DNA from: Promethearchaeota archaeon
GTDB lineage: Archaea > Asgardarchaeota > Lokiarchaeia > Sigyniarchaeales > SOKP01
Reading direction: 5' to 3'
Assembly (NCBI GenBank): GCA_048937405.1
Contig: JBHLNF010000001.1
Coordinates: 976,785 to 1,040,784 of the forward strand
Length of the DNA stretch: 64,000 bases
The stretch's first letter is position 1. Each line of letters begins with the position of its first letter. Position numbers and translations under genes: made by a program. This document shows, one piece after another, positions 1-64,000 of the stretch. Under the pieces are notes generated by a model, which saw nothing but the letters and a program-made list of their open reading frames with translations, had not been told where the DNA came from and ran no database searches.

Positions 1-1169
1 TAATAATTTACTTAATGTATGATACTCAACCTATTAGTAGAGAAAATGAATGGATTAGTAAACCTTTTAAAGCAGAAATTAAGGTCTTACCATCTCCACT
101 AAATGAATTAGGAAATTGTATTATAGCAAGAGGTGCTTATAATTCAAAAACTCCCTTATTATGTTTTCTAAATATAATTAAAATTTTAAAAGAAAATAAG
201 AGTCTTCCTATCTCTTTGCTATTATTATTTGATGGTGATGAGGAAATGGGTTCTCTTTCTTTATTAAAATTCCTTGAAAATGAGAATAATAAAAATGTTT
301 TTAAAAATTGTACAGATGCATATTATCCTGCCACCAAGCAAGATCTCAGCCAGAAGTCCATAATAAAATTAGGTTATAAAGGAATTTTATCATTAACAAT
401 AAAAATTTCCTCAGATAATAAAGAACCACATTCTTCTTTTAGTGGGATGATTCCTAATCCTGCTTTTGATTTAATTTCTCTACTTAATTCCATTTATTCT
501 AATAGTCAATTCAATATTAACTGTTTAAGACATGCTTATATACCTACAAGCGAAGAGCAATCTTTATTGGAAGAACTTTCTAAAAAAATTAACTTTAATG
601 AAATACAAAAAAAGGCTGGTATAATCCAAACGACTGAAAAAGATCCTAAAAAATTATTGATTAATTATCTGTTTAATCCCACCTTTAATATATCAACCTT
701 AAAATCAGGGTATTTAGAAGAAGGAACTAAAAATTATGTACCTAATCAAGCTATATGTAATATTGATATTCGATTTGCTCATGATATATCAAATGAAATT
801 ATTATTAAGGAAATTGAGGAAAAAATCGAGATTTTTACTAAGAGAACAAACTCTAAGATTGAAATGATTAAAAATATTGGTTATGATAGATCTCGAGTGA
901 GGATTAATTCTCCTCTTGTTAAGAGTCTTATTAAAAGTGCGGAGACATTAGGGTTTTCAACTGAAATATGGCCTATAAGTGCTGCAGCAGCACCTTTAAG
1001 TAAAATTCAAAAGGAATTAGGCTTAGATTTTATTACAGGTGGGCTAGGAATTGGGGGGTTCGCTCATTCTACAAATGAGTTCATTCAATATGACTCAATT
1101 ATTAATACACGTATTTCATATTATCATTTCCTTAATATATATTCAAACCTTATAACACAACAATCATGA
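1..1169 (+). CDS. M20/M25/M40 family metallopeptidase/deacylase, 5'-truncated by the window edge
   Basis: YDTQP, ARGA, DGDEEMGS, PTFNI, NIDIRF and AHSTNE motifs; frame is open upstream of ATG 15 to the window edge. Confidence 0.85.
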   Translation, partial: IIYLMYDTQPISRENEWISKPFKAEIKVLPSPLNELGNCIIARGAYNSKTPLLCFLNIIKILKENKSLPISLLLLFDGDEEMGSLSLLKFLENENNKNVFKNCTDAYYPATKQDLSQKSIIKLGYKGILSLTIKISSDNKEPHSSFSGMIPNPAFDLISLLNSIYSNSQFNINCLRHAYIPTSEEQSLLEELSKKINFNEIQKKAGIIQTTEKDPKKLLINYLFNPTFNISTLKSGYLEEGTKNYVPNQAICNIDIRFAHDISNEIIIKEIEEKIEIFTKRTNSKIEMIKNIGYDRSRVRINSPLVKSLIKSAETLGFSTEIWPISAAAAPLSKIQKELGLDFITGGLGIGGFAHSTNEFIQYDSIINTRISYYHFLNIYSNLITQQS

Positions 1170-1170
1170 T

Positions 1171-2325
1171 TTAATCAAATAATCCTGTTAATCCCCTCAT
1201 TCTTGCTTTAATTGCATTTTGTGGACATAATTCAGAACAACATAAACAAGAAATACATTTTTTTCTTAAAAACATAGGATAATTTCCATCTATAAATTTT
1301 ATTGCATTAGCTGGGCAAATATCAGCGCACTGACCGCATTTCACACATCTATTCTTTATTAAATTAGGTATTTTTTTAATTATTTTATATCCTATATGTC
1401 CCGTCATGAAACTAATAACACTTGTAAAGTTATTTCCAGGAACATTAAATTTAGGAGTTTGATTTTTTGCCTGTTCAAGAGACATTCCTAAAATTTCTAT
1501 TTCTTCTAAGTTTCCAACTCCCAATTTTCGTTCTATTGCATTTTTAACATGAGGTACGATTTTTGTTTTAACCTTACCAATTTCCAACGCTACAATATCT
1601 AAAGCTAACTCATCTGTTCCTGCAAGAAGTAAATCCCATTGTTTCATCGATCCTCCTCCTGGACCAAACCTCCCTTCCATTATGTTTTGTAAATCGTAAA
1701 TAATTAATCTATTTGGTTTGTTCTTTACAACCCATGAAAAATTATCCGCAAGAACTTCTCCAAATTGTTCAGCAGTTTTTCCTAATAAATGATATTGAGC
1801 TTTTAATCCTCCCTGTATAATTCCCCAATAATTTTTTATTGCTCCTGTCATTGTTGCCTCGATATGAGATTTTAAGCGTGGTAAGTTAATTAAAATATCA
1901 CATTCTTTAACTGCCTTTGCAACACGGATTTGTTTCAAACGTAAAGCACCCTCTATCTTTTCAATTAATGGTGTATCGCTTTCGAAATCTACAAATTTTA
2001 CGCCATACTTCTCACAAATTTCAAGTATTCCAACTTTTTCTGCTACATCAGAAGCGGACTTTCCCTGTTGTCCCGGAGAATCTCCCACAGAAACATTCTC
2101 TATAGAAACACCCTTCTCATTTAAATAAGTGATTACACCCTCTAGAAAACTTGGTTGTGTACATGCGTTTTTTTTTGCTGTAAGTAAATTTGGCTTAAGA
2201 AGTATTTTCTTTGAATTTGTAAAATCGAATAGCAAATTATCTTCTATTAATTTAATAGCTCCAATTACAGCTTCAGGAATTGACTCAAAATCTTTTACAT
2301 TTATTATACTTATTTTAGTGGACAT
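1171..2325 (-). CDS. DUF362 domain protein with C-terminal 2x[4Fe-4S] ferredoxin domain
   Basis: LLKPNL, CTQP, NLPRLKSH and TGAIKN motifs; two CxxCxxCxxxCP motifs. Confidence 0.9.
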   Translation of the reverse strand: MSTKISIINVKDFESIPEAVIGAIKLIEDNLLFDFTNSKKILLKPNLLTAKKNACTQPSFLEGVITYLNEKGVSIENVSVGDSPGQQGKSASDVAEKVGILEICEKYGVKFVDFESDTPLIEKIEGALRLKQIRVAKAVKECDILINLPRLKSHIEATMTGAIKNYWGIIQGGLKAQYHLLGKTAEQFGEVLADNFSWVVKNKPNRLIIYDLQNIMEGRFGPGGGSMKQWDLLLAGTDELALDIVALEIGKVKTKIVPHVKNAIERKLGVGNLEEIEILGMSLEQAKNQTPKFNVPGNNFTSVISFMTGHIGYKIIKKIPNLIKNRCVKCGQCADICPANAIKFIDGNYPMFLRKKCISCLCCSELCPQNAIKARMRGLTGLFD

Positions 2326-2660
2326 TGTTAAACTCGATAAACTTCTTTTTCATAAATATCGTAATTGACTTTATTAACCTTGTTTAAGAGTAATATCGAA
2401 TTTTATGAAAACTTAATTATTTCATAAAAATGGTATTTTATTATGTTAGATTAGTAGAGAATAGATTTCTCCTCTTGTGATTGAAACTGTTTGAGAAATT
2501 AAGTAAATCCTAAAAGATAAAAAAGATAATAGTGAGGAGACAAGAAAGTATCTTTTTCTTTACATGAAATGCCATTCAAATAAATAGTTGACAAATCACC
2601 ATAACCTTTAAATAATAAAATCTCCATAAATAGATAAAAAATAATCCATTTGATTAAAGA

Positions 2661-3005
2661 ATGTTATTTGAATTGTCTGAATTTATATTAGGTTTTTTTA
2701 TGATACTTCTATCAAATTCCATATCTATAGGTATTCAAGTTGTAATTCTTGTCTTAGGATATCTCATTCATAAAAGGAATTCATCTACCTATGGACGCTA
2801 CTTTATGGTTTCTGCAATTTGCTCGATTTTATCACTCATTCTCACGGCACTCTTTTTGAATATCTCAGACTCTATCTTTATCAGAGCTTTATTTTTATTA
2901 ATACCAACGAGCATTGGCATTGTAGGTACAGTTTTTCTAATCTTAGCAATTTATAAAGTATACGATACTCATAGAATGGATAGAATTGAACAAAAAATTG
3001 TTTAA
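2661..3005 (+). CDS. small membrane protein (about 3 TM), unknown function
   Basis: three hydrophobic segments; followed by a T-tract. Confidence 0.65.
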   Translation: MLFELSEFILGFFMILLSNSISIGIQVVILVLGYLIHKRNSSTYGRYFMVSAICSILSLILTALFLNISDSIFIRALFLLIPTSIGIVGTVFLILAIYKVYDTHRMDRIEQKIV

Positions 3006-3288
3006 TTTTTTTTTTTAATTTTCTTCACTTCATCTATAAGCATTTTTAGTTTAGTATTTTTTTATATTGATGTTGAAATGTTATTAAATAAAATCTTACT
3101 TGTTTTTATTTGTATCTAAAAACAATTATTTTTAAGAATCTAATATATTATATTTATAAAAATAGATTAATCAATATCAAAGAAAAATAAAAAAGATCAT
3201 TCTTAAATTAAAATAAAAAAAGTCTATATTCCGATACTTAAGAAAATTAAATCATTAAAAAATTACTTTGTTCTGGAGTAGCATACTA

Positions 3289-3822
3289 ATGGCAGATGCA
3301 ATGTTTAAGATTGTGTTTTTCGGGGATGGGGGTGTTGGTAAGACCACGCTAATAAACCGATATTTAACTGGAGTTTTTAAGAGCGATTCAGTAATTACGA
3401 TAGGAGTAGATTTTCACGTTAAAAAGATTGAAATTGATGGAAAACGAGTTAGTTTACAAATATGGGATTTTGCTGGTGAAGATAGATTTAGATTTCTTAT
3501 GCCTAGTTATGTTGTAGGAGCTGCCGGAGGTATCTTTATGTTTGATATAACAAGATATACTAGTCTAAAAAATTTTAACGATTGGATTGAAATCTTTAAA
3601 CAGGGATATAAAGGAGATACACACCAATTCCCTGTGCTCATGGTAGGAAGTAAATTGGATCTAGAATTTAAAAGAGCAGTATCTAGGGAAGAAGCATTTG
3701 AATTAGCTAAAAAGAATAATCTTTTTGGATATCTCGAGTGCTCTGCTAAGAATGGTGAAAATGTTAAAGACATATTTTTAGAAATTACTAGGTTAGTAAT
3801 GCTAAAAGCAGGATTATTATAA
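3289..3822 (+). CDS. Rab-like small GTPase (Ras superfamily, eukaryotic signature protein)
   Basis: G1 GDGGVGKT, G2 TIGVDF, G3 WDFAGE, RFR, G4 SKLD, G5 CSAK; no C-terminal prenylation Cys; ATG 3289 preferred over TTG 3268. Confidence 0.95.
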   Translation: MADAMFKIVFFGDGGVGKTTLINRYLTGVFKSDSVITIGVDFHVKKIEIDGKRVSLQIWDFAGEDRFRFLMPSYVVGAAGGIFMFDITRYTSLKNFNDWIEIFKQGYKGDTHQFPVLMVGSKLDLEFKRAVSREEAFELAKKNNLFGYLECSAKNGENVKDIFLEITRLVMLKAGLL

Positions 3823-3844
3823 TAAAACCTATCGCAATAATAGA

Positions 3845-4708
3845 CTAGTTTTTAAAAATTTCACTCAAATCCTTAATTACTAAATCGGGAATTAAGTCTT
3901 TATCAAAATTCTCAGAATTAATTGATTTGAATTTTAAATCCTCAATCATTCCTTGGGAAGTAACTCCTGTTAATACTGCTATCGTTATAATCCCAGCCCG
4001 ATTACCTGCTAAAATATCAGTATTCAACTTATCACCAAAAATGCAAGCATTTTCAGCAGATATTTGAGTTTCATGTAATATCATTTTTATTCCATGGGGT
4101 TCTGGTTTTCCAAATACTCTTACTGGATTTGTATTTGTACATGTTATTAGAGCATTTACCATTGCACCTGATCCTGGTTTAAGTCCATGGGCAACAGGTA
4201 ATGTAGAATCAGTATTTGTAGCATAAAATTTAGCTTTGCCTTCTAAAATACATTTTTGAGCAATAGCTAATTTGTGATAGTTAAAATCTCTATCGAGTCC
4301 AACAATAACAAAATCAATTTCTTCAATGTTTAATGGTTCAGTGATGACTTTATGACCATATGATTGTAATTCTTCTCGTAATCCCCTTTCTCCAATAACA
4401 AAGATTTTCGCATTTTTTTTTAATTTTGAAATTTCAGCAGATGTAATCGAAGCACTAGTATAAAAATCGGAGGGTTTACTATTTATATTAAATTTATTCA
4501 ATCTCTCTACATAAGTTTGTCGAGTTGCCGTAGAATTGTTAGAATTATATACTACTTTAATAGAGTGTTCTTTAAGTTCATTAATTATTTTATCTGCAGG
4601 TGGAATTAACGTTTCTCCGCGATATATTACCCCATCTAAATCAAAAATTGTCAATTTTATATATTTCAATGCATCTATCAAACTACACATGGTAAAAGCT
4701 AAAACCAT
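3845..4708 (-). CDS. HAD-IIA family hydrolase (NagD-like)
   Basis: FDLDGV, SNNS, GKP and GDKLNTDI motifs; true start may be slightly downstream. Confidence 0.93.
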   Translation of the reverse strand: MVLAFTMCSLIDALKYIKLTIFDLDGVIYRGETLIPPADKIINELKEHSIKVVYNSNNSTATRQTYVERLNKFNINSKPSDFYTSASITSAEISKLKKNAKIFVIGERGLREELQSYGHKVITEPLNIEEIDFVIVGLDRDFNYHKLAIAQKCILEGKAKFYATNTDSTLPVAHGLKPGSGAMVNALITCTNTNPVRVFGKPEPHGIKMILHETQISAENACIFGDKLNTDILAGNRAGIITIAVLTGVTSQGMIEDLKFKSINSENFDKDLIPDLVIKDLSEIFKN

Positions 4709-5847
4709 CCTACTGGTAATCCTAATAAAAATATAAAGATTTGTATACCTAAAGGAATAAAAATGGGATTTAAAATATTATCTGCTGTATAAATTGGAAA
4801 ATAATCGGTAATGAAAAATATAATCGCTCCAATTATTGCATATATAGGACCTACAAGAATTAATCCAATTACATATGCAACTATCATTCCTGCTAAAAAA
4901 CCTTCAATAGATTTAGTATCCTTACTTCTTACAGTCACTTTATGCTTTCCGTATTTCTTTCCAATCAAAGCTGCTGCGGCGTCTGAAAGACAAGCTATAA
5001 GAAGACCTGCAAAGAACACTAAGATATGTATTATACCTGCCATATAAAGCATGTAAGAAAAGATAATTCCTGTAATAATATAGATTTGTGGTCCAGTTGC
5101 ATTCATCTCTTTATTTCTTAACATAGAATGTGTTAAATAATTGAAAATTGAGTATTCTGGTCCCCATATAACTCTAATAATGTCAGATATGATTGCAAAT
5201 ATTAATGAACCAATCAATCCCATCATTGTTAGATAAATAATAGCTTGAGGGTCTCCTGAACTAAATGGATATAACGAGAGTGGACCCCATATTATTTCAT
5301 AAACAGGAGGAAATTGATTAAATACAACGAGTAAGGTATCATTAATTATACGAGCTAATGGATACAGAAGTGTAAAAAAACCGAAATAACCTAAAATAAG
5401 GATAAATCCCATCAAATGAAAGCTTTTTCTTATCATTTCTTTTTTAACGGGGAATTCTTCACGGTATGGGCTTTCATAAGATAATTTTTCAATATACCGC
5501 TGTAAAGGACGTTTTTTTCCTTCATTAATCTCTACTTTACCCCTATCAAAATCCATTTTCTTTATTGTCTTTTTAATTATCTCAATAAAGGTAAAATTTA
5601 CTATTAGATTAATCCAAATCCACCAAATCATAAACCCATTAAATGGATATGGAAAAAATCTAACAATTGAATTATAATATCCAAAAATTAAAAAACAAAC
5701 ACCACAGATTATTGTAGAAATTCCCCCATATTTATTGTTTCCTTTAATCCCTTTTCGTCCTATATGAAGCATCAGGATCATTAGAATATAGAAAGTAAGA
5801 GATAATGTTACATTATAAAGATTATCAATAACTTCCCAATAGTCCAT
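4699..5847 (-). CDS. membrane CTP-dependent diacylglycerol/polyprenol kinase family protein (DGK1/SEC59/phytol kinase-like)
   Basis: RKSFH, DAAAALIGKKYG, KSIEGF and DN motifs; multiple TM helices. Confidence 0.85.
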   Translation of the reverse strand: MDYWEVIDNLYNVTLSLTFYILMILMLHIGRKGIKGNNKYGGISTIICGVCFLIFGYYNSIVRFFPYPFNGFMIWWIWINLIVNFTFIEIIKKTIKKMDFDRGKVEINEGKKRPLQRYIEKLSYESPYREEFPVKKEMIRKSFHLMGFILILGYFGFFTLLYPLARIINDTLLVVFNQFPPVYEIIWGPLSLYPFSSGDPQAIIYLTMMGLIGSLIFAIISDIIRVIWGPEYSIFNYLTHSMLRNKEMNATGPQIYIITGIIFSYMLYMAGIIHILVFFAGLLIACLSDAAAALIGKKYGKHKVTVRSKDTKSIEGFLAGMIVAYVIGLILVGPIYAIIGAIIFFITDYFPIYTADNILNPIFIPLGIQIFIFLLGLPVGWF

Positions 5848-5918
5848 AATAAATCAAGCAAAGAATATTCTTAATTATTTTTATAATTAATAATCTATTA
5901 ATTACTTTAGCTTTAATA

Positions 5919-6968
5919 ATGACAACTCCAAGAAATAATTTCATCGAAGTATTAAAAAAAGAATCAAACACACCCATTCCATTGTATTGTACAGGCTACC
6001 CTGAGAAAGAATTTATTGATAAATATATCAAGAATTATAAAATAGAAACTAACAATACTGAATATGTTTTGAATTTAAAAAATTATGATATTATTAAGCA
6101 GATGGGGTTTGATGCCATTTCTCTTTGGGATTTCCGCCGGGGAGAAGGTGGTTATGCTATAGATGATCAAAGAAGAGTAGATGGATGGGGACGAATTTAC
6201 AAAAGAGATTGGTATTCCTGGGAAGGAGTGTTTAAAGACGAGAAAATTTTGGAAGAGTGGGATTTTTTAAAAATACCTTCTAAAAAAAAATTAACGAATT
6301 TAAAAGAATTTTTAACTAAGGAAAAACAAGATTTAGCATACGTCATATCCTTACCTGGTCTTTTTGAAAAAACATGGCAATCAATGGGTTTTTATTATTT
6401 CGCTAAATGCTTAAAGAAAAATATTAAATTTGTAGAAATTGTAGTTTCTTTTTTCTCGAATTATATACATAAACTACTAAAAGAGCTTCAACGTACTGGA
6501 GTTGAGAATTTTTTAATAGCAGATGATTATGGATATAAAAATAGAACATTTATTTCTAAAGAAATATGGCTCCATCTATTTTTTGAAAAATATAAAGACA
6601 TTATTAACCTCATTCAAAAAGCAAAACAGAATATTATAATACATTCTGATGGATATATTTCTGAAATGATTGATATTTTTATAGATTTAGGGTTTCATGG
6701 TGTTCAGAGTTTAGAACCCAATTCGGGAGTGGATATCCTCACTCTTTTCAAAAAATATCAAGACCAGATCTGTTTTATTGGTAATTTAGATATATCTCTT
6801 TTAACTTTTGGAACTGCAAAACAAGTGAGAAATTATATTATTAAATTAATTAAAAAATCAAAAAGATATAATTGCTTTTTAGCTGTTTCTCCAACACAAC
6901 AAATTAATCAACAGTGTATACCCAAAAATATTAATACTATGATAGAAACCACTAAAATATTTAAATAA
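5919..6968 (+). CDS. uroporphyrinogen decarboxylase family protein (MtaA/CmuA-like)
   Basis: DGWG, ADDYG, HSDG and GNLD motifs. Confidence 0.85.
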   Translation: MTTPRNNFIEVLKKESNTPIPLYCTGYPEKEFIDKYIKNYKIETNNTEYVLNLKNYDIIKQMGFDAISLWDFRRGEGGYAIDDQRRVDGWGRIYKRDWYSWEGVFKDEKILEEWDFLKIPSKKKLTNLKEFLTKEKQDLAYVISLPGLFEKTWQSMGFYYFAKCLKKNIKFVEIVVSFFSNYIHKLLKELQRTGVENFLIADDYGYKNRTFISKEIWLHLFFEKYKDIINLIQKAKQNIIIHSDGYISEMIDIFIDLGFHGVQSLEPNSGVDILTLFKKYQDQICFIGNLDISLLTFGTAKQVRNYIIKLIKKSKRYNCFLAVSPTQQINQQCIPKNINTMIETTKIFK

Positions 6969-7188
6969 TAATTTTGATCATTACTACAGGTATATACTTT
7001 TAAAAAAAATAGCAGTGCTTAAGGATCTTTTTTACAAAAATTTCAAAAGTTAATTAATAAAGAAATAATAATATAATTTATTAGAATTTACTAAATACAA
7101 AAAAATAAATAAAATTAAAATAAGTTAATTATATCTAATATTATAAGGTTATATACCATAAGTATATCCTCAAAAACACTAAAAAAAA

Positions 7189-7566
7189 ATGATGAATTTG
7201 GAACCAACTACTGAGAACTTAGATGATATTTTGAAAAAACTACTCGCAGCTATCCCTGAAGTAAAAGCTGCCGCAATTGTGTCTGCTGAAGGTTTACCTA
7301 TCGCCTCTGCATTACCTCAAGGAGTGGATGAAACGAGGATTGCTGCTATGACTGCCGCATTACTCTCCTTAGCCGAGAGGTCTGTTATCGAGATGGAGAA
7401 AGGAGAGTTCGATCAACTATATGTTAAGGGAAGTGATGGATATCTCCTAGTCCTACAAGCTGGTCCGAATGCCGTATTGACTGTTTCTACAACGAAGGAT
7501 GTACGATTAGGCTTAATATTTTTAGATTGTAAGCGAACCTGCGAAAAAATCGCAAAGTTGATCTGA
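7189..7566 (+). CDS. roadblock/LC7 domain protein
   Basis: AAIVSAEGLPIAS, AAMTAALLSLAER, YVKG and LGLIFLD motifs. Confidence 0.95.
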   Translation: MMNLEPTTENLDDILKKLLAAIPEVKAAAIVSAEGLPIASALPQGVDETRIAAMTAALLSLAERSVIEMEKGEFDQLYVKGSDGYLLVLQAGPNAVLTVSTTKDVRLGLIFLDCKRTCEKIAKLI

Positions 7567-7712
7567 TACAATTAAGATCTATTTTTATTTTTCGAAATTT
7601 TTTAGTTCACTTTTTTATATTTCTTCATTTCTTTTTATAAAAAAAACTTTAAATTGATTTTATTAGAATAGAATTTAAATATATACTAATATTATAATCT
7701 TTTGAGATCGAA

Positions 7713-7991
7713 ATGCCACAAAAGATATGGAAGTACCCAATAAACACCCAGGAAGTAAATTTTGCACTTGAAATGCCAGAGGGTGCCAAATTATTAACTT
7801 TTGATGTTCAGAAAGAAATTCCTACCCTATGGGCATTAGTAAATTCTAACAAAAAATATGAGAAAAGATTTTTCCGATTTGTTGGTACCGGGGATACTAT
7901 AGAAGAAGAAGTTAACTTAGACTATATAGGGACAATCCAGATGGCTGATGGTAAATTAATTTTTCATTTATTTGAGGAAATTAAATATTAG
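7713..7991 (+). CDS. small conserved hypothetical protein
   Basis: IWKYP...MPEGA...LWALV...GTG...YIGT...VFHLFE-like pattern; clean ORF. Confidence 0.7.
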   Translation: MPQKIWKYPINTQEVNFALEMPEGAKLLTFDVQKEIPTLWALVNSNKKYEKRFFRFVGTGDTIEEEVNLDYIGTIQMADGKLIFHLFEEIKY

Positions 7992-7997
7992 TATATT

Positions 7998-8336
7998 ATG
8001 ACAAAAAATAATAATTATTATTATGTAATCATAAAACCGTATCGGCAAGATTTTCTTACAAATCCGAAAGAAAGTGAAAATGAAATAATGAAGGATCATT
8101 TTAATTACCTCAAAACTTTATTAAAACAAAAAAAGTTATTTTTAGCAGGCCCAACATTAATACCTGAGGATCCTTTTGGACTTATAATCTTGGAAACAAA
8201 CACAGAGAAAGAAGCAACAGAAATTTTAGAAAAAGATCCTTCAATCAAAGCAGAAATACAGATGGTTACAGATTTTAGACCTATTCGCTTATCCCTTATA
8301 AGGAAGAAGTTATCTTCAATTCAATATACAGTATAA
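7998..8336 (+). CDS. YCII-related domain protein
   Basis: H..YL, LAGP and DP motifs. Confidence 0.85.
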   Translation: MTKNNNYYYVIIKPYRQDFLTNPKESENEIMKDHFNYLKTLLKQKKLFLAGPTLIPEDPFGLIILETNTEKEATEILEKDPSIKAEIQMVTDFRPIRLSLIRKKLSSIQYTV

Positions 8337-8371
8337 CATATTGATACCATTTCTTCTAAAGATCACTAGAA

Positions 8372-9175
8372 CTATAGATTTAATTCTTTTATTACTTCAT
8401 TCACTTCGTAATTTTTATGAACAATCATATATAGAGCTTTTACAAATTTTGTAGGATCATCTGCTTGGAAAACATTTCTCCCATAAGCAACACCAGCTCC
8501 TCCCACATCTATCGATTGTTTGGTTATTTCCAAGATTCCATTAATATCTGTTTTTTCACCTCCTGCAATTATGACTGGAGCCATGCAACCATCGACAACT
8601 TCTTTAAAAGAGTCCGGATCACCAGTCCAATTTGTTTTTACTATGTCTGCTCCTAACTCCGCTGCAATCCTTGCAGCTATCTTAACCACTTCGACATCAT
8701 ACTCATTTTCTATATTTTCACCTCGTGGGTACATCATAGCAATAAGTGGCATTCCAAGATCTCTACATTCTCTTGATACACTTCCTAATATTTCGAGCAT
8801 TTCGGGATCTGACTTGGTTCCAATATTAATATGAATTGAAACGCCATCTGCCCCAAATTTGACTGCCTCGAGTACTGAATTTACCAAAACTTTATAATTT
8901 GAATCAGGACTTAATGAAGTTGAACCTGATAAATGCAGAATTAAGCCAATATCTGGACCATAACCCCTATGAGCATATAAAGGGATACCAACATGGCCTA
9001 ATACAGCATTAGCACCACCTAGAGCTACTTTATTAACTATTTCCCCTAAATCTTTTTCGATTCCCTTAATAGGTCCCACCGTTAATCCATGATCCATTGG
9101 TATTATAATAGTCCTTTTTGTCTCTCTATTAATTATTCTTTCTAACCTAATTTTTTTACCTATATATCCAGACAT
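8372..9175 (-). CDS. DhnA-type class I aldolase / 2-amino-3,7-dideoxy-D-threo-hept-6-ulosonate synthase
   Basis: PMDHG, MYPRG, ELGADIVKT, IAGG and GRNVFQ motifs. Confidence 0.93.
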   Translation of the reverse strand: MSGYIGKKIRLERIINRETKRTIIIPMDHGLTVGPIKGIEKDLGEIVNKVALGGANAVLGHVGIPLYAHRGYGPDIGLILHLSGSTSLSPDSNYKVLVNSVLEAVKFGADGVSIHINIGTKSDPEMLEILGSVSRECRDLGMPLIAMMYPRGENIENEYDVEVVKIAARIAAELGADIVKTNWTGDPDSFKEVVDGCMAPVIIAGGEKTDINGILEITKQSIDVGGAGVAYGRNVFQADDPTKFVKALYMIVHKNYEVNEVIKELNL

Positions 9176-9391
9176 TTTGAATTCAACTCATATTTTAATT
9201 CCATCAATAATGAATATTAAAAAAAGTATTATTATCTTTAATAACTCTCTCTTTTGAATTTTAAGTTTAATACCAGAATTAATTATTCTTCAGAGTTATA
9301 TTAAAGTAAAACCACAAACTATTAATTTTTTATTTCATTTGGACAATTACTAAACTTCATTAAATTTCACAAATTATACGGTTATATTCAT

Positions 9392-9994
9392 ATGTTTAAA
9401 CTTTACACCATCGAGGGAAAGATAGAGATCCCCCCCTTCTTATTTGACCAAGAAAAAGATGTTAGTGCAAGAATAATACTTTCAGAAGATTATGAAGGTA
9501 TAATTACTCATGATTATGGATTTATAATTGCAGTTGTAGATGTTCTTGAGGTAGGAAAGGGAATAATTATACCTGGCAATGCTAATACTTTTCATGAAGT
9601 AATCTTTACAATCCTTACATTCAAACCTACAGTTTCGGAAGTAGTAGAAGGTACTGTTGTTGAAATTGTTGATTTTGGAAGTTTCATAAGATTAGGACCA
9701 TTAGATGGATTAGTTCACGTTTCTCAAATTTGTGATGATTATATCTCTTATGAACAAGTAGGTAATCGATTTATAGGTAAAGAAACTGGAAAAATCTTAG
9801 AGGTTAATGATCAAGTTAGAGCAAAGATAATTGCTGTTTCTTTAGGTACAGGTAGAAGTGGAAAACTCGGCTTAACAATGAGACAAAAATTCTTAGGAAA
9901 AGAAGAATGGATAGAAGAAGATATTGAAGAGACTTATAATGAAGAAAAAACAGAACCAGTTGAATCAAATGAAAATAAAGATAATTCAGAATAA
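9392..9994 (+). CDS. rpo7: DNA-directed RNA polymerase subunit Rpo7 (E')
   Basis: EVVEG.V.EIVDFG.FIRLGPLDGLVHVSQ; LTMRQ..LGK.EW; canonical operon position. Confidence 0.97.
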   Translation: MFKLYTIEGKIEIPPFLFDQEKDVSARIILSEDYEGIITHDYGFIIAVVDVLEVGKGIIIPGNANTFHEVIFTILTFKPTVSEVVEGTVVEIVDFGSFIRLGPLDGLVHVSQICDDYISYEQVGNRFIGKETGKILEVNDQVRAKIIAVSLGTGRSGKLGLTMRQKFLGKEEWIEEDIEETYNEEKTEPVESNENKDNSE

Positions 9995-10020
9995 TAAATT
10001 TGGAAGTAGTGTAAATAAGT

Positions 10021-10209
10021 TTGAAAGAAAAAGCTTGTAAAAATTGTCATTTAATTACTAAAAATGAAAATATCTGCCCAAAGTGCAAAACACATACTTT
10101 AAGCGAAGATTTTACTGGTGAAGTTATTATAATTAATCCTCAAGAATCTAAATTTGCTGAGTACCTTAAAATCCACTTTCCTGGAAAATATGCTTTAAGA
10201 GTGCGTTAG
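10021..10209 (+). CDS. spt4: transcription elongation factor Spt4 (RpoE'')
   Basis: KACKNC...CPKC zinc ribbon; PGKYALRVR. Confidence 0.97.
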   Translation: MKEKACKNCHLITKNENICPKCKTHTLSEDFTGEVIIINPQESKFAEYLKIHFPGKYALRVR

Positions 10210-10298
10210 AAATTGATGAAAATAGTTTATTATAATTTACTTATCAAAAATTCCTAATAAACGTTATATAAAACTCTTTCTTTATATTCTTGATTTAG

Positions 10299-10886
10299 AT
10301 GGATTACAATTTACGAATTCCTTATGAAAAAAGGCATTTATTTGCTGAACCCCTCGATATTTTAATTGCTGGGTCTCGAAAAGAAACATTAGCTCAGGTA
10401 ATTAACATTTTTAAGGATTATCTAAGATCTAAAAAAGTGTTAAATTTTTATCTTGTAGGAGATATTGTTACCAATGATTTTCTATCTAATCAGTTTTTAA
10501 AGAGCTTTGTAAAACTCAGTATTATAGATGAAAAAACTAAAAGAAATCATATTAATATAGAATTTGAAAAATATTTTGAACAAACTTTAGAATTAAAAAA
10601 TCCTGAAGGAACTATTAATAAGGATTGCTGGAATCTCTTCAGAGAAGTAATCAAATCTGAGAAGAAAACGTTGATTAAGATAATTGAAGGAGAAGAAGAC
10701 TTATTACTACTTCCCCTCATACTTGAAATTCCAATAATAGAAGGAGTAAAAAATTTTGCTTTCTATGGACAACCTCCCATTACGGATTCTAATTTCGTGA
10801 TTCCTCAAGGAATTGTCATAGTTGACATTGATAAAAATATTCAAGAAAAAGTTAAAGAAATTATCTCTATTATGGAAAAATACTGA
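10299..10886 (+). CDS. GTP-dependent dephospho-CoA kinase (DUF359)
   Basis: VGDIVT, NPEGTI, EGEEDLL and YGQP motifs; conserved position after spt4. Confidence 0.9.
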   Translation: MDYNLRIPYEKRHLFAEPLDILIAGSRKETLAQVINIFKDYLRSKKVLNFYLVGDIVTNDFLSNQFLKSFVKLSIIDEKTKRNHINIEFEKYFEQTLELKNPEGTINKDCWNLFREVIKSEKKTLIKIIEGEEDLLLLPLILEIPIIEGVKNFAFYGQPPITDSNFVIPQGIVIVDIDKNIQEKVKEIISIMEKY

Positions 10887-11033
10887 TTTTAAAAAGATAA
10901 TTTAGAATTTATGTATATGACTTATTTACTTTAAAAACCAAAATTTTATTTTTTATCTATTCTTTTGAATGATATAATTTTGTAAAAATTATTTTTTATG
11001 ATCTAATTTGTCTTAAAAGGCAGTACGTTAAAA

Positions 11034-11387
11034 ATGACATTGAATATTGAAATAATGGAAGAAAAAAAGAACCCTTTAATTGATCGGACAGAATTAGAAA
11101 TTAGGATTGATCATTTTGGAGAGGGAACCCCAAATAGATTGGAAGTGAAGAAAAAAATAGCTGCATTACAGGGTAGCGACGAAAAACTAACAATAATAAA
11201 AAAACTCGATACTCATTTTGGCAGTTCTCATACTATTGGAAAAGTATATATTTATGAAAACTCAAAAGATCTTGTTTATTTCGAACCATTTCATATTCAA
11301 GTGCGGAATTTTGAAAAGGATAAAAGAACAGAAATTTATCAATTGAAAAGGAGACGGGAACCTTTTAAACATCTTTTTGAATATTAA
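11034..11387 (+). CDS. rps24e: 30S ribosomal protein S24e (eS24)
   Basis: NPLIDRTE, TPNR, T.FG and KVYIY motifs; operon context. Confidence 0.95.
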   Translation: MTLNIEIMEEKKNPLIDRTELEIRIDHFGEGTPNRLEVKKKIAALQGSDEKLTIIKKLDTHFGSSHTIGKVYIYENSKDLVYFEPFHIQVRNFEKDKRTEIYQLKRRREPFKHLFEY

Positions 11388-11412
11388 TTATATAGTATTA
11401 AGTGAAAAAAAA

Positions 11413-11619
11413 ATGAATTCCTCAAATTATTATAAAATTGAAGGGGGAAAGTTAGTTAGAACTCAAAGATCATGCCCTAAATGTGGGCCAAGCTATTTCT
11501 TAGCGAATCACTATGATCGATGGAGTTGTGGAAAATGCGGATATGCGGTATTCAAGAGAAAAGGACAGCCAAAGGCTAAAACTACAAGAAGATCTCCTCG
11601 AAAACGTTCAAAAGCGTAA
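11413..11619 (+). CDS. rps27ae: 30S ribosomal protein S27ae (eS31), no ubiquitin fusion, basic C-terminal tail
   Basis: YYK...CPKCG..FLA.H.DRW.CGKCG; ATG 11413 is in frame. Confidence 0.95.
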   Translation: MNSSNYYKIEGGKLVRTQRSCPKCGPSYFLANHYDRWSCGKCGYAVFKRKGQPKAKTTRRSPRKRSKA

Positions 11620-11736
11620 AGTAAGATTTAACTTTAAATAACTTTTAAAAATTAAACTTATTCACCTAATATTACATACTATTAATTCTATCTTCACCTT
11701 ATAGACTATTACTTTAATGAAAATTTGGCGAGCTTT

Positions 11737-12741
11737 ATGAGAAAGTTATGTCTTGGAATAGAATCTACTGCTCACACGTTCAGTGTAGGAATTTTAGATT
11801 TTGAGGGAAATGTATATAGTCTTATAAATGATGTTTATGTCCCTGAAGAAGGGGGTCTCCATCCTGGTTTAGTTAGGGAGCAACATTTAAACAATTTTAT
11901 GAACATAGTAAATAGTGCTTTAACTGAGGCTAAAATATCCATAAAAGACATTAATTTGATTGCATTTAGTCAAAGTCCTGGTTTAGGACCTGCGTTAAAA
12001 ATTGGTGCATGGGTTGCACGTATGTTAAGCCAATTAGTCAATATTGAAATAGTAGGAGTAAACCATTGTATCGCTCATATTGAAATTGGACGTTTAAAAT
12101 GTAATATTGAAGATCCACTTACTCTTTACGTGAGTGGTGGGAATACAATAGTTAGTGCCTTTGAATCTGAAAGATATCAAATTTTTGGTGAAACTCTTGA
12201 CTTAGCTATTGGCAATATGATGGATACTTTTGCTCGTGATGCGGGTTTAAGCCATCCTGGTGGCCCAAAAATTGAAAAATTAGCATTAGATTCAAATAAC
12301 TATATTGAATTACCTTATGTTGTAAAAGGTATGGATCTCTCATTTTCTGGTCTTTATACAGCAGCAAAATATCTACTCCAGTCTGAAGACTATGGTACTA
12401 AATATAATTTAAATGATGTTGCTTATTCTTTGCAAGAAACAGCTTTTGGAATGCTAACTGAGGTTACTGAAAGAGCTTTAGCCCATACAGAAAAGCAAGA
12501 AGTACTTCTTACAGGAGGGGTAGCAGCAAATAAAAGGCTACAGTCTATGATAGAATATATTAGTAAGGAACATGATGCTAGATTCGAAGTCGTTCCTCTA
12601 AAATTCGCAGGTGATAATGGAGCAATGATTGGTTGGGCAGGGATTTTAAGATATCAATTACAAGGGGGGCATAATATTTCTGATACAATTATTAAACCGA
12701 AGCAAAGAATGGATCAAATTACAGTTCCTTGGAGGCACTAA
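11737..12741 (+). CDS. kae1: KEOPS t6A threonylcarbamoyltransferase Kae1
   Basis: GIESTAH, HCIAH, VSGGNT, GGVAAN and DNGAMI motifs. Confidence 0.97.
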   Translation: MRKLCLGIESTAHTFSVGILDFEGNVYSLINDVYVPEEGGLHPGLVREQHLNNFMNIVNSALTEAKISIKDINLIAFSQSPGLGPALKIGAWVARMLSQLVNIEIVGVNHCIAHIEIGRLKCNIEDPLTLYVSGGNTIVSAFESERYQIFGETLDLAIGNMMDTFARDAGLSHPGGPKIEKLALDSNNYIELPYVVKGMDLSFSGLYTAAKYLLQSEDYGTKYNLNDVAYSLQETAFGMLTEVTERALAHTEKQEVLLTGGVAANKRLQSMIEYISKEHDARFEVVPLKFAGDNGAMIGWAGILRYQLQGGHNISDTIIKPKQRMDQITVPWRH

Positions 12742-12747
12742 CTAACC

Positions 12748-13425
12748 TTGAGTTCTAATGTAAAGAAAGAAAAAGTCATTAAAAAAGGAGCTGAAGCAAG
12801 TCTTTATTATGGACATTGGTTTGGGAAAGAAGTAATATTTAAGTATAGAATTCCAAAAAAATATCGTATAAAAGAATTGGATAAATCAATTAGAACGCAA
12901 AGAACATTAAACGAAGCCAAAGCGTTGATAAAAGTCAAAACATATGGTATTAATGTACCTCAAGTTTTTGAGATTGATTCAGTTAATTCCACAATAGTTA
13001 TGAAATATATACAAGGTAATCGATTAAAAGATATTTTATCTGAATTAGATGATGATCTCAAGAAAAAATATTTCAATGATCTTGGCAGGATAATAGCAGT
13101 TTTGCATAGAAATGGACATATTCATGGTGATATTACTACGAGTAATATAATTATCACTCCTGAAAATCATATTTTTCTCATAGATTTTGGCTTACATGAA
13201 TATTCTAATACAATAGAAGATAAAAGCGTTGATCTACATCTCCTAAAGAGAGTTTTAATCTCCTCACATGGGTTTGAAAATTATAAATTTTGTTTTTATG
13301 CGTTTCTCGAGGGATATAGGTTAGAATATGAAAAGATGGAAGATGATGAGTGTGATAAAATTATTAAAAACATTAATTCCATTGAGTCTCGCGGGAGATA
13401 TATAGATTCCGAAGATAGATTATAA
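12748..13425 (+). CDS. bud32: KEOPS kinase Bud32
   Basis: GAEA, K.R..K.YR, HGDITTSN, IDFGL and RGRY motifs; follows kae1. Confidence 0.96.
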   Translation: MSSNVKKEKVIKKGAEASLYYGHWFGKEVIFKYRIPKKYRIKELDKSIRTQRTLNEAKALIKVKTYGINVPQVFEIDSVNSTIVMKYIQGNRLKDILSELDDDLKKKYFNDLGRIIAVLHRNGHIHGDITTSNIIITPENHIFLIDFGLHEYSNTIEDKSVDLHLLKRVLISSHGFENYKFCFYAFLEGYRLEYEKMEDDECDKIIKNINSIESRGRYIDSEDRL

Positions 13426-13736
13426 ATTTTATCCTAACTTATTCATTTTGTCTAATAGAAGCAAAATGAAAATCTTAAAATATTTTCATCTAAACTATTA
13501 ATTCAGTTGATAAAGTGTTCATCTAATTAAATAAATTAACTAAATAGTGTATATCTGATTTAGACTACTTTAAATACTCCAAATCATACCAATTAACTTT
13601 ATATACATGTTATACTTATAATACAATATTGAAAAGAGTGAATAAATTAAGGGGCAAAGAATATATCTACATTCTAATTCACTTTTGACATAAAAAATAG
13701 GAGAATTTCAGATATAATTTCCGTGGAAATAAGTCA

Positions 13737-13946
13737 ATGTCAGAAACTGAAAATTTGAAAAAAAAAAAGAAAATGGTTAATATTACCATAAATTTACCCG
13801 AAATCTATGACAAAAATATTAAAAAATTGATTGGTATGAAGGTTTGTTCATCCCGAAGTGAAGCAATAAGAAACGCATTAAGAGATTTCCTTCATAAAGA
13901 ATATAAAAATCTTAAATTATTAGGATTTTTTGAAGAATCATCCTAA
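13737..13946 (+). CDS. ribbon-helix-helix (CopG-like) DNA-binding protein
   Basis: ITINLP...SRSEAIRNALRDFL. Confidence 0.9.
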   Translation: MSETENLKKKKKMVNITINLPEIYDKNIKKLIGMKVCSSRSEAIRNALRDFLHKEYKNLKLLGFFEESS

Positions 13947-14040
13947 GAAGCTAATCTCTTCGGATTTACTCCTACTTAAGATTTATAACACTAGTTTACT
14001 TACTAATTTATTATCCTTATGAACTACTTAGAGAAATAAA

Positions 14041-14628
14041 ATGCAATTATATCTAATAACGGAATCTGGATCTTTAAGAAAAGTCAATAGAGTAGATTTT
14101 AATGAAAACAAAGTATTTCTAATTGATGATATTAGAACATTATATTTATGGTTTGGATTAAAAGCTTCTGAGAAAAAAAAAAAAATAAGTCTTGAAAGAA
14201 TCGATAAATTGAAAGCTCAAAGAAAAAAAACACCAGAACTTATAGTGTTAAATCAAAATAAAGAGTATGGTTCATTTTTAGCGATTATGGATGTTATAAG
14301 AAAAGGGTTGGATGTTGGTGCTGCTCTTGAAAGAAGACCTGAATTAAAAATTCAATACAATGATACTCAAGAACTTATCGAGGCGGGAATAGATCCAGAT
14401 TTTGAAGGTGAAATTACTATTGCTGCCCACAATCTTGCTCAAGAAAACCACTCTTATGAAGATTTATGCAAAAAACTAGCTGAAATACAAATGAGATTAA
14501 TAAAAGAGGATGCATCTGAAAAAGAAATTGAGAAAAAAACAGAGAAAATATATAAATCTTCATCAACATATGAAGAACTCTGCTGGTTGATTGCTGAATT
14601 AAGCAAACTTCTTGAGAGAAAACCTTAA
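14041..14628 (+). CDS. single-domain gelsolin-like protein with helical C-terminal extension
   Basis: F....VFLID....YLWFG..AS...NQNKE...F gelsolin pattern; duplicated YE(D/E)LC..(L/I)AE helices. Confidence 0.75.
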   Translation: MQLYLITESGSLRKVNRVDFNENKVFLIDDIRTLYLWFGLKASEKKKKISLERIDKLKAQRKKTPELIVLNQNKEYGSFLAIMDVIRKGLDVGAALERRPELKIQYNDTQELIEAGIDPDFEGEITIAAHNLAQENHSYEDLCKKLAEIQMRLIKEDASEKEIEKKTEKIYKSSSTYEELCWLIAELSKLLERKP

Positions 14629-14630
14629 TT

Positions 14631-15143
14631 TTAGTCAACTGCTTTAATTTTAATTGTAATATGTATATCTTCTTTAGAAAAATTAATATGTTTATTAAAA
14701 AGTTTATTAATAGCTTTTATATAAATTCCATTTCTTCCAACTGCGATATGATATGTATTTAAATATTTCAAGAAACATATATTTATCTCATATTTTCCTT
14801 CTTTATCATTTATTTCAATTCTAACATCATGTATACACAAATCTGGAAATAGATTAAAAAGTAAATTTAATAAAATATTATCTAACCTAATTATTGAAAT
14901 TTTTTTTATAATTTTATGTCTTAAAGAGTTTAAATAAGTTTTTGCTTCAAAATATCTATCCTGTTTTATAAAAAGAAATATAAATTCATCATCTTCAACA
15001 TTTATGATGATTATATGTGAAGGGTCTATTTTTGTCTTGTCGTAGAAATATTTGTAGAGTTTAAGTTCATAATTAGAATATTTTATATTATCAATGGCTA
15101 ATACTTGATAAAGAATTAAATCATCGAGAATCGTGTAAAACAT
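14631..15143 (-). CDS. divergent NusA-like (KH domain) protein
   Basis: AVGRNGIYIKAIN KH-type motif; overall layout of archaeal NusA. Confidence 0.6.
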   Translation of the reverse strand: MFYTILDDLILYQVLAIDNIKYSNYELKLYKYFYDKTKIDPSHIIIINVEDDEFIFLFIKQDRYFEAKTYLNSLRHKIIKKISIIRLDNILLNLLFNLFPDLCIHDVRIEINDKEGKYEINICFLKYLNTYHIAVGRNGIYIKAINKLFNKHINFSKEDIHITIKIKAVD

Positions 15144-15245
15144 ATAATTGTTTTTTAGGATGTATTTTTAAAGTACGAGAAAAATAGTAATTATAATTAC
15201 CTTAAAAAAAAGCTCTCTTTTCATTTAAGGTAATAATAAATTCAA

Positions 15246-15791
15246 TCAACCAATCAAATTATAGAACTTAGCGAGTAAAAAGGCATTCACGGTCGAACTG
15301 TGAATAATATCACCATTTCTAATTAAATTATGTATTTCTTCAATGGTGAATTCATATACTGAAATAATTTCATTTGGATCTATCGGTTCTGAATTATTTT
15401 TTTTTACTTTAGCAAAATATAGGTAATTCCAAACAGTATTAAGAAAAGATATTCTTGTTTTTCCTAAAAAAGTAATACTTTCCACCTTATAACCTGTTTC
15501 TTCTTCTGTTTCTCTTATTGCTGCTTCCTCAGGTTTCTCAGCTTTATCAATCATACCACCTACGGAAGTTTTTGTTTTTATTTGCCATGGATATGGGTAT
15601 GAGTCTACAAGAATAATTTTATTATCAACTGTCTGGCAAATAATTGTAACAAAATCTCTCCCTTCAATAACAACATATTCCGTTTGTTGACCATCTGGTT
15701 TTAATACTAAATCATTTCTCAAACCAATGAAACGATTTCGAAATATAACTCTTTCCTCTAATTGCCTCCAAATATAAAATTTTTGGTTCAT
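15246..15791 (-). CDS. NUDIX hydrolase (ADP-ribose pyrophosphatase-like)
   Basis: Nudix box GGMIDKAEKPEEAAIRETEEETGY. Confidence 0.93.
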   Translation of the reverse strand: MNQKFYIWRQLEERVIFRNRFIGLRNDLVLKPDGQQTEYVVIEGRDFVTIICQTVDNKIILVDSYPYPWQIKTKTSVGGMIDKAEKPEEAAIRETEEETGYKVESITFLGKTRISFLNTVWNYLYFAKVKKNNSEPIDPNEIISVYEFTIEEIHNLIRNGDIIHSSTVNAFLLAKFYNLIG

Positions 15792-15925
15792 ATCATATTC
15801 AATGATTTATATTATTATATTTCTATTTATCAGAAAAAACCCAAATCTTTCTATTACAATGGTAATAATTTAATTCAATTTTTGAATATCTTATTTCTGC
15901 AGTACTCTATAAAACTAAATATCTA

Positions 15926-17677
15926 TTATATTGCATTGCTAACTCCAATTGCATTTGAAATAACAGCAGCAAAGAAAATTTGAACTATTGTAAATGATAT
16001 CAAAACAACAGGATAGAAAGCTTTCACGTTCTGAAATATCTTAGTATTTTGAATTATTATCAACAGAAGAACTATATACATAAATAAAACGGAGGGAAAA
16101 TAAGACAATTGATTTGTTAATGTCATCAAAGTTATCATCAGTATAATTGCAGTGATTATTAAAACCCTATTCTTAGAATTCTCCGATTTTAAGAACTTTA
16201 ACCTTGGATAAATCACTTTTCTTAGAAGTATTTCTATTGAGAGAAATACTGGAAGAGCAATGTAACTTAACATAAAATCTAAAACGAAATTTGATGGCCA
16301 AATAAAACCAAATGGATAATAAAAAGAGAACAGCATATATATAGCTATGAAATAACTTGCCGATATTAGATTAAAAATCAGGTAACTCAATTTAAATTGG
16401 TTTTTTATCATTTTTTTCAAGTTAATTAAATAACTTCTGTTTTTTAACTTTCTTAAGAGATTTATAATTCTTATTACAGTGAAAACTAGAAGCATAAGTA
16501 ATGAAGCGTATAAAATTCCCTTTAATCCATAGAGCTTTTCAAACAAAACCCAATTAAGTAAAAATGCTCCAATGTAAATAATTGTCATTAAAATTAACTT
16601 TTGCTGATTTAAATCACTTACCGTTAATTTAGGGTTTATTAAATTATAATTTTCAAACAATTTTTCCTTTCTAAAGAAAATTCGACTCGATATTGAAATT
16701 AGGGAAATAACGCTAATAAATATGATAATAATGTTTATGAAAATTAACACATAATTATAATAGAATGTAATAAATATGTGTCCATTAATATTAGGTGACC
16801 CAAAAAAATGATTTTCAAACCAGTTTATTGATTCAATAAGTACTTCATCTGAGAAAAGTTGGTGTCCCCCACCTAACAAAAAGCCCTTTATTGGAATTAC
16901 TGTACAATTTGTTAACTCTTGGGCTTTTAGAGCATTATCTGTAAAATCCAATGCTTCATCATCAACATGCATGATGATTAGTAAATTTTGAGTATTTTGT
17001 TCATTCAGTAAATTAATCGGAATGTAATTGATAAATTGGTCGTTATATACAAATCCATATCTTGGTGGTGTAAAATTTATAAGTGGAGCTAAGGCGACTA
17101 TTACTTGAAATCGTGGATCTAATGCTTGATTCATAAGTACTACCATTCCACCAAGTGAATGACCAATAAGTCCAATTTGAGATCTATCTACATCTTTATA
17201 AAAAGATAATGTTTCTAATTTATCTAATAAGTTAGAACAATCCTGAGCTAACGCAGGAATACCAGTAATGGGGTCTATATTATTTATATTCCCTCCGCTC
17301 TCACCATGTCCTTGATAATCTAGAGCCGTAACATAAAACCCTCTCTTACTAAATTCGATTGGAATCCTAAGATCGAAATCTCGTTTAGATCCTATACCAT
17401 GACAATAAATAATTAAAGGATATTTTTCCTGGAATTCCAAAGATTTTGAAGGATAATATAAATTTGCATAGAGAGTTGCCCCAGATGATTCAAATTGGAC
17501 ACGTTCATATCGATCATAACTCTGGGATTTATTTAATTGGAGTGCAGTTAATGTTATAATTAGAATAATAATAAAAACTAAAATTTTTTTAAGATGATGA
17601 TAGTCTTTATGCGTCATCTCACCAACAATAATAAACTCAGATTCTTCCAAAACAGGTGTTTGTTTTTTTGAGATAAT
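15926..17677 (-). CDS. membrane-anchored alpha/beta hydrolase with polytopic C-terminal membrane domain
   Basis: HG, GHGESGG, GHSLGG nucleophile elbow; several C-terminal TM helices; AGGTGA followed by 6 nt points to ATT 17677 (alternative TTG 17650). Confidence 0.85.
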   Translation of the reverse strand: MISKKQTPVLEESEFIIVGEMTHKDYHHLKKILVFIIILIITLTALQLNKSQSYDRYERVQFESSGATLYANLYYPSKSLEFQEKYPLIIYCHGIGSKRDFDLRIPIEFSKRGFYVTALDYQGHGESGGNINNIDPITGIPALAQDCSNLLDKLETLSFYKDVDRSQIGLIGHSLGGMVVLMNQALDPRFQVIVALAPLINFTPPRYGFVYNDQFINYIPINLLNEQNTQNLLIIMHVDDEALDFTDNALKAQELTNCTVIPIKGFLLGGGHQLFSDEVLIESINWFENHFFGSPNINGHIFITFYYNYVLIFINIIIIFISVISLISISSRIFFRKEKLFENYNLINPKLTVSDLNQQKLILMTIIYIGAFLLNWVLFEKLYGLKGILYASLLMLLVFTVIRIINLLRKLKNRSYLINLKKMIKNQFKLSYLIFNLISASYFIAIYMLFSFYYPFGFIWPSNFVLDFMLSYIALPVFLSIEILLRKVIYPRLKFLKSENSKNRVLIITAIILMITLMTLTNQLSYFPSVLFMYIVLLLIIIQNTKIFQNVKAFYPVVLISFTIVQIFFAAVISNAIGVSNAI

Positions 17678-17952
17678 TTTTTGTCACCTTTCACAAGTTT
17701 TGAAATTTACAAACTTCCAATAAAAAGATATGAAATTGCATATTTAAATGTTTTCACAAGATTTGAAAAATAAAACAAAAATTAATAAGATGAATGTATG
17801 TTTACATAATTTTTTTCTTAAAAGTCTTCATCTATTTGCTAATGATATGCGTAAATCAATTAGTAATTAAACTCACTAAAAGTCATCTTTAATAGAATAG
17901 ATTAAAATATAACTAATGTTAGTATTTATTAATAATTTGATGTGAAATTATT

Positions 17953-19620
17953 ATGAAGTTGATTAAAGGATTTCCAGCTGAACCAGAAGGAACATATAAC
18001 TATCAATTAAATGTTATTAACTTTATAAAACATGCGATGAGAAATTATGCAAGACAAGAAATAATTAGTAGAAAACATGATGGTACTCTTTTTAGGTATA
18101 CATATAAGGAGTCATATGAAAGAATGCAAAGATTAGCAAATGCATTAGAATCGATTGGAGTAAAAGTAGCTGATCGTGTTGGTGTTTTAGCATGGAATAC
18201 TCACCAGCATTATGAGATATATTATGGATTACCTGGAATTGGCGCTGTAATGGTTACTTTAAATTTACGTCTTGCTCCCCAAGATTTAGTGTATATAGTA
18301 AATCACTCCGGAACAAGTTATCTAATTGTCGATGAGGATTTAATTCAAATAGCTGAGAGCATAGCACCTTCATGTGACAATATAAAAGGCTATATTATTA
18401 TTACTGAGAAGAATATAAACGAAGTGGAAACAAATCTAAACCCTATTTATAGTTATGAAGATATTTTAAATAAAGCATCACCAGAATATGAATGGATAAA
18501 TCTTGATGAAAATTCCGCTTATGCTGCATGTTATACTACGGGTACCACTGGTAAACCAAAAGGTGTTTATTATTCACATCGAAATTTGTACTTACAAACG
18601 ATGATGTTTGCATCTTTTTTTTCATTTACTGTAAATGATGTTGTTTTGCAGTTAGTACCAATGTTCCATGTTTTGGGGTGGTCAATGCCACACTCTGCTA
18701 CTTATGTTGGGGCTAAAATAATTTTCTCTGGAAAGTGGAATTTGAATGATGTTGAGGAACTTACAAAAATTATGGTTCAAGAAAATGTTTCTCTTACTGG
18801 GGCTGTTCCAGCAGTTTTCATGACAATGCTAGAATTTATTAAAAAAATGAAAGAAAAGCCAGATTTTACTGGAGCTCGTTTTATCTGTGGTGGTTCTGAA
18901 CCTCCAATTACTTTAATGCGTGGCTTTTGGGATGAAACTGGAGGAGAAATAATTCATTCTTACGGTTCTACGGAAGCTATGTCAAATACTACCCAAAACT
19001 CATTTAAACCATGGCTTAAAGAAGATCTTACAGAAGAAGAACTATGGGAACTAAAGAAAAAACAAGGTATAATCGTCTCTGGAATTGATGTTAAAATTGT
19101 TGATGAGAATGGTAATGAACTCCCTCATGATGGAAAAACTTCAGGAGAAGTTCTTTTCCGTGGACCTTGGATTACTAGAAGCTATTATAATGCACCACAT
19201 ACAATTAATAGTTTTACTGAAGAAGGATTTTATAGAAGTGGTGATGCTGGCTGTCTTGACTCAGAAGGATATCTTAAGATTACTGATAGAATAAAGGATG
19301 TAATTAAAAGTGGTGGAGAATGGATTAGCTCAATTGATATGGAAAACTCACTAGTATCACATCCGGGAGTATTAGAAGCAGCCGTTATAGGTATTCCTCA
19401 TCCAAAATGGGATGAAAGACCTTTAGCTTTAGTGGTTTTACGAGATGGATTTCAATCCATAAATAAAGAGGAAATTCATGGTTATCTTGCCAAAACCTTT
19501 GCTAAGTGGCAATTGCCCGAAGAAATTTTATTTGTGGAGGCAATCCCCAGAACTAGCGTAGGGAAACTTGATAAAAAACTAATGCGAATTAAATATCAAG
19601 ACTTATATACAAAAAGTTAA
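17953..19620 (+). CDS. medium/long-chain fatty acid--CoA ligase (AlkK-like)
   Basis: YTTGTTGKPKG, YGSTE, SGD, DRIKDVIKSGGEWISS and GKLDK motifs. Confidence 0.95.
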   Translation: MKLIKGFPAEPEGTYNYQLNVINFIKHAMRNYARQEIISRKHDGTLFRYTYKESYERMQRLANALESIGVKVADRVGVLAWNTHQHYEIYYGLPGIGAVMVTLNLRLAPQDLVYIVNHSGTSYLIVDEDLIQIAESIAPSCDNIKGYIIITEKNINEVETNLNPIYSYEDILNKASPEYEWINLDENSAYAACYTTGTTGKPKGVYYSHRNLYLQTMMFASFFSFTVNDVVLQLVPMFHVLGWSMPHSATYVGAKIIFSGKWNLNDVEELTKIMVQENVSLTGAVPAVFMTMLEFIKKMKEKPDFTGARFICGGSEPPITLMRGFWDETGGEIIHSYGSTEAMSNTTQNSFKPWLKEDLTEEELWELKKKQGIIVSGIDVKIVDENGNELPHDGKTSGEVLFRGPWITRSYYNAPHTINSFTEEGFYRSGDAGCLDSEGYLKITDRIKDVIKSGGEWISSIDMENSLVSHPGVLEAAVIGIPHPKWDERPLALVVLRDGFQSINKEEIHGYLAKTFAKWQLPEEILFVEAIPRTSVGKLDKKLMRIKYQDLYTKS

Positions 19621-19681
19621 GAATATAAATTTAAACTCTATTTTGTTCAAATAAGCAATACTTTTCTATTAAATTAGAGTT

Positions 19682-19927
19682 CTATCTTCTTCCCCGAATT
19701 TTACGAGCTTCTCGTTCTACTTCGCGTAGAATTACGATGTCATCCATCCGAATTGGACCTTTCACATTACGAGTGAGAATTCGATTTTTATCTGGACCTT
19801 CAAGAATACGAACTTTAATTTGAGTAATTTCCCCCGTGAGACCAGTACGTCCAATTACTTGAATTACTTGAGCTGGAATAGATTGATCTTGAACTGTAAC
19901 ACCTTTTGATTTGTCTAATTTTACCAA
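19682..19927 (-). CDS. rps28e: 30S ribosomal protein S28e (eS28)
   Basis: IGRTG.TGE.TQ...RNVKGP...LRE.EREAR; GGTGA 6 nt before TTG. Confidence 0.97.
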
Positions 19928-19945
19928 ATATCATCACCAAAACAA

Positions 19946-20317
19946 TTATTTTTTTATCTCTTCAATTTTTTTAACAACATCATTTAATGCGTTTTCATTT
20001 CCAGAGCCGACATTTTCAATAGCAATTGCACTTGAAGATACATTGATTCTAATCACATTTCCAAGTTCTTTTTTAGTTGATAAATAACCATAGGGAATTC
20101 CTTTCTCTTCACAGAGAAGTGGAATGTGAAATAAAATTTCTGGAGGAGTTACATCTTCAGCCATAACAACCAATTTTGCTTGAACTCTTTCAATAGATTT
20201 AGTTACTTCATTCATACCTTTTCTAATTTTTGAATCTCTTGTTTCTGCTATTGTTGTTAAAGTATTCTTGAGCTGATTTTTTAACTTTTCAGGTATTTTA
20301 AATTTAACATATGAAAT
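19946..20317 (-). CDS. rpl7ae: ribosomal protein L7Ae / k-turn binding protein (123 aa from probable ATT start)
   Basis: frame continues upstream of ATG 20215 through (M)SYVKFKIPE...KIRKGMNEVTKSIER; AEDV.P.EI..H.P.LCEEK. Confidence 0.95.
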   Translation of the reverse strand: MSYVKFKIPEKLKNQLKNTLTTIAETRDSKIRKGMNEVTKSIERVQAKLVVMAEDVTPPEILFHIPLLCEEKGIPYGYLSTKKELGNVIRINVSSSAIAIENVGSGNENALNDVVKKIEEIKK

Positions 20318-20323
20318 CTTTAT

Positions 20324-20331
20324 TCATCTCC
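20324..20331 (-). promoter_or_regulatory. Shine-Dalgarno-like GGAGATGA of rpl7ae
   Basis: 7/8 match to GGAGGTGA, 6 nt upstream of in-frame ATT 20317; same spacing as rps28e. Confidence 0.65.
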
Positions 20332-20469
20332 TTCAAATATATTTAATTAAAGATATATTTTCATAAATCATCGATTTATTATAATGAAACTAATTGGGGA
20401 AATTAAATAAAATTTTTCATTTAGGTAAAAAACCTAAAAATTTTTTTAAAATGAATCGTTTGATAGTTT

Positions 20470-20701
20470 ATGATTATACCTATTCGCTGTTTTTCATGTG
20501 GTAAGCTCATAGCTCATGTCTATAAACCTTACCTTGAGATGATAGAAAAAGGAGAGCCTTCTGAAAAGGCTTTTAAAGAGTTAGGAATCGAGCGATTCTG
20601 TTGTAAACGCATGATCGTAAATTAGTAAGCATTTAAGCTTTCTAAGCGTATGTCATGTGGACCTAATAGATGAACTCCTTAAATTTCCGAGATTGCAATG
20701 A
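20470..20701 (+). CDS. rpo10: DNA-directed RNA polymerase subunit Rpo10 (N), split: exon 1 20470-20620, exon 2 20652-20701 (66 aa spliced)
   Basis: manual translation MIIPIRCFSCGKLIAHVYKPYLEMIEKGEPSEKAFKELGIERFCCKRMIV+SHVDLIDELLKFPRLQ; RCFxCG and CCxRM zinc ligands; missing from the ORF track. Confidence 0.95.
20621..20651 (+). other. putative 31-nt bulge-helix-bulge (tRNA-endonuclease-type) intron in rpo10 mRNA
   Basis: exon stem CGCAUGA/UCAUGUG, central helix UCGU/GCGU, 3-nt bulges AAA and AUG, intron hairpin UUAG-U-AAGC/GCUU-U-CUAA; canonical cuts restore the frame and SHVDLID. Confidence 0.85.
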
Positions 20702-20724
20702 ACATACACATCTAATAACAAAAT

Positions 20725-22010
20725 TTAAGAGAAATGATCTAAATATTTTCTTTTGAATTTTATAATCTTTCTATTAAAATTTAGATCCCAAATCTTATTT
20801 TCTACTCTCTTCCAATATGAATGTGGCAGTGTTTCAACACTAAATTCATCACATAATCTCTTAAAAAGATCAAAACTAACACCAAAAAACTCGGCTAATT
20901 TAGTTCTAGGTCCAAGATTAATCAACTCATCTATGATATCTTTTTTCCCTATTTTTTCACGAAGAACTTCATAAGTATATCTCCCTCCCTTCATTGGATA
21001 AAATACTCTTTTTCTTTCCATACTGAATTCAAATGATTCCATCATAAAGTTAAATAATATTGGACCGATTCTTAAATACCAATGGTCTTTTATATCACAG
21101 TTTTTTATCCAAACTTTTTCTCTCCCTGCAATTTTCTTATTTTTAACTTCATGTCTTAAATTAAATTCTTCCTTAATTTGCTCAAGAAATTGCTTATTTG
21201 AATTATGAATTATAGGCGCTCCTTCTTCACCATCCCCATCATAAAAGCCGAGTAATACTGACAAAGCCACTTTATACATTAAATTTCTAAAAAAGCCAAC
21301 TCTTAAACATTTTCCTTCTTTAAAATCTAAAAATCCCAATTTTATTAAATCCTTAATCATTGGAATACATCCAATTCTAATTCCATATCTTTCTGGATAT
21401 TCTCCTGATTTTTTTCTTATCCTCCTATCAATTTTATGTTCAATTTTATTTATAACATGTAATTCATTACGAAATCTCTCAATAACCTTGGAATCCCTCT
21501 TTTCTAAAAAAAGGCCAATATGTCCATCCTTAGAAATAAATCCATCAGCAAGTAACAATCCAAAATAATAACCTTTGTTTGTTGTATTAAGTAATTTAAA
21601 GTAATGTTTTTTTAAATTAGGATTATGAAGATGCCATTGCTGTTGTCGATACTCAAGGAGTTGATTTTTTTCAATATAATTATAAATTAATTCTTTACAT
21701 TTTTTAATATCTTTATTGCTCAACTTTTTTGATAAAGATTTGATAAAATCTATTAATTGCTCAACTTTTTTGATAAAGATTTGATAAAATCTATTAATTG
21801 ATCTTTTGAAAATTTAAAATAGGGATTATGCTTTGGACTATTTGAATTCTTTATCCTAAACCGAGTATCTCTTATATATCTAATATGCATACCCAAATAT
21901 TCAGAAAATTTGTCATATGAAAGTATTTTTCTATGTATTTTACTAGTTGATACTAATTCTGATATTTCTTTACGTAGATCTTCTATGAAATCTAATGTAG
22001 AATATTCCAT
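20725..22010 (-). pseudogene. two-motif LAGLIDADG homing-endonuclease-like gene (about 414 aa if intact), frameshifted by a 41-bp duplication
   Basis: YYFGLLLADG and VLLGFYDGDG motifs; ORFs 21753-22010 and 20725-21723 join at ...KKLSN/KDIKK once one repeat copy is removed. Confidence 0.8.
21715..21800. repeat. perfect 41-bp tandem duplication with ATTG microhomology
   Basis: ATTGCTCAACTTTTTTGATAAAGATTTGATAAAATCTATTA at 21715 and 21756, followed by ATTG. Confidence 0.95.
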
Positions 22011-22265
22011 AATTGTCTATGAAAATTGAACTGATATAGGATTTTTAGTTAGAAAATTAGTTATTCCAATATTTATGATAAATGAGAGTGATTGATTATT
22101 AATTTCATCTCTAAAGTGAGACAAAGAATCTTAGATATAATATAGATTTAAAATAGGTTTGAAAAATTAGATAAAAATTCTATAGATTTATTCGATGAAT
22201 TACTTAAATTTCCTCGATTACAATAATATAATTATTTATAAATTAATAGAAGTAATAAGCAAGAG

Positions 22266-22448
22266 TTATTGTTTCCCGTAATGGGCAGTCCATCTCGTTT
22301 TTCTTGCTTTTTTATTATAATCTAACATTGATTTACGGCATTTGTTAGTACAAAAGTTCAAGACTGTACCATCTCTCTTTACAAACATGAGACCTCGGCC
22401 TATAGGAATATCATAACCACAAAAACTACATTTTTTTACCTTTACCAT
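22266..22448 (-). CDS. rpl24e: 50S ribosomal protein L24e (eL24)
   Basis: CSFCG..I..GRG.MFVKRDG.V..FC..KC...RWT. Confidence 0.97.
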   Translation of the reverse strand: MVKVKKCSFCGYDIPIGRGLMFVKRDGTVLNFCTNKCRKSMLDYNKKARKTRWTAHYGKQ

Positions 22449-22477
22449 TAGTAACACATATAAAAATTGTTTAAACT

Positions 22478-22876
22478 CTATTCCTTCTTAAATATTTCAG
22501 CTTCTCCGTATTTTACAACTTTTAAGTTTATTAAAGTCATATCATGAGTAATTTCGTTTCCTCGAACGGTTTTTCTCCTTTTCTGTCCTTTTCTCTGAGG
22601 TTTATATCCACTACTTCTTTTTGAGACTAGTATTTTCTTTTTGACTGGTCCATGAACGCTCTTTCTCATTGGAAAACCACTAGAATCACTTCCACCCATG
22701 ATTTGAAATTCATAATTTGCGAATCCTATCAGACCTCCCTTTATAATATCTCCAATTTTCATTCCTTCAAATCGAAATTTCTTCTCATCAATCTCAATAA
22801 GTTTGGATAATCCTTTTCCAGGACCCTCTTTTCCACCACTAATATTTAGTTTGTATACTATTTTTTCTGAGGACAC
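22478..22876 (-). CDS. rps6e: 30S ribosomal protein S6e (eS6)
   Basis: I.GGSDSSGFPMR and G...RKTVRGN motifs. Confidence 0.96.
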   Translation of the reverse strand: MSSEKIVYKLNISGGKEGPGKGLSKLIEIDEKKFRFEGMKIGDIIKGGLIGFANYEFQIMGGSDSSGFPMRKSVHGPVKKKILVSKRSSGYKPQRKGQKRRKTVRGNEITHDMTLINLKVVKYGEAEIFKKE

Positions 22877-23049
22877 GATGCATCAATATCGAACTTAAAA
22901 ACGCAAGATTAACTTCTAAAATACATATTTTCATAAAAATTTTATGAAAAAGTAATATTTTGAATTAATTCCTATAAAATAAAGATAATGAAATTTATTT
23001 TAATGAATTACCTATTGTAATTATACAAGAAATTAATAGATATTCCTAT

Positions 23050-23844
23050 ATGCAAATATTTGAAGTTGTGGAATTATCAGAATTCCCTTACATGGAAACA
23101 CGGGAAGTTAATCAAGGACAGGTAGTTAGTGATATCTTAAATGATAATAGTATTGAAAGAGTCTATATACTGGTAGATCATGATACTAAACGAATTTGGA
23201 CATTTAATGGTTCAAAAAGTTCTTTTAAAACACAAATATATGGAGGAATTTTAGCTGGTAAGCTACGGCAACAATTAAAGTTATTTTATCGAGTTTATTC
23301 ATTAAATATGTATTCAAAAGATGATCAAGAATACAAAGAAATATTGGAAAAATCAATTGGAGGAGGTAGAGCTAAAACTATTGAAAAAAAAGATTTTCCA
23401 AAACCAACTCCTGATAATTACGTTGTAAATATTTCAGTTTCAAATCCAAAAATTAATACTGCCCTAGAATACATAAATCAATTTCCACATCCAGAAGGTC
23501 TTATCCGAAGATTTATGATAATAGGTGGAATTATTTATACAGATGAAGAAATTACGGAATTTTTTGTTAAAGAAGAAAAAATTATTATTAAGCCTGCAAA
23601 ATTAGGCCGATTAAACACAGGTTTTACATTCTTTCAAGATCATAAATATTCGACTCGATTAATTATTAAAGAACGAACTATTCAAGGACTTGAATTGTTT
23701 ATTGATGAAGAAGATAAATCTCCATCTTTAAAAATAGAAATACCTCTAATACATGAGGAAAAATACAGTAATTCTGGATCTATGAAATCATTAATAGAAG
23801 CATTTCAAATCCCAGAAAAATTGGTTCAAGAAAACAAAAAATAA
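23050..23844 (+). CDS. divergent gelsolin-like domain protein
   Basis: L....VYILVDH...IWTFNG.KSS pattern typical of gelsolin repeats. Confidence 0.55.
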   Translation: MQIFEVVELSEFPYMETREVNQGQVVSDILNDNSIERVYILVDHDTKRIWTFNGSKSSFKTQIYGGILAGKLRQQLKLFYRVYSLNMYSKDDQEYKEILEKSIGGGRAKTIEKKDFPKPTPDNYVVNISVSNPKINTALEYINQFPHPEGLIRRFMIIGGIIYTDEEITEFFVKEEKIIIKPAKLGRLNTGFTFFQDHKYSTRLIIKERTIQGLELFIDEEDKSPSLKIEIPLIHEEKYSNSGSMKSLIEAFQIPEKLVQENKK

Positions 23845-23875
23845 ATAATGAATAAGTTCGAAATATCATTTAAAG

Positions 23876-25222
23876 ATGATTCTGCTAATTAATCCTAGAA
23901 CTTCTAAGCCTTCAGAAACGCGTTCAAGGTTTTTTAGGGAACCTAATTTAGGATTATTGTATTTAGCTTCAATTTTGGATTTAAATGATATTCCTGTTGA
24001 AATTTTAGATCTTGAACAATTTATAGATTTGAATGATCATCAATTGGAAAATGTGATTCGTAAAAAAATAATTGATTTTAAAATTTTTGGCATAACTTCT
24101 CTGACAAATACTTTCAATTTTGCTATAAAAATTGCTAGAATAATAAAAAATTATGATAGAAATAATTATGTTGTTTTAGGTGGACCTCATGTTTCATTTA
24201 CCTTTGAAGAAATCCTAAAGAATGATAAAAAAACAGAACAACTCATTGATTTTATTTGTATTGGAGAATCAGAGATTTCATTCATAAAGTTGGTTAAATA
24301 TTTATTAACTCAAATTTTAAATAAAAAAAGTATGACATATCATGAAGAACACTTAAAAAATATTAATGGAATTGCATATATTGATTCGAATGGAGAGATT
24401 TGTGTTAATAGGACTACTGATGAAATAGATTTAGAGAGCTTACCTTTACCTGCTCGTTATAAATTATCTCAAGAAAGTTATTATTATACTGTGGCAAATG
24501 TAATTGTTAATCGTGGATGTCCCAATCAATGTTCATTCTGTTCAAGACAAAATTTATTTAAAAAAACTCGAATCAGAACAATAAAATCACTCTTAGAGGA
24601 AATAAGAGATATTCAATCGTTACAGACATACTCTCATATCAATTTTTATGATAACATAAATATCAATAAAGAATTTTTTAGAAGTTTTTGCAAGATGTTT
24701 ATTGAAAATAATATTACAATTGCTTGGGGATGTGAACTACGCGTTGATACAATTGGACCTGAAGATGCCCGTTTACTTAAGGAAGCAGGTTGCCAACTAA
24801 TAGCAACTGGGATTGAATCAGCAAATGAAAGAGTCCTTAGGACTAATTTTAAATACCAAGATCCAGAAAAGGTTAAATCTGGAATTTTAAATCTGAAGAA
24901 ATATAATATAGCAGTTCAAGCTTATTTTGTATTAGGATTACCTAGTGAAACTGAACACAGTTTTTCTCAAACAATTAATTTTATAAAATCACTTCCGTTC
25001 GATAAGAACGATGATATAAATTATTTTGTAGCAACTCCTTACCCTGGGTCTCGTTTGTGGGAAGAGCAAGAACAATTTGATATAAAAATATTTGAAGATG
25101 ATTTTAATAAATATGATTGTAATCATATTATCTTTACAACTATGGAATTGGATAGAAAAAAATTAGAATATTTATATTTGAAAGCAAAAAAAATAGAAAT
25201 GCAATATCATCGTTCCAGTTAA
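23876..25222 (+). CDS. B12-binding domain radical SAM protein
   Basis: LGLLYLAS, LGGPH, RGCPNQCSFC, GIES and TPYPGS motifs. Confidence 0.95.
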   Translation: MILLINPRTSKPSETRSRFFREPNLGLLYLASILDLNDIPVEILDLEQFIDLNDHQLENVIRKKIIDFKIFGITSLTNTFNFAIKIARIIKNYDRNNYVVLGGPHVSFTFEEILKNDKKTEQLIDFICIGESEISFIKLVKYLLTQILNKKSMTYHEEHLKNINGIAYIDSNGEICVNRTTDEIDLESLPLPARYKLSQESYYYTVANVIVNRGCPNQCSFCSRQNLFKKTRIRTIKSLLEEIRDIQSLQTYSHINFYDNININKEFFRSFCKMFIENNITIAWGCELRVDTIGPEDARLLKEAGCQLIATGIESANERVLRTNFKYQDPEKVKSGILNLKKYNIAVQAYFVLGLPSETEHSFSQTINFIKSLPFDKNDDINYFVATPYPGSRLWEEQEQFDIKIFEDDFNKYDCNHIIFTTMELDRKKLEYLYLKAKKIEMQYHRSS

Positions 25223-25254
25223 TAAACTATATTAATACATAAAGGAATTTATCA

Positions 25255-25581
25255 ATGCCAAGTGATTTTACAGAAAGAATTATTAAAATAATTAAAAATA
25301 TACCAAAAGGAAAGATTCTTACATATGGATTTATTGCTAAAATGGCAGGAAACCCAAAAGCAGCTAGGCAAGTTTCTTGGATCTTACATTCTTCAAGTAA
25401 AAAGTATAATCTTCCATGGCATCGTGTAATTAGTTCCAAGGGAATAATATCATTGAAATCATTTGAAGATCGAACATACCAAAAAAACTTATTAGAAAAA
25501 GAAGGAATTATAGTTACAGATCAATTTCGAGTTGATCTTAAAAAATATCTCTGGAAAATTGATTCTATTAAAAAAATTTAA
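25255..25581 (+). CDS. alkyltransferase-like (ATL/MGMT family) DNA-binding protein
   Basis: IPKG...TYG.IA...G.P.AARQV; PWHRV (Trp replaces the catalytic Cys). Confidence 0.92.
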   Translation: MPSDFTERIIKIIKNIPKGKILTYGFIAKMAGNPKAARQVSWILHSSSKKYNLPWHRVISSKGIISLKSFEDRTYQKNLLEKEGIIVTDQFRVDLKKYLWKIDSIKKI

Positions 25582-25803
25582 CTCTCATTTTTGATAAAAG
25601 TAATTCCTTAGATATTAATACTTCACATATAGTTCAAAATTCTCAATTTTGATTTTATTTTCACTCTAAAGATATGAATTTGGTTTAATATTGACTTTTT
25701 TTTATAATATTTAATTAAATTGTCAAATAATATTTAAACATCATAAAATTTGATTTTTAATTCTATGATATAATATTTTATCAAAAATAGAAATTAACGA
25801 ATT

Positions 25804-26664
25804 ATGATGTCTGAAAATAACTCTAATTCTTGGATTAAAAAATTAATTATTCTAGGTGTATTCATCTATGTTATTTTCTTAACAGCAGGATTAGATTGGG
25901 CAGCAGAACACTCGGGAGTAGGAATAACTACACGATTTTTATGGCTAATTGGTTTAATAAGCCTAGGATTAATATTACCTGTTGGATTCATGTATCTTGC
26001 TGGTGATAAGGAAATTGAAAGAGAAGAATCTGATAAGAAATGGTTCATAATAGCTATTATTTTATTCTTGGTTGGGAATGGAATTCCAATTGTTTTTTAT
26101 TTAATACTCGAAATTTCACCAGGATTTTTCTTATATGTGCAATTAATATTGTTTGGATTAGTTCCCACTTTTTTCATTCAACCAAAAAAGTCAAAATACA
26201 GAATTCTAATCCTAATCATTCTTTTTACTATGATAATAATTCCTTTAGGAATTCTTGTAAACTTCACCATTAATGATCTATGGTATGCGGGAGTAACTGA
26301 TAAAACTATGTATTATTTATCCTTCTGGGGGCTTTTAATGACATTTTTTTATCTTATTATTGCTATTGGTTGGAAATTGGGTGGTGGTTCAAAAAGACAA
26401 AGTTGGAATATCTTTGTCGCAGGAACACTTTTACAGTTCAGTACTCTTGAAGATTTTTTATACTTTTTCACAAATGGAGAACCTCTTCCAGGACCACCGA
26501 ATCATTGGTATTGGATGGAAAACTTTGTTATTAATTTAAAAGCTTTATTTGGTCATAATCCAACCAGTTTTGATCTATTGATTTTCTGTTTGATAATATC
26601 ATCAATAGCTATATTCATTCTCTTTGATGTACATGGTTATATCTGGAAAAAAATTAAATCATAA
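25804..26664 (+). CDS. polytopic membrane protein, unknown function
   Basis: about 8 TM segments; LEDFLYF motif. Confidence 0.8.
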   Translation: MMSENNSNSWIKKLIILGVFIYVIFLTAGLDWAAEHSGVGITTRFLWLIGLISLGLILPVGFMYLAGDKEIEREESDKKWFIIAIILFLVGNGIPIVFYLILEISPGFFLYVQLILFGLVPTFFIQPKKSKYRILILIILFTMIIIPLGILVNFTINDLWYAGVTDKTMYYLSFWGLLMTFFYLIIAIGWKLGGGSKRQSWNIFVAGTLLQFSTLEDFLYFFTNGEPLPGPPNHWYWMENFVINLKALFGHNPTSFDLLIFCLIISSIAIFILFDVHGYIWKKIKS

Positions 26665-26942
26665 ATCTCAAAAAGTAACCTTTTTTTTTAATATTTTAAG
26701 GAATCAGAATTTCTTTTAAATAAAAAAAAGTTATTGAACCCAAAAAGATAATATATTACTTATATCTTTCTTATGTCATTAAGAATTATGTTTATTGATA
26801 AAGAAATTCAATTAATAAATAATTATATTAATAGAAGAATAACTCTAGATAATTGGAGATAATATTATCTCAAACATATACTATTATAAATAAAAAATAT
26901 CTACAAATTAATCAATTAATTAAGAAGTAGAAGATACAAATT

Positions 26943-28244
26943 ATGCCAAAAAGTGAGTATTATATCGGAGAAGCTTTAGTTGGAGATTCAAGTGACCCAA
27001 ATTTGGCACACATTGATTTAATAATTGGGTCTAAAGATGGACCTGTTGGGGTTTCATTTGCAAATGCACTTAGCACGCCTTCTAAGGGGCATGGTGGATT
27101 GTTAGCAGGAATTCGACCAAATCTACTTGCTAAGCCAGTATCGCTTATTGTACCTAAGGTTACACTCGCTAAAATGGAGGATGCGAGCAAAATTTTTGGT
27201 CCTGCTCAAGCAGCAGTTGCTAAAGGTATTGCGGATGCTGTGGAAGAAGGAATTATACCAATGAATAAAATAGAGGATTGGTTGATAATTGCTAGTGTGT
27301 ACATACATCCTGAAGCCAAGGATTATAGAAAAATCTATCAGTATAATTATGGTGCTACAAAATTAGCAATTCAGAGAGCTCTAAGAAAATATCCTCCTAT
27401 AGAAAAGATATTTTATGATAAAGATCGAGCAAAACATCCAGTAGCAGGGATAAGAGTACCCAGACTTTGGCGTCCACCCTATATACAAGTTGCATTAGAT
27501 CATCCCGCATTAGAAAAGCAAATAAAGGTAGTAAAGGAATTACCAAAAAGTGACCGAATTATATTAGAAGTAGGTACTCCATTTCTTAAGAAGTATGGTG
27601 TTGAATCAATCAAGCAAATTCGAGAAGTCGCAAAAGATAAATTTATCGTAGCTGATTTAAAGACCTTAGATGTTGGCAAATTGGAGGTTGATTTTGCATT
27701 TGACGCAACTGCTGATGCAGTGGTAGCAAGCGGTTTAGCTGCAACAGCATCTCTGGATAAATTTATATTAGAAGCACAGAGACTAGGGATTCATGCTTTC
27801 GTCGACACAATGGAAGTTACAAATCCTATTGAGAAATTAAGCTCTTTAAAGCAAACGCCAGATGTGGTTATAATTCATAGAGCTATTGATGTTGAACAAT
27901 CTGCAGCTGGAGGTCAATCACCTGATGCTTCTCAAAAAGCAAGGTGGGCATTAGTTCCAAAAATCAAAGAATTATATCATAGTCAAAAGAAAGCTTCAGG
28001 AAGAGATAGAGTGTTAGTTGCAGTTGCAGGAGGTATCGAACCAAGTACAGCAACATATGCTATACAGCAGGGAGCAGATATTCTGATAGTAGGTAGATTT
28101 ATAGCGAGTGCAAAAGATGTTGAATTTGCTATGAGAAGAATGCTTGGAGTTCTTCCTGGATATCAAGATATCGATCTTAAAAGAATTCACTCTGAAGATG
28201 ATGATAACTCTATTGAAAAGTCAGGAGGCCCTAAATGGGACTAA
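26943..28244 (+). CDS. fae-hps: bifunctional formaldehyde-activating enzyme / 3-hexulose-6-phosphate synthase
   Basis: GEALVG, AHIDL, FGPAQAAVA and YNYGATK (Fae); QVALD, EVGTP, DLKTLD and VAGGI (Hps). Confidence 0.95.
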   Translation: MPKSEYYIGEALVGDSSDPNLAHIDLIIGSKDGPVGVSFANALSTPSKGHGGLLAGIRPNLLAKPVSLIVPKVTLAKMEDASKIFGPAQAAVAKGIADAVEEGIIPMNKIEDWLIIASVYIHPEAKDYRKIYQYNYGATKLAIQRALRKYPPIEKIFYDKDRAKHPVAGIRVPRLWRPPYIQVALDHPALEKQIKVVKELPKSDRIILEVGTPFLKKYGVESIKQIREVAKDKFIVADLKTLDVGKLEVDFAFDATADAVVASGLAATASLDKFILEAQRLGIHAFVDTMEVTNPIEKLSSLKQTPDVVIIHRAIDVEQSAAGGQSPDASQKARWALVPKIKELYHSQKKASGRDRVLVAVAGGIEPSTATYAIQQGADILIVGRFIASAKDVEFAMRRMLGVLPGYQDIDLKRIHSEDDDNSIEKSGGPKWD

Positions 28245-28316
28245 TCTAATTTTTTTAACTCTCATTATTATCAAAATAGTTCAATTTATTCTCTTAAATC
28301 TGAAGATATCCAAATT

Positions 28317-29567
28317 TTAAATTTGTTCTAATCTGAAAATTTTATCATTCTTTTTAACAGGATTATCAACTATTATTCCAACAGCTATTCGATCTTTATT
28401 AGAAGTGACTAATGGAGTTTCGGTTAAATTTTTCTTTTGCTTAATCTGAATGGAGCTAATCTTTTGTCTTAAATATGTATCTGTATGTGTTCCAATAATG
28501 AAAATTTCATCATTTAATTTTAGTTTCCCTGATGTTAGAAGAATTTTAGCAGCATTTTTTTCTGGAAAATAATTTATAACTTTTCCAATCTCAACTTTTT
28601 TATAATTTGAGATATTTCCATCAAATTTCCTTTGTATTTCACTACCTTTTGGTAATCCGAAATAAAAACCAGTAGAAAAACCCCTATTATATACTTTATT
28701 CAAGCGTTTTAACCAATTTTTGACTTTTTCTTGTGTGAAATCATTGTCATAATATGCCTCAATAGCTTCTTTATAACATTTAGTTGTCTCTTCTATATAG
28801 ATTGGATCCCTCATTCGACCTTCGATTTTAAATGCATCTATTTTCGCATTAATTAATTTTGGGATATGTTCGATCATACAAAGATCTTTTGTGTTGATAA
28901 AGAATACTCCATCATACAGTAATTCATTATTTTGATCATCATAAACACGCCATTTTCTTCTACATGGCTGAATGCATTTCCCTCGATTTGCCGAATAATC
29001 TTGAGATTCGCAAATTTCAGCAGAAAAATAGCATCGTCCTGAGATTGAAGTACATTGAGCTCCATGGATAAAAGTTTCAATTTCAATTTTACCTACTTTT
29101 TTTTTAATTTCTTTAATTTGTTCTAATGCTAATTCTCTTGCTAGAATTAATCTCTTAGCTCCAATAGATTCATAGAATAGTGCTGTTTGAGAATTTGAAA
29201 TGTTTGCTTGAGTAGAAATATGAAAATCTAAACCTTTTTCTTTAGTAATTTGAATAGCCCCTATGTCATGAATGATTACAGCATCAATTTCTGACTCTAC
29301 GGCTTTATCTAATATTTGTTCTAAAAGAGGGACCTCATTTTCATAAATTATTATATTAGTCGTCAGATATGCGTTAATATTATGATTATGACATGTTTTG
29401 ACAATATCATTTAGATCTTCTAGTTTAAAATTATCACTAAACATTCTCATATTAAGCGATTCTATGCCAAAATACACAGCATCAGCTTTTCCTAGTACAG
29501 CATTTAAAGATTTATAGTTTTTTAATGGAGCCATTAATTCTACTTTTTTTCTGGAGGGATCTATCAT
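28317..29567 (-). CDS. peptidase U32 family protein (RNA hydroxylation-type)
   Basis: ADAVYFG, HISTQ, LAREL, HGAQCTSISGRC, NRGKCIQPCR and KIEGR motifs. Confidence 0.93.
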   Translation of the reverse strand: MIDPSRKKVELMAPLKNYKSLNAVLGKADAVYFGIESLNMRMFSDNFKLEDLNDIVKTCHNHNINAYLTTNIIIYENEVPLLEQILDKAVESEIDAVIIHDIGAIQITKEKGLDFHISTQANISNSQTALFYESIGAKRLILARELALEQIKEIKKKVGKIEIETFIHGAQCTSISGRCYFSAEICESQDYSANRGKCIQPCRRKWRVYDDQNNELLYDGVFFINTKDLCMIEHIPKLINAKIDAFKIEGRMRDPIYIEETTKCYKEAIEAYYDNDFTQEKVKNWLKRLNKVYNRGFSTGFYFGLPKGSEIQRKFDGNISNYKKVEIGKVINYFPEKNAAKILLTSGKLKLNDEIFIIGTHTDTYLRQKISSIQIKQKKNLTETPLVTSNKDRIAVGIIVDNPVKKNDKIFRLEQI

Positions 29568-29870
29568 TATATTTTTCCGTTTCTAAGGATTTGATTCCAG
29601 ATTTTATTAAATTTAAATAATTTCACATTGACTAAATATCTAACCTGAAAATTAATTTAATTTTTTTTTAAGAAAATTAGATTAATATTTTGGTTGTTTT
29701 TTTGATTTTACACTTCAAATCCAGATAATTTCTTATATCAATAATTTTTTTGTGATATTCGATAAGACATTTGATTTTTTGATTCCTATATTGATTTAAT
29801 GATTGCATAATATTAAATACTAATTTGACCAAAATATACATAATCCATAAATTTGTTTATTTTTAAAAAA

Positions 29871-31751
29871 ATGGTAATATCTTTAAACTCACAAAAAAAA
29901 GGATATAAACAAATATTATCATTAATTATAAGTATTTTAATATTTCAAGCGATTTTTCCTTATATAAAGGCAGACATTCTGAGCGATGGACCTTTAGAGA
30001 TATCAACACCCCAAAATTCTTTTAACGTCTTTATAGGTAGTAGTATTACTATAACTTGGAGTTTTGAGGTTCCCTCTCATGAATATGCGGTATATTGGGA
30101 AATAATTGGAAATGGTGTCAATAAAAGTGGGTGGGGTCTAACTGCAAATTGTACAACGCCGGTTGTAACTTCTGATGGTAGTGTGTGGACTTATAATTGT
30201 AGTGGATATTATGCAAAATTTCATGTGTGGTGTACCGTATCTGTCATAGGTCAAGAAATAGTGAGTGGTAGAGAGAACGACGGAATTGATGGTATTTACT
30301 CTCAGAAAGTTAATTCTAATGGTGTAACCCGCTGGACTGCGGATGGTAAAGCCATCTGTAGGGCAAGTGGAGACCAAAAAAATCCCCAAATTGTCAGTGA
30401 TGGAGTTGGAGGAGCAATTATTACTTGGGAGGAATCTGATATTTATGCCCAAAAGATAAATTCTAATGGTGAAATCCAATGGACTAAAAATGGTGTAGAA
30501 ATTTGCACATCAAATGGTAATCAAAATTCACCCCAACTAATTAGTGATGGAGCGGGAGGAGCAATTATTACTTGGACGGATAATAGAGACGGAACTAATG
30601 ATATTTACGCTCAGATGGTTAATTCTACCGGTGATATTCAATGGACTAAAAATGGTGTAGAAATTTGCTCATCAAATGGTAATCAAAATTCACCCCAAAT
30701 TATCAGTGATGGAACAGAGGGAGCAATTATTACTTGGACGGATAATAGAGGTGGAACTAATGATATTTACGCTCAAAGAATTAACTCTACCGGTGATATC
30801 CAATGGACTCCTAACGGTATCGCAATCTGCACGGCAAATAGTAATCAAAATTCTCCTCAACTAGTTAGTGATGGAGCAGGAGGAGCAATTATAACTTGGC
30901 AAGATAAAAGAAATGGAACATATTATGATATTTACGCTCAGATGGTTAATTCTAATGGTGATATCCAATGGACTACTCCTAACGGTACCGCAATCTGTAC
31001 GGAAAAAAATAATCAAGAAAGACCTCAAATAGTAAATATTAGTGCAGGTGGTGCAATTATAACTTGGCAAGATAAAAGAAATGGAACATATTATGATATT
31101 TACGCTCAGATGGTTAATTCTAATGGTGATATCCAATGGACTCCTAACGGTACTGCTATATGCACAGCAATTAGAGACCAAATATCCCCTCAACTTGTTA
31201 GTAATGAAACAGGAGGAGTAATTATTACATGGTCTGATTATAAATCAGGTAATTGGGATATCTATGCTCAGAGAATTAACTCTAGCAGCGATATCCAATG
31301 GAGTCCCAATGGTACGGCAATCTGCACGGCAAATAGTAGTCAAATATCCCCTCAAATTGTCAGTGATGGAGCAGGAGGAGCAATGGTCATATGGGAGGAT
31401 TATAGATACAATGATTATGATATCTATATTCAAAAAATCAATCTTAACGGTGTAATTCAATGGAATACCAATGGTCTCGCAATCTGCACAGAAACTGGAG
31501 ACCAAATTTCCCCTCAACTTGTCAATGATGGATCAGGTGGTGTAATTACTACTTGGGATGATGGAAGAAGCGAAGAAGAGCCAGAACCAGAGCCAGAACC
31601 AGAGCCTGAGCCAGAACCAGAACCAGAAAAAAAACCATATTACCCGGGATTTCCTCCTTATGTTATTTTAATTGTATTTTCATTAAGTGTGGTTGTAAGT
31701 GTTATCATATTCCATAAAAAGCTTAAAAGACTAAAATCAAAAAAAAATTAA
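29871..31751 (+). CDS. cell-surface protein: signal peptide, Ig-like domain, 8-repeat beta-propeller, (EP)n linker, PGF-like motif, TM anchor
   Basis: eight PQ.VSDG.GGAIITW.D.R...DIYAQ.(I/V)NS.G.IQW repeats of about 54-56 aa; YPGF-TM-KKLKR tail. Confidence 0.9.
   Translation: MVISLNSQKKGYKQILSLIISILIFQAIFPYIKADILSDGPLEISTPQNSFNVFIGSSITITWSFEVPSHEYAVYWEIIGNGVNKSGWGLTANCTTPVVTSDGSVWTYNCSGYYAKFHVWCTVSVIGQEIVSGRENDGIDGIYSQKVNSNGVTRWTADGKAICRASGDQKNPQIVSDGVGGAIITWEESDIYAQKINSNGEIQWTKNGVEICTSNGNQNSPQLISDGAGGAIITWTDNRDGTNDIYAQMVNSTGDIQWTKNGVEICSSNGNQNSPQIISDGTEGAIITWTDNRGGTNDIYAQRINSTGDIQWTPNGIAICTANSNQNSPQLVSDGAGGAIITWQDKRNGTYYDIYAQMVNSNGDIQWTTPNGTAICTEKNNQERPQIVNISAGGAIITWQDKRNGTYYDIYAQMVNSNGDIQWTPNGTAICTAIRDQISPQLVSNETGGVIITWSDYKSGNWDIYAQRINSSSDIQWSPNGTAICTANSSQISPQIVSDGAGGAMVIWEDYRYNDYDIYIQKINLNGVIQWNTNGLAICTETGDQISPQLVNDGSGGVITTWDDGRSEEEPEPEPEPEPEPEPEPEKKPYYPGFPPYVILIVFSLSVVVSVIIFHKKLKRLKSKKN
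30885..31142 (+). repeat. two identical 90-nt segments inside the propeller repeats (30885-30974 and 31053-31142)
   Basis: GCAATTATAACTTGG...CAATGGACT is exactly repeated; a near-identical pair with 162-nt period starts at 30477/30639. Confidence 0.9.
31578..31628 (+). repeat. hexanucleotide GARCCW repeat encoding the (EP)8 linker
   Basis: gagccagaaccagagccagaacca... Confidence 0.95.
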
Positions 31752-31754
31752 TTC

Positions 31755-32294
31755 ATGCTGATAGAAATGGTTAATTCAGTAAATTATAAGCATAAACGAA
31801 CTAGAATAAGTCTACTTTTTATTATGGCATTATTATTTGGCCAAGTCTTTACTCCTCAAGTTAAAGCTGATGACGAAGATGGACCTCTTAAGATTAGTAA
31901 TGAAGGCTGGATTCAAATACAAGTCAATACAAGTACTACACTTTTTTGGCAGTTTCAAGTTAATACTAATGAACTTGCGATATACTGGGAAATATTAGGA
32001 GATGTTTTTCTTGAATATGGATGGGGACCCGATGCAAATTGTACAACGCCTATTTTAAATGAAACAGGTAAAAATTATGAATACACATGTCATGGTTATT
32101 ATGCAAAATATCATGTATATAGCACAATTATAGTTACATGCACAGCACCAGGTCAAAGCAATGGAAACGGAAATGGAAATAACAGTATTGATCCTATGAT
32201 TTTTTATATTGGTATTCCTGTTGCTTCTGTCGCTGTAATCGCTTTAGGTGTTGTCTTCTATTTGAGACATAAAAAGAAAAAAGCTTTCTTTTAA
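31755..32294 (+). CDS. small surface protein: signal peptide, single Ig-like domain paralogous to the upstream N-terminal domain, TM anchor
   Basis: shared DGPL.IS, A.YWEI.G, GWG..ANCTTP and C.GYYAK.HV motifs; basic tail. Confidence 0.85.
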   Translation: MLIEMVNSVNYKHKRTRISLLFIMALLFGQVFTPQVKADDEDGPLKISNEGWIQIQVNTSTTLFWQFQVNTNELAIYWEILGDVFLEYGWGPDANCTTPILNETGKNYEYTCHGYYAKYHVYSTIIVTCTAPGQSNGNGNGNNSIDPMIFYIGIPVASVAVIALGVVFYLRHKKKKAFF

Positions 32295-32331
32295 ATCTGT
32301 TAAACAATAAATTCTTTTTAGCTTGGATTCA

Positions 32332-32955
32332 ATGATCAATAAAAATTCTAAACCAATTCTTCGATTTAATGGAAAAAAATATATTTTTTCTTTAAAGGCT
32401 ATGATTTTGTTTTTAATTGGTGGACCTTTTCTCTCTTTTCTTATATAAGTGTTTTTGGGCATGAAATTCAATTTTTGGATTCAAGAAATTATTACTAAAC
32501 AAGTTGCTTTTTTATTAACAAACATATTTAATATTAATTCAATCGCCTTATCTAATCCAAATGTGAACAGATACTAGTAAATTTTTATCCATCAAAACAA
32601 TACTTATATTTCAATAGGACCCATGTGTGCTGCTGTACACATTTTTAGTATTTATATCGTACTAATAATTTTCATTCCTCATTCTCAAGATCCTAGTGAA
32701 AAAGAAGATATTATTTGGAGAAAATCAAAAATTCTAATTATATCAATTGGAATAATCTATATTCTGAATTTACTTCGAATCTCTTTAGCTATCAGTTTTC
32801 TTTGTAGTGGATCTTCTTCAAACTTTATCCATAATCTCTTAAATTATTTTTCTGGGTGTATAGCAGCATTGATTTCTATTATTTTTATCTATAAATGGAT
32901 TCCTGAGTTTTTTATTTCAATTTATTATTTATATCCTTTATTTACAAGTAATTAA
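32332..32955 (+). pseudogene. exosortase/archaeosortase family gene with in-frame stop codons
   Basis: single frame from ATG 32332 with TAA 32446 and TAG-TAA 32575-32580; Cys (MCAAVH), Arg (NLLRI) and His (FIHN) triad in a TM context. Confidence 0.75.
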
Positions 32956-33102
32956 TAAGCTGAATATGTTTTATCAATTTTTTTTAATAGAATCAACCTT
33001 TTTGATAATAAAAAAACCTAGTTGTACGTTTTAATTTTCTATAATTCAAAAGACAAAGTTGATAGAATATTTCTGCTAGATTTAAAAAAGAAAAAACTAG
33101 GA

Positions 33103-34554
33103 TTACTTTCTAACAATTTCTTGATGTAACTTATCAATAAACTCAGAAAAATTAACTTTAGAAAACTTGGTATTCAATAATGGGGTTAAGAGAACAGGAA
33201 TAAACTTCTCGTCTTCATAGACAGGGATGATTTTGAACAATCCTTTTTTTCTTAATTGAAATGCTGCCTGCCATTCATCAGAAACAGCTTTAGATTTAAA
33301 ACTATTTTCAGAGCAAAAAAGTATGAACACGTTGCATTTTTCAAGTGTTTTTTCCATATATTCTACTATATTTTCTCCACTATTTTCCTCCCAATAAAAA
33401 ACCTCATTAATGTCTGGATAGGTCTCTAAAGATTTAGCAACATCATTAATTTGAAAGTATGGAGAGTCTAAAGTAGAATAGCTTAGAAAGATGTTCAAAT
33501 CTTTTTTTTTACCTAATTTTACTTTTTTTCCAAGCTTTTTTAGAGGAATAGGACTTATATCTAAGGGCTGAACCTCATCCTTCAAAAAAATAATTGAATC
33601 TTTTTTTATTTGGGCATTAAGTTGTTTAGTGAAAATCATTTCTTCAAGTAAAACTCTGAGTTCTTTTAAATCGATCTCAACTTTGGACTGGATATCCTCA
33701 AATGATAACTCTTCATAAACTGAAGTTAATTTTTTAATGTTAGTAATGAATTCCTTTTTTTTATTTTCTTTTTCCCTACTATAATTGACTATCTCTTGTC
33801 CTTTTTGATCATAATAACGAGATCCAAACTTTTTTTTAATCATTTTTTCAGCAGGATTCTTAAATAGACCTAATTGACTTAAATTACTTAAATGAGAGAG
33901 TCCTGAAATTTCAATAATCTTATTTGCTGTAAAGTTAAGAAATTGTAAATTCTTTAAAGTTTCTAAACCTTCAATTTGACTCAATTTATTATAGGAGAGA
34001 TCTAATTTTTTTAAACTTAGAAGTTTTTCTAAGCCCTCTATTTTTGAAATTGAGTTTTTTGATAAATCCAAAATTTCTAAATTAGTTAAATAATCTAAAC
34101 CATCAATTGCTACAATACTATTTTCACTTAAGTATAATTCATTCAAAATCGGTAAATTATCTAATCCAGTTATTTCATGGATGACGTTATTCTGCAATTT
34201 TAATAATCTTAAGTTAATAAGCTTGTCTAAACCTTCAATTTCAATTATCATATTGTTATTTAGGTTTAAGATTTGCAAATTTAATAGAGTATTAAGTCCG
34301 CTTACTTTTTTTATCAGATTATTTTGGAGGTTAAGAGCTTTTAAATTATATAAATTTTCAAGGCCCCTCATATCGCTAATTTGATTGTAAGATAAATCTA
34401 AAACCTCTAAATTCTTTAATTTCTCAAGTTCAATTATTTCTTCAATATTATGAATTTTTTTCTGACTAATTCTAAGTGTAGTTACTTTTCTGTTAAAAAA
34501 GTCTATATAATTCTTTTCCATTAGAAAGGTCTTATTTTTATATCTTACTGACAT
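33103..34554 (-). CDS. LRR + PCI-like winged helix + TIR domain protein
   Basis: about 9 SDS22-type LRRs (L..L.L..N.I..I.GL); VYEELSFEDI...LEEMIF..QLNAQI; IFLSYS...SENSFKS..V..EW. Confidence 0.9.
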   Translation of the reverse strand: MSVRYKNKTFLMEKNYIDFFNRKVTTLRISQKKIHNIEEIIELEKLKNLEVLDLSYNQISDMRGLENLYNLKALNLQNNLIKKVSGLNTLLNLQILNLNNNMIIEIEGLDKLINLRLLKLQNNVIHEITGLDNLPILNELYLSENSIVAIDGLDYLTNLEILDLSKNSISKIEGLEKLLSLKKLDLSYNKLSQIEGLETLKNLQFLNFTANKIIEISGLSHLSNLSQLGLFKNPAEKMIKKKFGSRYYDQKGQEIVNYSREKENKKKEFITNIKKLTSVYEELSFEDIQSKVEIDLKELRVLLEEMIFTKQLNAQIKKDSIIFLKDEVQPLDISPIPLKKLGKKVKLGKKKDLNIFLSYSTLDSPYFQINDVAKSLETYPDINEVFYWEENSGENIVEYMEKTLEKCNVFILFCSENSFKSKAVSDEWQAAFQLRKKGLFKIIPVYEDEKFIPVLLTPLLNTKFSKVNFSEFIDKLHQEIVRK

Positions 34555-34745
34555 TAGAGCCCTTGTTTTTTCAATGTCTTAAACTAGAATAATTAGAATT
34601 TCTTTATTATTTACTATAAAAACCTTATTATATTTATAATATTACAAAATTCTATTAGAAAAGAAAAAAATAAGAATATTCTAATTATTTTTTTTAGTTT
34701 ATTAGTGAATTTTTTTAATTCATGAGTCTGCTGACATTTCAAAAT

Positions 34746-35150
34746 TTAGGGTCCAAAAAAGTCAGATGGCTTAAGTATATGTTGATTTTCTTCTTTCTCC
34801 TTTTTCACCTTTTTGGAAGGATCAACCCACTCTTCTTCAGAACTTGATGTCTTAACACCTTCAGGTGGTTTCAAGTTAGCTACTGCGGATATAACCTCTG
34901 GTTGTTGGGTAAATGATACTGGTTGGGTAGTAGATAAACTAATTCCCCCTGCTTTTAATTCATTCAATACTTCTTCTAATTTCATCGTATGTTTACTTTT
35001 ATTCAAAGCATTCATGATCTCAACCAGCATCTTCTTGAGAGTGTTGATTTGTTTATCTTTAATTTTTAAAGCGTCATTAAAAGCTTCAAGTATTCTCTCA
35101 TAATCCAGATTAATCTGCTCTTCAAAATATTCGATTTCCTCTTCCCTCAG
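34746..35150 (-). CDS. hypothetical protein with coiled-coil N-terminus; probable CTG start 40 codons upstream of the called ATG
   Basis: frame open upstream of ATG 35030 (LREEEIEYFEEQINLDYERILEAFNDALKIKDKQINTLKK). Confidence 0.6.
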   Translation of the reverse strand: MREEEIEYFEEQINLDYERILEAFNDALKIKDKQINTLKKMLVEIMNALNKSKHTMKLEEVLNELKAGGISLSTTQPVSFTQQPEVISAVANLKPPEGVKTSSSEEEWVDPSKKVKKEKEENQHILKPSDFFGP

Positions 35151-35226
35151 AATTATTAAAGACCAAGCAAAATATCAACAGAAAGCAAAAAGACAGAGAG
35201 AAAAATAATTCTAATCAATTCTTTTT

Positions 35227-35475
35227 TCATTTAATATATTTTACTAAGAATTCCTTAATTCTTTTCAGAAGGAGATCATGGGTCTCTGGATTATCATAAT
35301 CCCCTCTATTTAACAGTCCTTCCTCTTTCGCAATTATATGAAGCCACAGAGATGCCAAAATGTGAAAAGTAGAACGGTAAAATCCCATGGTATGTGCTGC
35401 TTCTTTAATTCTGCCAAAAATCTGCTGAATGAATTCCTTTCGTATTTCTTTTATCTCATCACTTAATGCAGTCAT
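35227..35475 (-). CDS. hypothetical protein (82 aa)
   Basis: clean ORF with protein-like composition. Confidence 0.7.
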   Translation of the reverse strand: MTALSDEIKEIRKEFIQQIFGRIKEAAHTMGFYRSTFHILASLWLHIIAKEEGLLNRGDYDNPETHDLLLKRIKEFLVKYIK

Positions 35476-35565
35476 GGTTATAGAGGAGATATAGGGTTTA
35501 ATGATTAAAGAAGAACAGAGAAACGGTTAAGTGAACTATTGATGGATTTTTATAAGCAGAGCAAA

Positions 35566-36054
35566 TCAAATATTCTGGATTTCAGCACCGCAATTGACAC
35601 AGAATTTCTGATGTTGATCTGAGAGTTTATTCCCACATTCAGGACAGAATCTTTGTTGGGTTGAAATTGTATTTATAGGAGGGGTGGATAGTACTCTTTG
35701 AGGTTCAATTGTTTTTGCTTTAAAAATTGTACTCCACTTTCTTTTTAGGTTTGTGCCGAAAATAATTAGAAATATAGGAATAAGTTCCGCTATTATACTC
35801 CCAATAATAAAAGCTACTACTCTTAAGGGTCTTACAGGACCATAAGGATCATAAATGAAAGAACTAAACAAAAAGATATATAACGAGACGATAATTACCC
35901 CAAGAATTCCTATTACACGCATTACCGACCCCTTTCTCATTTTACTATCTTTAAGATCTCTAAAACAATCATAACAAAACGAGAAAAAATTCATTTGTTC
36001 ATCTTGACTAAGTGGTCTCCCGCATATTTCGCATCTTACTTGAGTAGTAGACAT
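35566..36054 (-). CDS. membrane protein with N- and C-terminal zinc ribbons
   Basis: CEICG..CYDC; two TM helices; FCPECG...FCVNCG. Confidence 0.85.
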   Translation of the reverse strand: MSTTQVRCEICGRPLSQDEQMNFFSFCYDCFRDLKDSKMRKGSVMRVIGILGVIIVSLYIFLFSSFIYDPYGPVRPLRVVAFIIGSIIAELIPIFLIIFGTNLKRKWSTIFKAKTIEPQRVLSTPPINTISTQQRFCPECGNKLSDQHQKFCVNCGAEIQNI

Positions 36055-36116
36055 TATTAATTCAGGATTTTCACTACTATTACCTTATTATAATGTGAAC
36101 GCTTATATAATCTTTT

Positions 36117-36404
36117 CTATAAGAAACTCATCTCTGGTATCAAGCTTTTTTGGATTAAATGGATCCATTGTCGTCGTTCAATATCGGGTGTAATGACTTC
36201 TTGTATTCTATATCTTATAATCTCTATGATATCGCATTTTGGTATGGAACGGGAATCCTTATTTATGAATTGGATGAAATTATTCTCATCGGCAAAAAAG
36301 TCTGAGATATCTTCCTCATTTAAAAACCCAATTTCTGTCCTTATGGATCCGGCATGACCATATCGAAACTTGACTTTGCATAAGACGATATTTATATCTT
36401 CCAT
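36117..36404 (-). CDS. hypothetical protein (95 aa)
   Basis: clean ORF. Confidence 0.6.
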   Translation of the reverse strand: MEDINIVLCKVKFRYGHAGSIRTEIGFLNEEDISDFFADENNFIQFINKDSRSIPKCDIIEIIRYRIQEVITPDIERRQWIHLIQKSLIPEMSFL

Positions 36405-36427
36405 AGAATTATTGGGGAATGAGTATA

Positions 36428-36460
36428 TAAAAAAAAAAAAGAGGGCTTTAAATACCTCCC
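36428..36460 (-). terminator. hairpin plus U-tract, terminator-like
   Basis: minus strand GAGG-N10-CCTC followed by about 12 T. Confidence 0.4.
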
Positions 36461-36567
36461 GAACAAAGATAAGTCAATAGTTTGATCACTATTTTTAAGA
36501 AAAGAGAACTCACATTTTTGCTTAATATCTACCCTTTTCTTTTTCTCTTTTCAAAAATGATGGTACT

Positions 36568-36822
36568 ATTATCGAAATTCCAACGTATTCTCTATCTAAG
36601 CTCTCGAAAGGGAATTTTTATGCTGAATATTTTCTCGACAATACTAATGGTAAAGATCAACTTAAGGAAATAGTGCATATATCAATGTTATATGGCTTTC
36701 GAGTTGAAATTGAGGAGAATGATAAAGGATATTTTTTAAGGATCTACGGTGATTCTCAGCAAGAGGTTGACGACTTTACAAACCGTATAGAGCAAAATTT
36801 TGATATCTCTCCTTATATATGA
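36568..36822 (+). CDS. unannotated hypothetical protein (about 84 aa) with no canonical start at the 5' end
   Basis: open frame IIEIPTYSLSKLSKGNFYAEYF...YGFRVEIEENDKGYFLRIYGDSQQEVDDF...SPYI*. Confidence 0.55.
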   Translation: MIEIPTYSLSKLSKGNFYAEYFLDNTNGKDQLKEIVHISMLYGFRVEIEENDKGYFLRIYGDSQQEVDDFTNRIEQNFDISPYI

Positions 36823-36946
36823 GACTCTAAGAAGAAATCAATTCATTTTATAAGAAAGTAAAAAAATAATATAAATTTCCTATACATCTATTTTAAGATT
36901 CTTTCTATTTCATTTCTTAGTATTCAGTTAGACTCCTCTACCAGAA

Positions 36947-39202
36947 TTACTTGATAGGTCTTGAATTTGCCTGGAATATCGGTCCGATGAATTGTGAATA
37001 CAAACGACTGTAACCTTCTTGATTAGAAACAACAGCAATCATTTCTGCTTCATTATCTGTTGCTGGAGCCAAAATTACCTCCTCAGCATCCCGAGTAACG
37101 GCGAAAAATTCTCCAGCTGTTTGCAATTGTCGGAATTGTATATTTCCGAGCTGCTTCATCTTTGATATGATCCCGCTAAATTTTTGCAAATCCCAATGTG
37201 ATGTAAGCATGAACCTTACTGCTTTCTTCTGGAAAGCGTATTCCGAAACAACTTGTAATATATCAGGAACAACATAAGGAGTAACTATGATAATTGATGA
37301 TTTTACACGATATATAGCATCTTTAATAGCAGCAACCATGGCATCTTTTCCAACTACAGGCCAGGTGGTTACTTTGGCTATTTCTGGAATTGAATTAGAG
37401 GCATTATGAATATCATTTAATTTTTCCTCATTAGTCTCTGCTAATTCAGTCCCATCATCAATAGAGTTCATAAATTGTAATGTAAAATCGGCGATTGCAT
37501 CTTTTACATTTTGAATGGTGTCTCTTGTGGTATTCGATAGACTATTTTGAAGCGTCTTTGCGTTTTGTTCATACTTGGATTTGTGATCAACAAGCATATC
37601 ACTCAAATTTGTATTCATATCTTTAGCTTCAGTATCCCATAATCTGATTTCCCCATCGATTTTATCTGAACAATCTCGTTTACCATTAGCAAAATTCATA
37701 TCAACATCTCTATTCCAATCTGCATTTAATTTTTTAACTTCAACATCAAAATCAGAGTAATTTTTTAAGGAATTTTCCTTATGCGTGTTTATTGCATCAT
37801 CATATTGTCTTTGATGCGTTTTGAGTGAGTTTTCTAAGGAATCTTTTAATTTTATATTGGTATCAGAACAATCTTTTACACCACTTTGCAAAGTATCATC
37901 CACTTCACCAGATAGATCGGTAGCCAGAGTTGATAATTGAGCATCAACAGTTTCTTGAGCACGGTAATCAAGATCGTTAGTTTCTGTAGCAAGACCTTCA
38001 TTTTCTTTGACCATTATATCTGTTACGTCAGATTTAATTTGATCTGTGGTTCCTCGAGTATCAGCAATATAATCATCGCATGTTTTAATAAAATCTGGTT
38101 TCATTGGTTCACTATATTTTAAGACGTTTTCGATTGTAGTCTGATGTCTTGCTTTATACTTTTTCTTTTTTCCCATCCAGAAAAATCCTTTTTTTGCCAT
38201 GTCTTCACTAAAATCAGTGAATCTATTTGCGTGTTCAAGTAAATTATCAATTAAGGTTAGAGTCATACTTTTAAAATCATTTGTTTGATCTGTTAATGTT
38301 CTATGCCTATCATCAACCATGGCTTTTAAATTTACTTGTAGAGTATCTGTAGTATTTTTCAAATGATTCATATGTTCTTTCAATAAATTTGAAATTTTAG
38401 CTTTTAAATCAGTAATAACTTTATCCATACGTTCCAAATATTTCTCCAATATTTGTTCCATTTTAGGTTTAAGTTGGTTTGCTGTATTTTTATGTCTTTC
38501 AATATGCTCATCCAATTCCATCTTTAATTCTTTTTCCAAATTTTCGACCCTAGTAGAAAAATCAAGTAATAATTTTGAAATTAATGAAGTCAGGTCATCT
38601 TTAGTTTTATTAACTTCTGCTTCATTTTTGCTAACAATTGAATCTGAAATTTTCTTTAGATCTGAATTTAAATTATCCATAATGGAATGTAAATTCGACT
38701 CTAATGTTTTGGAAGTTTCAGTAAACCGATTAGTAGCATTATCAATCCGTTTTTTTTTATTATTATTTTTGGAATCAGAATCTTCAAAAAAAGCAGTAAT
38801 TTGAGTATCAACAGCATTTTCTACTTCTCCAATACTTTTATCTTGAATTGCTTCAAGTTTTTCAAAACGATCTGATTGATCACCCAAAATTGTATCCTTT
38901 ATTTTCGCAATCTCATTTCTAAATTTTTCTGATTCATTGATGAATAGCTCAAAATATGGTTGAAGAGGTATGTATCTCTCAATAATTCCCTCAATCTTTT
39001 TAAGAAAACCTTTGTCAACTAACCAATTAGTAATTTCTAATACTGTTTCATATGATAAATCTTCATGATCCTCAACAAGAGTCATATATACTTCAGAGGT
39101 AGTTGCTCTAGGAACTCTTAAATAAACCAAATAAATATTAATATGATCCTCAGTAAAACCATATCGCGTGAATACTTCTTTAGTGAAATCTTTTAACGAC
39201 AT
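36947..39202 (-). CDS. long coiled-coil protein with N-terminal TrmB-like winged helix and C-terminal PLD-like alpha/beta domain
   Basis: IYLVYL...L.DKGFLKKIEG...Y.PL.P; about 500 aa heptad-rich core; SSIIIVTP...RDAEEVILAP. Confidence 0.75.
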   Translation of the reverse strand: MSLKDFTKEVFTRYGFTEDHINIYLVYLRVPRATTSEVYMTLVEDHEDLSYETVLEITNWLVDKGFLKKIEGIIERYIPLQPYFELFINESEKFRNEIAKIKDTILGDQSDRFEKLEAIQDKSIGEVENAVDTQITAFFEDSDSKNNNKKKRIDNATNRFTETSKTLESNLHSIMDNLNSDLKKISDSIVSKNEAEVNKTKDDLTSLISKLLLDFSTRVENLEKELKMELDEHIERHKNTANQLKPKMEQILEKYLERMDKVITDLKAKISNLLKEHMNHLKNTTDTLQVNLKAMVDDRHRTLTDQTNDFKSMTLTLIDNLLEHANRFTDFSEDMAKKGFFWMGKKKKYKARHQTTIENVLKYSEPMKPDFIKTCDDYIADTRGTTDQIKSDVTDIMVKENEGLATETNDLDYRAQETVDAQLSTLATDLSGEVDDTLQSGVKDCSDTNIKLKDSLENSLKTHQRQYDDAINTHKENSLKNYSDFDVEVKKLNADWNRDVDMNFANGKRDCSDKIDGEIRLWDTEAKDMNTNLSDMLVDHKSKYEQNAKTLQNSLSNTTRDTIQNVKDAIADFTLQFMNSIDDGTELAETNEEKLNDIHNASNSIPEIAKVTTWPVVGKDAMVAAIKDAIYRVKSSIIIVTPYVVPDILQVVSEYAFQKKAVRFMLTSHWDLQKFSGIISKMKQLGNIQFRQLQTAGEFFAVTRDAEEVILAPATDNEAEMIAVVSNQEGYSRLYSQFIGPIFQANSRPIK

Positions 39203-39526
39203 AAATTTATCTCCATCGTTATAATAAATATTTTTGTAAAATTCAAATTAAAATAAATTTAAGATGAATTCCTTATTAATATTTTAATCAGAAAAAGTTT
39301 AATAATATTTTCAAAATTCTGATATTAAAATTTAAGGTTCAAGGAAATCTCTTTAATTAAGAATAAATGGAATTTAACATATGATTAGATTCTATTTTTA
39401 TAATAATTAACACTTTTAAGCCAGTTTTATTAAAATTCATTACTTTATTTGGGAAATTTTATTCCTCAATGCTTTTTATATCACTCTCGTTTATTATCTT
39501 AAACCAAATTAGGTGTTAAAATAAGA

Positions 39527-40240
39527 ATGAAAAAAAATAGTAAAATTCTCATTGGAATTTTTGCTTTCGCAATTTTATTAACAATATTCAACATCAATAC
39601 TGTATTAGCACAACCAGAAGACACACCAATTCCAGTAAATCAATCAGGAATATATCCCTATCGGGTACAAGCACAAAATCAGACTGCATATCAATTTCAA
39701 AATAAATCAAGGTTAACACTGAAATCAAATGTAACAATTGAAGGGTATTTGAACTGTGATAATCTCCCTCAAAATGGAGATAAACAATTTGAACTTGAGC
39801 TTGAAGCGGAGAAAGACCTTCAAATGAATATGACATGTACTAGAGAAGAAGAACAATTAGGATTACAATTAGGCCATACCTATCGTGTCAGAAATAGAAA
39901 TCAGAATTTATCATACCAAGAAGGATTTTGTATTAGAATTCAAACTAATAAATCTGAACAAGAACAAATTCAAGCAAAACTCAAGATTCAAGCAAATGAT
40001 GAAAATCAAGGTGGAACATGGGCATTTTATAATGAAACTCAAGGAGGATGGGAATCCGTACCAACTACTTTACAAGGGGGCTATTTAGTTTGTGAAACAA
40101 ACCACTTTTCTTATTGGACAATACTTATACCTGATGCTACAACTGACGATTCAATTCCAGCTTTCACAGGAGTAGGTTTAGTTATAGTAGTATCAGTTAT
40201 TGCTGTGGTATTAATTGTATATCTTAACAAAAGAAAGTAA
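39527..40240 (+). CDS. secreted/surface protein with beta-sandwich ending in NHFS and C-terminal IPAF-TM-basic sorting signal
   Basis: signal peptide; CETNHFSYWTIL; IPAF + TM + NKRK. Confidence 0.85.
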   Translation: MKKNSKILIGIFAFAILLTIFNINTVLAQPEDTPIPVNQSGIYPYRVQAQNQTAYQFQNKSRLTLKSNVTIEGYLNCDNLPQNGDKQFELELEAEKDLQMNMTCTREEEQLGLQLGHTYRVRNRNQNLSYQEGFCIRIQTNKSEQEQIQAKLKIQANDENQGGTWAFYNETQGGWESVPTTLQGGYLVCETNHFSYWTILIPDATTDDSIPAFTGVGLVIVVSVIAVVLIVYLNKRK

Positions 40241-40278
40241 AATAAATCAATAATTTTTTTTTTTTTGTAATTTATATA

Positions 40279-41559
40279 TTGAATAAAGATTTTGAATGGA
40301 TTTATTTGAATTTAATAGGATCTAAGAAAAGAAAAAAGTATATCATTAGCATAGTAGTAATTTCATTAATAATATTACTTGAAAATAATTTATTTTTTGT
40401 TGGTGGAAATGGAAGAAAAGAGAAAATCCCTGATAATAAGATTAATGATACCGTAAAACCTAGAGAAAGAGTTTCTTATGAATTGATGAATAATAATACA
40501 TTTGAAATCTTATCAGATGTTTATATTGATCTTACTCTTAACTATCAAGATAGCATTTCATTTCGTCAGACTTATTTTATAATTAATAACACACTTCCAA
40601 TTACGTTAAATATTTCAACCAAAACAAACTTTCAGAATTTTGGAATTTCTCAATCACCTCAAGAACCCCAGAAAAATAAATTTAACTTTAACTTTAGATA
40701 TAATTGTATCTTTAGAATAAGAACAAATGTCTCAATTGTTAACTTAACAGTCAGATTTAGAAAAATTCAAGAGTATGGACTTAATCCGGACCTCTTGTAT
40801 TCTTCTTCTATATTCGAAACTAGCCAAGAGTCATGGAATTTAATCGAGACTATTGAGAATATTAATGAGTCTAGCTCTGATAAATATATAGAGAGTTCGA
40901 TTACGACACTCCAACAAAATACTGATTATTACTTTACTCTTTTTGAAGTGGAACCTATCACACAAGATTGGACATGGTTAATAATAACTGTTTTACTAAT
41001 AACAATTGGAATTATAGCTTTAGTAATCCTTATCTCAAAGAGAGATTATTTTCAATATTTAAGAACAAGAACAATTCCAATTGAGAAAGGGGCACATCGA
41101 TTATCTATAGATGATGTTTTGGAGAATGAAAATCGAAATAAAATAATTGATATAATTTTAAATGATCCTGGAATTCATTTTAATGAATTATTACGAAAAA
41201 CTGGGTTAGCAGCAGGCAATTTAGTTTGGCATCTTGATATTTTAATTACTTATAAAGTCATAGGGAAAAAGCGTATAGGTAATTTCATTGCGTATTTTCC
41301 ATATTATCAAAAAAATCCTATATCTAATGTAGATTTGAAGTTAAAAAAGAGTAAATTAACTTTAGAGATATTGGAAATGATTGAAGAAAAACCAGGAATA
41401 TGGAATAATATGATAACCAAAAAATTTAAGGTAGATCATAAAACGATTCATTATCACTTAAATAAATTAGTTGATTTAGGGCTTATCAAGTTTAGAAAAG
41501 AGGGGAGAAAAAAGAAAATTTATCCTAATTTAGAATCAGATTATTTTAATCAAGATTGA
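40279..41559 (+). CDS. membrane-anchored transcriptional regulator (extracellular domain, TM, tandem winged helix)
   Basis: N-terminal hydrophobic segment; TM near residue 235; LENENR..I...I...PGIHFNEL...WHL..L and a second HTH YHLNKL...G. Confidence 0.88.
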   Translation: MNKDFEWIYLNLIGSKKRKKYIISIVVISLIILLENNLFFVGGNGRKEKIPDNKINDTVKPRERVSYELMNNNTFEILSDVYIDLTLNYQDSISFRQTYFIINNTLPITLNISTKTNFQNFGISQSPQEPQKNKFNFNFRYNCIFRIRTNVSIVNLTVRFRKIQEYGLNPDLLYSSSIFETSQESWNLIETIENINESSSDKYIESSITTLQQNTDYYFTLFEVEPITQDWTWLIITVLLITIGIIALVILISKRDYFQYLRTRTIPIEKGAHRLSIDDVLENENRNKIIDIILNDPGIHFNELLRKTGLAAGNLVWHLDILITYKVIGKKRIGNFIAYFPYYQKNPISNVDLKLKKSKLTLEILEMIEEKPGIWNNMITKKFKVDHKTIHYHLNKLVDLGLIKFRKEGRKKKIYPNLESDYFNQD

Positions 41560-41569
41560 AAAATTCTCA

Positions 41570-44104
41570 TTATAGTTTTCGATTCTTTTTTCGTTTTAAT
41601 TCAACGTAAGTATAAGAAATTGTTGCTATAGTTAAAATTGTGAAAAATGATATTAGAGCTCCAAGAAGCTCTATTAAATTATTTTGTTTTGAAATATGTT
41701 TATTTATAATTAATACTTTAAAAGCAACATTGGAAGAAGAATCATTAGCAAAAAAGATGAGTTCAAATTTTCCATTTACTAATTTTTCCCATTCCTCTTG
41801 ATTTATAGTTGAATTTTCATTGAAAATAATATTTACATCACTCTCATTAAATGAATACCACATAGAATCTAAGTTATAATCAGTAATATAAACTGTAAAA
41901 TTTGGAGGATTAATTCCATAAATTTCATTTTCTTGAGGATAAATAATAGTAATAATTGGAGCAATAGTATCTTTTCGAATCAAGACTTCTTTCCTCCCAA
42001 TATTTCCCAAAGTATCATTAGCATAGAATAACAATTTTATTAACCCATCTCCTAAAGAGTACCAAATTGTTTGATTAATTGTTCCAGTTAACCCTGTAAA
42101 GGTAAAGTTCGTAATTCCATCGTTAATTGTGTACCAAGTCAAATTCAAATTTGGCTTGTCAATTAACAGAGTAAAATTTGGAGCATCTCTTCCAAAAAAT
42201 TGATTTGGTAATGGATTTAAAATAGAGATATTTGGTAAAGTGATATCTCTACGTACTATTACTGAAGTGGAATCCCTATTTCCTAATGAGTCATTGACAT
42301 AAAATTGAATATTTACAGTACCATTTGGTTGAAGATCCCATGAAGTCTGATTAATTGTTCCACTTTGCTCTGTAAAGGTAAAATTCATGATTCCATCATC
42401 AATTGTGTACCAAGACAAATTCAAATTCGGCTTGTCAATTAATAAAGTAAAATTTGGAGCCTTTTTTCCAAACACTTGATTTGGTGATGGATCTAAAATA
42501 GAGATGTTTGGTAACGTGATATCTTTACGTACTATTACGGAATTATGCTCTAAATTTCCTAGTGAATCATTGATATAGAATTGAATATTTACAGTACCAT
42601 TTAGTTGGAAATTCCATGCAGTTTGATTAATTGTTCCAGTTGAACCTGTAAAAGTAAAATTTGTAGTTCCACCATCAATTGTATACCATGAAGTGTTTAT
42701 TGTAAACCACGTCGGTTTTATTTTACCTTTATCAACATTGATGTTAAAATTAGGAGCAACCTTTCCAAATAACTGATAATTTTCAGGAGACTGAATATCT
42801 ATATATACTCCTTTTTTCATTATTGTAATGTTATCAATAAGATATATTCCACTATAATCATCTGGCATTGCCCATGTTTCCAAAGTAAGATTTGTTTCTT
42901 CTTTAATATCATCAACATTAATATCAATAATAATAAAATGATATGTACTATTATAAAATGGAGCATAATCCGGATTTGTGGTACGCTCATGAAGGGATAC
43001 TCCAGCACCTCCAGTTGTTAAATACATTGGATTTGAAGGATTTTCAAATTCATAGGATGAAGAATTATCATACTGTTTCAAACTGTTCATAGGATAACTT
43101 CTTTCATAATAGTGATTATGTCCAGCAAATACAAGGTCTAGATTATATTCTTCAAAAATAGGACACCAAGCAGAAATTAAATCACTTCGATCTGGGTGAT
43201 ATGAACCAAAAATTGGTTGATGCATATATGCAATATTCCATAAGCTATTATTATCTTTATAAGAATTCTTTAGTACTTCTTCTAACCAAGTAGTTTGAAT
43301 AGATATATCACGTTCTGTATTAAGTCCAATAAAATTTATAGGACCAATACTAAAATTATAATAGAAAGAATTTAAACCATTTGAAGGTAATGGAATATTA
43401 TCATACATATAACCATCTAATCTTTCATGATTTCCTTCAATATAATAACCGGGTATTTTTTTCGTTAATATCTCTATATCCTCAAAATAATCATTCCACT
43501 TAGTTTGAATACGCCCATCTTCAACTATATCTCCAGTATGAACAATGAATTCAATGTCAGCAAAATTTTCCATTATTTTTTTGACAAGTTCAGTTCGTTG
43601 TTCTGATTGAGATCGAGAATCCCCAAATAATAAAAATTTTAAGGAGCTTGCGTTTCGAGCTGGAAGTGTTGTAAAATTTAGAATGGCTCTTTCATTATAA
43701 CCATCTGAACTTACTTTATAATAGTAAGTTGTATTTACTTTCAAGTCTTTAAGGTTTGCACTATATATATAAGTACTATCGATATATTTCGATGTAGGTC
43801 TAATAGTTATATTATTTGTTAAAGAAGAATCAGTAGAATACTCAACTTTTGGATCTGTAGCATCAGCAGTTGTATACCAGGTAATTACCATTGAATTACT
43901 TGAATCATTAACTACAGTTATTCTAATACCTGCTGGTGTTAAGGGAGCACTTATTTCAATGTGTTTATCAAATTTAAACTTAAAATTTTCGTTATAACGA
44001 TAATTAAATAGGAAAATATTTGTGAGATTAATAAAAATAATAGAGACTATTAGAATTATAATTAAAAACTTTGAATTTAAATTCCTTTTGGCTACCAAAC
44101 TCAT
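41570..44104 (-). CDS. surface purple-acid-phosphatase-like metallophosphoesterase with FN3-like N-domain, four Ig-like repeats and TM anchor
   Basis: GDSR, HTGD, GNHE, HQP and GHNHYYER motifs; repeated P.NF...WYTI..G..NFTF...INQT.W...ND.LGN. Confidence 0.92.
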   Translation of the reverse strand: MSLVAKRNLNSKFLIIILIVSIIFINLTNIFLFNYRYNENFKFKFDKHIEISAPLTPAGIRITVVNDSSNSMVITWYTTADATDPKVEYSTDSSLTNNITIRPTSKYIDSTYIYSANLKDLKVNTTYYYKVSSDGYNERAILNFTTLPARNASSLKFLLFGDSRSQSEQRTELVKKIMENFADIEFIVHTGDIVEDGRIQTKWNDYFEDIEILTKKIPGYYIEGNHERLDGYMYDNIPLPSNGLNSFYYNFSIGPINFIGLNTERDISIQTTWLEEVLKNSYKDNNSLWNIAYMHQPIFGSYHPDRSDLISAWCPIFEEYNLDLVFAGHNHYYERSYPMNSLKQYDNSSSYEFENPSNPMYLTTGGAGVSLHERTTNPDYAPFYNSTYHFIIIDINVDDIKEETNLTLETWAMPDDYSGIYLIDNITIMKKGVYIDIQSPENYQLFGKVAPNFNINVDKGKIKPTWFTINTSWYTIDGGTTNFTFTGSTGTINQTAWNFQLNGTVNIQFYINDSLGNLEHNSVIVRKDITLPNISILDPSPNQVFGKKAPNFTLLIDKPNLNLSWYTIDDGIMNFTFTEQSGTINQTSWDLQPNGTVNIQFYVNDSLGNRDSTSVIVRRDITLPNISILNPLPNQFFGRDAPNFTLLIDKPNLNLTWYTINDGITNFTFTGLTGTINQTIWYSLGDGLIKLLFYANDTLGNIGRKEVLIRKDTIAPIITIIYPQENEIYGINPPNFTVYITDYNLDSMWYSFNESDVNIIFNENSTINQEEWEKLVNGKFELIFFANDSSSNVAFKVLIINKHISKQNNLIELLGALISFFTILTIATISYTYVELKRKKNRKL

Positions 44105-44250
44105 TTTTCTTTTCGCTAAATTAACTAATGAGTTTCAGTTTTTTAAAATACTTATAAAAAATAGACTTAATAAATTTTTTAGTTATAAAAGTAAATGTTA
44201 TGATTTCTTTATTGAAATAATTTATCTAAATGTCGATAGGATCTCTTTTA

Positions 44251-45654
44251 TTATAAACTGGCAATCCAGGAGTTAATTTGTGGAGCAAATATAATCATTA
44301 ATATAAATATAACTAAGAATAAAATACAAATCAAATTTTGCCATTTAAAGCGACTACCTATGTTAATATTATAAGCTCGTTCTTTAAATTCCCTCGCTTT
44401 CGCATTATAAAAAACTTTTAGACCTTTCGGGGTTAAAACCAATAAATCTTCAAAGCATTCTATAAGATTCCCTTCTATTAATTTATTTAAGTGTTTTTCA
44501 GCAATTTTTTGGCCTAAATCATCATAAAAAAAATCAGCAAACCCTTCATAATATTTACGCCCAAGATTTAATCCTAAATCGAAATTTTTCATAAGATTTG
44601 AACGAGTTAGGCGTTCTCTTCTAACACTCCCTAAAAGAAAGGCTGTTAATCGATTATCATATATATTATCAGCCATAACTTTTATTGCTGTAATATCAAA
44701 ATCTTCTTCTTTTTTTAATAATTCAAATAATATTTCTAGTCCTTCTTTAAACACAAAAATCGATATAATTATCCCTACTATTGAATCAACAAAATAATAA
44801 TCAAAAATAGCAAAGGTTAATCCTATTAAAACTCCAACTGATAATTTTACATTTAATCCAGAATCCTTTGAATCACTTAAAAATGATAAATTTCCAGAAA
44901 TTCGGCCAACCATTCCTTTCAAGAACATTAAACCGATATTTATAACCATTGAAATAATACTTATAATATATGCTTGAACTGTTGGTATTATTTCTACAGG
45001 ATTTATTAAAGCAATAACACTGGACCATGCTAAAGTTCCACCTGTGAATAACATTAACAAAATAATAATAATACTAGCAATCTTATCTTTCTTCAATTTC
45101 ATTCCTATTATAACAATAATAACTATTTTTGCTAAATCTGTTAGATTTTCAAATCCATCTGTTATCATCCCTTGGGATCCTAAATTAAAGCCTGTCAAGA
45201 TTTTCAATAAGGAAATAATAATTAAAAAAACTGCTGTACTAGACAAAACAGTGGTTTTAGAAAAGAATTTTTCCATCCAAAAAGATGTATGTAGATTCCA
45301 AAAATAACTATATTCAACAAGTTTAATCCCTTCATCAGTAAGTGCTATTGTATTATTTGTATGAGTTTGGATCAGTTTATTTCGGTTTGCTTTTTGCCAA
45401 AATTCCTCCACATCCTCCTCTTCTATAATCACATGTCTAGTAGAGGAAATAAACAAGAGTCTCATCTGTGCCTTTAGATCATCAAGATTATTAACTCCAT
45501 CATATATTAAGCAGAGAAAAGCATATAAAAATGTATGATGGGGGTCATGATTATGAGAGTCATAATATTTTGTCATTAACTTATAGCCTTCTCTTCTTGG
45601 ACCACTCTTTAAATCTCTTCTTGAATATTGAGGTTTTAAATCAGTTAAAGGCAT
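44251..45654 (-). CDS. cation diffusion facilitator-like transporter flanked by winged-helix-like domains
   Basis: LKILTG...S..MITDG.ENLTD, SDSKDS and D..VGIII CDF pattern; LT.EG/LTPKG wHTH-type ends. Confidence 0.75.
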   Translation of the reverse strand: MPLTDLKPQYSRRDLKSGPRREGYKLMTKYYDSHNHDPHHTFLYAFLCLIYDGVNNLDDLKAQMRLLFISSTRHVIIEEEDVEEFWQKANRNKLIQTHTNNTIALTDEGIKLVEYSYFWNLHTSFWMEKFFSKTTVLSSTAVFLIIISLLKILTGFNLGSQGMITDGFENLTDLAKIVIIVIIGMKLKKDKIASIIIILLMLFTGGTLAWSSVIALINPVEIIPTVQAYIISIISMVINIGLMFLKGMVGRISGNLSFLSDSKDSGLNVKLSVGVLIGLTFAIFDYYFVDSIVGIIISIFVFKEGLEILFELLKKEEDFDITAIKVMADNIYDNRLTAFLLGSVRRERLTRSNLMKNFDLGLNLGRKYYEGFADFFYDDLGQKIAEKHLNKLIEGNLIECFEDLLVLTPKGLKVFYNAKAREFKERAYNINIGSRFKWQNLICILFLVIFILMIIFAPQINSWIASL

Positions 45655-45798
45655 ATTATTGAGAAATGGATAGTTGAATTGAATTTATATATTTCGGATA
45701 GTAATTAACAAATTTTAAAAACTTTTATGTGAATTTAAAGCAAGCATTTTTAATTCTTCTTGATTAGTTATCAATAAATAAATAAAAAAAAACTGAAT

Positions 45799-46305
45799 AT
45801 GATTGATCCTGAAATATTTTTAAGATTCCTTAAAAGCAGAAGGAGCATTAGAAGCTTTCAAGATAAACCCGTTAAAGAAAATGAATTAAATATGATCCTT
45901 GAAGCAGGAAGATGGTCTCCAAGTGCATCAAATCGCCAACCTTGGGAGTTTATTATTATAAGAAATAAAGAAACTTTAGAAAAACTATCTAAGATGTCAT
46001 TTTATGGTAAATTTATGAAAGGAGTCCCACTAGTGATTGCTATTGTTGGTAAGACTAAAACAAGTCCTAAATGGTATATAATTGACACATCTCTAGTTAC
46101 AATGAATATGATGTTAATGGCATGGGCTCTTGGGATTGGTACATGTTGGATTGGAGCAATGAATAGAGAAAAAGCAAAAGAAATAATTGGTTTGGGGGAG
46201 AATGATTATCTTTTAACCGTTTTGCCTTTTGGATACATTGAAGGAAAGATTCCTGACCCTACCTCAAGAAAATCATTAAAAAATATCATAAGATGGATCG
46301 AATAG
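45799..46305 (+). CDS. nitroreductase family protein
   Basis: RRSIRSF, SPSASNRQPW and GIGTCWIG motifs. Confidence 0.95.
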   Translation: MIDPEIFLRFLKSRRSIRSFQDKPVKENELNMILEAGRWSPSASNRQPWEFIIIRNKETLEKLSKMSFYGKFMKGVPLVIAIVGKTKTSPKWYIIDTSLVTMNMMLMAWALGIGTCWIGAMNREKAKEIIGLGENDYLLTVLPFGYIEGKIPDPTSRKSLKNIIRWIE

Positions 46306-46317
46306 ATATAAAAAATA

Positions 46318-47484
46318 CTAAATTGGAATTGTAACTTCCTCTAATGTTTCTGGAGCTTTAGTTAACTTTTGATATCCCTCATCAGTTATTAATACAGTAT
46401 CTGAATGACGAAATCCTCCAATACCAGGAATATAAATAGCTGGTTCAACACTTATAACCATATTTTTTTCTAATGGTTTGTCATACCCTTCAGCTAAGAA
46501 TGGCGCTTCATGACCAGTAATCCCAAGACCATGTCCCGTTCGATGGAGCATATAATCTCCATATCCTTTTTCTGTAATAAAATTTCTTACTGATTTATCG
46601 ATCTTACTCATTATTATGCCCGGTTTTAGCATACTGTATGCTAACTCTCTTGCCTCAAACATTACTTCAAATGGTTTAATAGTTTTCTCTGGAACTTCAC
46701 CTAAGAAAAATGTTCTTTCAATCTCAACACCATAACCATCTACTTGAGCAGTGACTATTGAAACATGAGGTCCTCCATCTTCCATTTCTTTAAAAATGTG
46801 TGGAATTAAATGAGGATCATGTGAAATTGACGGTGGCCAAACCGCACCTGTAGTTTCTGTCGCTCTAAAATTAGCATTAGGTATGTCTTGAACTATCTTA
46901 GAAGTCATAGCATCTGTTACCTCTTTATATAAAGTAAACTCAAGAACTTTAGGGCGGCATTTTTTAAGTAATACTTTATGACCTTTATTTACAATTCTGC
47001 TTGCGTGATAAAGCCGACCAACTTCATAATCAGTTTTAATAATTCGAACTTTATCTATGATATCAGTAATTACTTTCTTACCAAGAGTTTTATTAGCGAT
47101 GCCAATTGGTAATTCAGATTCCAATCCAACTGTAGCATCAGATCTTATTTGTTTTTGATAAAAATCATACCAATTTTCACCATCTCGGGCAGGAAATTCA
47201 TAATATATCACAAATTCAAGATCACATTGTGCTCTGGATTCAAAATGTCCTTTCTCCAATTTGGGAATTAGCATTTTTGGTTCTCCTTGTCTTTCTATTA
47301 TAAGGATAAACGGTCTTTCATGAACGTAAAAAGCAAAATTAGTCAAATAATAGATATTTACCGGATTGAATGAAATATAATAATCTAAATTCTGTTCTTT
47401 CATTAAATTTCTAACCTTTTCTAGACGATTTGATAATTCTTCTCGACTAGGAGGATTTTTAATTGTTTTTATCTTCAACGTCAT
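46318..47484 (-). CDS. Xaa-Pro peptidase / creatinase family (M24)
   Basis: ERTF, HRTGHGLG..HEAP, SVEP and GGFRHSDTV motifs. Confidence 0.93.
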   Translation of the reverse strand: MTLKIKTIKNPPSREELSNRLEKVRNLMKEQNLDYYISFNPVNIYYLTNFAFYVHERPFILIIERQGEPKMLIPKLEKGHFESRAQCDLEFVIYYEFPARDGENWYDFYQKQIRSDATVGLESELPIGIANKTLGKKVITDIIDKVRIIKTDYEVGRLYHASRIVNKGHKVLLKKCRPKVLEFTLYKEVTDAMTSKIVQDIPNANFRATETTGAVWPPSISHDPHLIPHIFKEMEDGGPHVSIVTAQVDGYGVEIERTFFLGEVPEKTIKPFEVMFEARELAYSMLKPGIIMSKIDKSVRNFITEKGYGDYMLHRTGHGLGITGHEAPFLAEGYDKPLEKNMVISVEPAIYIPGIGGFRHSDTVLITDEGYQKLTKAPETLEEVTIPI

Positions 47485-47555
47485 AATTAATTTCAATTTT
47501 CTTATAGAATATAATTATCATATAAGATTAAATTATAAATAAAACATTAAACTTC

Positions 47556-49157
47556 TTGATAATGACTCTTGGATATCTTGGATTAGTATTACATGGACAT
47601 ATTCCGTGGTGTAAAAAGTCAGGTACTTGGCCTGCAGGAGAAGAATGGCTGATGGAAGCCATGAATGAAACTTATATTCCATTTCTAAATATTTTAAGGG
47701 AACTTAAGGGAAAAGGAATAAAAACGGCAATTACTGTTAACATAACACCTATATTGGCTGAACAATTGGCAGATGAATATATGAAACAGAGATTTACTGA
47801 ATATATGGAGAATTTAATATCAAGAGCTAAAAATGATACTAAACGGTTTGAAAATCATCAAGATAGAAAACTCATTGCTGAATATCATTTAAAGAATTTT
47901 GAGCATATACTAGACACATTCTATCATAATTATTATAGAGATTTATTAGGTACATTCAAATGGCTTCAAGATGAAGGAATGATTGAATTGATCACATGTG
48001 GAGCAACGCATGGCTTTTTACCACTTTTTGAGAGTGACTCCGGAATCTTTTCTCAAATTAAGTTAGCTGTAGATACACATAGAGAGCATTTTCAAAGAGA
48101 CCCTATAGGAATATGGCTTCCAGAATGTGCTTATAGGCCTAAAGAATATAAAAATGGTAAATTTCGAGAGAGTATTGATTATTGGTTAAATAATTCAGGT
48201 ATAAAATACTTTTTTGTAGACTCTCATGGAATACTAAATGCTGAAATAATAGAGCAAAAGAATGTAATTGGATTAGATACGAATTATGGGTATAATTTAG
48301 AAACGGGTGTTTCAGTTTTTGGAAGAAATAAAAAGACAAGTCGTCAGGTATGGGATACACAAATAGGTTATCCCGGAAATGAACATTATAGAGAATTTCA
48401 CAAAAAAGATCACGAATCAGGTTTGCACTATTGGAGAATTACCAGCAAAGGATTAGGAAATGAAGAAAAAGAATTATATAAAATAGATACCGCAGAAGAA
48501 ATTGTTATATCTCATGCGAATCATTTTATATCATTGGTTACTGAAGAATTAAAACAATTCTCTACCACATATAGTAAAAAAGGGATAATAATTTCCCCTT
48601 ATGATTTTGAACTTTATGGACATTGGTGGATGGAAGGGATAAACTGGTTGAATAAAGTATTTGAATTAATTTATAACTATGAAGATGTTGAAATGATAAC
48701 TATTTCAGATTACCTTTCAAAATTTAAGGATGATTTTTCAGTGATTAGGATGGGAGAAAGTAGTTGGGGGGAAGGAGGACATTTTCAAGTATGGAAGAAT
48801 CCCGATCATGGTTGGATTTGGCCCTATATCAATGGATCAATAAAAGCGTTTGAAAATATCTTAGAATCAATTCATAATCCTAATTCTTACGAACAACGAA
48901 TTCTTAAACAGATCGCTCGTGAATTGATTTTAATGGAAGGTAGTGATTGGCCTTTCCTCTTATATACTAAACAAGCAAAAGAGTATGCAAACCAGAGGTT
49001 TCACCATCATCACCAAAGATATAATAGATTAATCTGGGCTGTAAAAGATATTAATGATAAAAAAAGATTGTCTTTAGAAACTTTAGAAGAAATTGAATCA
49101 ATTGACTCTTGTTTTAAAAAAATTAATGTTAAACATTTTAAAAGAACAGATGGATGA
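47556..49157 (+). CDS. GH57 1,4-alpha-glucan branching enzyme
   Basis: LHGHIP, ATHGFLP, WLPECAY, DFELYGHWW.EG and SDWPF motifs. Confidence 0.95.
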   Translation: MIMTLGYLGLVLHGHIPWCKKSGTWPAGEEWLMEAMNETYIPFLNILRELKGKGIKTAITVNITPILAEQLADEYMKQRFTEYMENLISRAKNDTKRFENHQDRKLIAEYHLKNFEHILDTFYHNYYRDLLGTFKWLQDEGMIELITCGATHGFLPLFESDSGIFSQIKLAVDTHREHFQRDPIGIWLPECAYRPKEYKNGKFRESIDYWLNNSGIKYFFVDSHGILNAEIIEQKNVIGLDTNYGYNLETGVSVFGRNKKTSRQVWDTQIGYPGNEHYREFHKKDHESGLHYWRITSKGLGNEEKELYKIDTAEEIVISHANHFISLVTEELKQFSTTYSKKGIIISPYDFELYGHWWMEGINWLNKVFELIYNYEDVEMITISDYLSKFKDDFSVIRMGESSWGEGGHFQVWKNPDHGWIWPYINGSIKAFENILESIHNPNSYEQRILKQIARELILMEGSDWPFLLYTKQAKEYANQRFHHHHQRYNRLIWAVKDINDKKRLSLETLEEIESIDSCFKKINVKHFKRTDG

Positions 49158-49192
49158 TTCAATAAGGATTTTTTGATAAAGCTTAAATTTAT

Positions 49193-49741
49193 TTACAATA
49201 TAAATATTGCTGCAGCGACAACAGAGGCCCATTCATCTTCTTCTCGGACAGTAGCATAAGCTGTAATATTTTTTGTCTCGACAATCTGTCCATCCATTTT
49301 GAATACTTCTTTTTTTTCATCATAATTTGAATTTGGATCAAAAGGAATACCTAAAGTCGTTGCTAACATTTCTGCTGCTAGATCTTCTGCAATATCTCCA
49401 ACTTTATCAGGCTTAACTCCAAAACAATGATGTTCACTCAAATAACCATATTGACCTTTATTAGCAGGTTTAGCCACTCCAATGGCGGCACATATTAACC
49501 GATTAAATTCATTCGAAGTAAGTCTAGCTATTACTGCATATATAATTTGACCAGGACGAAGTTGCTTTAATCCATCTTCTTTTAAAATTTCTATACAATA
49601 GGGTGGTAAAATAGAAGATACATTTACTAAGTTATATTTCTCAATTCCAGCATCTCTGAGGGCTTCTTCAAAAGCACCTAACTTGGATTTATGAAAACCC
49701 TTACCAGATACAAAGAATACCTTCTTAGGAACTAAAGACAT
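49193..49741 (-). CDS. pdaD: pyruvoyl-dependent arginine decarboxylase
   Basis: FE.ALRDAGIE..NLV.VSSILPP cleavage site; GYLSEH. Confidence 0.95.
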   Translation of the reverse strand: MSLVPKKVFFVSGKGFHKSKLGAFEEALRDAGIEKYNLVNVSSILPPYCIEILKEDGLKQLRPGQIIYAVIARLTSNEFNRLICAAIGVAKPANKGQYGYLSEHHCFGVKPDKVGDIAEDLAAEMLATTLGIPFDPNSNYDEKKEVFKMDGQIVETKNITAYATVREEDEWASVVAAAIFIL

Positions 49742-50073
49742 TATTTTATTATTCTTTATTTATAAATTATAATTAAGATTTTAATATTAAAGGTTATATT
49801 TAAATTTATTTTCTACTCAAGTAATATATTGAAACCTATGATACTAAGATTATTACATTATGCCTAATTTAATTAAATATTATTAGATTTTTCTTATATT
49901 AAAAAATTGGATAATAAATATCACTGAGATTAAAAAACAAAGCAAAATGAAAAGATTTATTCAAATTTGATATATTAAATGGCTGCATTTCAAATTTATT
50001 AATACACTTTTAAGACTTTTTAAATAGATTCCAATAGAACACTTTAAAACTATTAAAGCATATAATTTTATTT

Positions 50074-51063
50074 ATGAATACATATCAAAAAGATGATTTT
50101 TTAATAAAAAAAGTTAAACCTTTCAATCCAAAAAAAGTTAAAAATATAGATGATCTTATTATAGCTTTAAAAGATTGTGGATTTCAGGCAAGAAATCTCG
50201 GTATAGCTCTTGATATCTTAGAAAAAATGGTTTCTGATGAAAATTGTCTGACTGTATTAACTTTAAGTGGAGCGATGGTCCCTGCTGGGATGGGAAGCTT
50301 AATTTCAGTTTTAATGGAATATAAGTTAATTGATGTATTAATTAGTACAGGCGCCAATATTATTCACGACTTAGTTGACACTGCAAGTAATATAGGACAC
50401 TATTTAGGAAGCACAACTGTCGATGATGATGAATTATTTAAACATCGGATAAATAGAATTTATGATATCTTTCTTCCTGAGGAAAATTATGATAAAGCTG
50501 ATATAAAATTACTAGAAATTATTAAATCTTCATTTGATATGAAAAACATCCATATTACACCCTCGGAATTCCTAAAGAGAATAGGGGATAAACTAAATGG
50601 AACAAATATCCTTTCAATGGGCGCTAAAAATGATATTCCCATATTTATACCAGCTTTTTCAGATTCAGAATTAGCTTTGAAACTGATAAAGTATAATCTT
50701 TATGAAGAATACGATTTTCAATTTGATATTCTAGGGGATGTGAAAAAATTTGGGGAGATAGTTAAAAGATATAAAAAATATGGAACAATAATAGTAGGTG
50801 GTGGCGTTCCTCGAAATTGGGCTCAACAGATCTTTCCCATGTTAGATCAATTCGATAAAATAGAGAAAATGGGATATAATTATTCAGTTCGTATTCATAC
50901 CGCAATGGAATACGATGGAGGACTTTCAGGAAGTACTTTCTCAGAAGCAAAATCTTGGGGAAAATATTCTCTGGAGTCAAAGCACGTAAGTGTTTGGTGT
51001 GATGCTACAATTGCTTTACCAATTTTAATTACAGGTCTATTGCAACGGTTAAAACTTATTTAA
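50074..51063 (+). CDS. dys: deoxyhypusine synthase family protein
   Basis: GFQA, SGAMVPAG, TGAN, GGGVPRN, DGGLSG, EAKSWGK and DATIALP motifs. Confidence 0.92.
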   Translation: MNTYQKDDFLIKKVKPFNPKKVKNIDDLIIALKDCGFQARNLGIALDILEKMVSDENCLTVLTLSGAMVPAGMGSLISVLMEYKLIDVLISTGANIIHDLVDTASNIGHYLGSTTVDDDELFKHRINRIYDIFLPEENYDKADIKLLEIIKSSFDMKNIHITPSEFLKRIGDKLNGTNILSMGAKNDIPIFIPAFSDSELALKLIKYNLYEEYDFQFDILGDVKKFGEIVKRYKKYGTIIVGGGVPRNWAQQIFPMLDQFDKIEKMGYNYSVRIHTAMEYDGGLSGSTFSEAKSWGKYSLESKHVSVWCDATIALPILITGLLQRLKLI

Positions 51064-51216
51064 TCTAATTCAATTATTTTGATAATGAACTGTAATTAAA
51101 ATTTAGATTTAGTCAAAAATATCTAAAAAAAGGTTCTTTTCAAAAAGAAATTTTTTAAAAAGCAAAAAATCTCTTTAATAAATTAGATTCAATATTTTTT
51201 ATTCAGGTAATTTTTC

Positions 51217-52329
51217 TTGAAAGGAGAAATAATATATTTACGCTTAACAGATGTAGGACGTAGTATAAATTTAAAAAAAGCTACTACTATGATTCCTGTT
51301 ATTCAGGATAAAAAAATTATTAAAACTAAAGATACACCATCATATGTTGATTTTCCTGATCCATTAAATTTAGAAGTTACTCAGAAGATAACTTCTGAAC
51401 TAAAAAATATCGAAAATATATCTTTAAATATTAAGATATATGCTGAAGGCGTGATTTCTTTGATAGCAAGACTTGATTTTCATGATTTACCTTTAGATGA
51501 TCTACACAAATTGAAAAAAATCATGTTTACTACTTCAGATGGTAAATTTCAAATAAATGATTTTTTAAAGTATCATCAAAATAAAGTTTTTAAACAAATA
51601 AGAGATTGCATTAGCGAAGAGGGTTTTTTATTTGGTGAATCTGAACATGAAAAATACACATTATATTGTTTAACTGATGATCTAGAAAGCCCTAAAGAAT
51701 TTATTGAGAAAGAAAAGAAATATATTTCAGCTTTACTTATGGGAGAAAACCCTGAACTAAATCTTAGTAAAGAACAAATTGATAAAACATTTAAAAAGAC
51801 TTTTTCATTTTTGAAAAAAGATTATATAATCTTTGATTTTGATAGATGTCTGATTATTGATCCAAATTTAGATTATGACGATATATTACTTGTAGTTGAG
51901 ATTGCAAACTATCAATTGCTTGAATTACGAGTAATAGACAAGCTCTTAGATAAAAGATTAGCTGTAGCAGAAGAAGATATTCTTAAAATTTATTTTAGAA
52001 GCCGAAGTTTATTTAGAAGATTAAAAAAGAAAGTAGGACGCTTAATTCGATTAAGATATGATTTATTATTTTTACTAGAAAACATAGAAAATGTCTCAAA
52101 ATTAATAGGAGATTATTATCTAGCGGAAATTTATAGATATTTATCCGATTTATTTCAATTAGAAGAATGGAGTAAAAGTATAAGACTTCGTTTAGAAACA
52201 CTGGAAAATATATATAGTGTAACTCAAACAAATATAAATGAAAAATTCTTACTATATGTTGAAATTTTGCTTAGTTTTATTTTTATAATGGAATTTATAC
52301 TCCTATTATTTGATTTTTTTTTGAAATAA
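51217..52329 (+). CDS. RMD1/DUF155-like protein with C-terminal TM helix
   Basis: E.AN.QLLELR..D..LD; K..GDYYLA.IY; C-terminal EI...FI.E helix. Confidence 0.6.
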   Translation: MKGEIIYLRLTDVGRSINLKKATTMIPVIQDKKIIKTKDTPSYVDFPDPLNLEVTQKITSELKNIENISLNIKIYAEGVISLIARLDFHDLPLDDLHKLKKIMFTTSDGKFQINDFLKYHQNKVFKQIRDCISEEGFLFGESEHEKYTLYCLTDDLESPKEFIEKEKKYISALLMGENPELNLSKEQIDKTFKKTFSFLKKDYIIFDFDRCLIIDPNLDYDDILLVVEIANYQLLELRVIDKLLDKRLAVAEEDILKIYFRSRSLFRRLKKKVGRLIRLRYDLLFLLENIENVSKLIGDYYLAEIYRYLSDLFQLEEWSKSIRLRLETLENIYSVTQTNINEKFLLYVEILLSFIFIMEFILLLFDFFLK

Positions 52330-52354
52330 ATAAAATACTTATTTCAAACTTAAA

Positions 52355-53566
52355 TCATAAGAAGATATTAGAATCAATTAAATTCTCTTTTTTTTTAGAC
52401 ATAATTTTATCTATTGCCATGATAAAATCTTCAATAGAGACTATTTCAGAATTCCTCCTTATAGCAAACATTCCCGCTTCCGTGCATATACCTTTTATAT
52501 CAGAACCTGTTGCACCTTTAGTAAGAACCGCTAATTCTTTCAATTTAATATTTTCTTCAAAATTAAGGTTTTTAGTATGAACTTTAAAAATTGCTTCTCT
52601 TGCTTTTTCATTAGGAATAGGGAATTCTACTAATCGATCAAATCGCCCTGGTCTTAGTAAAGCTGGATCCAATACGTCTTCTCTATTTGTTGCAGCAATA
52701 AATTTAATGTTTCCTCTTTGATCAAAGCCATCTAATTCATTTAATAATTGCATTAGGGTTCTATTTACCTCTCTATCACCAGAAGTATCATCTTGCATTC
52801 TAATGGCTCCAATTGCATCTATTTCATCTATAAACAAAATGCTTGGCGCTTTTTGTCTTGCTAAGCTAAAAATTTCTCTAACATATTCAGATCCTTCACC
52901 AATAAATTTTTGAACCAATTCTGTAGCCACTATTTTAATAAATGTTGCATTTGTTTCATGAGCAACAGCTTTAGCTAATAAAGTTTTTCCTGTGCCTGGT
53001 AAACCATAAAAGAGAACACCCTTAGGAGGTTCTATACCTATCCTAATAAAAACTTCTGGTTTCTTTAATGGTAATTCTATTATCTCTTTTACTTCTCGAA
53101 TTTGATTTTCTAAGCCTCCTATATCCTCATAACAAACATCATGAGGGGCATCTATTATTTCCATCCCTCTCACAAAGGGATTAAAATTAGGGGGTAAGAT
53201 CTCCATTACAGCATAATTTCTTTGGTTTAATCCCACATGTAATCCGGGGACAATTCTCATTTTTTGCAATCTCCCACATATTCTTACTATAAAGCTAGAA
53301 TTAGGTGGACAATCAACAATAGCACGATCATTAATATCATCTAAAACATCAGTTATATATCCAGAGATTAAGGGAAGTTCGCTTAATCGATCAACATCTC
53401 CTTGTAATCTCTTTATCTCTGATTCTGCTTTTGCAGTACTGGCTTTTAATAAATTTATTTCTATTTCATAATTCTTTATTTTTTTCTCTAGATAACGCAT
53501 ATATGAAATTATTTTCTCATCTTCTTCTGGATCTTTTTTACCATTTTCAAATTCTGTAGCTGACAT
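52355..53566 (-). CDS. pan: proteasome-activating nucleotidase (AAA+)
   Basis: coiled coil + OB; DIGGL, PPKGVL.YG.PGTGKT, FIDEIDA and DPALLRPGRFDR motifs. Confidence 0.95.
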   Translation of the reverse strand: MSATEFENGKKDPEEDEKIISYMRYLEKKIKNYEIEINLLKASTAKAESEIKRLQGDVDRLSELPLISGYITDVLDDINDRAIVDCPPNSSFIVRICGRLQKMRIVPGLHVGLNQRNYAVMEILPPNFNPFVRGMEIIDAPHDVCYEDIGGLENQIREVKEIIELPLKKPEVFIRIGIEPPKGVLFYGLPGTGKTLLAKAVAHETNATFIKIVATELVQKFIGEGSEYVREIFSLARQKAPSILFIDEIDAIGAIRMQDDTSGDREVNRTLMQLLNELDGFDQRGNIKFIAATNREDVLDPALLRPGRFDRLVEFPIPNEKAREAIFKVHTKNLNFEENIKLKELAVLTKGATGSDIKGICTEAGMFAIRRNSEIVSIEDFIMAIDKIMSKKKENLIDSNIFL

Positions 53567-53598
53567 TTTATCAACTGGAATTGCTATTTTAATTATTA

Positions 53599-55533
53599 TT
53601 ATGTTAATCCAAGCCTTTTTAATGCAGCCTCTAAAATTCTTTTTAACATTTCTTTATATGGAATATTTACAAAATTGCACATTTTTGCTAGATGACCATC
53701 CCAACACCAACCAGGATTTGGATTTACTTCTAAAAGCTTAGGATTTCCTTTTGAATCTAAGCGCCAATCAAATCGGGCATAATCTTGACATTCTAATCGT
53801 TCAAATAGTTTGAGAGAAGAATTTTCGATAATTTCTTTCGCATCTTGAGAAAGAACTGCTGGAAAAGATTTAATATTCCAATAGGGAGAATCTGGTAACC
53901 ATTTTGCCTCATAACCGCATATTTTTGGCAATTCTGGAGGTAAATTTGAATAATCTTCTTCAATTATTGGCAATATAATAAAATTATCTGGAGGATTTCC
54001 AATAATTCCAATTGTGAGATCCTTACCAGTAAGAAATTGCTCAACTAAAATTGCTTTATCATATCCAAATTTTTCACGTATTTCTGAAATAGCATTTAAT
54101 AAGTCTTCTCCATTTTTAACCACACTTCTTTGAGTAATGCCAAAACTAGAATCACCGAAATTAGGTTTTACAATGGCAGGAAAATATAATGGTAAATCAA
54201 TAATTTTATCTTCAGGTTTAACATATATAGCTTCAGGAACAGGGATCTCTAATTCTTTTGCTATACCTCTTACTAACGATTTATCATAACAAAAGGCAAG
54301 ACATTGAGGTCCAGATCCTGTATATGGAATTTTGAGAATATCTAATAAAGCAGGTAAATGTAATTCTTTTCTTGCATCATTATAGTAACCTTCATCACAC
54401 AAATTAAATATTAAGTCAATTTTGCCATTTAGTCTATGTAAATCTTGAATAAGAGTGTTATGATTATCCATATATGAAAAGTTGCAGTCATGTAGTTCCT
54501 TTAATGCGACTTTTAATTGATTTATTGTAAAGAAATCATCATCATCAAATTTTTGTAAAGGTTTAAGTAAATCAGGTTTATTAGGGTCTCCAAAAATAAC
54601 AACGATATTTTTATTAATATTATTTGTTTTTTTTTTAATCTTTGTCCATTCTTTTCTAACGGTTGCACTAACAACAATTCTTTTTTCCATCATTCCTAAA
54701 TCTTGATCTCGTTGAGATTCAGAAGTTATTGAACCATGAAATTTTATATCACTAAAACCGACTTTTTTCAATAAATCTGAAATACCTATTTTCGAGTATA
54801 ATCTTTCTGCATAAAATTGATCGATTAAAACACCCTTATTTACATGGTTAATTACTTCCCGCGAAATTAATTTTTGTTTGTCTAAAGATAATGATCTTTC
54901 TCGACAAACAAAATATTCTTTATCAATCCATTCCCAGGAACGCGATTGATAATTATCTTTAATATATTCTCCATCAGAAATCTCTACTAAAATTTGTCCC
55001 CAAGGCTTTAAAACACGAAATACTTCTTTTAATACAAGAAGATCATCTTTTATTGATTCAAAATAACCAAAACTATTACCTAAAATCAAGACAAAATCAA
55101 ACTTATCTGTATTAAATGGTAATTTTCTAGCATCACCTTCGCGAAAGTTGCATGAAACTCCATTTTTTTTTGCGTCAGCTTTAGCTTTTTGAATTAAATA
55201 TCTTGAGCGATCTAATCCCAAAATATTTTTAAAACCATTTTTGGCTAATTCAATGGAATGTCTTCCTTGTCCACAACAAAGATCCAGAATCTTATTATCT
55301 AAATCAAATTCCATAATTTTTGAAAAATATTTAACCTCAAATTCAGTAATTTTTTGATCTTCTACCACATCACCATCCGTTTTTAGATAATACGAGTTAA
55401 ATATCCTTTTCCACCAATCCTTTTTGACATATTCTTCCAAGTCAACAACAGGACCTAAACATACTACATTATTTTTTTCTTTCTTAGCAAAATTTTTTCT
55501 ATTATTATTTAAATTTCCTATTTGAGTTGTCAT
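53599..55533 (-). CDS. class I SAM methyltransferase fused to D-Ala-D-Ala ligase-like ATP-grasp domain
   Basis: LDLCCGQGRH, GDAR and GNSFGYF; PYTGS, DK, VKP...SSFGI, ARFDWR and EVNPNPG. Confidence 0.92.
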   Translation of the reverse strand: MTTQIGNLNNNRKNFAKKEKNNVVCLGPVVDLEEYVKKDWWKRIFNSYYLKTDGDVVEDQKITEFEVKYFSKIMEFDLDNKILDLCCGQGRHSIELAKNGFKNILGLDRSRYLIQKAKADAKKNGVSCNFREGDARKLPFNTDKFDFVLILGNSFGYFESIKDDLLVLKEVFRVLKPWGQILVEISDGEYIKDNYQSRSWEWIDKEYFVCRERSLSLDKQKLISREVINHVNKGVLIDQFYAERLYSKIGISDLLKKVGFSDIKFHGSITSESQRDQDLGMMEKRIVVSATVRKEWTKIKKKTNNINKNIVVIFGDPNKPDLLKPLQKFDDDDFFTINQLKVALKELHDCNFSYMDNHNTLIQDLHRLNGKIDLIFNLCDEGYYNDARKELHLPALLDILKIPYTGSGPQCLAFCYDKSLVRGIAKELEIPVPEAIYVKPEDKIIDLPLYFPAIVKPNFGDSSFGITQRSVVKNGEDLLNAISEIREKFGYDKAILVEQFLTGKDLTIGIIGNPPDNFIILPIIEEDYSNLPPELPKICGYEAKWLPDSPYWNIKSFPAVLSQDAKEIIENSSLKLFERLECQDYARFDWRLDSKGNPKLLEVNPNPGWCWDGHLAKMCNFVNIPYKEMLKRILEAALKRLGLT

Positions 55534-56361
55534 TTTAAGTATAGATTACCATTTTGATTTTGATAAATTTAACAAAAGATAAAGGTATTTTAATTCGAAT
55601 GAAGATCTCAAAATTTTTGCATTATTACTATAGGATGAGATACAAAAATTAATCCTTCTAAATTTTTCAATCGAAATATTACCTATCATCGACTATTTAA
55701 TCGGTTACCCTTAATATGTTATTTAGATTTAACTTTACTTCATTCTATTAAAATTATTTACTTGAAATTAATAATAAATAAACTCATTTAAAAACTTTTC
55801 CATAAGATTTTTACTCTTAAAGACAAATTTTAATGTGATTTAATAATTTACAAATATTATCATTTATCTCCAATCTTAGACATGGGATATAAGAATAATC
55901 CAATCAGATAAATGTGAATTTAATTTAACATTTTCTTTTCTTTTTGCAGCCATTTCAGAATGTTGGGCGATTGAATATAAAGATTTTATCTTAATTTTTA
56001 AAAATAAACAAGTAGTACAAAAAATATTTTCAAAGTTAGAATTTATCATAGAAATTTTAAATCTCCAATAATTTATTGATTTTTCTAAGACTAATGTAAA
56101 TAATACACGACTGATTTAGAATTAAATCTTTTTTTAATAAATATGAAGAATATTATTTTAACATTGATAAGAATTAGCTCTTAGAAACAATAAGAGTGAC
56201 CAAAGACAATTTTAAATATCAATCTATTTGAAGTAATTTACTTTCTTATAACTATTGTTATTTTAAACAAAAAAGTTTAAATATTAAAATTGTTTTTTAT
56301 CCTAATTGAAATTCTATTAATAATTTATATTATTATAAATAGCTAAAAAGAGGTTGAAATA

Positions 56362-56496
56362 TTGGCTTCAAAACGCAAAGGTGGAAGGAAGAAATTCGAG
56401 GAAGAGGATGATTGGGATGAAGAAGTAGAATATGATGATGAAGACTGGGATGAAGATTGGGATGACAATGAAGAATTTGGAGAAGACTTTTATTAA
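56362..56496 (+). CDS. unannotated 44-aa microprotein with basic N-terminus and acidic Trp-containing tail
   Basis: MASKRKGGRKKFEEEDDWDEEVEYDDEDWDEDWDDNEEFGEDFY*; GAGGT SD before TTG; purine-rich coding island in AT-rich spacer. Confidence 0.8.
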   Translation: MASKRKGGRKKFEEEDDWDEEVEYDDEDWDEDWDDNEEFGEDFY

Positions 56497-56610
56497 TTAG
56501 TCCTATAACATCCATTAAAACATAATAAATTCATTCCTAGATTAAATAAAAATCGAACTTTTTTTTGTATAATATGAATTATATATTAATTCAAAATCTT
56601 AATATTAAGC

Positions 56611-57282
56611 ATGAATAAGGAAAATAAAACTTATCTAGCAATTTTAATATTGATAGGGGGGAAAAGTACACGTTTTGGTGTAGAAAAGGCAATCATTGAA
56701 TTCTATGGAAAGCCTCTGATATTACACCAAATAGAGATATTATCTAAATTTGAACAAGATATCTATTTAGTGGCTCATTCTGAAGAACAAATTTCTAAGT
56801 ATCGCAAACAAATAGAGTTTCCTAAAGATGTTAATTTTATTGTAGATGATAGAGATATTTTTGAATATTCCAGAATTTACAAACCAATGCTAGGGATCTA
56901 TTCTGGTTTTAAAGAACTGAATAAATTGGGTTTTGAAAAAGGATTTCTATTATCATGCGATATGCCCTTTATTAATCCAAAAATAATTAAATTGATGATT
57001 AATGAATCTCAAGGATTTGATTGTACTATTCCAAAGTGGAATAATGGTTTTTTAGAACCTTTCTTTGCAATTTATCCAGTAGAAAAGGGATATCTCAGAG
57101 CTAAAGAGATACTAATTAATGAAAATTATGGATTAATTAATTTGATTGATTCAAAATGGAATATAAATTATGTCTCAGTAGAAAAATCAATTCAACCTTT
57201 AGATAAAAATCTTGTAAGTTTAATTAACATAAATGGTCCTATTGATCTTGTCAAATTAGCTAATCTATCTAAGCAAGAATAA
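56611..57282 (+). CDS. mobA: molybdenum cofactor guanylyltransferase
   Basis: LIGGKSTRFG.EK, P..GI..G, CDMPF, EP..AIY and NIN...D motifs. Confidence 0.92.
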   Translation: MNKENKTYLAILILIGGKSTRFGVEKAIIEFYGKPLILHQIEILSKFEQDIYLVAHSEEQISKYRKQIEFPKDVNFIVDDRDIFEYSRIYKPMLGIYSGFKELNKLGFEKGFLLSCDMPFINPKIIKLMINESQGFDCTIPKWNNGFLEPFFAIYPVEKGYLRAKEILINENYGLINLIDSKWNINYVSVEKSIQPLDKNLVSLININGPIDLVKLANLSKQE

Positions 57283-57349
57283 GTTATTCTTTAATATATA
57301 TAAGAAAATTTTTTTTAACAAATAGAGATTTTTCTTCAATGGATTAATT

Positions 57350-58252
57350 TTAACATAAAATATATCCATTTCCTTTTTGTTCTACTAAGCCCTTGGTTAT
57401 GAATTTATCAAAATGCTTTTGTATCATTATCATTTCGGATATAAGTTCATAATCCTTAAATAAACTATAATATTTATAGACTAGATTTTTACCTTTCAAA
57501 TCTATTGCACTTTTTGGATTAGTTTCAGATAAATTTGATAAAATTCGCTCATCAGTTTTATCAATAATAGATTGATATTTATCTAACTCTGTTCTTATTT
57601 CTTTCACACCTCTCATTACTCCACGATGACCAGTAATAGCAATATCCATATTCATTTCTTTAAGTTTTTTAATTGATCTTTCAAAGTCTATCAAATTTGA
57701 ATCCACGCCTCCATAAAATACAAACCTAGTGAGATCAATATCAGCAAGAAAACCGATTTTAGAATTAAGTTCAAAAAATGCACAATGTCCAGCTGTATGT
57801 CCAGGAGTATGAAGGACTTTCAATTCATAATTCGTTCCGATCTTAAGAATTTCATTATCTTCTATAGTTTTTTCTATTCTGGTATTTTCATATCTAAGCC
57901 CTTCCATAAGCCAACCCATTGCATCATCTCCGTAAGAGTCTGAAACACCATAATACTCATAAAATTTATCTACATTTTCTATCAAGAATTTATCTTCTGG
58001 ATGGATATAAAATTTAGCATTTCGTAGTAATCTATTTCCTGAAATATGATCTTCATGCCAATGAGACAGGATTACATTATTTATTGTATATATTCTTTTA
58101 AACTTTCTTAAGAGTCTACTTGAGATTCCTGTATCTATTAAATAGTCTTCTATAAGTAAAGAGTTTGAAAAAGGATATTTACCATCCCTGGCTCCTTTTA
58201 TAAACTTAATTTCTTTAAATTCTTCAGAAAGAGTTTCTATAAAATCATTCAT
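57350..58252 (-). CDS. MBL-fold metallo-hydrolase
   Basis: IDTG, SHWHEDH, HTPGHT.GH and TGH motifs; ATG start preferred. Confidence 0.92.
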   Translation of the reverse strand: MNDFIETLSEEFKEIKFIKGARDGKYPFSNSLLIEDYLIDTGISSRLLRKFKRIYTINNVILSHWHEDHISGNRLLRNAKFYIHPEDKFLIENVDKFYEYYGVSDSYGDDAMGWLMEGLRYENTRIEKTIEDNEILKIGTNYELKVLHTPGHTAGHCAFFELNSKIGFLADIDLTRFVFYGGVDSNLIDFERSIKKLKEMNMDIAITGHRGVMRGVKEIRTELDKYQSIIDKTDERILSNLSETNPKSAIDLKGKNLVYKYYSLFKDYELISEMIMIQKHFDKFITKGLVEQKGNGYILC

Positions 58253-58378
58253 TACAATTTTTATAAAATTATCGTAATTTTTAATAATTTTTAAAACCAA
58301 TAAGTTAGAATAAGAATAATAAGAAAAATATTAGATTTGAATTTTGGGTAAGAAAAGAGGCAATATCCATTCTAATTT

Positions 58379-58732
58379 TTATTCATAAATCAATGAGTTA
58401 TGTACCTCCTTTTCTATCATTATTGGAATTGTAATGGGCATTGTTTTGAGATCTTCAATTTTATTTATTGAATCGCAGTTCCAGAAGCTATCTTTTTTTG
58501 TTTTAAAGTTGGAAAATTTAGGCTCAGAAGCAATTTTAATATAAGCATCATATGACTTACATCTTCCAAATGCTAATGTATCATATTCTAAGAAAATACC
58601 GCAATTCCACTTTTGCGTTGTATTTTCATTTATACATTCTAATTTACTATATATTGATTTATCTTCACAAACTCGGCATATTTTTCTATCATAATAATAT
58701 TTTTCTCCACACTTGGGGCATTTTAATGACAT
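58379..58732 (-). CDS. zinc-ribbon-containing hypothetical protein
   Basis: CPKCG...C..C; two WNC motifs. Confidence 0.65.
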   Translation of the reverse strand: MSLKCPKCGEKYYYDRKICRVCEDKSIYSKLECINENTTQKWNCGIFLEYDTLAFGRCKSYDAYIKIASEPKFSNFKTKKDSFWNCDSINKIEDLKTMPITIPIMIEKEVHNSLIYE

Positions 58733-59005
58733 TTTTAAACACTTTTTTTATTTTTTATACTATTTGAAGGGAATAAATTCCCTCATTTTTAATCCTATAA
58801 ATATAATTATGATCACTTATATATAAACCTTTACTTTTTCTAGCTCATATGGTTACAAAAAGTGTATGATCAATCATTATATGACATATAAATATCATCG
58901 AATAATGAACAAATAATCTCATCAATAATTTTTATTGTACTTTTAAATAATATTTATCAAATGTAAGTTAAGATGATAATAATCTAAATAGAAAGGTTTT
59001 GAAAA

Positions 59006-59170
59006 GTGTATTATTATTGTCCCAATTGTACTTCAATGAAAATGCCAAAGGTCTTAAATTACTATCCACCTAAAACAGTGAAATGCATGGAGTGTGGGTA
59101 TATAAATACAGAGAATAAATTTATAAAGGAACAAGAAAAAAAATTTGCACCACTTCATTATACGCATTGA
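59006..59170 (+). CDS. unannotated 54-aa zinc-finger microprotein
   Basis: (GTG)YYYCPNC...VKCMECGY...HYTH*; AAGG upstream. Confidence 0.75.
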   Translation: MYYYCPNCTSMKMPKVLNYYPPKTVKCMECGYINTENKFIKEQEKKFAPLHYTH

Positions 59171-59289
59171 AGTCTAAATATATTCTTATTTTTTTAAAAT
59201 TTTGATAAATTATTAATGAAATTTTAATAGATTTTAAATTATCGAAAAAGAGATTGAAATCTGTACTAAAAAAGGTTTTTTTTAAATGT

Positions 59290-59466
59290 TTATTTTAATG
59301 CATAATAGCAACGCTTAGGAGAAAATACTTTGCCTTCCTCACGCAATTCTTTTATGATTTTTGATACTTCTTTAGATTCAACACCAATTTGGTCGGCAAT
59401 CTCGCCCGGACGTAAAGGCTTAGAAGTACTTTTAAAAACACTTAATATTTTCTCTTTAGTTATCAT
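59290..59466 (-). CDS. unannotated 58-aa winged-helix protein
   Basis: MITKEKILSVFKSTSKPLRPGEIADQIGVESKEVSKIIKELREEGKVFSPKRCYYALK*. Confidence 0.85.
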   Translation of the reverse strand: MITKEKILSVFKSTSKPLRPGEIADQIGVESKEVSKIIKELREEGKVFSPKRCYYALK

Positions 59467-59827
59467 AATAATTTCTAATCTTTGATTGCATTTAATTTTA
59501 GTTGTAATAATTTAATATGTCAAAATTAAGTATTTTTTTTGTTTGAATGATTAATTCATTGGAATGTTTTAAAAATCTTTGAATTAAGTATATAATTTTC
59601 CTTTAGAAAGAAGAATGTTTAATTAAGCTAGTATAACCTTACCTGATGGAATTCTGAGTTCAATAAAAATTGAGTTCAAATTTAAGAGTTTATCAAGGAT
59701 TGAATTTACTATTGGAGGTATTAGATTTAATCAATACCAAAATTATTATTTTAAGTTGAAACAATTTTAAATCTTACCTTAAATACTTAAACCTAATTAA
59801 ATCATATTTTTGTTGATAAGGCTAAAA

Positions 59828-61189
59828 ATGAAGGAATTCAGATTTCCAGAAGGATTTTTATGGGGTGCTGCTACATCCAGTTATCAAATAGAAGGCGGTT
59901 GGAATGAAGATGGGAAAGGAAAAAACGTTTGGGATTATATTTGTCATAGTACGAAAAATGTTCAAAATAGCGATACTGGAGATGTTGCCTGTGACCATTA
60001 TCATAGGTTTAAAGAAGATATTCAAATAATGAGGGAAATGGGTCTTAAAGCTTATCGCTTTTCAGTATCTTGGCCTCGTATTTTTCCTTCGGGAAAAGGT
60101 ACTATAAACAATAATGGTATAAATTTTTATGATAACCTCATTAATGAATTATTAGCAAATGGAATTGAACCAGTATTAACTCTTTACCATTGGGATTTAC
60201 CGTTATCCTTACAGGAAATTGGGGGATGGGAAAGTAGGGAGGTTGTTGACGCCTTTGTCAACTATGCTTCATTTATGTTTGATCATTATGGTGATCGTGT
60301 AAAAAAATGGATTACTTTCAACGAACCTTTAGTTTTTACAATTTGGTTTTATTCCCGTGGGTTATATAATAAGCAGAATATTAGAGCTGGGTTAATATCC
60401 TCGATTAATGTGAATGTAGCACACGCTAAAACAATAGAAATCTATCACAATTCTAAAAATCCAGATGGACAAATAGGTATCTCTCTAAATTTATCTCAAG
60501 TATATCCTGAAACTGATTCTGAATTAGATAAGAAAGCGGTTACTTTTACGGATGGAATACAAAATAGATGGTTTTTAGATCCTGTTTTAAAAGCATCTTA
60601 TCCAAAGAATATATTAGAATTAATAGAGAAACAATATAATATTCCTAATATACCTAAAGATGACATTGAGTTATTAAAGAACAATCCCATTGATTTTCTA
60701 GGTATAAATAATTATTCTTGCATTCGAGTTAGTGCAAAAAACGAAAAAGACCTAACTTTCCTTGGAAATTTTACTAAAACAAATAAAGTAAAGGAGCGTG
60801 AATATACTGAGATGGGTTGGGAAGTTTGTCCTAAAGGATTTTATGATCTTTTAATAAGACTTGATAAAGACTATAATCATCCTATTATATATATTACTGA
60901 AAATGGAGCGGCATATAAAGATGAAAAAGTAATTAGTGGAATAATACAAGATGATGATAGAATATATTATCTCAAACAATATCTTGAAGCTGCATATCAA
61001 GCACTTAAAAATGGTGTAAATTTGAAAGGATATTTTATTTGGTCATTGATGGATAATTTTGAATGGACTTATGGTTATTCTAAAAAATTTGGATTAGTTC
61101 ATATCGATTTTAAATCTCAAGAGAGAAAATGGAAAAAAAGTGCATATTGGTATCGTGATGTTATTAAAGCAAATAGTATTAACCTATAA
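59828..61189 (+). CDS. GH1 beta-glucosidase
   Basis: FLWGAATSSYQIEG, TFNEP, ITENG and DNFEW motifs. Confidence 0.97.
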   Translation: MKEFRFPEGFLWGAATSSYQIEGGWNEDGKGKNVWDYICHSTKNVQNSDTGDVACDHYHRFKEDIQIMREMGLKAYRFSVSWPRIFPSGKGTINNNGINFYDNLINELLANGIEPVLTLYHWDLPLSLQEIGGWESREVVDAFVNYASFMFDHYGDRVKKWITFNEPLVFTIWFYSRGLYNKQNIRAGLISSINVNVAHAKTIEIYHNSKNPDGQIGISLNLSQVYPETDSELDKKAVTFTDGIQNRWFLDPVLKASYPKNILELIEKQYNIPNIPKDDIELLKNNPIDFLGINNYSCIRVSAKNEKDLTFLGNFTKTNKVKEREYTEMGWEVCPKGFYDLLIRLDKDYNHPIIYITENGAAYKDEKVISGIIQDDDRIYYLKQYLEAAYQALKNGVNLKGYFIWSLMDNFEWTYGYSKKFGLVHIDFKSQERKWKKSAYWYRDVIKANSINL

Positions 61190-61247
61190 ATCTTAGCCCC
61201 GTTTCTCAAATGAAAAAAAAAGTTTTTAGTATATAAAAAAGATTAGA

Positions 61248-63611
61248 TTAACCCATTATTACTTTAACAAAATGCCTTTTCCCATCATTAAAAATAGATA
61301 GGAAATTATTTTCTTGTGCTATGTCATCTACTTGTATCTTCTTTATTCCTTTAGATAAATGTTCTGGATTTAAAACCTCGATATCATATACTGCGTTTCT
61401 AAAGTTTCTGATTACTTTAAATTTATTCCATATTTTTGGAATACACGGATCTATCATCAAACCATGAAATTCTGGACGTATTCCAAGAATCCAATCTGTT
61501 GCAGCTTTCAACGTCCATGATGCTGTTCCTGTAAGCCATGAATTTTTTGCTGCACCGAATTTTGGATGATCATTACCAGTTATCATTTGAGAATAGATAT
61601 ACGGTTCAGTTTTATGTATTTCTGCAATCTTATTTTTAGTAGTTGGAGCAATTTTTTTATAGTATTCGAATGCTGTATCACCACGACCTAATATACATTC
61701 AGCAATCTCTGCCCAAGGATTAGTATGACAAAAAACACCTGCATTTTCCTTTAAACCTGGTGGAAAAGTAGATATTCCTCCCATTTTTGGATAAAATTTT
61801 GTATATGGGGGATGTAATAATTTAATACCATAATCTGTGTTAAGATATTTCCTTACAGAATCCATACTTTGAAAAGCTCGTTCTTCTGGAGCAACTTTAC
61901 TAAAAACAGCCCATGATTGAGTATTGAGAAAAATTTTACCCTCCTCATTTTTTTGACTACCTATTACTTCACCATCGTCATTATAAGCACGAATATACCA
62001 TTTTCCATCCCATGCATTTTTATTTATGTTTTCTTTAACTTTATCTGCCAAATTTTTATATTTTATAAAATCATTTTTGTGATTGAATTCTTGTGCTATC
62101 TCACTTATATCTAATAATGATTTATAGTATTGCATAGCAACCATTACACTTTCTGCTTGTTTATTGGGACCATGTAATTGAAGGGTATCATTCCAATCCG
62201 CAGTACCTATAAGAGGAAATCCATGTGGCCCTTTATTATTATTTGTAAATTCTATTGCTCTTTTCAAATGTTCGTATAGATTTTCTCTAGATCTTTCAAC
62301 ATATTTAACATTTTCTTCTAAAATTGAGATATCTCCTGTCTCTTTTAAGTAATTACTAACAGCGAAAATTAGCCATAAATGATCATCCCCAAAAAAATTC
62401 ATAATTGGATTGACATAATCAGGATAACCCCCTTCCCCTGTTAAAGGAAAAAAAAGATGATATACCTTTCCACTTTCGAATTGGTTTTTAGCAAGTTCTA
62501 TTAACCGATCCCGAACCTTATTCGGAAGAATATGACAAATAGCTAAAGTATCTTGACTACTATCACGAAACCCTAAGCCTCTTCCTATACCAGTTTCATA
62601 AAAAGACACATAACGTGCCCAATTAAAAGTTACTCTACATTGATATGGATTCCAAATATTAATAATGGAATTAAAATCTTTATCTGGAGTCTCTACAAGA
62701 AGCCTTTTTAAATATTTATCCCAAACTTCCTTTATTTTCAATAATTCATTCTCAACATTCTTAAATTTTTCATATTTATGAATTAATTGTGTTGCTTGGG
62801 ATTTTTCTTTAGTTACCCCTAACAAAAATATAATATTTTTAACTTCATTAGGATCTAAAATAATTTTATTGCATGTAGCAGCAATAGGATTTCCCCCAAG
62901 AGCTTGAGAATCAGCACATTTACCTTTTTCAACACTTATTGGATTTGATTCTGAACGATATTCTCCTATAAATGCTTCACGATCACAATCAAAACTAGTT
63001 ATATTGCCATTTGAAGAAAAAAACGCGATATAGGTAGATAGATCAAATAAATGATAAAAAATAGCTTTACTTTTTTCATCATATTTAGCGACTGCAACAT
63101 TTTGAATGTATTGAAGATCTCTTTGATCTGATATAGCACTCCAAAGACAAAACTCAGCATATGAGAAGATTTTTAATACTTTTCTTTCAGAGGATTTGTT
63201 TTGTACTGTCAAAGACCAAATCTCTAAATCATCCTCCAGTGCTATAAAATAAAGAATTTCAGCATGAATTTCTTGATAAGATGATGTAAATCTAGTATAT
63301 CCTAACCCATGTCGACATTCATATTTGTCCAGACTCTTCATAACTGGTTGCCATGTGGGAGACCAATATTCAGAAGTTTGAGTATCTTTAATATAAATAT
63401 ATCTTCCTGGTCTGTCGATAGGTAAATTGTTATATCTATATCGAAGAATTCTAAGATCTCGTGGATCTATATAAAAGCTATACCCTCCTCCAGTATTAGA
63501 AATCATAGCACAATACTTACTATTACTTAAATAATTTATCCATGGAAGAGGAGTGTCTGGTCTGGTTATTACATACTCTTTTTTGCTATCATCAAAATAT
63601 CCATATTGCAT
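61248..63611 (-). CDS. GH94 phosphorylase (cellobiose/chitobiose phosphorylase type)
   Basis: YGYFD...EYVIT.P.TP.PWINY, GFRDS.QD, DWND, ENAGVFCH and WLTGTA motifs. Confidence 0.95.
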   Translation of the reverse strand: MQYGYFDDSKKEYVITRPDTPLPWINYLSNSKYCAMISNTGGGYSFYIDPRDLRILRYRYNNLPIDRPGRYIYIKDTQTSEYWSPTWQPVMKSLDKYECRHGLGYTRFTSSYQEIHAEILYFIALEDDLEIWSLTVQNKSSERKVLKIFSYAEFCLWSAISDQRDLQYIQNVAVAKYDEKSKAIFYHLFDLSTYIAFFSSNGNITSFDCDREAFIGEYRSESNPISVEKGKCADSQALGGNPIAATCNKIILDPNEVKNIIFLLGVTKEKSQATQLIHKYEKFKNVENELLKIKEVWDKYLKRLLVETPDKDFNSIINIWNPYQCRVTFNWARYVSFYETGIGRGLGFRDSSQDTLAICHILPNKVRDRLIELAKNQFESGKVYHLFFPLTGEGGYPDYVNPIMNFFGDDHLWLIFAVSNYLKETGDISILEENVKYVERSRENLYEHLKRAIEFTNNNKGPHGFPLIGTADWNDTLQLHGPNKQAESVMVAMQYYKSLLDISEIAQEFNHKNDFIKYKNLADKVKENINKNAWDGKWYIRAYNDDGEVIGSQKNEEGKIFLNTQSWAVFSKVAPEERAFQSMDSVRKYLNTDYGIKLLHPPYTKFYPKMGGISTFPPGLKENAGVFCHTNPWAEIAECILGRGDTAFEYYKKIAPTTKNKIAEIHKTEPYIYSQMITGNDHPKFGAAKNSWLTGTASWTLKAATDWILGIRPEFHGLMIDPCIPKIWNKFKVIRNFRNAVYDIEVLNPEHLSKGIKKIQVDDIAQENNFLSIFNDGKRHFVKVIMG

Positions 63612-63950
63612 TTATATTCCCAATATTATGATATATTTTAAAATCTAAAGTTTATGACTTTAAATATTTTTTGAAAGCATTTTTAATTTTCACATTTACT
63701 TTTAAGTAAAAATAAATTTAGAAAAAGATTTTAAATGAAGTTAAATTTAATCCTGTTATTTTAAATAGCAGCTTAGCTTTATATATTTGCTAACTAATTT
63801 CTAAATCCGATAAATAGAGATAAGATAATTTAAGAATTATGTTGGCTTATCGACTACAATAAATAAATGAAGGCAAAAAGAAAATTAGATAATAAAATTA
63901 TCAATTTACATAGATTACCTAGAAAAATAAATATAGATTAAAAAGTAGTT

Positions 63951-64000
63951 ATGAATTCAAGAATTAAAATTAATGAATATATTGCAGTATCTTCTGAACA
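63951..64000 (+). CDS. possible gene start running off the window
   Basis: ATG followed by an open frame MNSRIKINEYIAVSSE... Confidence 0.3.
   Translation, partial: MNSRIKINEYIAVSSE

What the first reader, a model, noticed from the sequence alone, without database searches (positions are those of the whole stretch)
20470..20701. Bulge-helix-bulge intron inside the RNA polymerase subunit gene rpo10 of an Asgard archaeon
Seen: rpo10 reads ...ERFCCKRMIV and then hits AAT TAG, while the conserved C-terminus (S)HVDLIDELL resumes 31 nt later in another frame. The junctions fold as a 7-bp exon stem (20608-14 CGCAUGA / 20653-59 UCAUGUG), a 4-position central helix (UCGU 20615-18 / GCGU 20646-49; three pairs plus one U-U mismatch), two 3-nt bulges on opposite strands (AAA 20619-21, AUG 20650-52) and an intron hairpin (UUAG-U-AAGC / AUUUAA loop / GCUU-U-CUAA). 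Cutting after the second base of each bulge gives GTA A|GT CAT = V-S-H, the family consensus; the neighbouring registers give VCH or VNH. Established: BHB motifs are cut by archaeal EndA and joined by RtcB in tRNA and rRNA, and the classic mRNA example is crenarchaeal cbf5. Inference: a spliced mRNA intron in an essential RNAP core subunit, in the lineage closest to eukaryotes. It would tie RNAP assembly to tRNA-splicing capacity. I do not know of a description in rpo10 but cannot search.
Basis: partly seen in the sequence, partly recalled or inferred. Interest (0 to 1): 0.95.

Follow-up and report, generated by a model that had tools for sequence, protein, structure and literature searches.

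The report
Mobile tRNA-type intron splitting archaeal rpo10
The only gene for the small essential RNA polymerase subunit Rpo10 in this Loki-type Asgard archaeon is broken by a 31-base insert shaped like a tRNA intron, which must be cut out of the mRNA to make the protein; the insert arrived with a spare copy of the gene's tail, next to a homing-endonuclease gene, in about ten separate species of one genus.

Summary
rpo10 (window 20470-20701) stops after ...KRMIV, and its conserved tail resumes 31 nt later in another frame. The junctions fold as helix / 3-nt bulge / 4-position helix / 3-nt bulge / hairpin. Cutting after the second base of each bulge gives ...MIVSHVDLIDELLKFPRLQ*.

The same insert lies at the same site in 10 of 48 species of this genus, whose relatives' records are labelled Promethearchaeota. 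Five base pairs show compensatory changes. Exon 2 has 19 variable bases and no amino-acid change. Each genome has one rpo10. The genome encodes a two-subunit EndA and RtcB. No RNA data could be obtained, so splicing is inferred.

New here: the intron is not inherited vertically. On an RpoB tree every intron-bearing species has an intron-less sister (10 changes for 10 carriers). Compared with the sisters, the intron is the left end of an 86 to about 2,200 nt insertion that carries a replacement exon 2. In 7 of 10 species the resident tail survives downstream as a decaying orphan (here 22185-22226). In four species the insertion also holds a LAGLIDADG endonuclease gene, which is broken here. This resembles the fungal mitochondrial C-terminal replacement cassettes, with a mini-intron added at the junction.

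The scan had already noted this intron in other genomes.

The parts
20470..20620 (+). rpo10 (rpoN/Rpb10 homologue) exon 1: 50 codons plus the first base of codon 51. It holds all four zinc ligands (CxxC ... CC).
   Evidence: Translation. Pfam PF01194, 78 bits, positions 1-49/58. It is the only PF01194 match in the 4.47-Mb genome.
20621..20651 (+). 31-nt BHB-type (EndA-type) intron, phase 1, with the in-frame stop TAG at 20623-25.
   Evidence: It is exactly absent in 38 congeneric species and in all other Loki-type relatives examined. It is present in 10 species, with compensatory changes.
20608..20659 (+). Whole h-B-H-B-h' motif: exon stem 20608-14/20653-59; central helix 20615-18/20646-49; bulges 20619-21 and 20650-52; intron hairpin 20622-30/20637-45 with loop 20631-36.
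   Evidence: Sequence; pair counts; energies.
20652..20701 (+). rpo10 exon 2, the replacement tail carried by the inserted cassette: codons 51-66 (S)HVDLIDELLKFPRLQ plus the stop TGA.
   Evidence: The ten species show 19 variable nucleotides in exon 2. None changes HVDLIDELLKFPRLQ; only the junction codon 51, whose first base lies in exon 1, varies (Ser in nine species, Gly in G016). Exon 2 is more similar to other carriers' exon 2 (best match 82-98%) than to the sister species' tail (72-86%).
20725..21723 (-). C-terminal 332 codons of a double-motif LAGLIDADG-type endonuclease gene (motifs GLLLADG and GFYDGDGE), convergent with rpo10 and ending 23 nt after its stop.
   Evidence: Homologues are single ORFs of 409-488 aa next to rpo10 in G024, G052, G008 and L062. 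The G024 copy scores 24.3 bits on Pfam LAGLIDADG_3, cut-off 22.5. The predicted fold matches I-DmoI best. Pfam finds nothing for this window's own fragment.
21715..21800 (.). Perfect 41-nt tandem duplication (2.1 copies) that breaks the endonuclease reading frame into two ORFs.
   Evidence: Tandem Repeats Finder, 100% match, score 172. Homologues elsewhere are unbroken.
21753..22010 (-). 85-codon ORF corresponding to the N-terminal domain of the same endonuclease gene.
   Evidence: It aligns with the N-terminal part of the single-ORF homologues.
22185..22226 (+). Orphan rpo10 tail (DLFDELLKFPRLQ*): the displaced resident 3' end of the gene.
   Evidence: tblastn E = 4e-10. Homology with the intron-less sister G044 resumes here and runs on for 1,279 nt at 85%. 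Orphan tails occur in 7 of 10 carriers, but among the roughly 90 loci with a single intact gene only in L075.
20621..22176 (.). Approximate extent of the insertion relative to the intron-less sister species: a net 1,556 nt comprising intron, replacement exon 2, endonuclease gene and spacer.
   Evidence: blastn of this window against G044. Homology stops near rpo10 nt 144-151 and resumes at sister nt 169, which aligns with window position 22194. The ends are approximate to about 10 nt.

Best explanation
The 31 nt at 20621-20651 are an archaeal endonuclease-type (bulge-helix-bulge) intron in the rpo10 pre-mRNA.

How it most likely works. The transcript folds so that the last bases of exon 1 pair with the 3' end of the intron (central helix) and with the start of exon 2 (outer stem). 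This presents two 3-nt bulges, as a tRNA anticodon-arm intron does. The two-subunit splicing endonuclease EndA cuts after the second base of each bulge, and RtcB joins the exons. The result is a 66-codon mRNA for full-length Rpo10. Unspliced mRNA would give a 51-residue protein lacking the C-terminal helix.

How it got there. The intron did not arise in place. It is the left edge of a DNA cassette inserted at nucleotide 151/152 of an intact rpo10. The cassette carries its own copy of exon 2 and, in its long form, a LAGLIDADG endonuclease gene. The resident tail was pushed downstream and is decaying.

Shown: the anatomy, conservation and covariation; the insertion relative to sister species; the patchy distribution; the presence of the enzymes.
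Inferred: that splicing actually happens, and which enzymes carry it out.
For: (1) Geometry and register: a 3-4-3 BHB, and the canonical cut positions give V-S-H, which is the sequence of intron-less orthologues.

(2) Ten species carry the insert at the same site. Five of 20 pairs change on both sides. Of the pair cells, 89.5% are paired, against 32-51% with slid partners, and 0 of 500 shuffles reach the covariation score.

(3) In G016 the 5' bulge is AGA, so the junction codon becomes GGT (Gly). Intron-less relatives have Ser or Gly at this position.

(4) Exon 2 has 19 variable nucleotides and no amino-acid change across ten species, readable only in the spliced frame. The 30-nt variant in G047 is a multiple of three but still carries in-frame TAG TAA, so read-through cannot work.

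(5) There is one PF01194 match in this genome (100% complete by marker genes) and one in each of the other nine carriers.

(6) The genome has two EndA paralogues. One has the Tyr/His/Lys positions and the other lacks Tyr and His, which fits an alpha-beta enzyme. RtcB is also present.

(7) Context: ARAGORN recovers only 14 tRNA genes in this genome, 9 of them with introns. Asgard tRNA genes are reported to be heavily interrupted (PMC11291895; bioRxiv 10.64898/2026.10.13.758758). uppS in this genome carries a 30-nt insert with a TAG between DG and NRR.

(8) Insertion: each of eight carriers aligns with its intron-less sister at 74-95% identity over 0.5-1.5 kb. In six of them the alignment resumes inside the sister's tail (sister nt 158-169), after a net insert of 86-1,630 nt. 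In G001 and G059 it resumes just past the sister's stop codon, after about 1,560 and 2,200 nt.
Against: No spliced RNA, circular intron or peptide has been observed, and no sequencing run could be listed.

The central helix has a U-U at its outer position in 9 of 10 species. An alternative fold (U-G pair, 3-bp helix, bulge shifted by one) is the minimum-energy structure in three species and would give the wrong frame.

The BHB conformer lies 2-7 kcal/mol above the minimum-energy fold in all ten species.

All genomes are metagenome bins with 4-9% estimated contamination. The species tree rests on one gene (RpoB).
Confidence: 0.82

Rival explanations
1. Translational bypassing (ribosome hopping), as in phage T4 gene 60. 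The ribosome would take off at GUA (Val50), skip the hairpin and land on a matching GUA at the end of the insert.
For: In this window a GTA lies at 20648-50, a stop follows one codon after the take-off codon, and a hairpin lies in the gap.
Against: The landing GUA is missing in G016 (GCAUAAG) and G055 (GCAGAGG), yet the BHB pairing is kept there by compensatory changes. In this window a hop would give Cys rather than the family's Ser/Gly. Nothing in bypassing explains covariation between exon 1 and the 3' end of the insert.
Confidence: 0.03
2. The gene is effectively truncated. Cells would use a 51-residue Rpo10 holding all four zinc ligands, and exon 2 is merely a young relic of the inserted cassette.
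For: All zinc ligands are in exon 1. The nearby orphan tails also keep much of their coding sequence, which shows that short relics can look conserved for a while.
Against: Across ten diverged species exon 2 shows 19 variable bases and no amino-acid change, while the orphan tails show at least five replacements and have lost their first codons. The BHB pairing is maintained by compensatory changes, which a dead insert would not need. The C-terminal helix is invariant in more than 70 Loki-type orthologues.
Confidence: 0.05
3. The insert is removed from the RNA by some route other than EndA/RtcB, such as another endonuclease or ligase, or trans-acting factors encoded by the cassette.
For: Enzyme assignment rests only on the shape of the motif and the presence of the genes. 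The U-U in the central helix departs from the strict motif.
Against: The geometry is that of a canonical tRNA 37/38 intron, with 3-nt bulges four positions apart. The only register that restores the frame is the EndA register. Six of the ten carriers have lost the cassette's protein gene but keep the intron.
Confidence: 0.06
4. Assembly or binning artefact: the 31 nt or the patchy distribution comes from misassembly or from contigs placed in the wrong bin.
For: All the genomes are metagenome-assembled, with 4-9% estimated contamination.
Against: Ten independent assemblies from different studies carry homologous but non-identical inserts. For eight carriers the DNA flanking rpo10 on the same contig matches the sister species chosen from the RpoB tree at 74-95% identity over 0.5-1.5 kb, so the contigs belong where they were binned.
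Confidence: 0.01

Closest known systems
BHB intron in the cbf5 (pseudouridine synthase) pre-mRNA of Crenarchaeota (Watanabe 2002; Yoshinari 2006; Yokobori 2009, PMC2738675)
   Same: A short non-spliceosomal intron inside an archaeal protein-coding sequence, with BHB junctions, in organisms that have a hetero-oligomeric (alpha-beta) EndA. The gene is mis-called if the intron is ignored.
   Different: cbf5 is reported as one old gain in the ancestor of two orders, inherited vertically, with at least two losses (PMC2738675). The rpo10 intron is confined to 10 of 48 species of one genus and is scattered on the tree. It sits at the edge of an inserted cassette with a duplicated exon. Splicing of cbf5 was shown experimentally; here it is inferred.
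Canonical archaeal tRNA intron at position 37/38 (hBHBh' motif)
   Same: The layout is the same: an outer exon-exon stem (like the anticodon stem), a 4-position helix between the 5' exon and the 3' end of the intron, two 3-nt bulges, an intron hairpin, and cuts after the second bulge base.
   Different: The host is an mRNA. The outer stem is made of codons (Arg-Met-Ile pairing with His-Val). One position of the central helix is U-U.
Fungal mitochondrial mobile-ORF 'gene hybrids' with C-terminal duplication (Allomyces atp6; Glomus atp6, atp9, cox2, nad3; PMC3630166)
   Same: A foreign copy of the gene's 3' end, followed by a LAGLIDADG (or GIY-YIG) endonuclease ORF, is inserted into an intact gene. 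The native C-terminus stays downstream and matches the sister species. The two copies differ mostly at silent sites.
   Different: In fungi the foreign tail is fused in frame without an intron. Here a 31-nt BHB intron with stop codons separates exon 1 from the foreign tail. An intron-less version of the same arrangement does exist in one Loki-type genome (L075). The host is an archaeal chromosome rather than an organelle.
Collaborative or trans homing: an ORF-less intron mobilised by a neighbouring free-standing endonuclease (phage T4 mobE with the I-TevIII intron, PMC2790892; cyanophage S-PM2 psbA with F-CphI, PMC6083498)
   Same: An intron without its own endonuclease lies beside a free-standing endonuclease gene. 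The intron would interrupt the enzyme's likely target, and both could be co-converted into intron-less alleles.
   Different: Those are self-splicing group I introns in phages. Here the intron depends on host EndA. The nuclease's target is unknown, and the linkage is loose: 4 of 10 carriers have the gene inside the insertion, one has it upstream, and two intron-less genomes also have it beside rpo10.
Archaeal rRNA BHB introns encoding LAGLIDADG homing endonucleases (for example I-DmoI)
   Same: A BHB intron together with a LAGLIDADG enzyme in an archaeon. The predicted fold of the neighbouring protein matches I-DmoI best.
   Different: In rRNA introns the endonuclease gene lies inside the intron. 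Here it lies outside, beyond a duplicated exon, and on the opposite strand.

Membership tests
Archaeal BHB (EndA-type) intron | [quoted passage not shown] | tested here: met
   The bulges are 20619-21 and 20650-52, and four positions lie between them. Three are standard pairs and one is U-U (U-G in G055). The spacing is kept in all 10 species. This is a relaxed form of the motif, not the strict one.
Archaeal BHB (EndA-type) intron | Flanking helices h (exon-exon) and h' (within the intron) | tested here: met
   The 7-bp exon stem is 95.7% paired. The 9-position hairpin is 90% paired, and 4 of its pairs change on both sides.
Archaeal BHB (EndA-type) intron | Cutting after the second base of each bulge yields the functional product | tested here: met
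   Only this register restores ...MIV[S/G]HVDLIDELLKFPRLQ*, and it does so in all ten species. Shifting by one base gives Cys or Asn here.
Archaeal BHB (EndA-type) intron | Cognate splicing endonuclease and RtcB ligase are encoded | tested here: met
   Two PF01974/PF02778 proteins are encoded, one with the catalytic Tyr and His and one without. One PF01139 RtcB is also encoded.
Archaeal BHB (EndA-type) intron | Spliced RNA or a circular intron is observed, or cleavage is shown in vitro | not testable with these tools
   No sequencing run could be listed for this stretch.
RNA polymerase subunit N / Rpo10 / Rpb10 (PF01194) | Profile match with the zinc ligands CxxC...CC and the C-terminal helix | tested here: met
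   Exon 1 scores 78 bits over positions 1-49/58. The joined product is collinear with intron-less orthologues, which match positions 1-58. I did not score the joined sequence itself against the profile.
LAGLIDADG homing endonuclease (neighbouring gene) | Two LAGLIDADG motifs with the acidic residue, and the alpha-beta-beta-alpha-beta-beta-alpha fold | tested here: inconclusive
   The motifs GLLLADG and GFYDGDGE are invariant in 6 homologues. The G024 copy passes Pfam LAGLIDADG_3, 24.3 against a cut-off of 22.5. All top PDB matches are I-DmoI, but the model is mediocre (pLDDT 63; target-normalised TM 0.54-0.58; E = 8e-4). This window's copy gives no Pfam hit and is split by a 41-nt duplication.
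LAGLIDADG homing endonuclease (neighbouring gene) | Cleaves the intron-less allele at or near the insertion site | not testable with these tools
   This needs an enzyme assay. It is the untested step of the homing hypothesis.
Mobile-ORF cassette with C-terminal replacement (fungal mitochondrial type) | Foreign 3' end in use, with the native 3' end left downstream and matching the sister species | tested here: met
   Orphan tails occur in 7 of 10 carriers. In six of the eight carrier/sister pairs with downstream homology, the sister's functional tail aligns with the carrier's orphan and then continues into the flank. The tail in use resembles other carriers' tails more than the sister's.
Mobile-ORF cassette with C-terminal replacement (fungal mitochondrial type) | Foreign tail fused directly in frame to the host gene | tested here: not met
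   A 31-nt insert with stop codons separates them in all ten carriers. L075 has the fused, intron-less form.

The most novel reading that the evidence does not exclude
The mini-intron is the junction and immunity module of a homing cassette. In this reading the LAGLIDADG enzyme cuts intron-less rpo10 at codons 50-52. Repair then copies in [intron + replacement exon 2 + endonuclease gene]. The 31 nt split the recognition site on DNA, and host EndA/RtcB erase them from the mRNA. This would be the first described route by which endonuclease-type introns enter and spread among archaeal protein-coding genes, and it would operate in Asgard archaea. The endonuclease gene later decays: it is broken here, frameshifted in G001 and deleted in six species. 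The intron and a fading orphan tail remain.
Probability: 0.35. Interest if true: 0.9.

Novelty: new variant of a known kind. Interest (0 to 1): 0.78.

Why it matters
In the papers I could search, splicing of an endonuclease-type intron inside an archaeal coding sequence is documented for only one gene, cbf5, and no paper describes such an intron in rpo10 or in an Asgard protein gene. If this intron is spliced, three things follow.

1. An essential subunit of the transcription machinery in the closest prokaryotic relatives of eukaryotes depends on the tRNA-splicing enzymes.
2. Gene callers truncate or miss such genes.
3. This locus gives a rare view of how such an intron gets into a gene. Sister species with and without it can be compared base by base. 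They show an insertion with a duplicated exon and a homing-endonuclease gene, not a slow in-place origin.

That makes the long-standing question of how archaeal BHB introns move directly testable, with one nuclease assay and one splicing assay. The case does not bear on the origin of spliceosomal introns.

Tried and rejected
1. RNA evidence. The look-up of sequencing runs (kind rna) on window 19650-20760 listed no run, so none was listed and read laying could not be used.

2. Ab initio genome-wide search for other BHB introns that split coding sequences. A loose motif gave 168,786 hits, of which 1,580 restored a frame, against 1,511-1,611 for shifted decoy registers. A strict motif plus a codon-usage score gave 55 hits against 52-62 for decoys. 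The method does not discriminate, its thresholds even missed rpo10, and I draw nothing from it.

3. Sequence relatives of the intron in its own genome. blastn-short found only chance 14-15-mers, so the intron is not a repeated element.

4. Rfam on 19500-22600 gave no match at E <= 1. ARAGORN finds no tRNA in the window.

5. Pfam on this window's LAGLIDADG-like ORF gave no hit. A profile of the six homologues against PDB sequences gave no hit. Only the fold search and the G024 copy gave a family assignment.

6. Co-conversion of exon 1. I expected the carriers' exon 1 sequences to resemble each other. They do not: they average 80% identity, the same as to their sisters. Exon 1 is nevertheless much more diverged between some sisters (81-82%) than the downstream flank (94-95%). 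I cannot explain this.

7. A strict link between the intron and the endonuclease gene is rejected. G018, G016, G047, G055 and G059 have the intron without the gene nearby. G012 and L062 have the gene beside an intron-less rpo10.

8. The rpo10 gene tree of 201 nt is too short to be decisive. Eight of ten carrier alleles fall near each other and two fall elsewhere.
Full report
THE OBSERVATION

An ORF starting at 20470 encodes the first 50 residues of RNA polymerase subunit Rpo10, also called RpoN or Rpb10. It matches Pfam PF01194 at 78 bits over profile positions 1-49 of 58. It then runs into AAT TAG. The missing tail, (S)HVDLIDELLKFPRLQ*, lies 31 nt further on in another frame.

The junction region can be drawn in five parts:
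- an exon-exon stem of 7 pairs (20608-14 with 20653-59);
- a 3-nt bulge (20650-52);
- a 4-position helix (20615-18 with 20646-49), made of C-G, G-C and U-G plus one U-U;
- a second 3-nt bulge on the other strand (20619-21);
- an intron hairpin (20622-30 with 20637-45).

Removing 20621-20651, which means cutting after the second base of each bulge, gives GTA AGT CAT = Val-Ser-His. Shifting the register by one base gives Cys or Asn instead of Ser.

The ViennaRNA minimum-energy fold of the region is a neighbouring conformer (-18.4 kcal/mol, z = -3.6 against shuffles). The BHB conformer costs -15.0 kcal/mol. Energy alone therefore does not pick out the BHB.

IS IT REAL, AND IS IT MORE THAN CHANCE?

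The genome holding the window has 4.47 Mb in 29 contigs and is 100% complete by marker genes. It has a single PF01194 match, this one.

Among 54 species genomes of the same genus, 48 have an rpo10 match. In 38 of them the match is continuous (profile positions 1-58, protein ...MIV[S/G]HVDLIDELLKFPRLQ*). In 10 it stops at position 49 or 50: G000 (this genome), G001, G008, G016, G018, G024, G047, G052, G055 and G059. Each of these ten has only one match.

The ten carry an insert at exactly the same place. It is 31 nt in nine species and 30 nt in G047, where the loop is one base shorter. None of about 70 other rpo10 loci from other Loki-type families, and none from other archaea, is interrupted there. 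Record titles of the close relatives read Promethearchaeota or Promethearchaeia, the current names for the Loki branch of the Asgard archaea.

I aligned the ten junctions (A1) and counted pairs for the BHB structure.
- 89.5% of the cells form standard pairs, against 32-51% when the 3' partners are slid by 1-3 columns.
- 5 of the 20 pairs change on both sides. Examples are C-G to U-A in the central helix, and A-U to G-C, C-G to U-A and G-C to A-U in the hairpin.
- No shuffle out of 500 reaches the observed covariation score.
- The U-U position of the central helix stays U-U in nine species and is U-G in G055.

The coding evidence is equally clear. After in-silico splicing, all ten genes give a 66-residue protein. 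Across the ten species, exon 2 (50 nt) has 19 variable positions. All of them are silent: Leu TTA/CTA, Arg AGA/CGA, third codon positions, and the choice of stop codon. In G016 the 5' bulge is AGA rather than AAA, so the junction codon becomes GGT (Gly). Intron-less relatives have either Ser or Gly at this position. The 30-nt insert of G047 is a multiple of three but contains in-frame TAG TAA, so it too must be removed.

The machinery is encoded. There are two EndA paralogues, each with the N- and C-terminal endonuclease domains and 30% identical to each other. One has Tyr, His and Lys at the catalytic positions (GADYVVYK...EHSLF...SVRKK). The other has Phe and no His there. This is the pattern of a catalytic alpha plus structural beta enzyme. 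One RtcB ligase is also present. A recent preprint reports the same two-paralogue arrangement in 44 of 60 Asgard genomes (bioRxiv 10.64898/2026.10.13.758758). An earlier paper title links archaeal pre-mRNA splicing to hetero-oligomeric endonucleases (Yoshinari 2006, cited in PMC5829648).

No RNA evidence was obtainable, because no run could be listed.

WHAT ELSE IS THERE: THE INTRON IS THE EDGE OF AN INSERTION

Earlier notes of this scan pointed to a LAGLIDADG-like gene and a second copy of the rpo10 tail downstream. I tested both.

The orphan tail. Window 22185-22226 encodes DLFDELLKFPRLQ*, an orphan copy of the last 13 codons of rpo10, 1.5 kb downstream of the gene. Orphan tails also follow the intron-bearing gene in G016 (+105 nt), G024 (+156), G018 (+176), G047 (+190, starting exactly at VSH), G052 (+1653) and G008 (+1655). 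That is 7 of the 10 carriers. Among about 90 loci with a single intact gene, only one (L075) has a second tail.

Species tree. I built a codon tree of RpoB for 53 species of the genus and four outgroups. The ten carriers are scattered on it. Parsimony needs 10 changes for 10 carriers, which is what random labelling gives. Nine of the ten carriers sit in a 97-100% supported clade with an intron-less nearest relative. These are G016/G014, G055/G011, G059/G064, G000/G044, G008/G046, G018 and G024 with G067, G001 with G050/G051, and G047 with G005/G045/G066. The tenth, G052, joins its intron-less neighbours with only 69% support.

Sister comparisons. I aligned each carrier's locus with its sister's.
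- In eight of nine pairs, homology stops at about nucleotide 144-151 of rpo10. In six of these it resumes inside the sister's tail (sister nt 158-169); in G001 and G059 it resumes just beyond the sister's stop codon. It then runs on for 0.5-1.5 kb at 74-95% identity.
- The net extra DNA in the carrier is 86 nt (G016), 134 (G024), 154 (G018), 180 (G047), 1,556 (this genome), 1,560 (G001), 1,630 (G008) and about 2,200 (G059).
- The sister's working tail therefore corresponds to the carrier's orphan. The intron plus the tail now in use are inserted DNA.
- These flank matches also show that the contigs belong to the bins they were placed in.
- The tail in use resembles the tails of other carriers (best match 82-98%) more than the sister's tail (72-86%).
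- The orphans are decaying. They show Ile to Phe here, Asp to Asn in G047 and G008, Ile to Leu in G052, and loss of the first codons in six species. The tail in use shows no replacement.

The endonuclease gene. Between the gene and the orphan, this genome has two ORFs on the minus strand: 20725-21723 (332 codons) and 21753-22010 (85 codons). In G024, G052, G008 and L062 the homologues form one ORF of 409-488 codons with invariant GLLLADG and GFYDGDGE motifs. The G024 protein passes Pfam LAGLIDADG_3. A moderate AlphaFold model (pLDDT 63) finds the archaeal intron endonuclease I-DmoI as its best structural matches, followed by other LAGLIDADG enzymes. In this window the gene is split by a perfect 41-nt tandem duplication at 21715-21800. 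In G001 it appears frameshifted.

The gene lies inside the insertion in G000, G001, G052 and G008, and upstream of rpo10 in G024. No copy was found near rpo10 in G016, G018, G047, G055 and G059. It also lies beside an intron-less rpo10 in G012 and L062. The link between gene and intron is therefore loose. In G055 and G012 the rpo10 segment is inverted relative to the ribosomal-protein genes around it.

This architecture has a documented counterpart. It consists of a foreign 3' end in use, an endonuclease ORF, and the native 3' end left downstream and matching the sister species, with mostly silent differences between the two copies. In fungal mitochondria, mobile endonuclease ORFs insert a foreign C-terminus into atp6, atp9, cox2 or nad3 and leave the native one behind (Allomyces; Glomus; PMC3630166). 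There the foreign tail is fused in frame. Here a 31-nt BHB intron stands at the junction. One Loki-type genome, L075, has the fused, intron-less form at the same codon.

MECHANISM

Most likely (about 0.8), the pre-mRNA folds into the BHB, alpha-beta EndA cuts at 20620/21 and 20651/52, and RtcB joins the exons. The steps that are shown are the anatomy, the conservation, the enzyme genes and the insertion. Catalysis and its products are inferred.

Rivals:
- Ribosome hopping needs matching take-off and landing codons. These are absent in G016 and G055, and hopping would not explain the covariation.
- A truncated 51-residue protein does not explain the silent-only evolution of exon 2, or why the helices are maintained.
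- An artefact is excluded by ten assemblies and matching flanks.
- Another RNA-processing route cannot be excluded, but nothing calls for one.

How the cassette spreads is open. The patchy distribution, the insertion at one exact site, the duplicated exon and the decaying nuclease genes fit the invasion-decay cycle of homing elements. On that reading the mini-intron would split the nuclease's target, as in collaborative or trans homing (PMC2790892). I give this about 0.35, because the nuclease's target is unknown and its linkage to the intron is loose.

One fact remains unexplained. Exon 1 differs from the sister's by 18-19% in pairs whose downstream flank differs by only 5-6%, yet the carriers' exon 1 sequences are no closer to each other.

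COMPARISON WITH WHAT IS KNOWN, AND NOVELTY

The kind of thing, a BHB intron in an archaeal mRNA, is known from cbf5 in Crenarchaeota (PMC2738675). That intron is reported as one old gain with at least two losses.

Heavy intron loads in Asgard tRNA genes are published (PMC11291895; bioRxiv 10.64898/2026.10.13.758758). Consistent with this, ARAGORN recovers only 14 tRNA genes here. My searches found no paper on an rpo10 intron or on BHB introns in Asgard protein genes. The library lacks most subscription journals, so this is not proof of absence.

This scan had already noted the same intron in other genomes of the genus. It had also noted other rpoN introns at other positions and several other mRNA mini-introns in this genome. 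Of these I checked only uppS. It does have a 30-nt insert with a TAG between the DG and NRR of its catalytic motif.

I class the finding as a new variant of a known kind. What is new is the host gene, the lineage, and above all the context: a species-level presence/absence polymorphism created by an inserted exon-replacement cassette.

VERDICT

Interest is 0.78.

Noticed in passing
window 21715-21800: A perfect 41-nt tandem duplication (2.1 copies) splits the LAGLIDADG-type gene into an 85-codon ORF and a 332-codon ORF. Homologues in other species are unbroken. It looks like a very recent inactivation.
   Followed up: yes
L193 about 2150-2190, minus strand (own genome, contig C17 near 187,270): uppS, the only PF01255 match in the genome, reads ...LIIDG, then ACT TAG and 24 more bases, then NRRWAKK. 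This is a 30-nt insert with an in-frame stop inside the catalytic DGNRR motif, as an earlier scan note said. I did not fold it or compare it with relatives.
   Followed up: partly
own genome, whole: ARAGORN finds only 14 tRNA genes in a 4.47-Mb genome that is 100% complete by marker genes, and 9 of them have introns. Most tRNA genes are presumably too interrupted to be recognised.
   Followed up: no
L075 1648-2059: A Loki-type genome outside the carrier group has an uninterrupted rpo10 followed 358 nt later by an orphan tail (VSYADLIDDLLKFPRLQ*). The orphan starts at the same codon where the intron sits in the carriers. This is the exon-replacement arrangement without the intron.
   Followed up: partly
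L124 (G055) and L019/L129 (G012): rpo10, and in G012 the adjoining endonuclease gene as well, is inverted relative to the flanking ribosomal-protein genes (S6e-L24e upstream, L7Ae-S28e downstream). The segment between L7Ae and L24e is a rearrangement hot spot.
   Followed up: no
own genome C7:930160-930894, C10:41740-42572, C20:2884-3729, C25:148161-148847, C28:467922-468446: There are five more paralogues of the LAGLIDADG-like protein (28-33% identity) elsewhere in the genome. Whether they also sit beside interrupted genes or duplicated gene ends was not examined.
   Followed up: no
window 20608-20659 after removal of 20621-20651: In the spliced mRNA, and in some intron-less relatives such as G003, the exon halves can still pair as a 7-bp stem with a 7-nt loop. 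This is because the Met codon AUG and the His codon CAU are reverse complements. The shape resembles an anticodon arm and may make this a favourable landing site for a BHB intron.
   Followed up: no
own genome C18 near 6531, plus strand: The strict BHB scan flagged a 26-nt candidate with long open frames that score well for coding on both sides (66 and 83 codons). It is unverified, and the scan as a whole did not beat its decoys.
   Followed up: no

What the first reader, a model, noticed from the sequence alone, without database searches (positions are those of the whole stretch)
20725..22010. LAGLIDADG gene converging on the intron-containing rpo10 inside a ribosomal-protein cluster
Seen: a two-motif LAGLIDADG ORF ends 23 nt from the rpo10 stop and lies between rpl24e and rpo10/rpl7ae. 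Established: mobile archaeal BHB introns in rRNA often encode LAGLIDADG homing endonucleases, and free-standing endonucleases can mobilise a neighbouring intron that destroys their cut site. Inference: a possible two-part homing unit, where the nuclease cuts intron-less rpo10 and the mini-intron confers immunity. It could equally be an unrelated member of an expanded LAGLIDADG-like family.
Basis: partly seen in the sequence, partly recalled or inferred. Interest (0 to 1): 0.7.

Follow-up and report, generated by a model that had tools for sequence, protein, structure and literature searches.

The report
Homing endonuclease plus rpo10 mini-intron
In this Loki-type Asgard archaeon a selfish DNA-cutting enzyme gene (now freshly broken) sits beside the RNA polymerase subunit gene rpo10. 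It has travelled between species together with a 31-base tRNA-type intron and a replacement gene end, which suggests how such tiny introns get into archaeal protein genes.

Summary
A double-motif LAGLIDADG gene (20725-22010, minus strand) ends 23 nt from the rpo10 stop. A perfect 41-nt tandem duplication splits it into 85-aa and 332-aa frames.

The reading as a homing unit is supported by comparison, not by biochemistry.
- rpo10 carries a 31-nt bulge-helix-bulge intron. It shows compensatory changes, and 29-, 30- and 31-nt variants all splice to the same protein.
- A displaced native rpo10 3' end lies beyond the nuclease gene.
- Among 47 species of the genus, 10 have the intron at the identical site. 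They are scattered on the flank-gene tree (monophyly rejected, p-AU 1e-5).
- Displaced ends match each host's nearest relatives, while the replacement ends resemble each other. This indicates repeated invasions.
- All 15 orthologous nuclease genes with known context lie 13-152 nt from rpo10.
- The nine beside intron-bearing rpo10 form one clade (support 98). The six beside intron-less rpo10 fall outside it.

DNA cleavage, immunity and RNA splicing remain untested.

The closest parallels are phage collaborative homing and fungal mitochondrial mobile ORFs that replace gene C-termini. I found no published archaeal example. Earlier AI notes of this scan reported similar nuclease/mini-intron pairs in DPANN archaea and elsewhere in this genome.

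The parts
20470..20620 (+). rpo10 exon 1 (...CCKRMIV plus the first base of the Ser codon)
   Evidence: PF01194 RNA_pol_N, E 4e-22, profile positions 1-49 of 58. 86-98% identical to rpo10 of 46 species of the genus.
20621..20651 (+). 31-nt bulge-helix-bulge mini-intron. Outer exon helix 20608-14 / 20653-59. 3' bulge 20650-52. Central helix 20615-18 / 20646-49 (three pairs plus a U.U). 5' bulge 20619-21. Inner hairpin 20622-30 / 20637-45.
   Evidence: Fold z-score -4.8. 92.7% of cells paired against 34-49% in slid controls, and 4 pairs changed on both sides. RNAalifold finds the outer and inner helices independently. The same site carries 29-, 30- and 31-nt versions with the exon 2 frame shifted to match.
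20652..20701 (+). rpo10 exon 2, the replacement 3' end carried by the cassette ((S)HVDLIDELLKFPRLQ and stop)
   Evidence: The protein is 100% conserved among intron-bearing alleles while up to about 10 of 42 nt differ. For 8 of the 10 intron-bearing alleles the nearest sequences are other replacement ends, not host relatives; G025 and G072 keep host-like ends.
20725..21723 (-). LAGLIDADG endonuclease gene, distal 332-aa frame. It holds both motifs (21541-21567 and 21229-21255, catalytic Asp60 and Asp164 of this frame) and a C-terminal helical domain.
   Evidence: The family fold model (pLDDT 89.5) matches bI3 maturase, I-AniI, I-SceI, PI-SceI, I-Tsp061I and I-DmoI. Pfam LAGLIDADG_3 hits 24 of 39 family members.
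21715..21796 (.). Perfect 41-nt tandem duplication (21715-21755 and 21756-21796) that frameshifts the endonuclease gene
   Evidence: The junction is seen in a unitig of run X3, and depth is about doubled over the repeat in X1, X4 and X5.
21753..22010 (-). LAGLIDADG endonuclease gene, proximal 85-aa frame (N-terminal helical domain)
   Evidence: 73% identical to residues 1-85 of the intact 414-aa homologue P0003.
22182..22226 (+). Displaced native rpo10 3' end (IDLFDELLKFPRLQ and stop), now untranslated
   Evidence: Direct repeat D2, 81% identical to 20664-20699. Differences from exon 2 are mostly synonymous (sequences). It differs by 2 nt from intron-less alleles of the genus. In co-occurring relatives exon 1 joins directly to this stretch (joint 20615 to 22185).

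Best explanation
This is a decaying copy of a mobile cassette that invades rpo10. The cassette has three parts: a 31-nt bulge-helix-bulge intron, a substitute copy of the last 16 codons of rpo10, and a free-standing double-motif LAGLIDADG homing endonuclease gene.

Inferred mechanism: the endonuclease cuts intron-less rpo10 DNA at or next to the ...ATGATYGTAA|GTCATGTG... junction. The break is repaired from a cassette-bearing allele. Exon 1 serves as the left homology arm. The right arm is either the displaced old 3' end, which copies the whole cassette, or exon 2 itself, which copies the intron only. In the product the intron interrupts the DNA target, so the allele should no longer be cut. 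The mRNA is healed by the tRNA-splicing endonuclease and RtcB ligase, and translation stops at the substitute exon's stop codon. The host's own 3' end is pushed downstream and decays.

Once fixed, the nuclease gene is dispensable and degenerates. In this genome that happened through a recent 41-nt duplication.

Shown here: the anatomy, the fold, the intron structure with covariation, repeated independent insertions at one site, and co-inheritance of the intron with one nuclease clade. Inferred: the cleavage site, the immunity and the splicing.
For: 1. Nuclease identity. Both LAGLIDADG motifs keep their acidic residues. A confident model matches only LAGLIDADG enzymes at the top of the list. 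dN/dS is 0.15-0.23 among orthologues.

2. Intron. It has BHB geometry. Splicing restores ...RMIVSHVDL... exactly as in intron-less alleles. Compensatory changes are present. Variants of 29, 30 and 31 nt each have the exon 2 frame shifted to match. The genome has a single rpo10, two EndA-domain genes and RtcB.

3. Mobility. Ten of 47 species carry the intron at the identical site. This needs 10 changes on the flank-protein tree, of which at least 8 are forced by supported branches. Monophyly of the intron-bearing genomes is rejected (delta lnL 717, p-AU 1.3e-5).

4. Repeated invasion. Displaced 3' ends match the host's sister species: G016 differs by 1 nt from G014, and G018 and G024 by 2 nt from G076. 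Replacement ends match each other across distant hosts: G001 and G016 differ by 2 nt, G008 and G069 by 1 nt. G025 and G072 have the intron with a host-like exon 2 and no remnant, which fits intron-only conversion. The signature in exon 1 reaches only about 13 nt upstream of the intron.

5. Linkage to the nuclease. All 15 orthologues with known context lie 13-152 nt from rpo10, on either side of it. The nine beside intron-bearing rpo10 form one clade (SH-aLRT 98) and intron subtypes follow its subclades. G008 and G069 share the closest nuclease (76%) and near-identical introns, although their hosts are no closer than any other pair.

6. Natural setting. Intron-less relatives and an intron-bearing, nuclease-less allele co-occur in the same sediments.
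Against: - There is no biochemical or RNA evidence. No RNA run holds the locus.
- The nuclease gene here is frameshifted, so this copy is probably inactive.
- Four of the 10 intron-bearing species (G016, G018, G030, G072) have no nuclease gene and no detectable remnant of one.
- A sister group of the nuclease (G012 and five environmental contigs) sits in the same position beside intron-less rpo10. The nuclease therefore does not need the intron, and its target could lie elsewhere in the region.
- The central helix of the motif has a U.U in 9 of 10 sequences instead of a fourth pair.
- The phylogenetically independent-pairs test of intron against nuclease is underpowered: 4-5 pairs agree, none disagree, p 0.06-0.25.
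- The exon comparisons rest on only 42 nt.
Confidence: 0.7

Rival explanations
1. The LAGLIDADG gene is a free-standing homing endonuclease gene, but its target is its own insertion point or another sequence near the rpo10 3' end. The mini-intron is then a separate element that hitch-hikes by linkage and gives no immunity.
For: The sister clade of the nuclease sits convergent on intron-less rpo10 (G012, L101-L104, L108, L109). One of these (L109) has a displaced 3' end without any intron. Four intron-bearing species lack the nuclease gene.
Against: Within the intron-associated clade the gene lies either downstream convergent or upstream in tandem (G024, L106, probably G025). That does not fit a target at its own insertion point. 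In G030 the displaced end starts exactly at the intron insertion site. Intron-only transfers have very short conversion tracts centred on the intron. Nine of nine clade-A copies with known context have the intron.
Confidence: 0.15
2. The protein is a domesticated LAGLIDADG protein, such as a DNA-binding regulator or an RNA-binding helper for rpo10 expression. It is kept next to rpo10 for function and no longer acts as a nuclease.
For: Purifying selection (dN/dS about 0.2). Extra N- and C-terminal helical domains in the model. The best structural match is a maturase, bI3. Long-term residence at one locus.
Against: Catalytic Asp residues are conserved in both motifs. The gene is absent from 40 of 47 species and is broken or fragmentary in G000, G001 and G025. 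Its distribution is horizontal rather than vertical. BHB splicing is not known to need a maturase (established knowledge).
Confidence: 0.07
3. The intron and cassette are ancestral to the genus and were inherited vertically, with many independent precise losses.
For: Short direct repeats (CGTAA) at both intron ends, and the exon 2 duplication, could allow precise deletion.
Against: It needs at least 8 losses. Displaced ends are 1-2 nt from the functional ends of sister species, which is impossible for a pseudogene dating from the ancestor of the genus. Replacement ends and introns group by nuclease clade, not by host.
Confidence: 0.04
4. Chance neighbour: an unrelated member of the expanded LAGLIDADG-like family that happens to lie next to rpo10.
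For: The genome has at least five paralogous loci.
Against: The paralogues are only 28-40% identical. All 15 orthologues with known context lie beside rpo10.
Confidence: 0.02

Closest known systems
Collaborative (trans) homing in phages: free-standing F-CphI beside the ORF-less psbA group I intron of cyanophage S-PM2, and T4 mobE with the I-TevIII intron (PMC6083498, PMC2790892)
   Same: A free-standing endonuclease gene lies next to a gene with an ORF-less intron. The proposed logic is the same: the enzyme cuts the intron-less allele at the intron insertion site, the intron protects, and both are copied by break repair.
   Different: There the intron is a self-splicing group I ribozyme, the nucleases belong to the Endo VII-like and HNH families, and the hosts are phages. 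Here the intron is a 29-31-nt protein-spliced BHB intron in a cellular archaeal chromosome. The nuclease is a LAGLIDADG enzyme, and the cassette also carries a substitute 3' exon.
Mobile endonuclease ORFs (mORFs) that replace gene C-termini in fungal mitochondria: Allomyces atp6, and Glomus atp6, atp9, cox2 and nad3 (PMC3630166)
   Same: A LAGLIDADG ORF is inserted in a gene together with a foreign copy of the C-terminal coding part. The native C-terminus is displaced downstream. The native copy groups with close relatives and the inserted copy does not.
   Different: In the fungal cases the inserted C-terminus is fused in phase with the gene. Here it is separated from exon 1 by a mini-intron that must be spliced out. 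In most copies the nuclease gene is on the opposite strand, and in some it lies upstream of the gene.
BHB intron in cbf5 pre-mRNA of Crenarchaeota (Yokobori et al. 2009, PMC2738675)
   Same: A short (16-44 nt) BHB intron in an archaeal protein-coding gene, too small to encode a nuclease, with lineage-specific presence and absence.
   Different: The cbf5 intron was read as one gain and a few losses with no sign of transfer, and no nuclease partner was found. Here there are repeated horizontal gains tied to a neighbouring nuclease gene. The host is an Asgard archaeon and the gene an RNA polymerase subunit.
Intron-encoded archaeal LAGLIDADG endonucleases of rRNA BHB introns (I-DmoI, I-Tsp061I; structural matches)
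   Same: Monomeric double-motif LAGLIDADG fold, and association with BHB introns in archaea.
   Different: Those genes lie inside long introns of rRNA genes. This one lies outside a 31-nt intron of a protein gene and has extra N- and C-terminal helical domains. Sequence identity in the structural alignments is only 10-17%.

Membership tests
LAGLIDADG homing endonucleases (monomeric, double-motif) | Two LAGLIDADG helices, each ending in a catalytic acidic residue | tested here: met
   GLLLADG and LLGFYDGDG are present. The Asp-Gly of both motifs is invariant or nearly so in 39 relatives.
LAGLIDADG homing endonucleases (monomeric, double-motif) | Alpha-beta-beta-alpha-beta-beta-alpha core fold repeated twice | tested here: met
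   AlphaFold2 model of the 79%-identical intact homologue P0003: pLDDT 89.5. All 50 Foldseek PDB hits listed are LAGLIDADG enzymes or maturases, the best at E 1.4e-5.
LAGLIDADG homing endonucleases (monomeric, double-motif) | Match to a curated family profile above its cut-off | tested here: inconclusive
   The window's 332-aa frame gives no Pfam hit at E below 0.01. P0003 scores 17.9 bits against a cut-off of 22.5. PF14528 is hit at E up to 0.01 by 24 of 39 family members, best E 8e-11. A profile search of PDB sequences found nothing.
LAGLIDADG homing endonucleases (monomeric, double-motif) | Intact reading frame | tested here: not met
   This copy is frameshifted by a 41-nt duplication. Intact orthologues exist: P0001, P0002, P0003 and P0005.
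LAGLIDADG homing endonucleases (monomeric, double-motif) | Site-specific double-strand cleavage of a long DNA target | not testable with these tools
   Needs an enzyme assay.
Archaeal bulge-helix-bulge (BHB) intron | Helix, 3-nt bulge, 4-bp helix, 3-nt bulge, helix, with splice sites in the bulges | tested here: met
   Geometry as listed under parts. The central helix is 3 pairs plus a U.U in 9 of 10 sequences, so this is a relaxed form.
Archaeal bulge-helix-bulge (BHB) intron | Structure kept by compensatory changes | tested here: met
   Four pairs changed on both sides. 92.7% of cells paired against 34-49% in slid controls. The 29-nt variant has a different inner stem with the same geometry.
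Archaeal bulge-helix-bulge (BHB) intron | Removal at the bulges restores the conserved reading frame | tested here: met
   The spliced product reads ...RMIVSHVDLIDELL..., as in intron-less alleles. With introns of 29, 30 and 31 nt the exon 2 frame shifts accordingly.
Archaeal bulge-helix-bulge (BHB) intron | Splicing endonuclease and RtcB ligase encoded by the genome | tested here: met
   Two genes with the PF01974 domain and one RtcB gene, all above the family cut-offs.
Archaeal bulge-helix-bulge (BHB) intron | Spliced RNA observed | not testable with these tools
   No RNA run holds the locus.
Collaborative homing (free-standing nuclease plus ORF-less intron) | Nuclease gene outside but adjacent to an ORF-less intron, and co-distributed with it | tested here: met
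   Nine of nine clade-A nuclease genes with known context lie beside intron-bearing rpo10. No nuclease gene lies beside the intron-less rpo10 of 36 of the 37 intron-less species; the exception, G012, carries a clade-B gene.
Collaborative homing (free-standing nuclease plus ORF-less intron) | Horizontal spread into intron-less alleles at one site | tested here: met
Collaborative homing (free-standing nuclease plus ORF-less intron) | The nuclease cuts the intron-less allele at the intron insertion site, and the intron-bearing allele is immune | not testable with these tools
   Inference only.
mORF-type C-terminal replacement (fungal mitochondria) | Inserted foreign C-terminus plus endonuclease ORF, with the native C-terminus displaced and grouping with close relatives | tested here: met
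mORF-type C-terminal replacement (fungal mitochondria) | Inserted C-terminus fused in phase with the upstream gene | tested here: not met
   It is separated by a 31-nt insert with stop codons and lies in another frame. One clade-B contig, L109, does show the in-phase form.

The most novel reading that the evidence does not exclude
Free-standing LAGLIDADG endonucleases may be a general engine of intron gain in archaeal protein genes, and perhaps tRNA genes. A mini-intron that can be cut out by the tRNA-splicing enzyme would be selected because it breaks the nuclease's DNA target. Introns would then be born and spread as immunity devices at double-strand-break sites. In Asgard archaea this would be a working route of intron gain into core information-processing genes that needs no reverse transcription.
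Probability: 0.3. Interest if true: 0.9.

Novelty: new variant of a known kind. Interest (0 to 1): 0.78.

Why it matters
How BHB introns arrive at new sites is unknown. [quoted passage not shown] In the papers I could search, splicing of a BHB intron in an archaeal protein gene has been confirmed only for cbf5, and that paper noted the intron is too short to encode a nuclease (PMC2738675).

This locus offers a concrete, testable route: a nuclease gene outside the intron, a mini-intron that splits the presumed target, and a carried replacement exon. It comes with at least eight independent natural invasions to compare and with intact enzymes available for assay.

There is also a practical consequence. 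Gene callers miss the essential rpo10 gene in these genomes; for example, no rpo10 was called on the LCGC14 contig.

Tried and rejected
- RNA evidence: no RNA holder is listed for the locus, so splicing could not be checked.
- Pfam on the window's own 332-aa frame gave nothing, and the 85-aa frame gave only a sub-threshold RteC hit that I take as chance.
- A profile search of PDB sequences with the family alignment gave only chance-level hits. The fold search was needed.
- A search for decayed nuclease remnants in intron-bearing, nuclease-less loci (G016, G018, G030, G072, G025) found nothing below E 0.1.
- My first rpo10 DNA tree used a wrong exon boundary (3 nt off) and is not used.
- My first idea was a single ancestral insertion inherited with its remnant. 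I dropped it when the remnants proved to match each host's own relatives.
- Programmed frameshifting or read-through was rejected. The insert contains stops in the exon 1 frame, and 29-, 30- and 31-nt versions would each need a different shift.
- A weak similarity between the sequence upstream of the displaced end and the intron 5' end (AAATTAG) was not pursued. It is too short in AT-rich DNA.
- I did not resolve whether the short spacers of nuclease-less cassettes are homologous to the stretch upstream of the window's displaced end.

Full report
**What is in the window**

On the minus strand lie two ORFs: 20725-21723 (332 aa, TTG start) and 21753-22010 (85 aa). They converge on rpo10, whose stop codon is at 20699-20701, 23 nt from the nuclease stop. 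Flanking genes are rps28e and rpl7ae on one side and rpl24e and rps6e on the other.

The two ORFs are one gene. A perfect 41-nt tandem duplication (21715-21755 and 21756-21796) shifts the frame, and without one copy the frame runs for 414 aa. The intact 414-aa homologue P0003 aligns collinearly to both parts, at 73% and 79% identity.

The duplication junction is present in a unitig of an independent metagenome study (X3, 21715-21785, no mismatch). Depth roughly doubles over the repeat in three other runs. The break is therefore real and, since the copies are identical, recent.

**Is it a LAGLIDADG endonuclease?**

- Pfam gives no hit for the window's own frame.
- Among 39 relatives, PF14528 (LAGLIDADG_3) is hit by 24.
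- The Asp-Gly of both motifs (GLLLADG, LLGFYDGDG) is invariant or nearly so.
- An AlphaFold2 model of P0003 built on this alignment is confident (pLDDT 89.5, pTM 0.74).
- The Foldseek hits listed in the PDB are all LAGLIDADG enzymes or maturases: bI3, I-AniI, I-SceI, PI-SceI, the archaeal intron enzyme I-Tsp061I and I-DmoI.
- The core is flanked by N- and C-terminal helical domains.
- dN/dS among orthologues is 0.15-0.23, so the protein has been under selection.

**The rpo10 intron**

Exon 1 matches RNA_pol_N positions 1-49 of 58 and then meets AAT TAG. The conserved (S)HVDLIDELL... resumes 31 nt later in another frame.

The stretch folds well below shuffled controls (z -4.8) into a bulge-helix-bulge motif:
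- a 7-bp exon-exon helix (CGCAUGA / UCAUGUG);
- a 3-nt bulge on the 3' strand;
- a central helix of three pairs plus a U.U;
- a 3-nt bulge on the 5' strand;
- an inner hairpin.

Cutting after the second base of each bulge removes 20621-20651 and yields ...CCKRMIVSHVDLIDELLKFPRLQ, exactly as in intron-less relatives.

Across ten species 92.7% of cells pair, against 34-49% when the partners are slid, and four pairs change on both sides. RNAalifold recovers the outer and inner helices independently. G030 has a 30-nt version, and two environmental contigs have a 29-nt version with a different inner stem. In each case the frame of exon 2 is shifted to match. That excludes frameshifting or read-through.

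The genome has one rpo10, two EndA-domain genes and RtcB. No RNA run was available.

**A displaced 3' end**

Beyond the nuclease gene, at 22182-22226, lies a second copy of the last codons of rpo10 (IDLFDELLKFPRLQ and stop). It is 81% identical to exon 2 and differs from it mostly at synonymous sites (sequences).

In the same sediments, contigs of relatives join exon 1 directly to this stretch (joint 20615 to 22185 with 13 bases between). This is therefore the native gene end, pushed aside by an insertion made of intron, substitute exon and nuclease gene.

**Distribution in the genus**

The genus has 54 species representatives, labelled Promethearchaeota by their sources. Of these, 48 have rpo10, and I fetched 47 loci.

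- Ten carry the intron at the identical site: G000, G001, G008, G016, G018, G024, G025, G030, G069 and G072.
- On a tree of flanking proteins (677 columns) the ten need ten changes, at least eight of them forced by well-supported branches.
- A tree holding the ten together is rejected (delta lnL 717, p-AU 1.3e-5).

The intron-bearing alleles share fixed CGC-ATG-AT... codons that form the exon helix. Otherwise exon 1 follows the host, so the foreign tract starts only about 13 nt upstream of the intron.

The displaced ends match each host's own relatives: G016 differs by 1 nt from its sister G014, and G018 and G024 by 2 nt from their sister G076. The substitute exons resemble each other across distant hosts: G001 and G016 differ by 2 nt, G008 and G069 by 1 nt. 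G025 and G072 have the intron with a host-like exon 2 and no displaced end.

This is what repeated break repair at one site would give, with either the old gene end or exon 2 acting as the right-hand homology arm. It is not what vertical descent with losses would give.

**Link to the nuclease**

Orthologues above 50% identity occur only beside rpo10.
- Convergent and downstream: G000, G001 (broken), G008, G069 and G012.
- Upstream in tandem: G024, and probably G025, where only a fragment survives at a contig end.

Nine environmental orthologues were traced to contigs, and all lie 13-152 nt from rpo10. The LCGC14 contig LAZR01002210 has the window's architecture with an intact 433-aa gene.

On the nuclease tree the nine copies beside intron-bearing rpo10 form one clade (support 98). 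The six beside intron-less rpo10 lie outside it. Intron subtypes follow the subclades. G008 and G069 share the closest nuclease (76%) and near-identical introns, although their hosts are as distant as any pair.

A test on phylogenetically independent pairs goes the expected way (4-5 pairs agree, none disagree) but is underpowered (p 0.06-0.25).

**What limits the claim**

- Four intron-bearing species have no nuclease gene and no trace of one. The homing cycle predicts such loss, but this is an interpretation.
- The sister clade of the nuclease lives at the same spot without an intron. One such contig (L109) shows a displaced 3' end with the substitute end fused in phase. That is the fungal mitochondrial mORF pattern (PMC3630166).
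- The nuclease therefore does not strictly need the intron, and its exact target is unknown.
- The variable position of clade-A genes on either side of rpo10, and the start of the G030 remnant exactly at the intron site, favour a target at the exon junction. Only an enzyme assay can settle it.

**Comparison and novelty**

The logic matches collaborative homing of free-standing nucleases with ORF-less group I introns in phages (PMC6083498, PMC2790892). The anatomy matches mORF C-terminal replacement. The intron type matches cbf5 (PMC2738675).

Searches for Asgard plus LAGLIDADG plus intron, and for Rpo10 plus intron, found no report of this arrangement.

Earlier AI notes of this scan describe similar pairs in DPANN archaea (kae1, rnhB, carB, psmA) and in this genome (pfk, infB). 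I confirmed only that a paralogous LAGLIDADG gene lies directly upstream of pfk, whose called frame lacks the first 24 positions of the PFK profile.

I rate it a new variant of a known kind.

Noticed in passing
L003 (G000:C25:146658-150371), ORFs 1144-2220 and 2425-3498: A paralogous LAGLIDADG gene (PF14528, E 8e-9) lies about 200 nt upstream of pfk.
   Followed up: partly
L004 (G000:C20:1363-5238), ORF 1414-2622 minus strand: Another paralogous LAGLIDADG_3 gene lies between a DUF1848 gene and an IF-2B-family gene whose Pfam match starts only at residue 44. I did not check it for a mini-intron or a duplicated gene end.
   Followed up: no
window 20215-20335, minus strand: The conserved N-terminus of rpl7ae (SYVKFKIPEK...) lies upstream of the first ATG, GTG or TTG. 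The only in-frame codons after the upstream TGA are ATA, AAG and ATT, so the gene either uses a non-canonical start or has been misread.
   Followed up: no
Relatives: G001, G008, G018, G024 (L037-L040), between rpl7ae and rpo10: The rpl7ae-rpo10 spacer is about 255 nt in most species. In several intron-bearing genomes it holds 2.2-5.2 kb of extra DNA, for example a TPR protein and a 165-aa ORF in G024. The locus looks like an insertion hot spot on both sides of rpo10.
   Followed up: partly
Relatives G012, G072, G077 (L079, L086, L096): The rpo10 segment is inverted relative to the ribosomal-protein genes, so rpl24e and rpo10 run in the same direction. This would fit rearrangement after breaks at this locus.
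   Followed up: no
window 20300-22400 in metagenome runs X1 and X5: The same sediments hold at least two relatives with empty sites (joints 20615 to 22185 and 20607 to 22266). They also hold an allele like that of G016, intron-bearing but without the nuclease gene (variants at 20616-20662 and joint 20692 to 22266). Donor and recipient alleles therefore co-occur.
   Followed up: partly
L100 (LCGC14 contig LAZR01002210), 435-1643: A DDE transposase gene lies just upstream of rps6e in the Loki's Castle contig that has the same cassette. rpo10 was not called by the annotators of that record.
   Followed up: no
L046 (G012:C75), ORF 1489-3969 minus strand: The clade-B nuclease of G012 is fused to an N-terminal extension of about 400 aa with no recognised domain, giving 826 aa in total. 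Several environmental relatives are 650-690 aa long.
   Followed up: no
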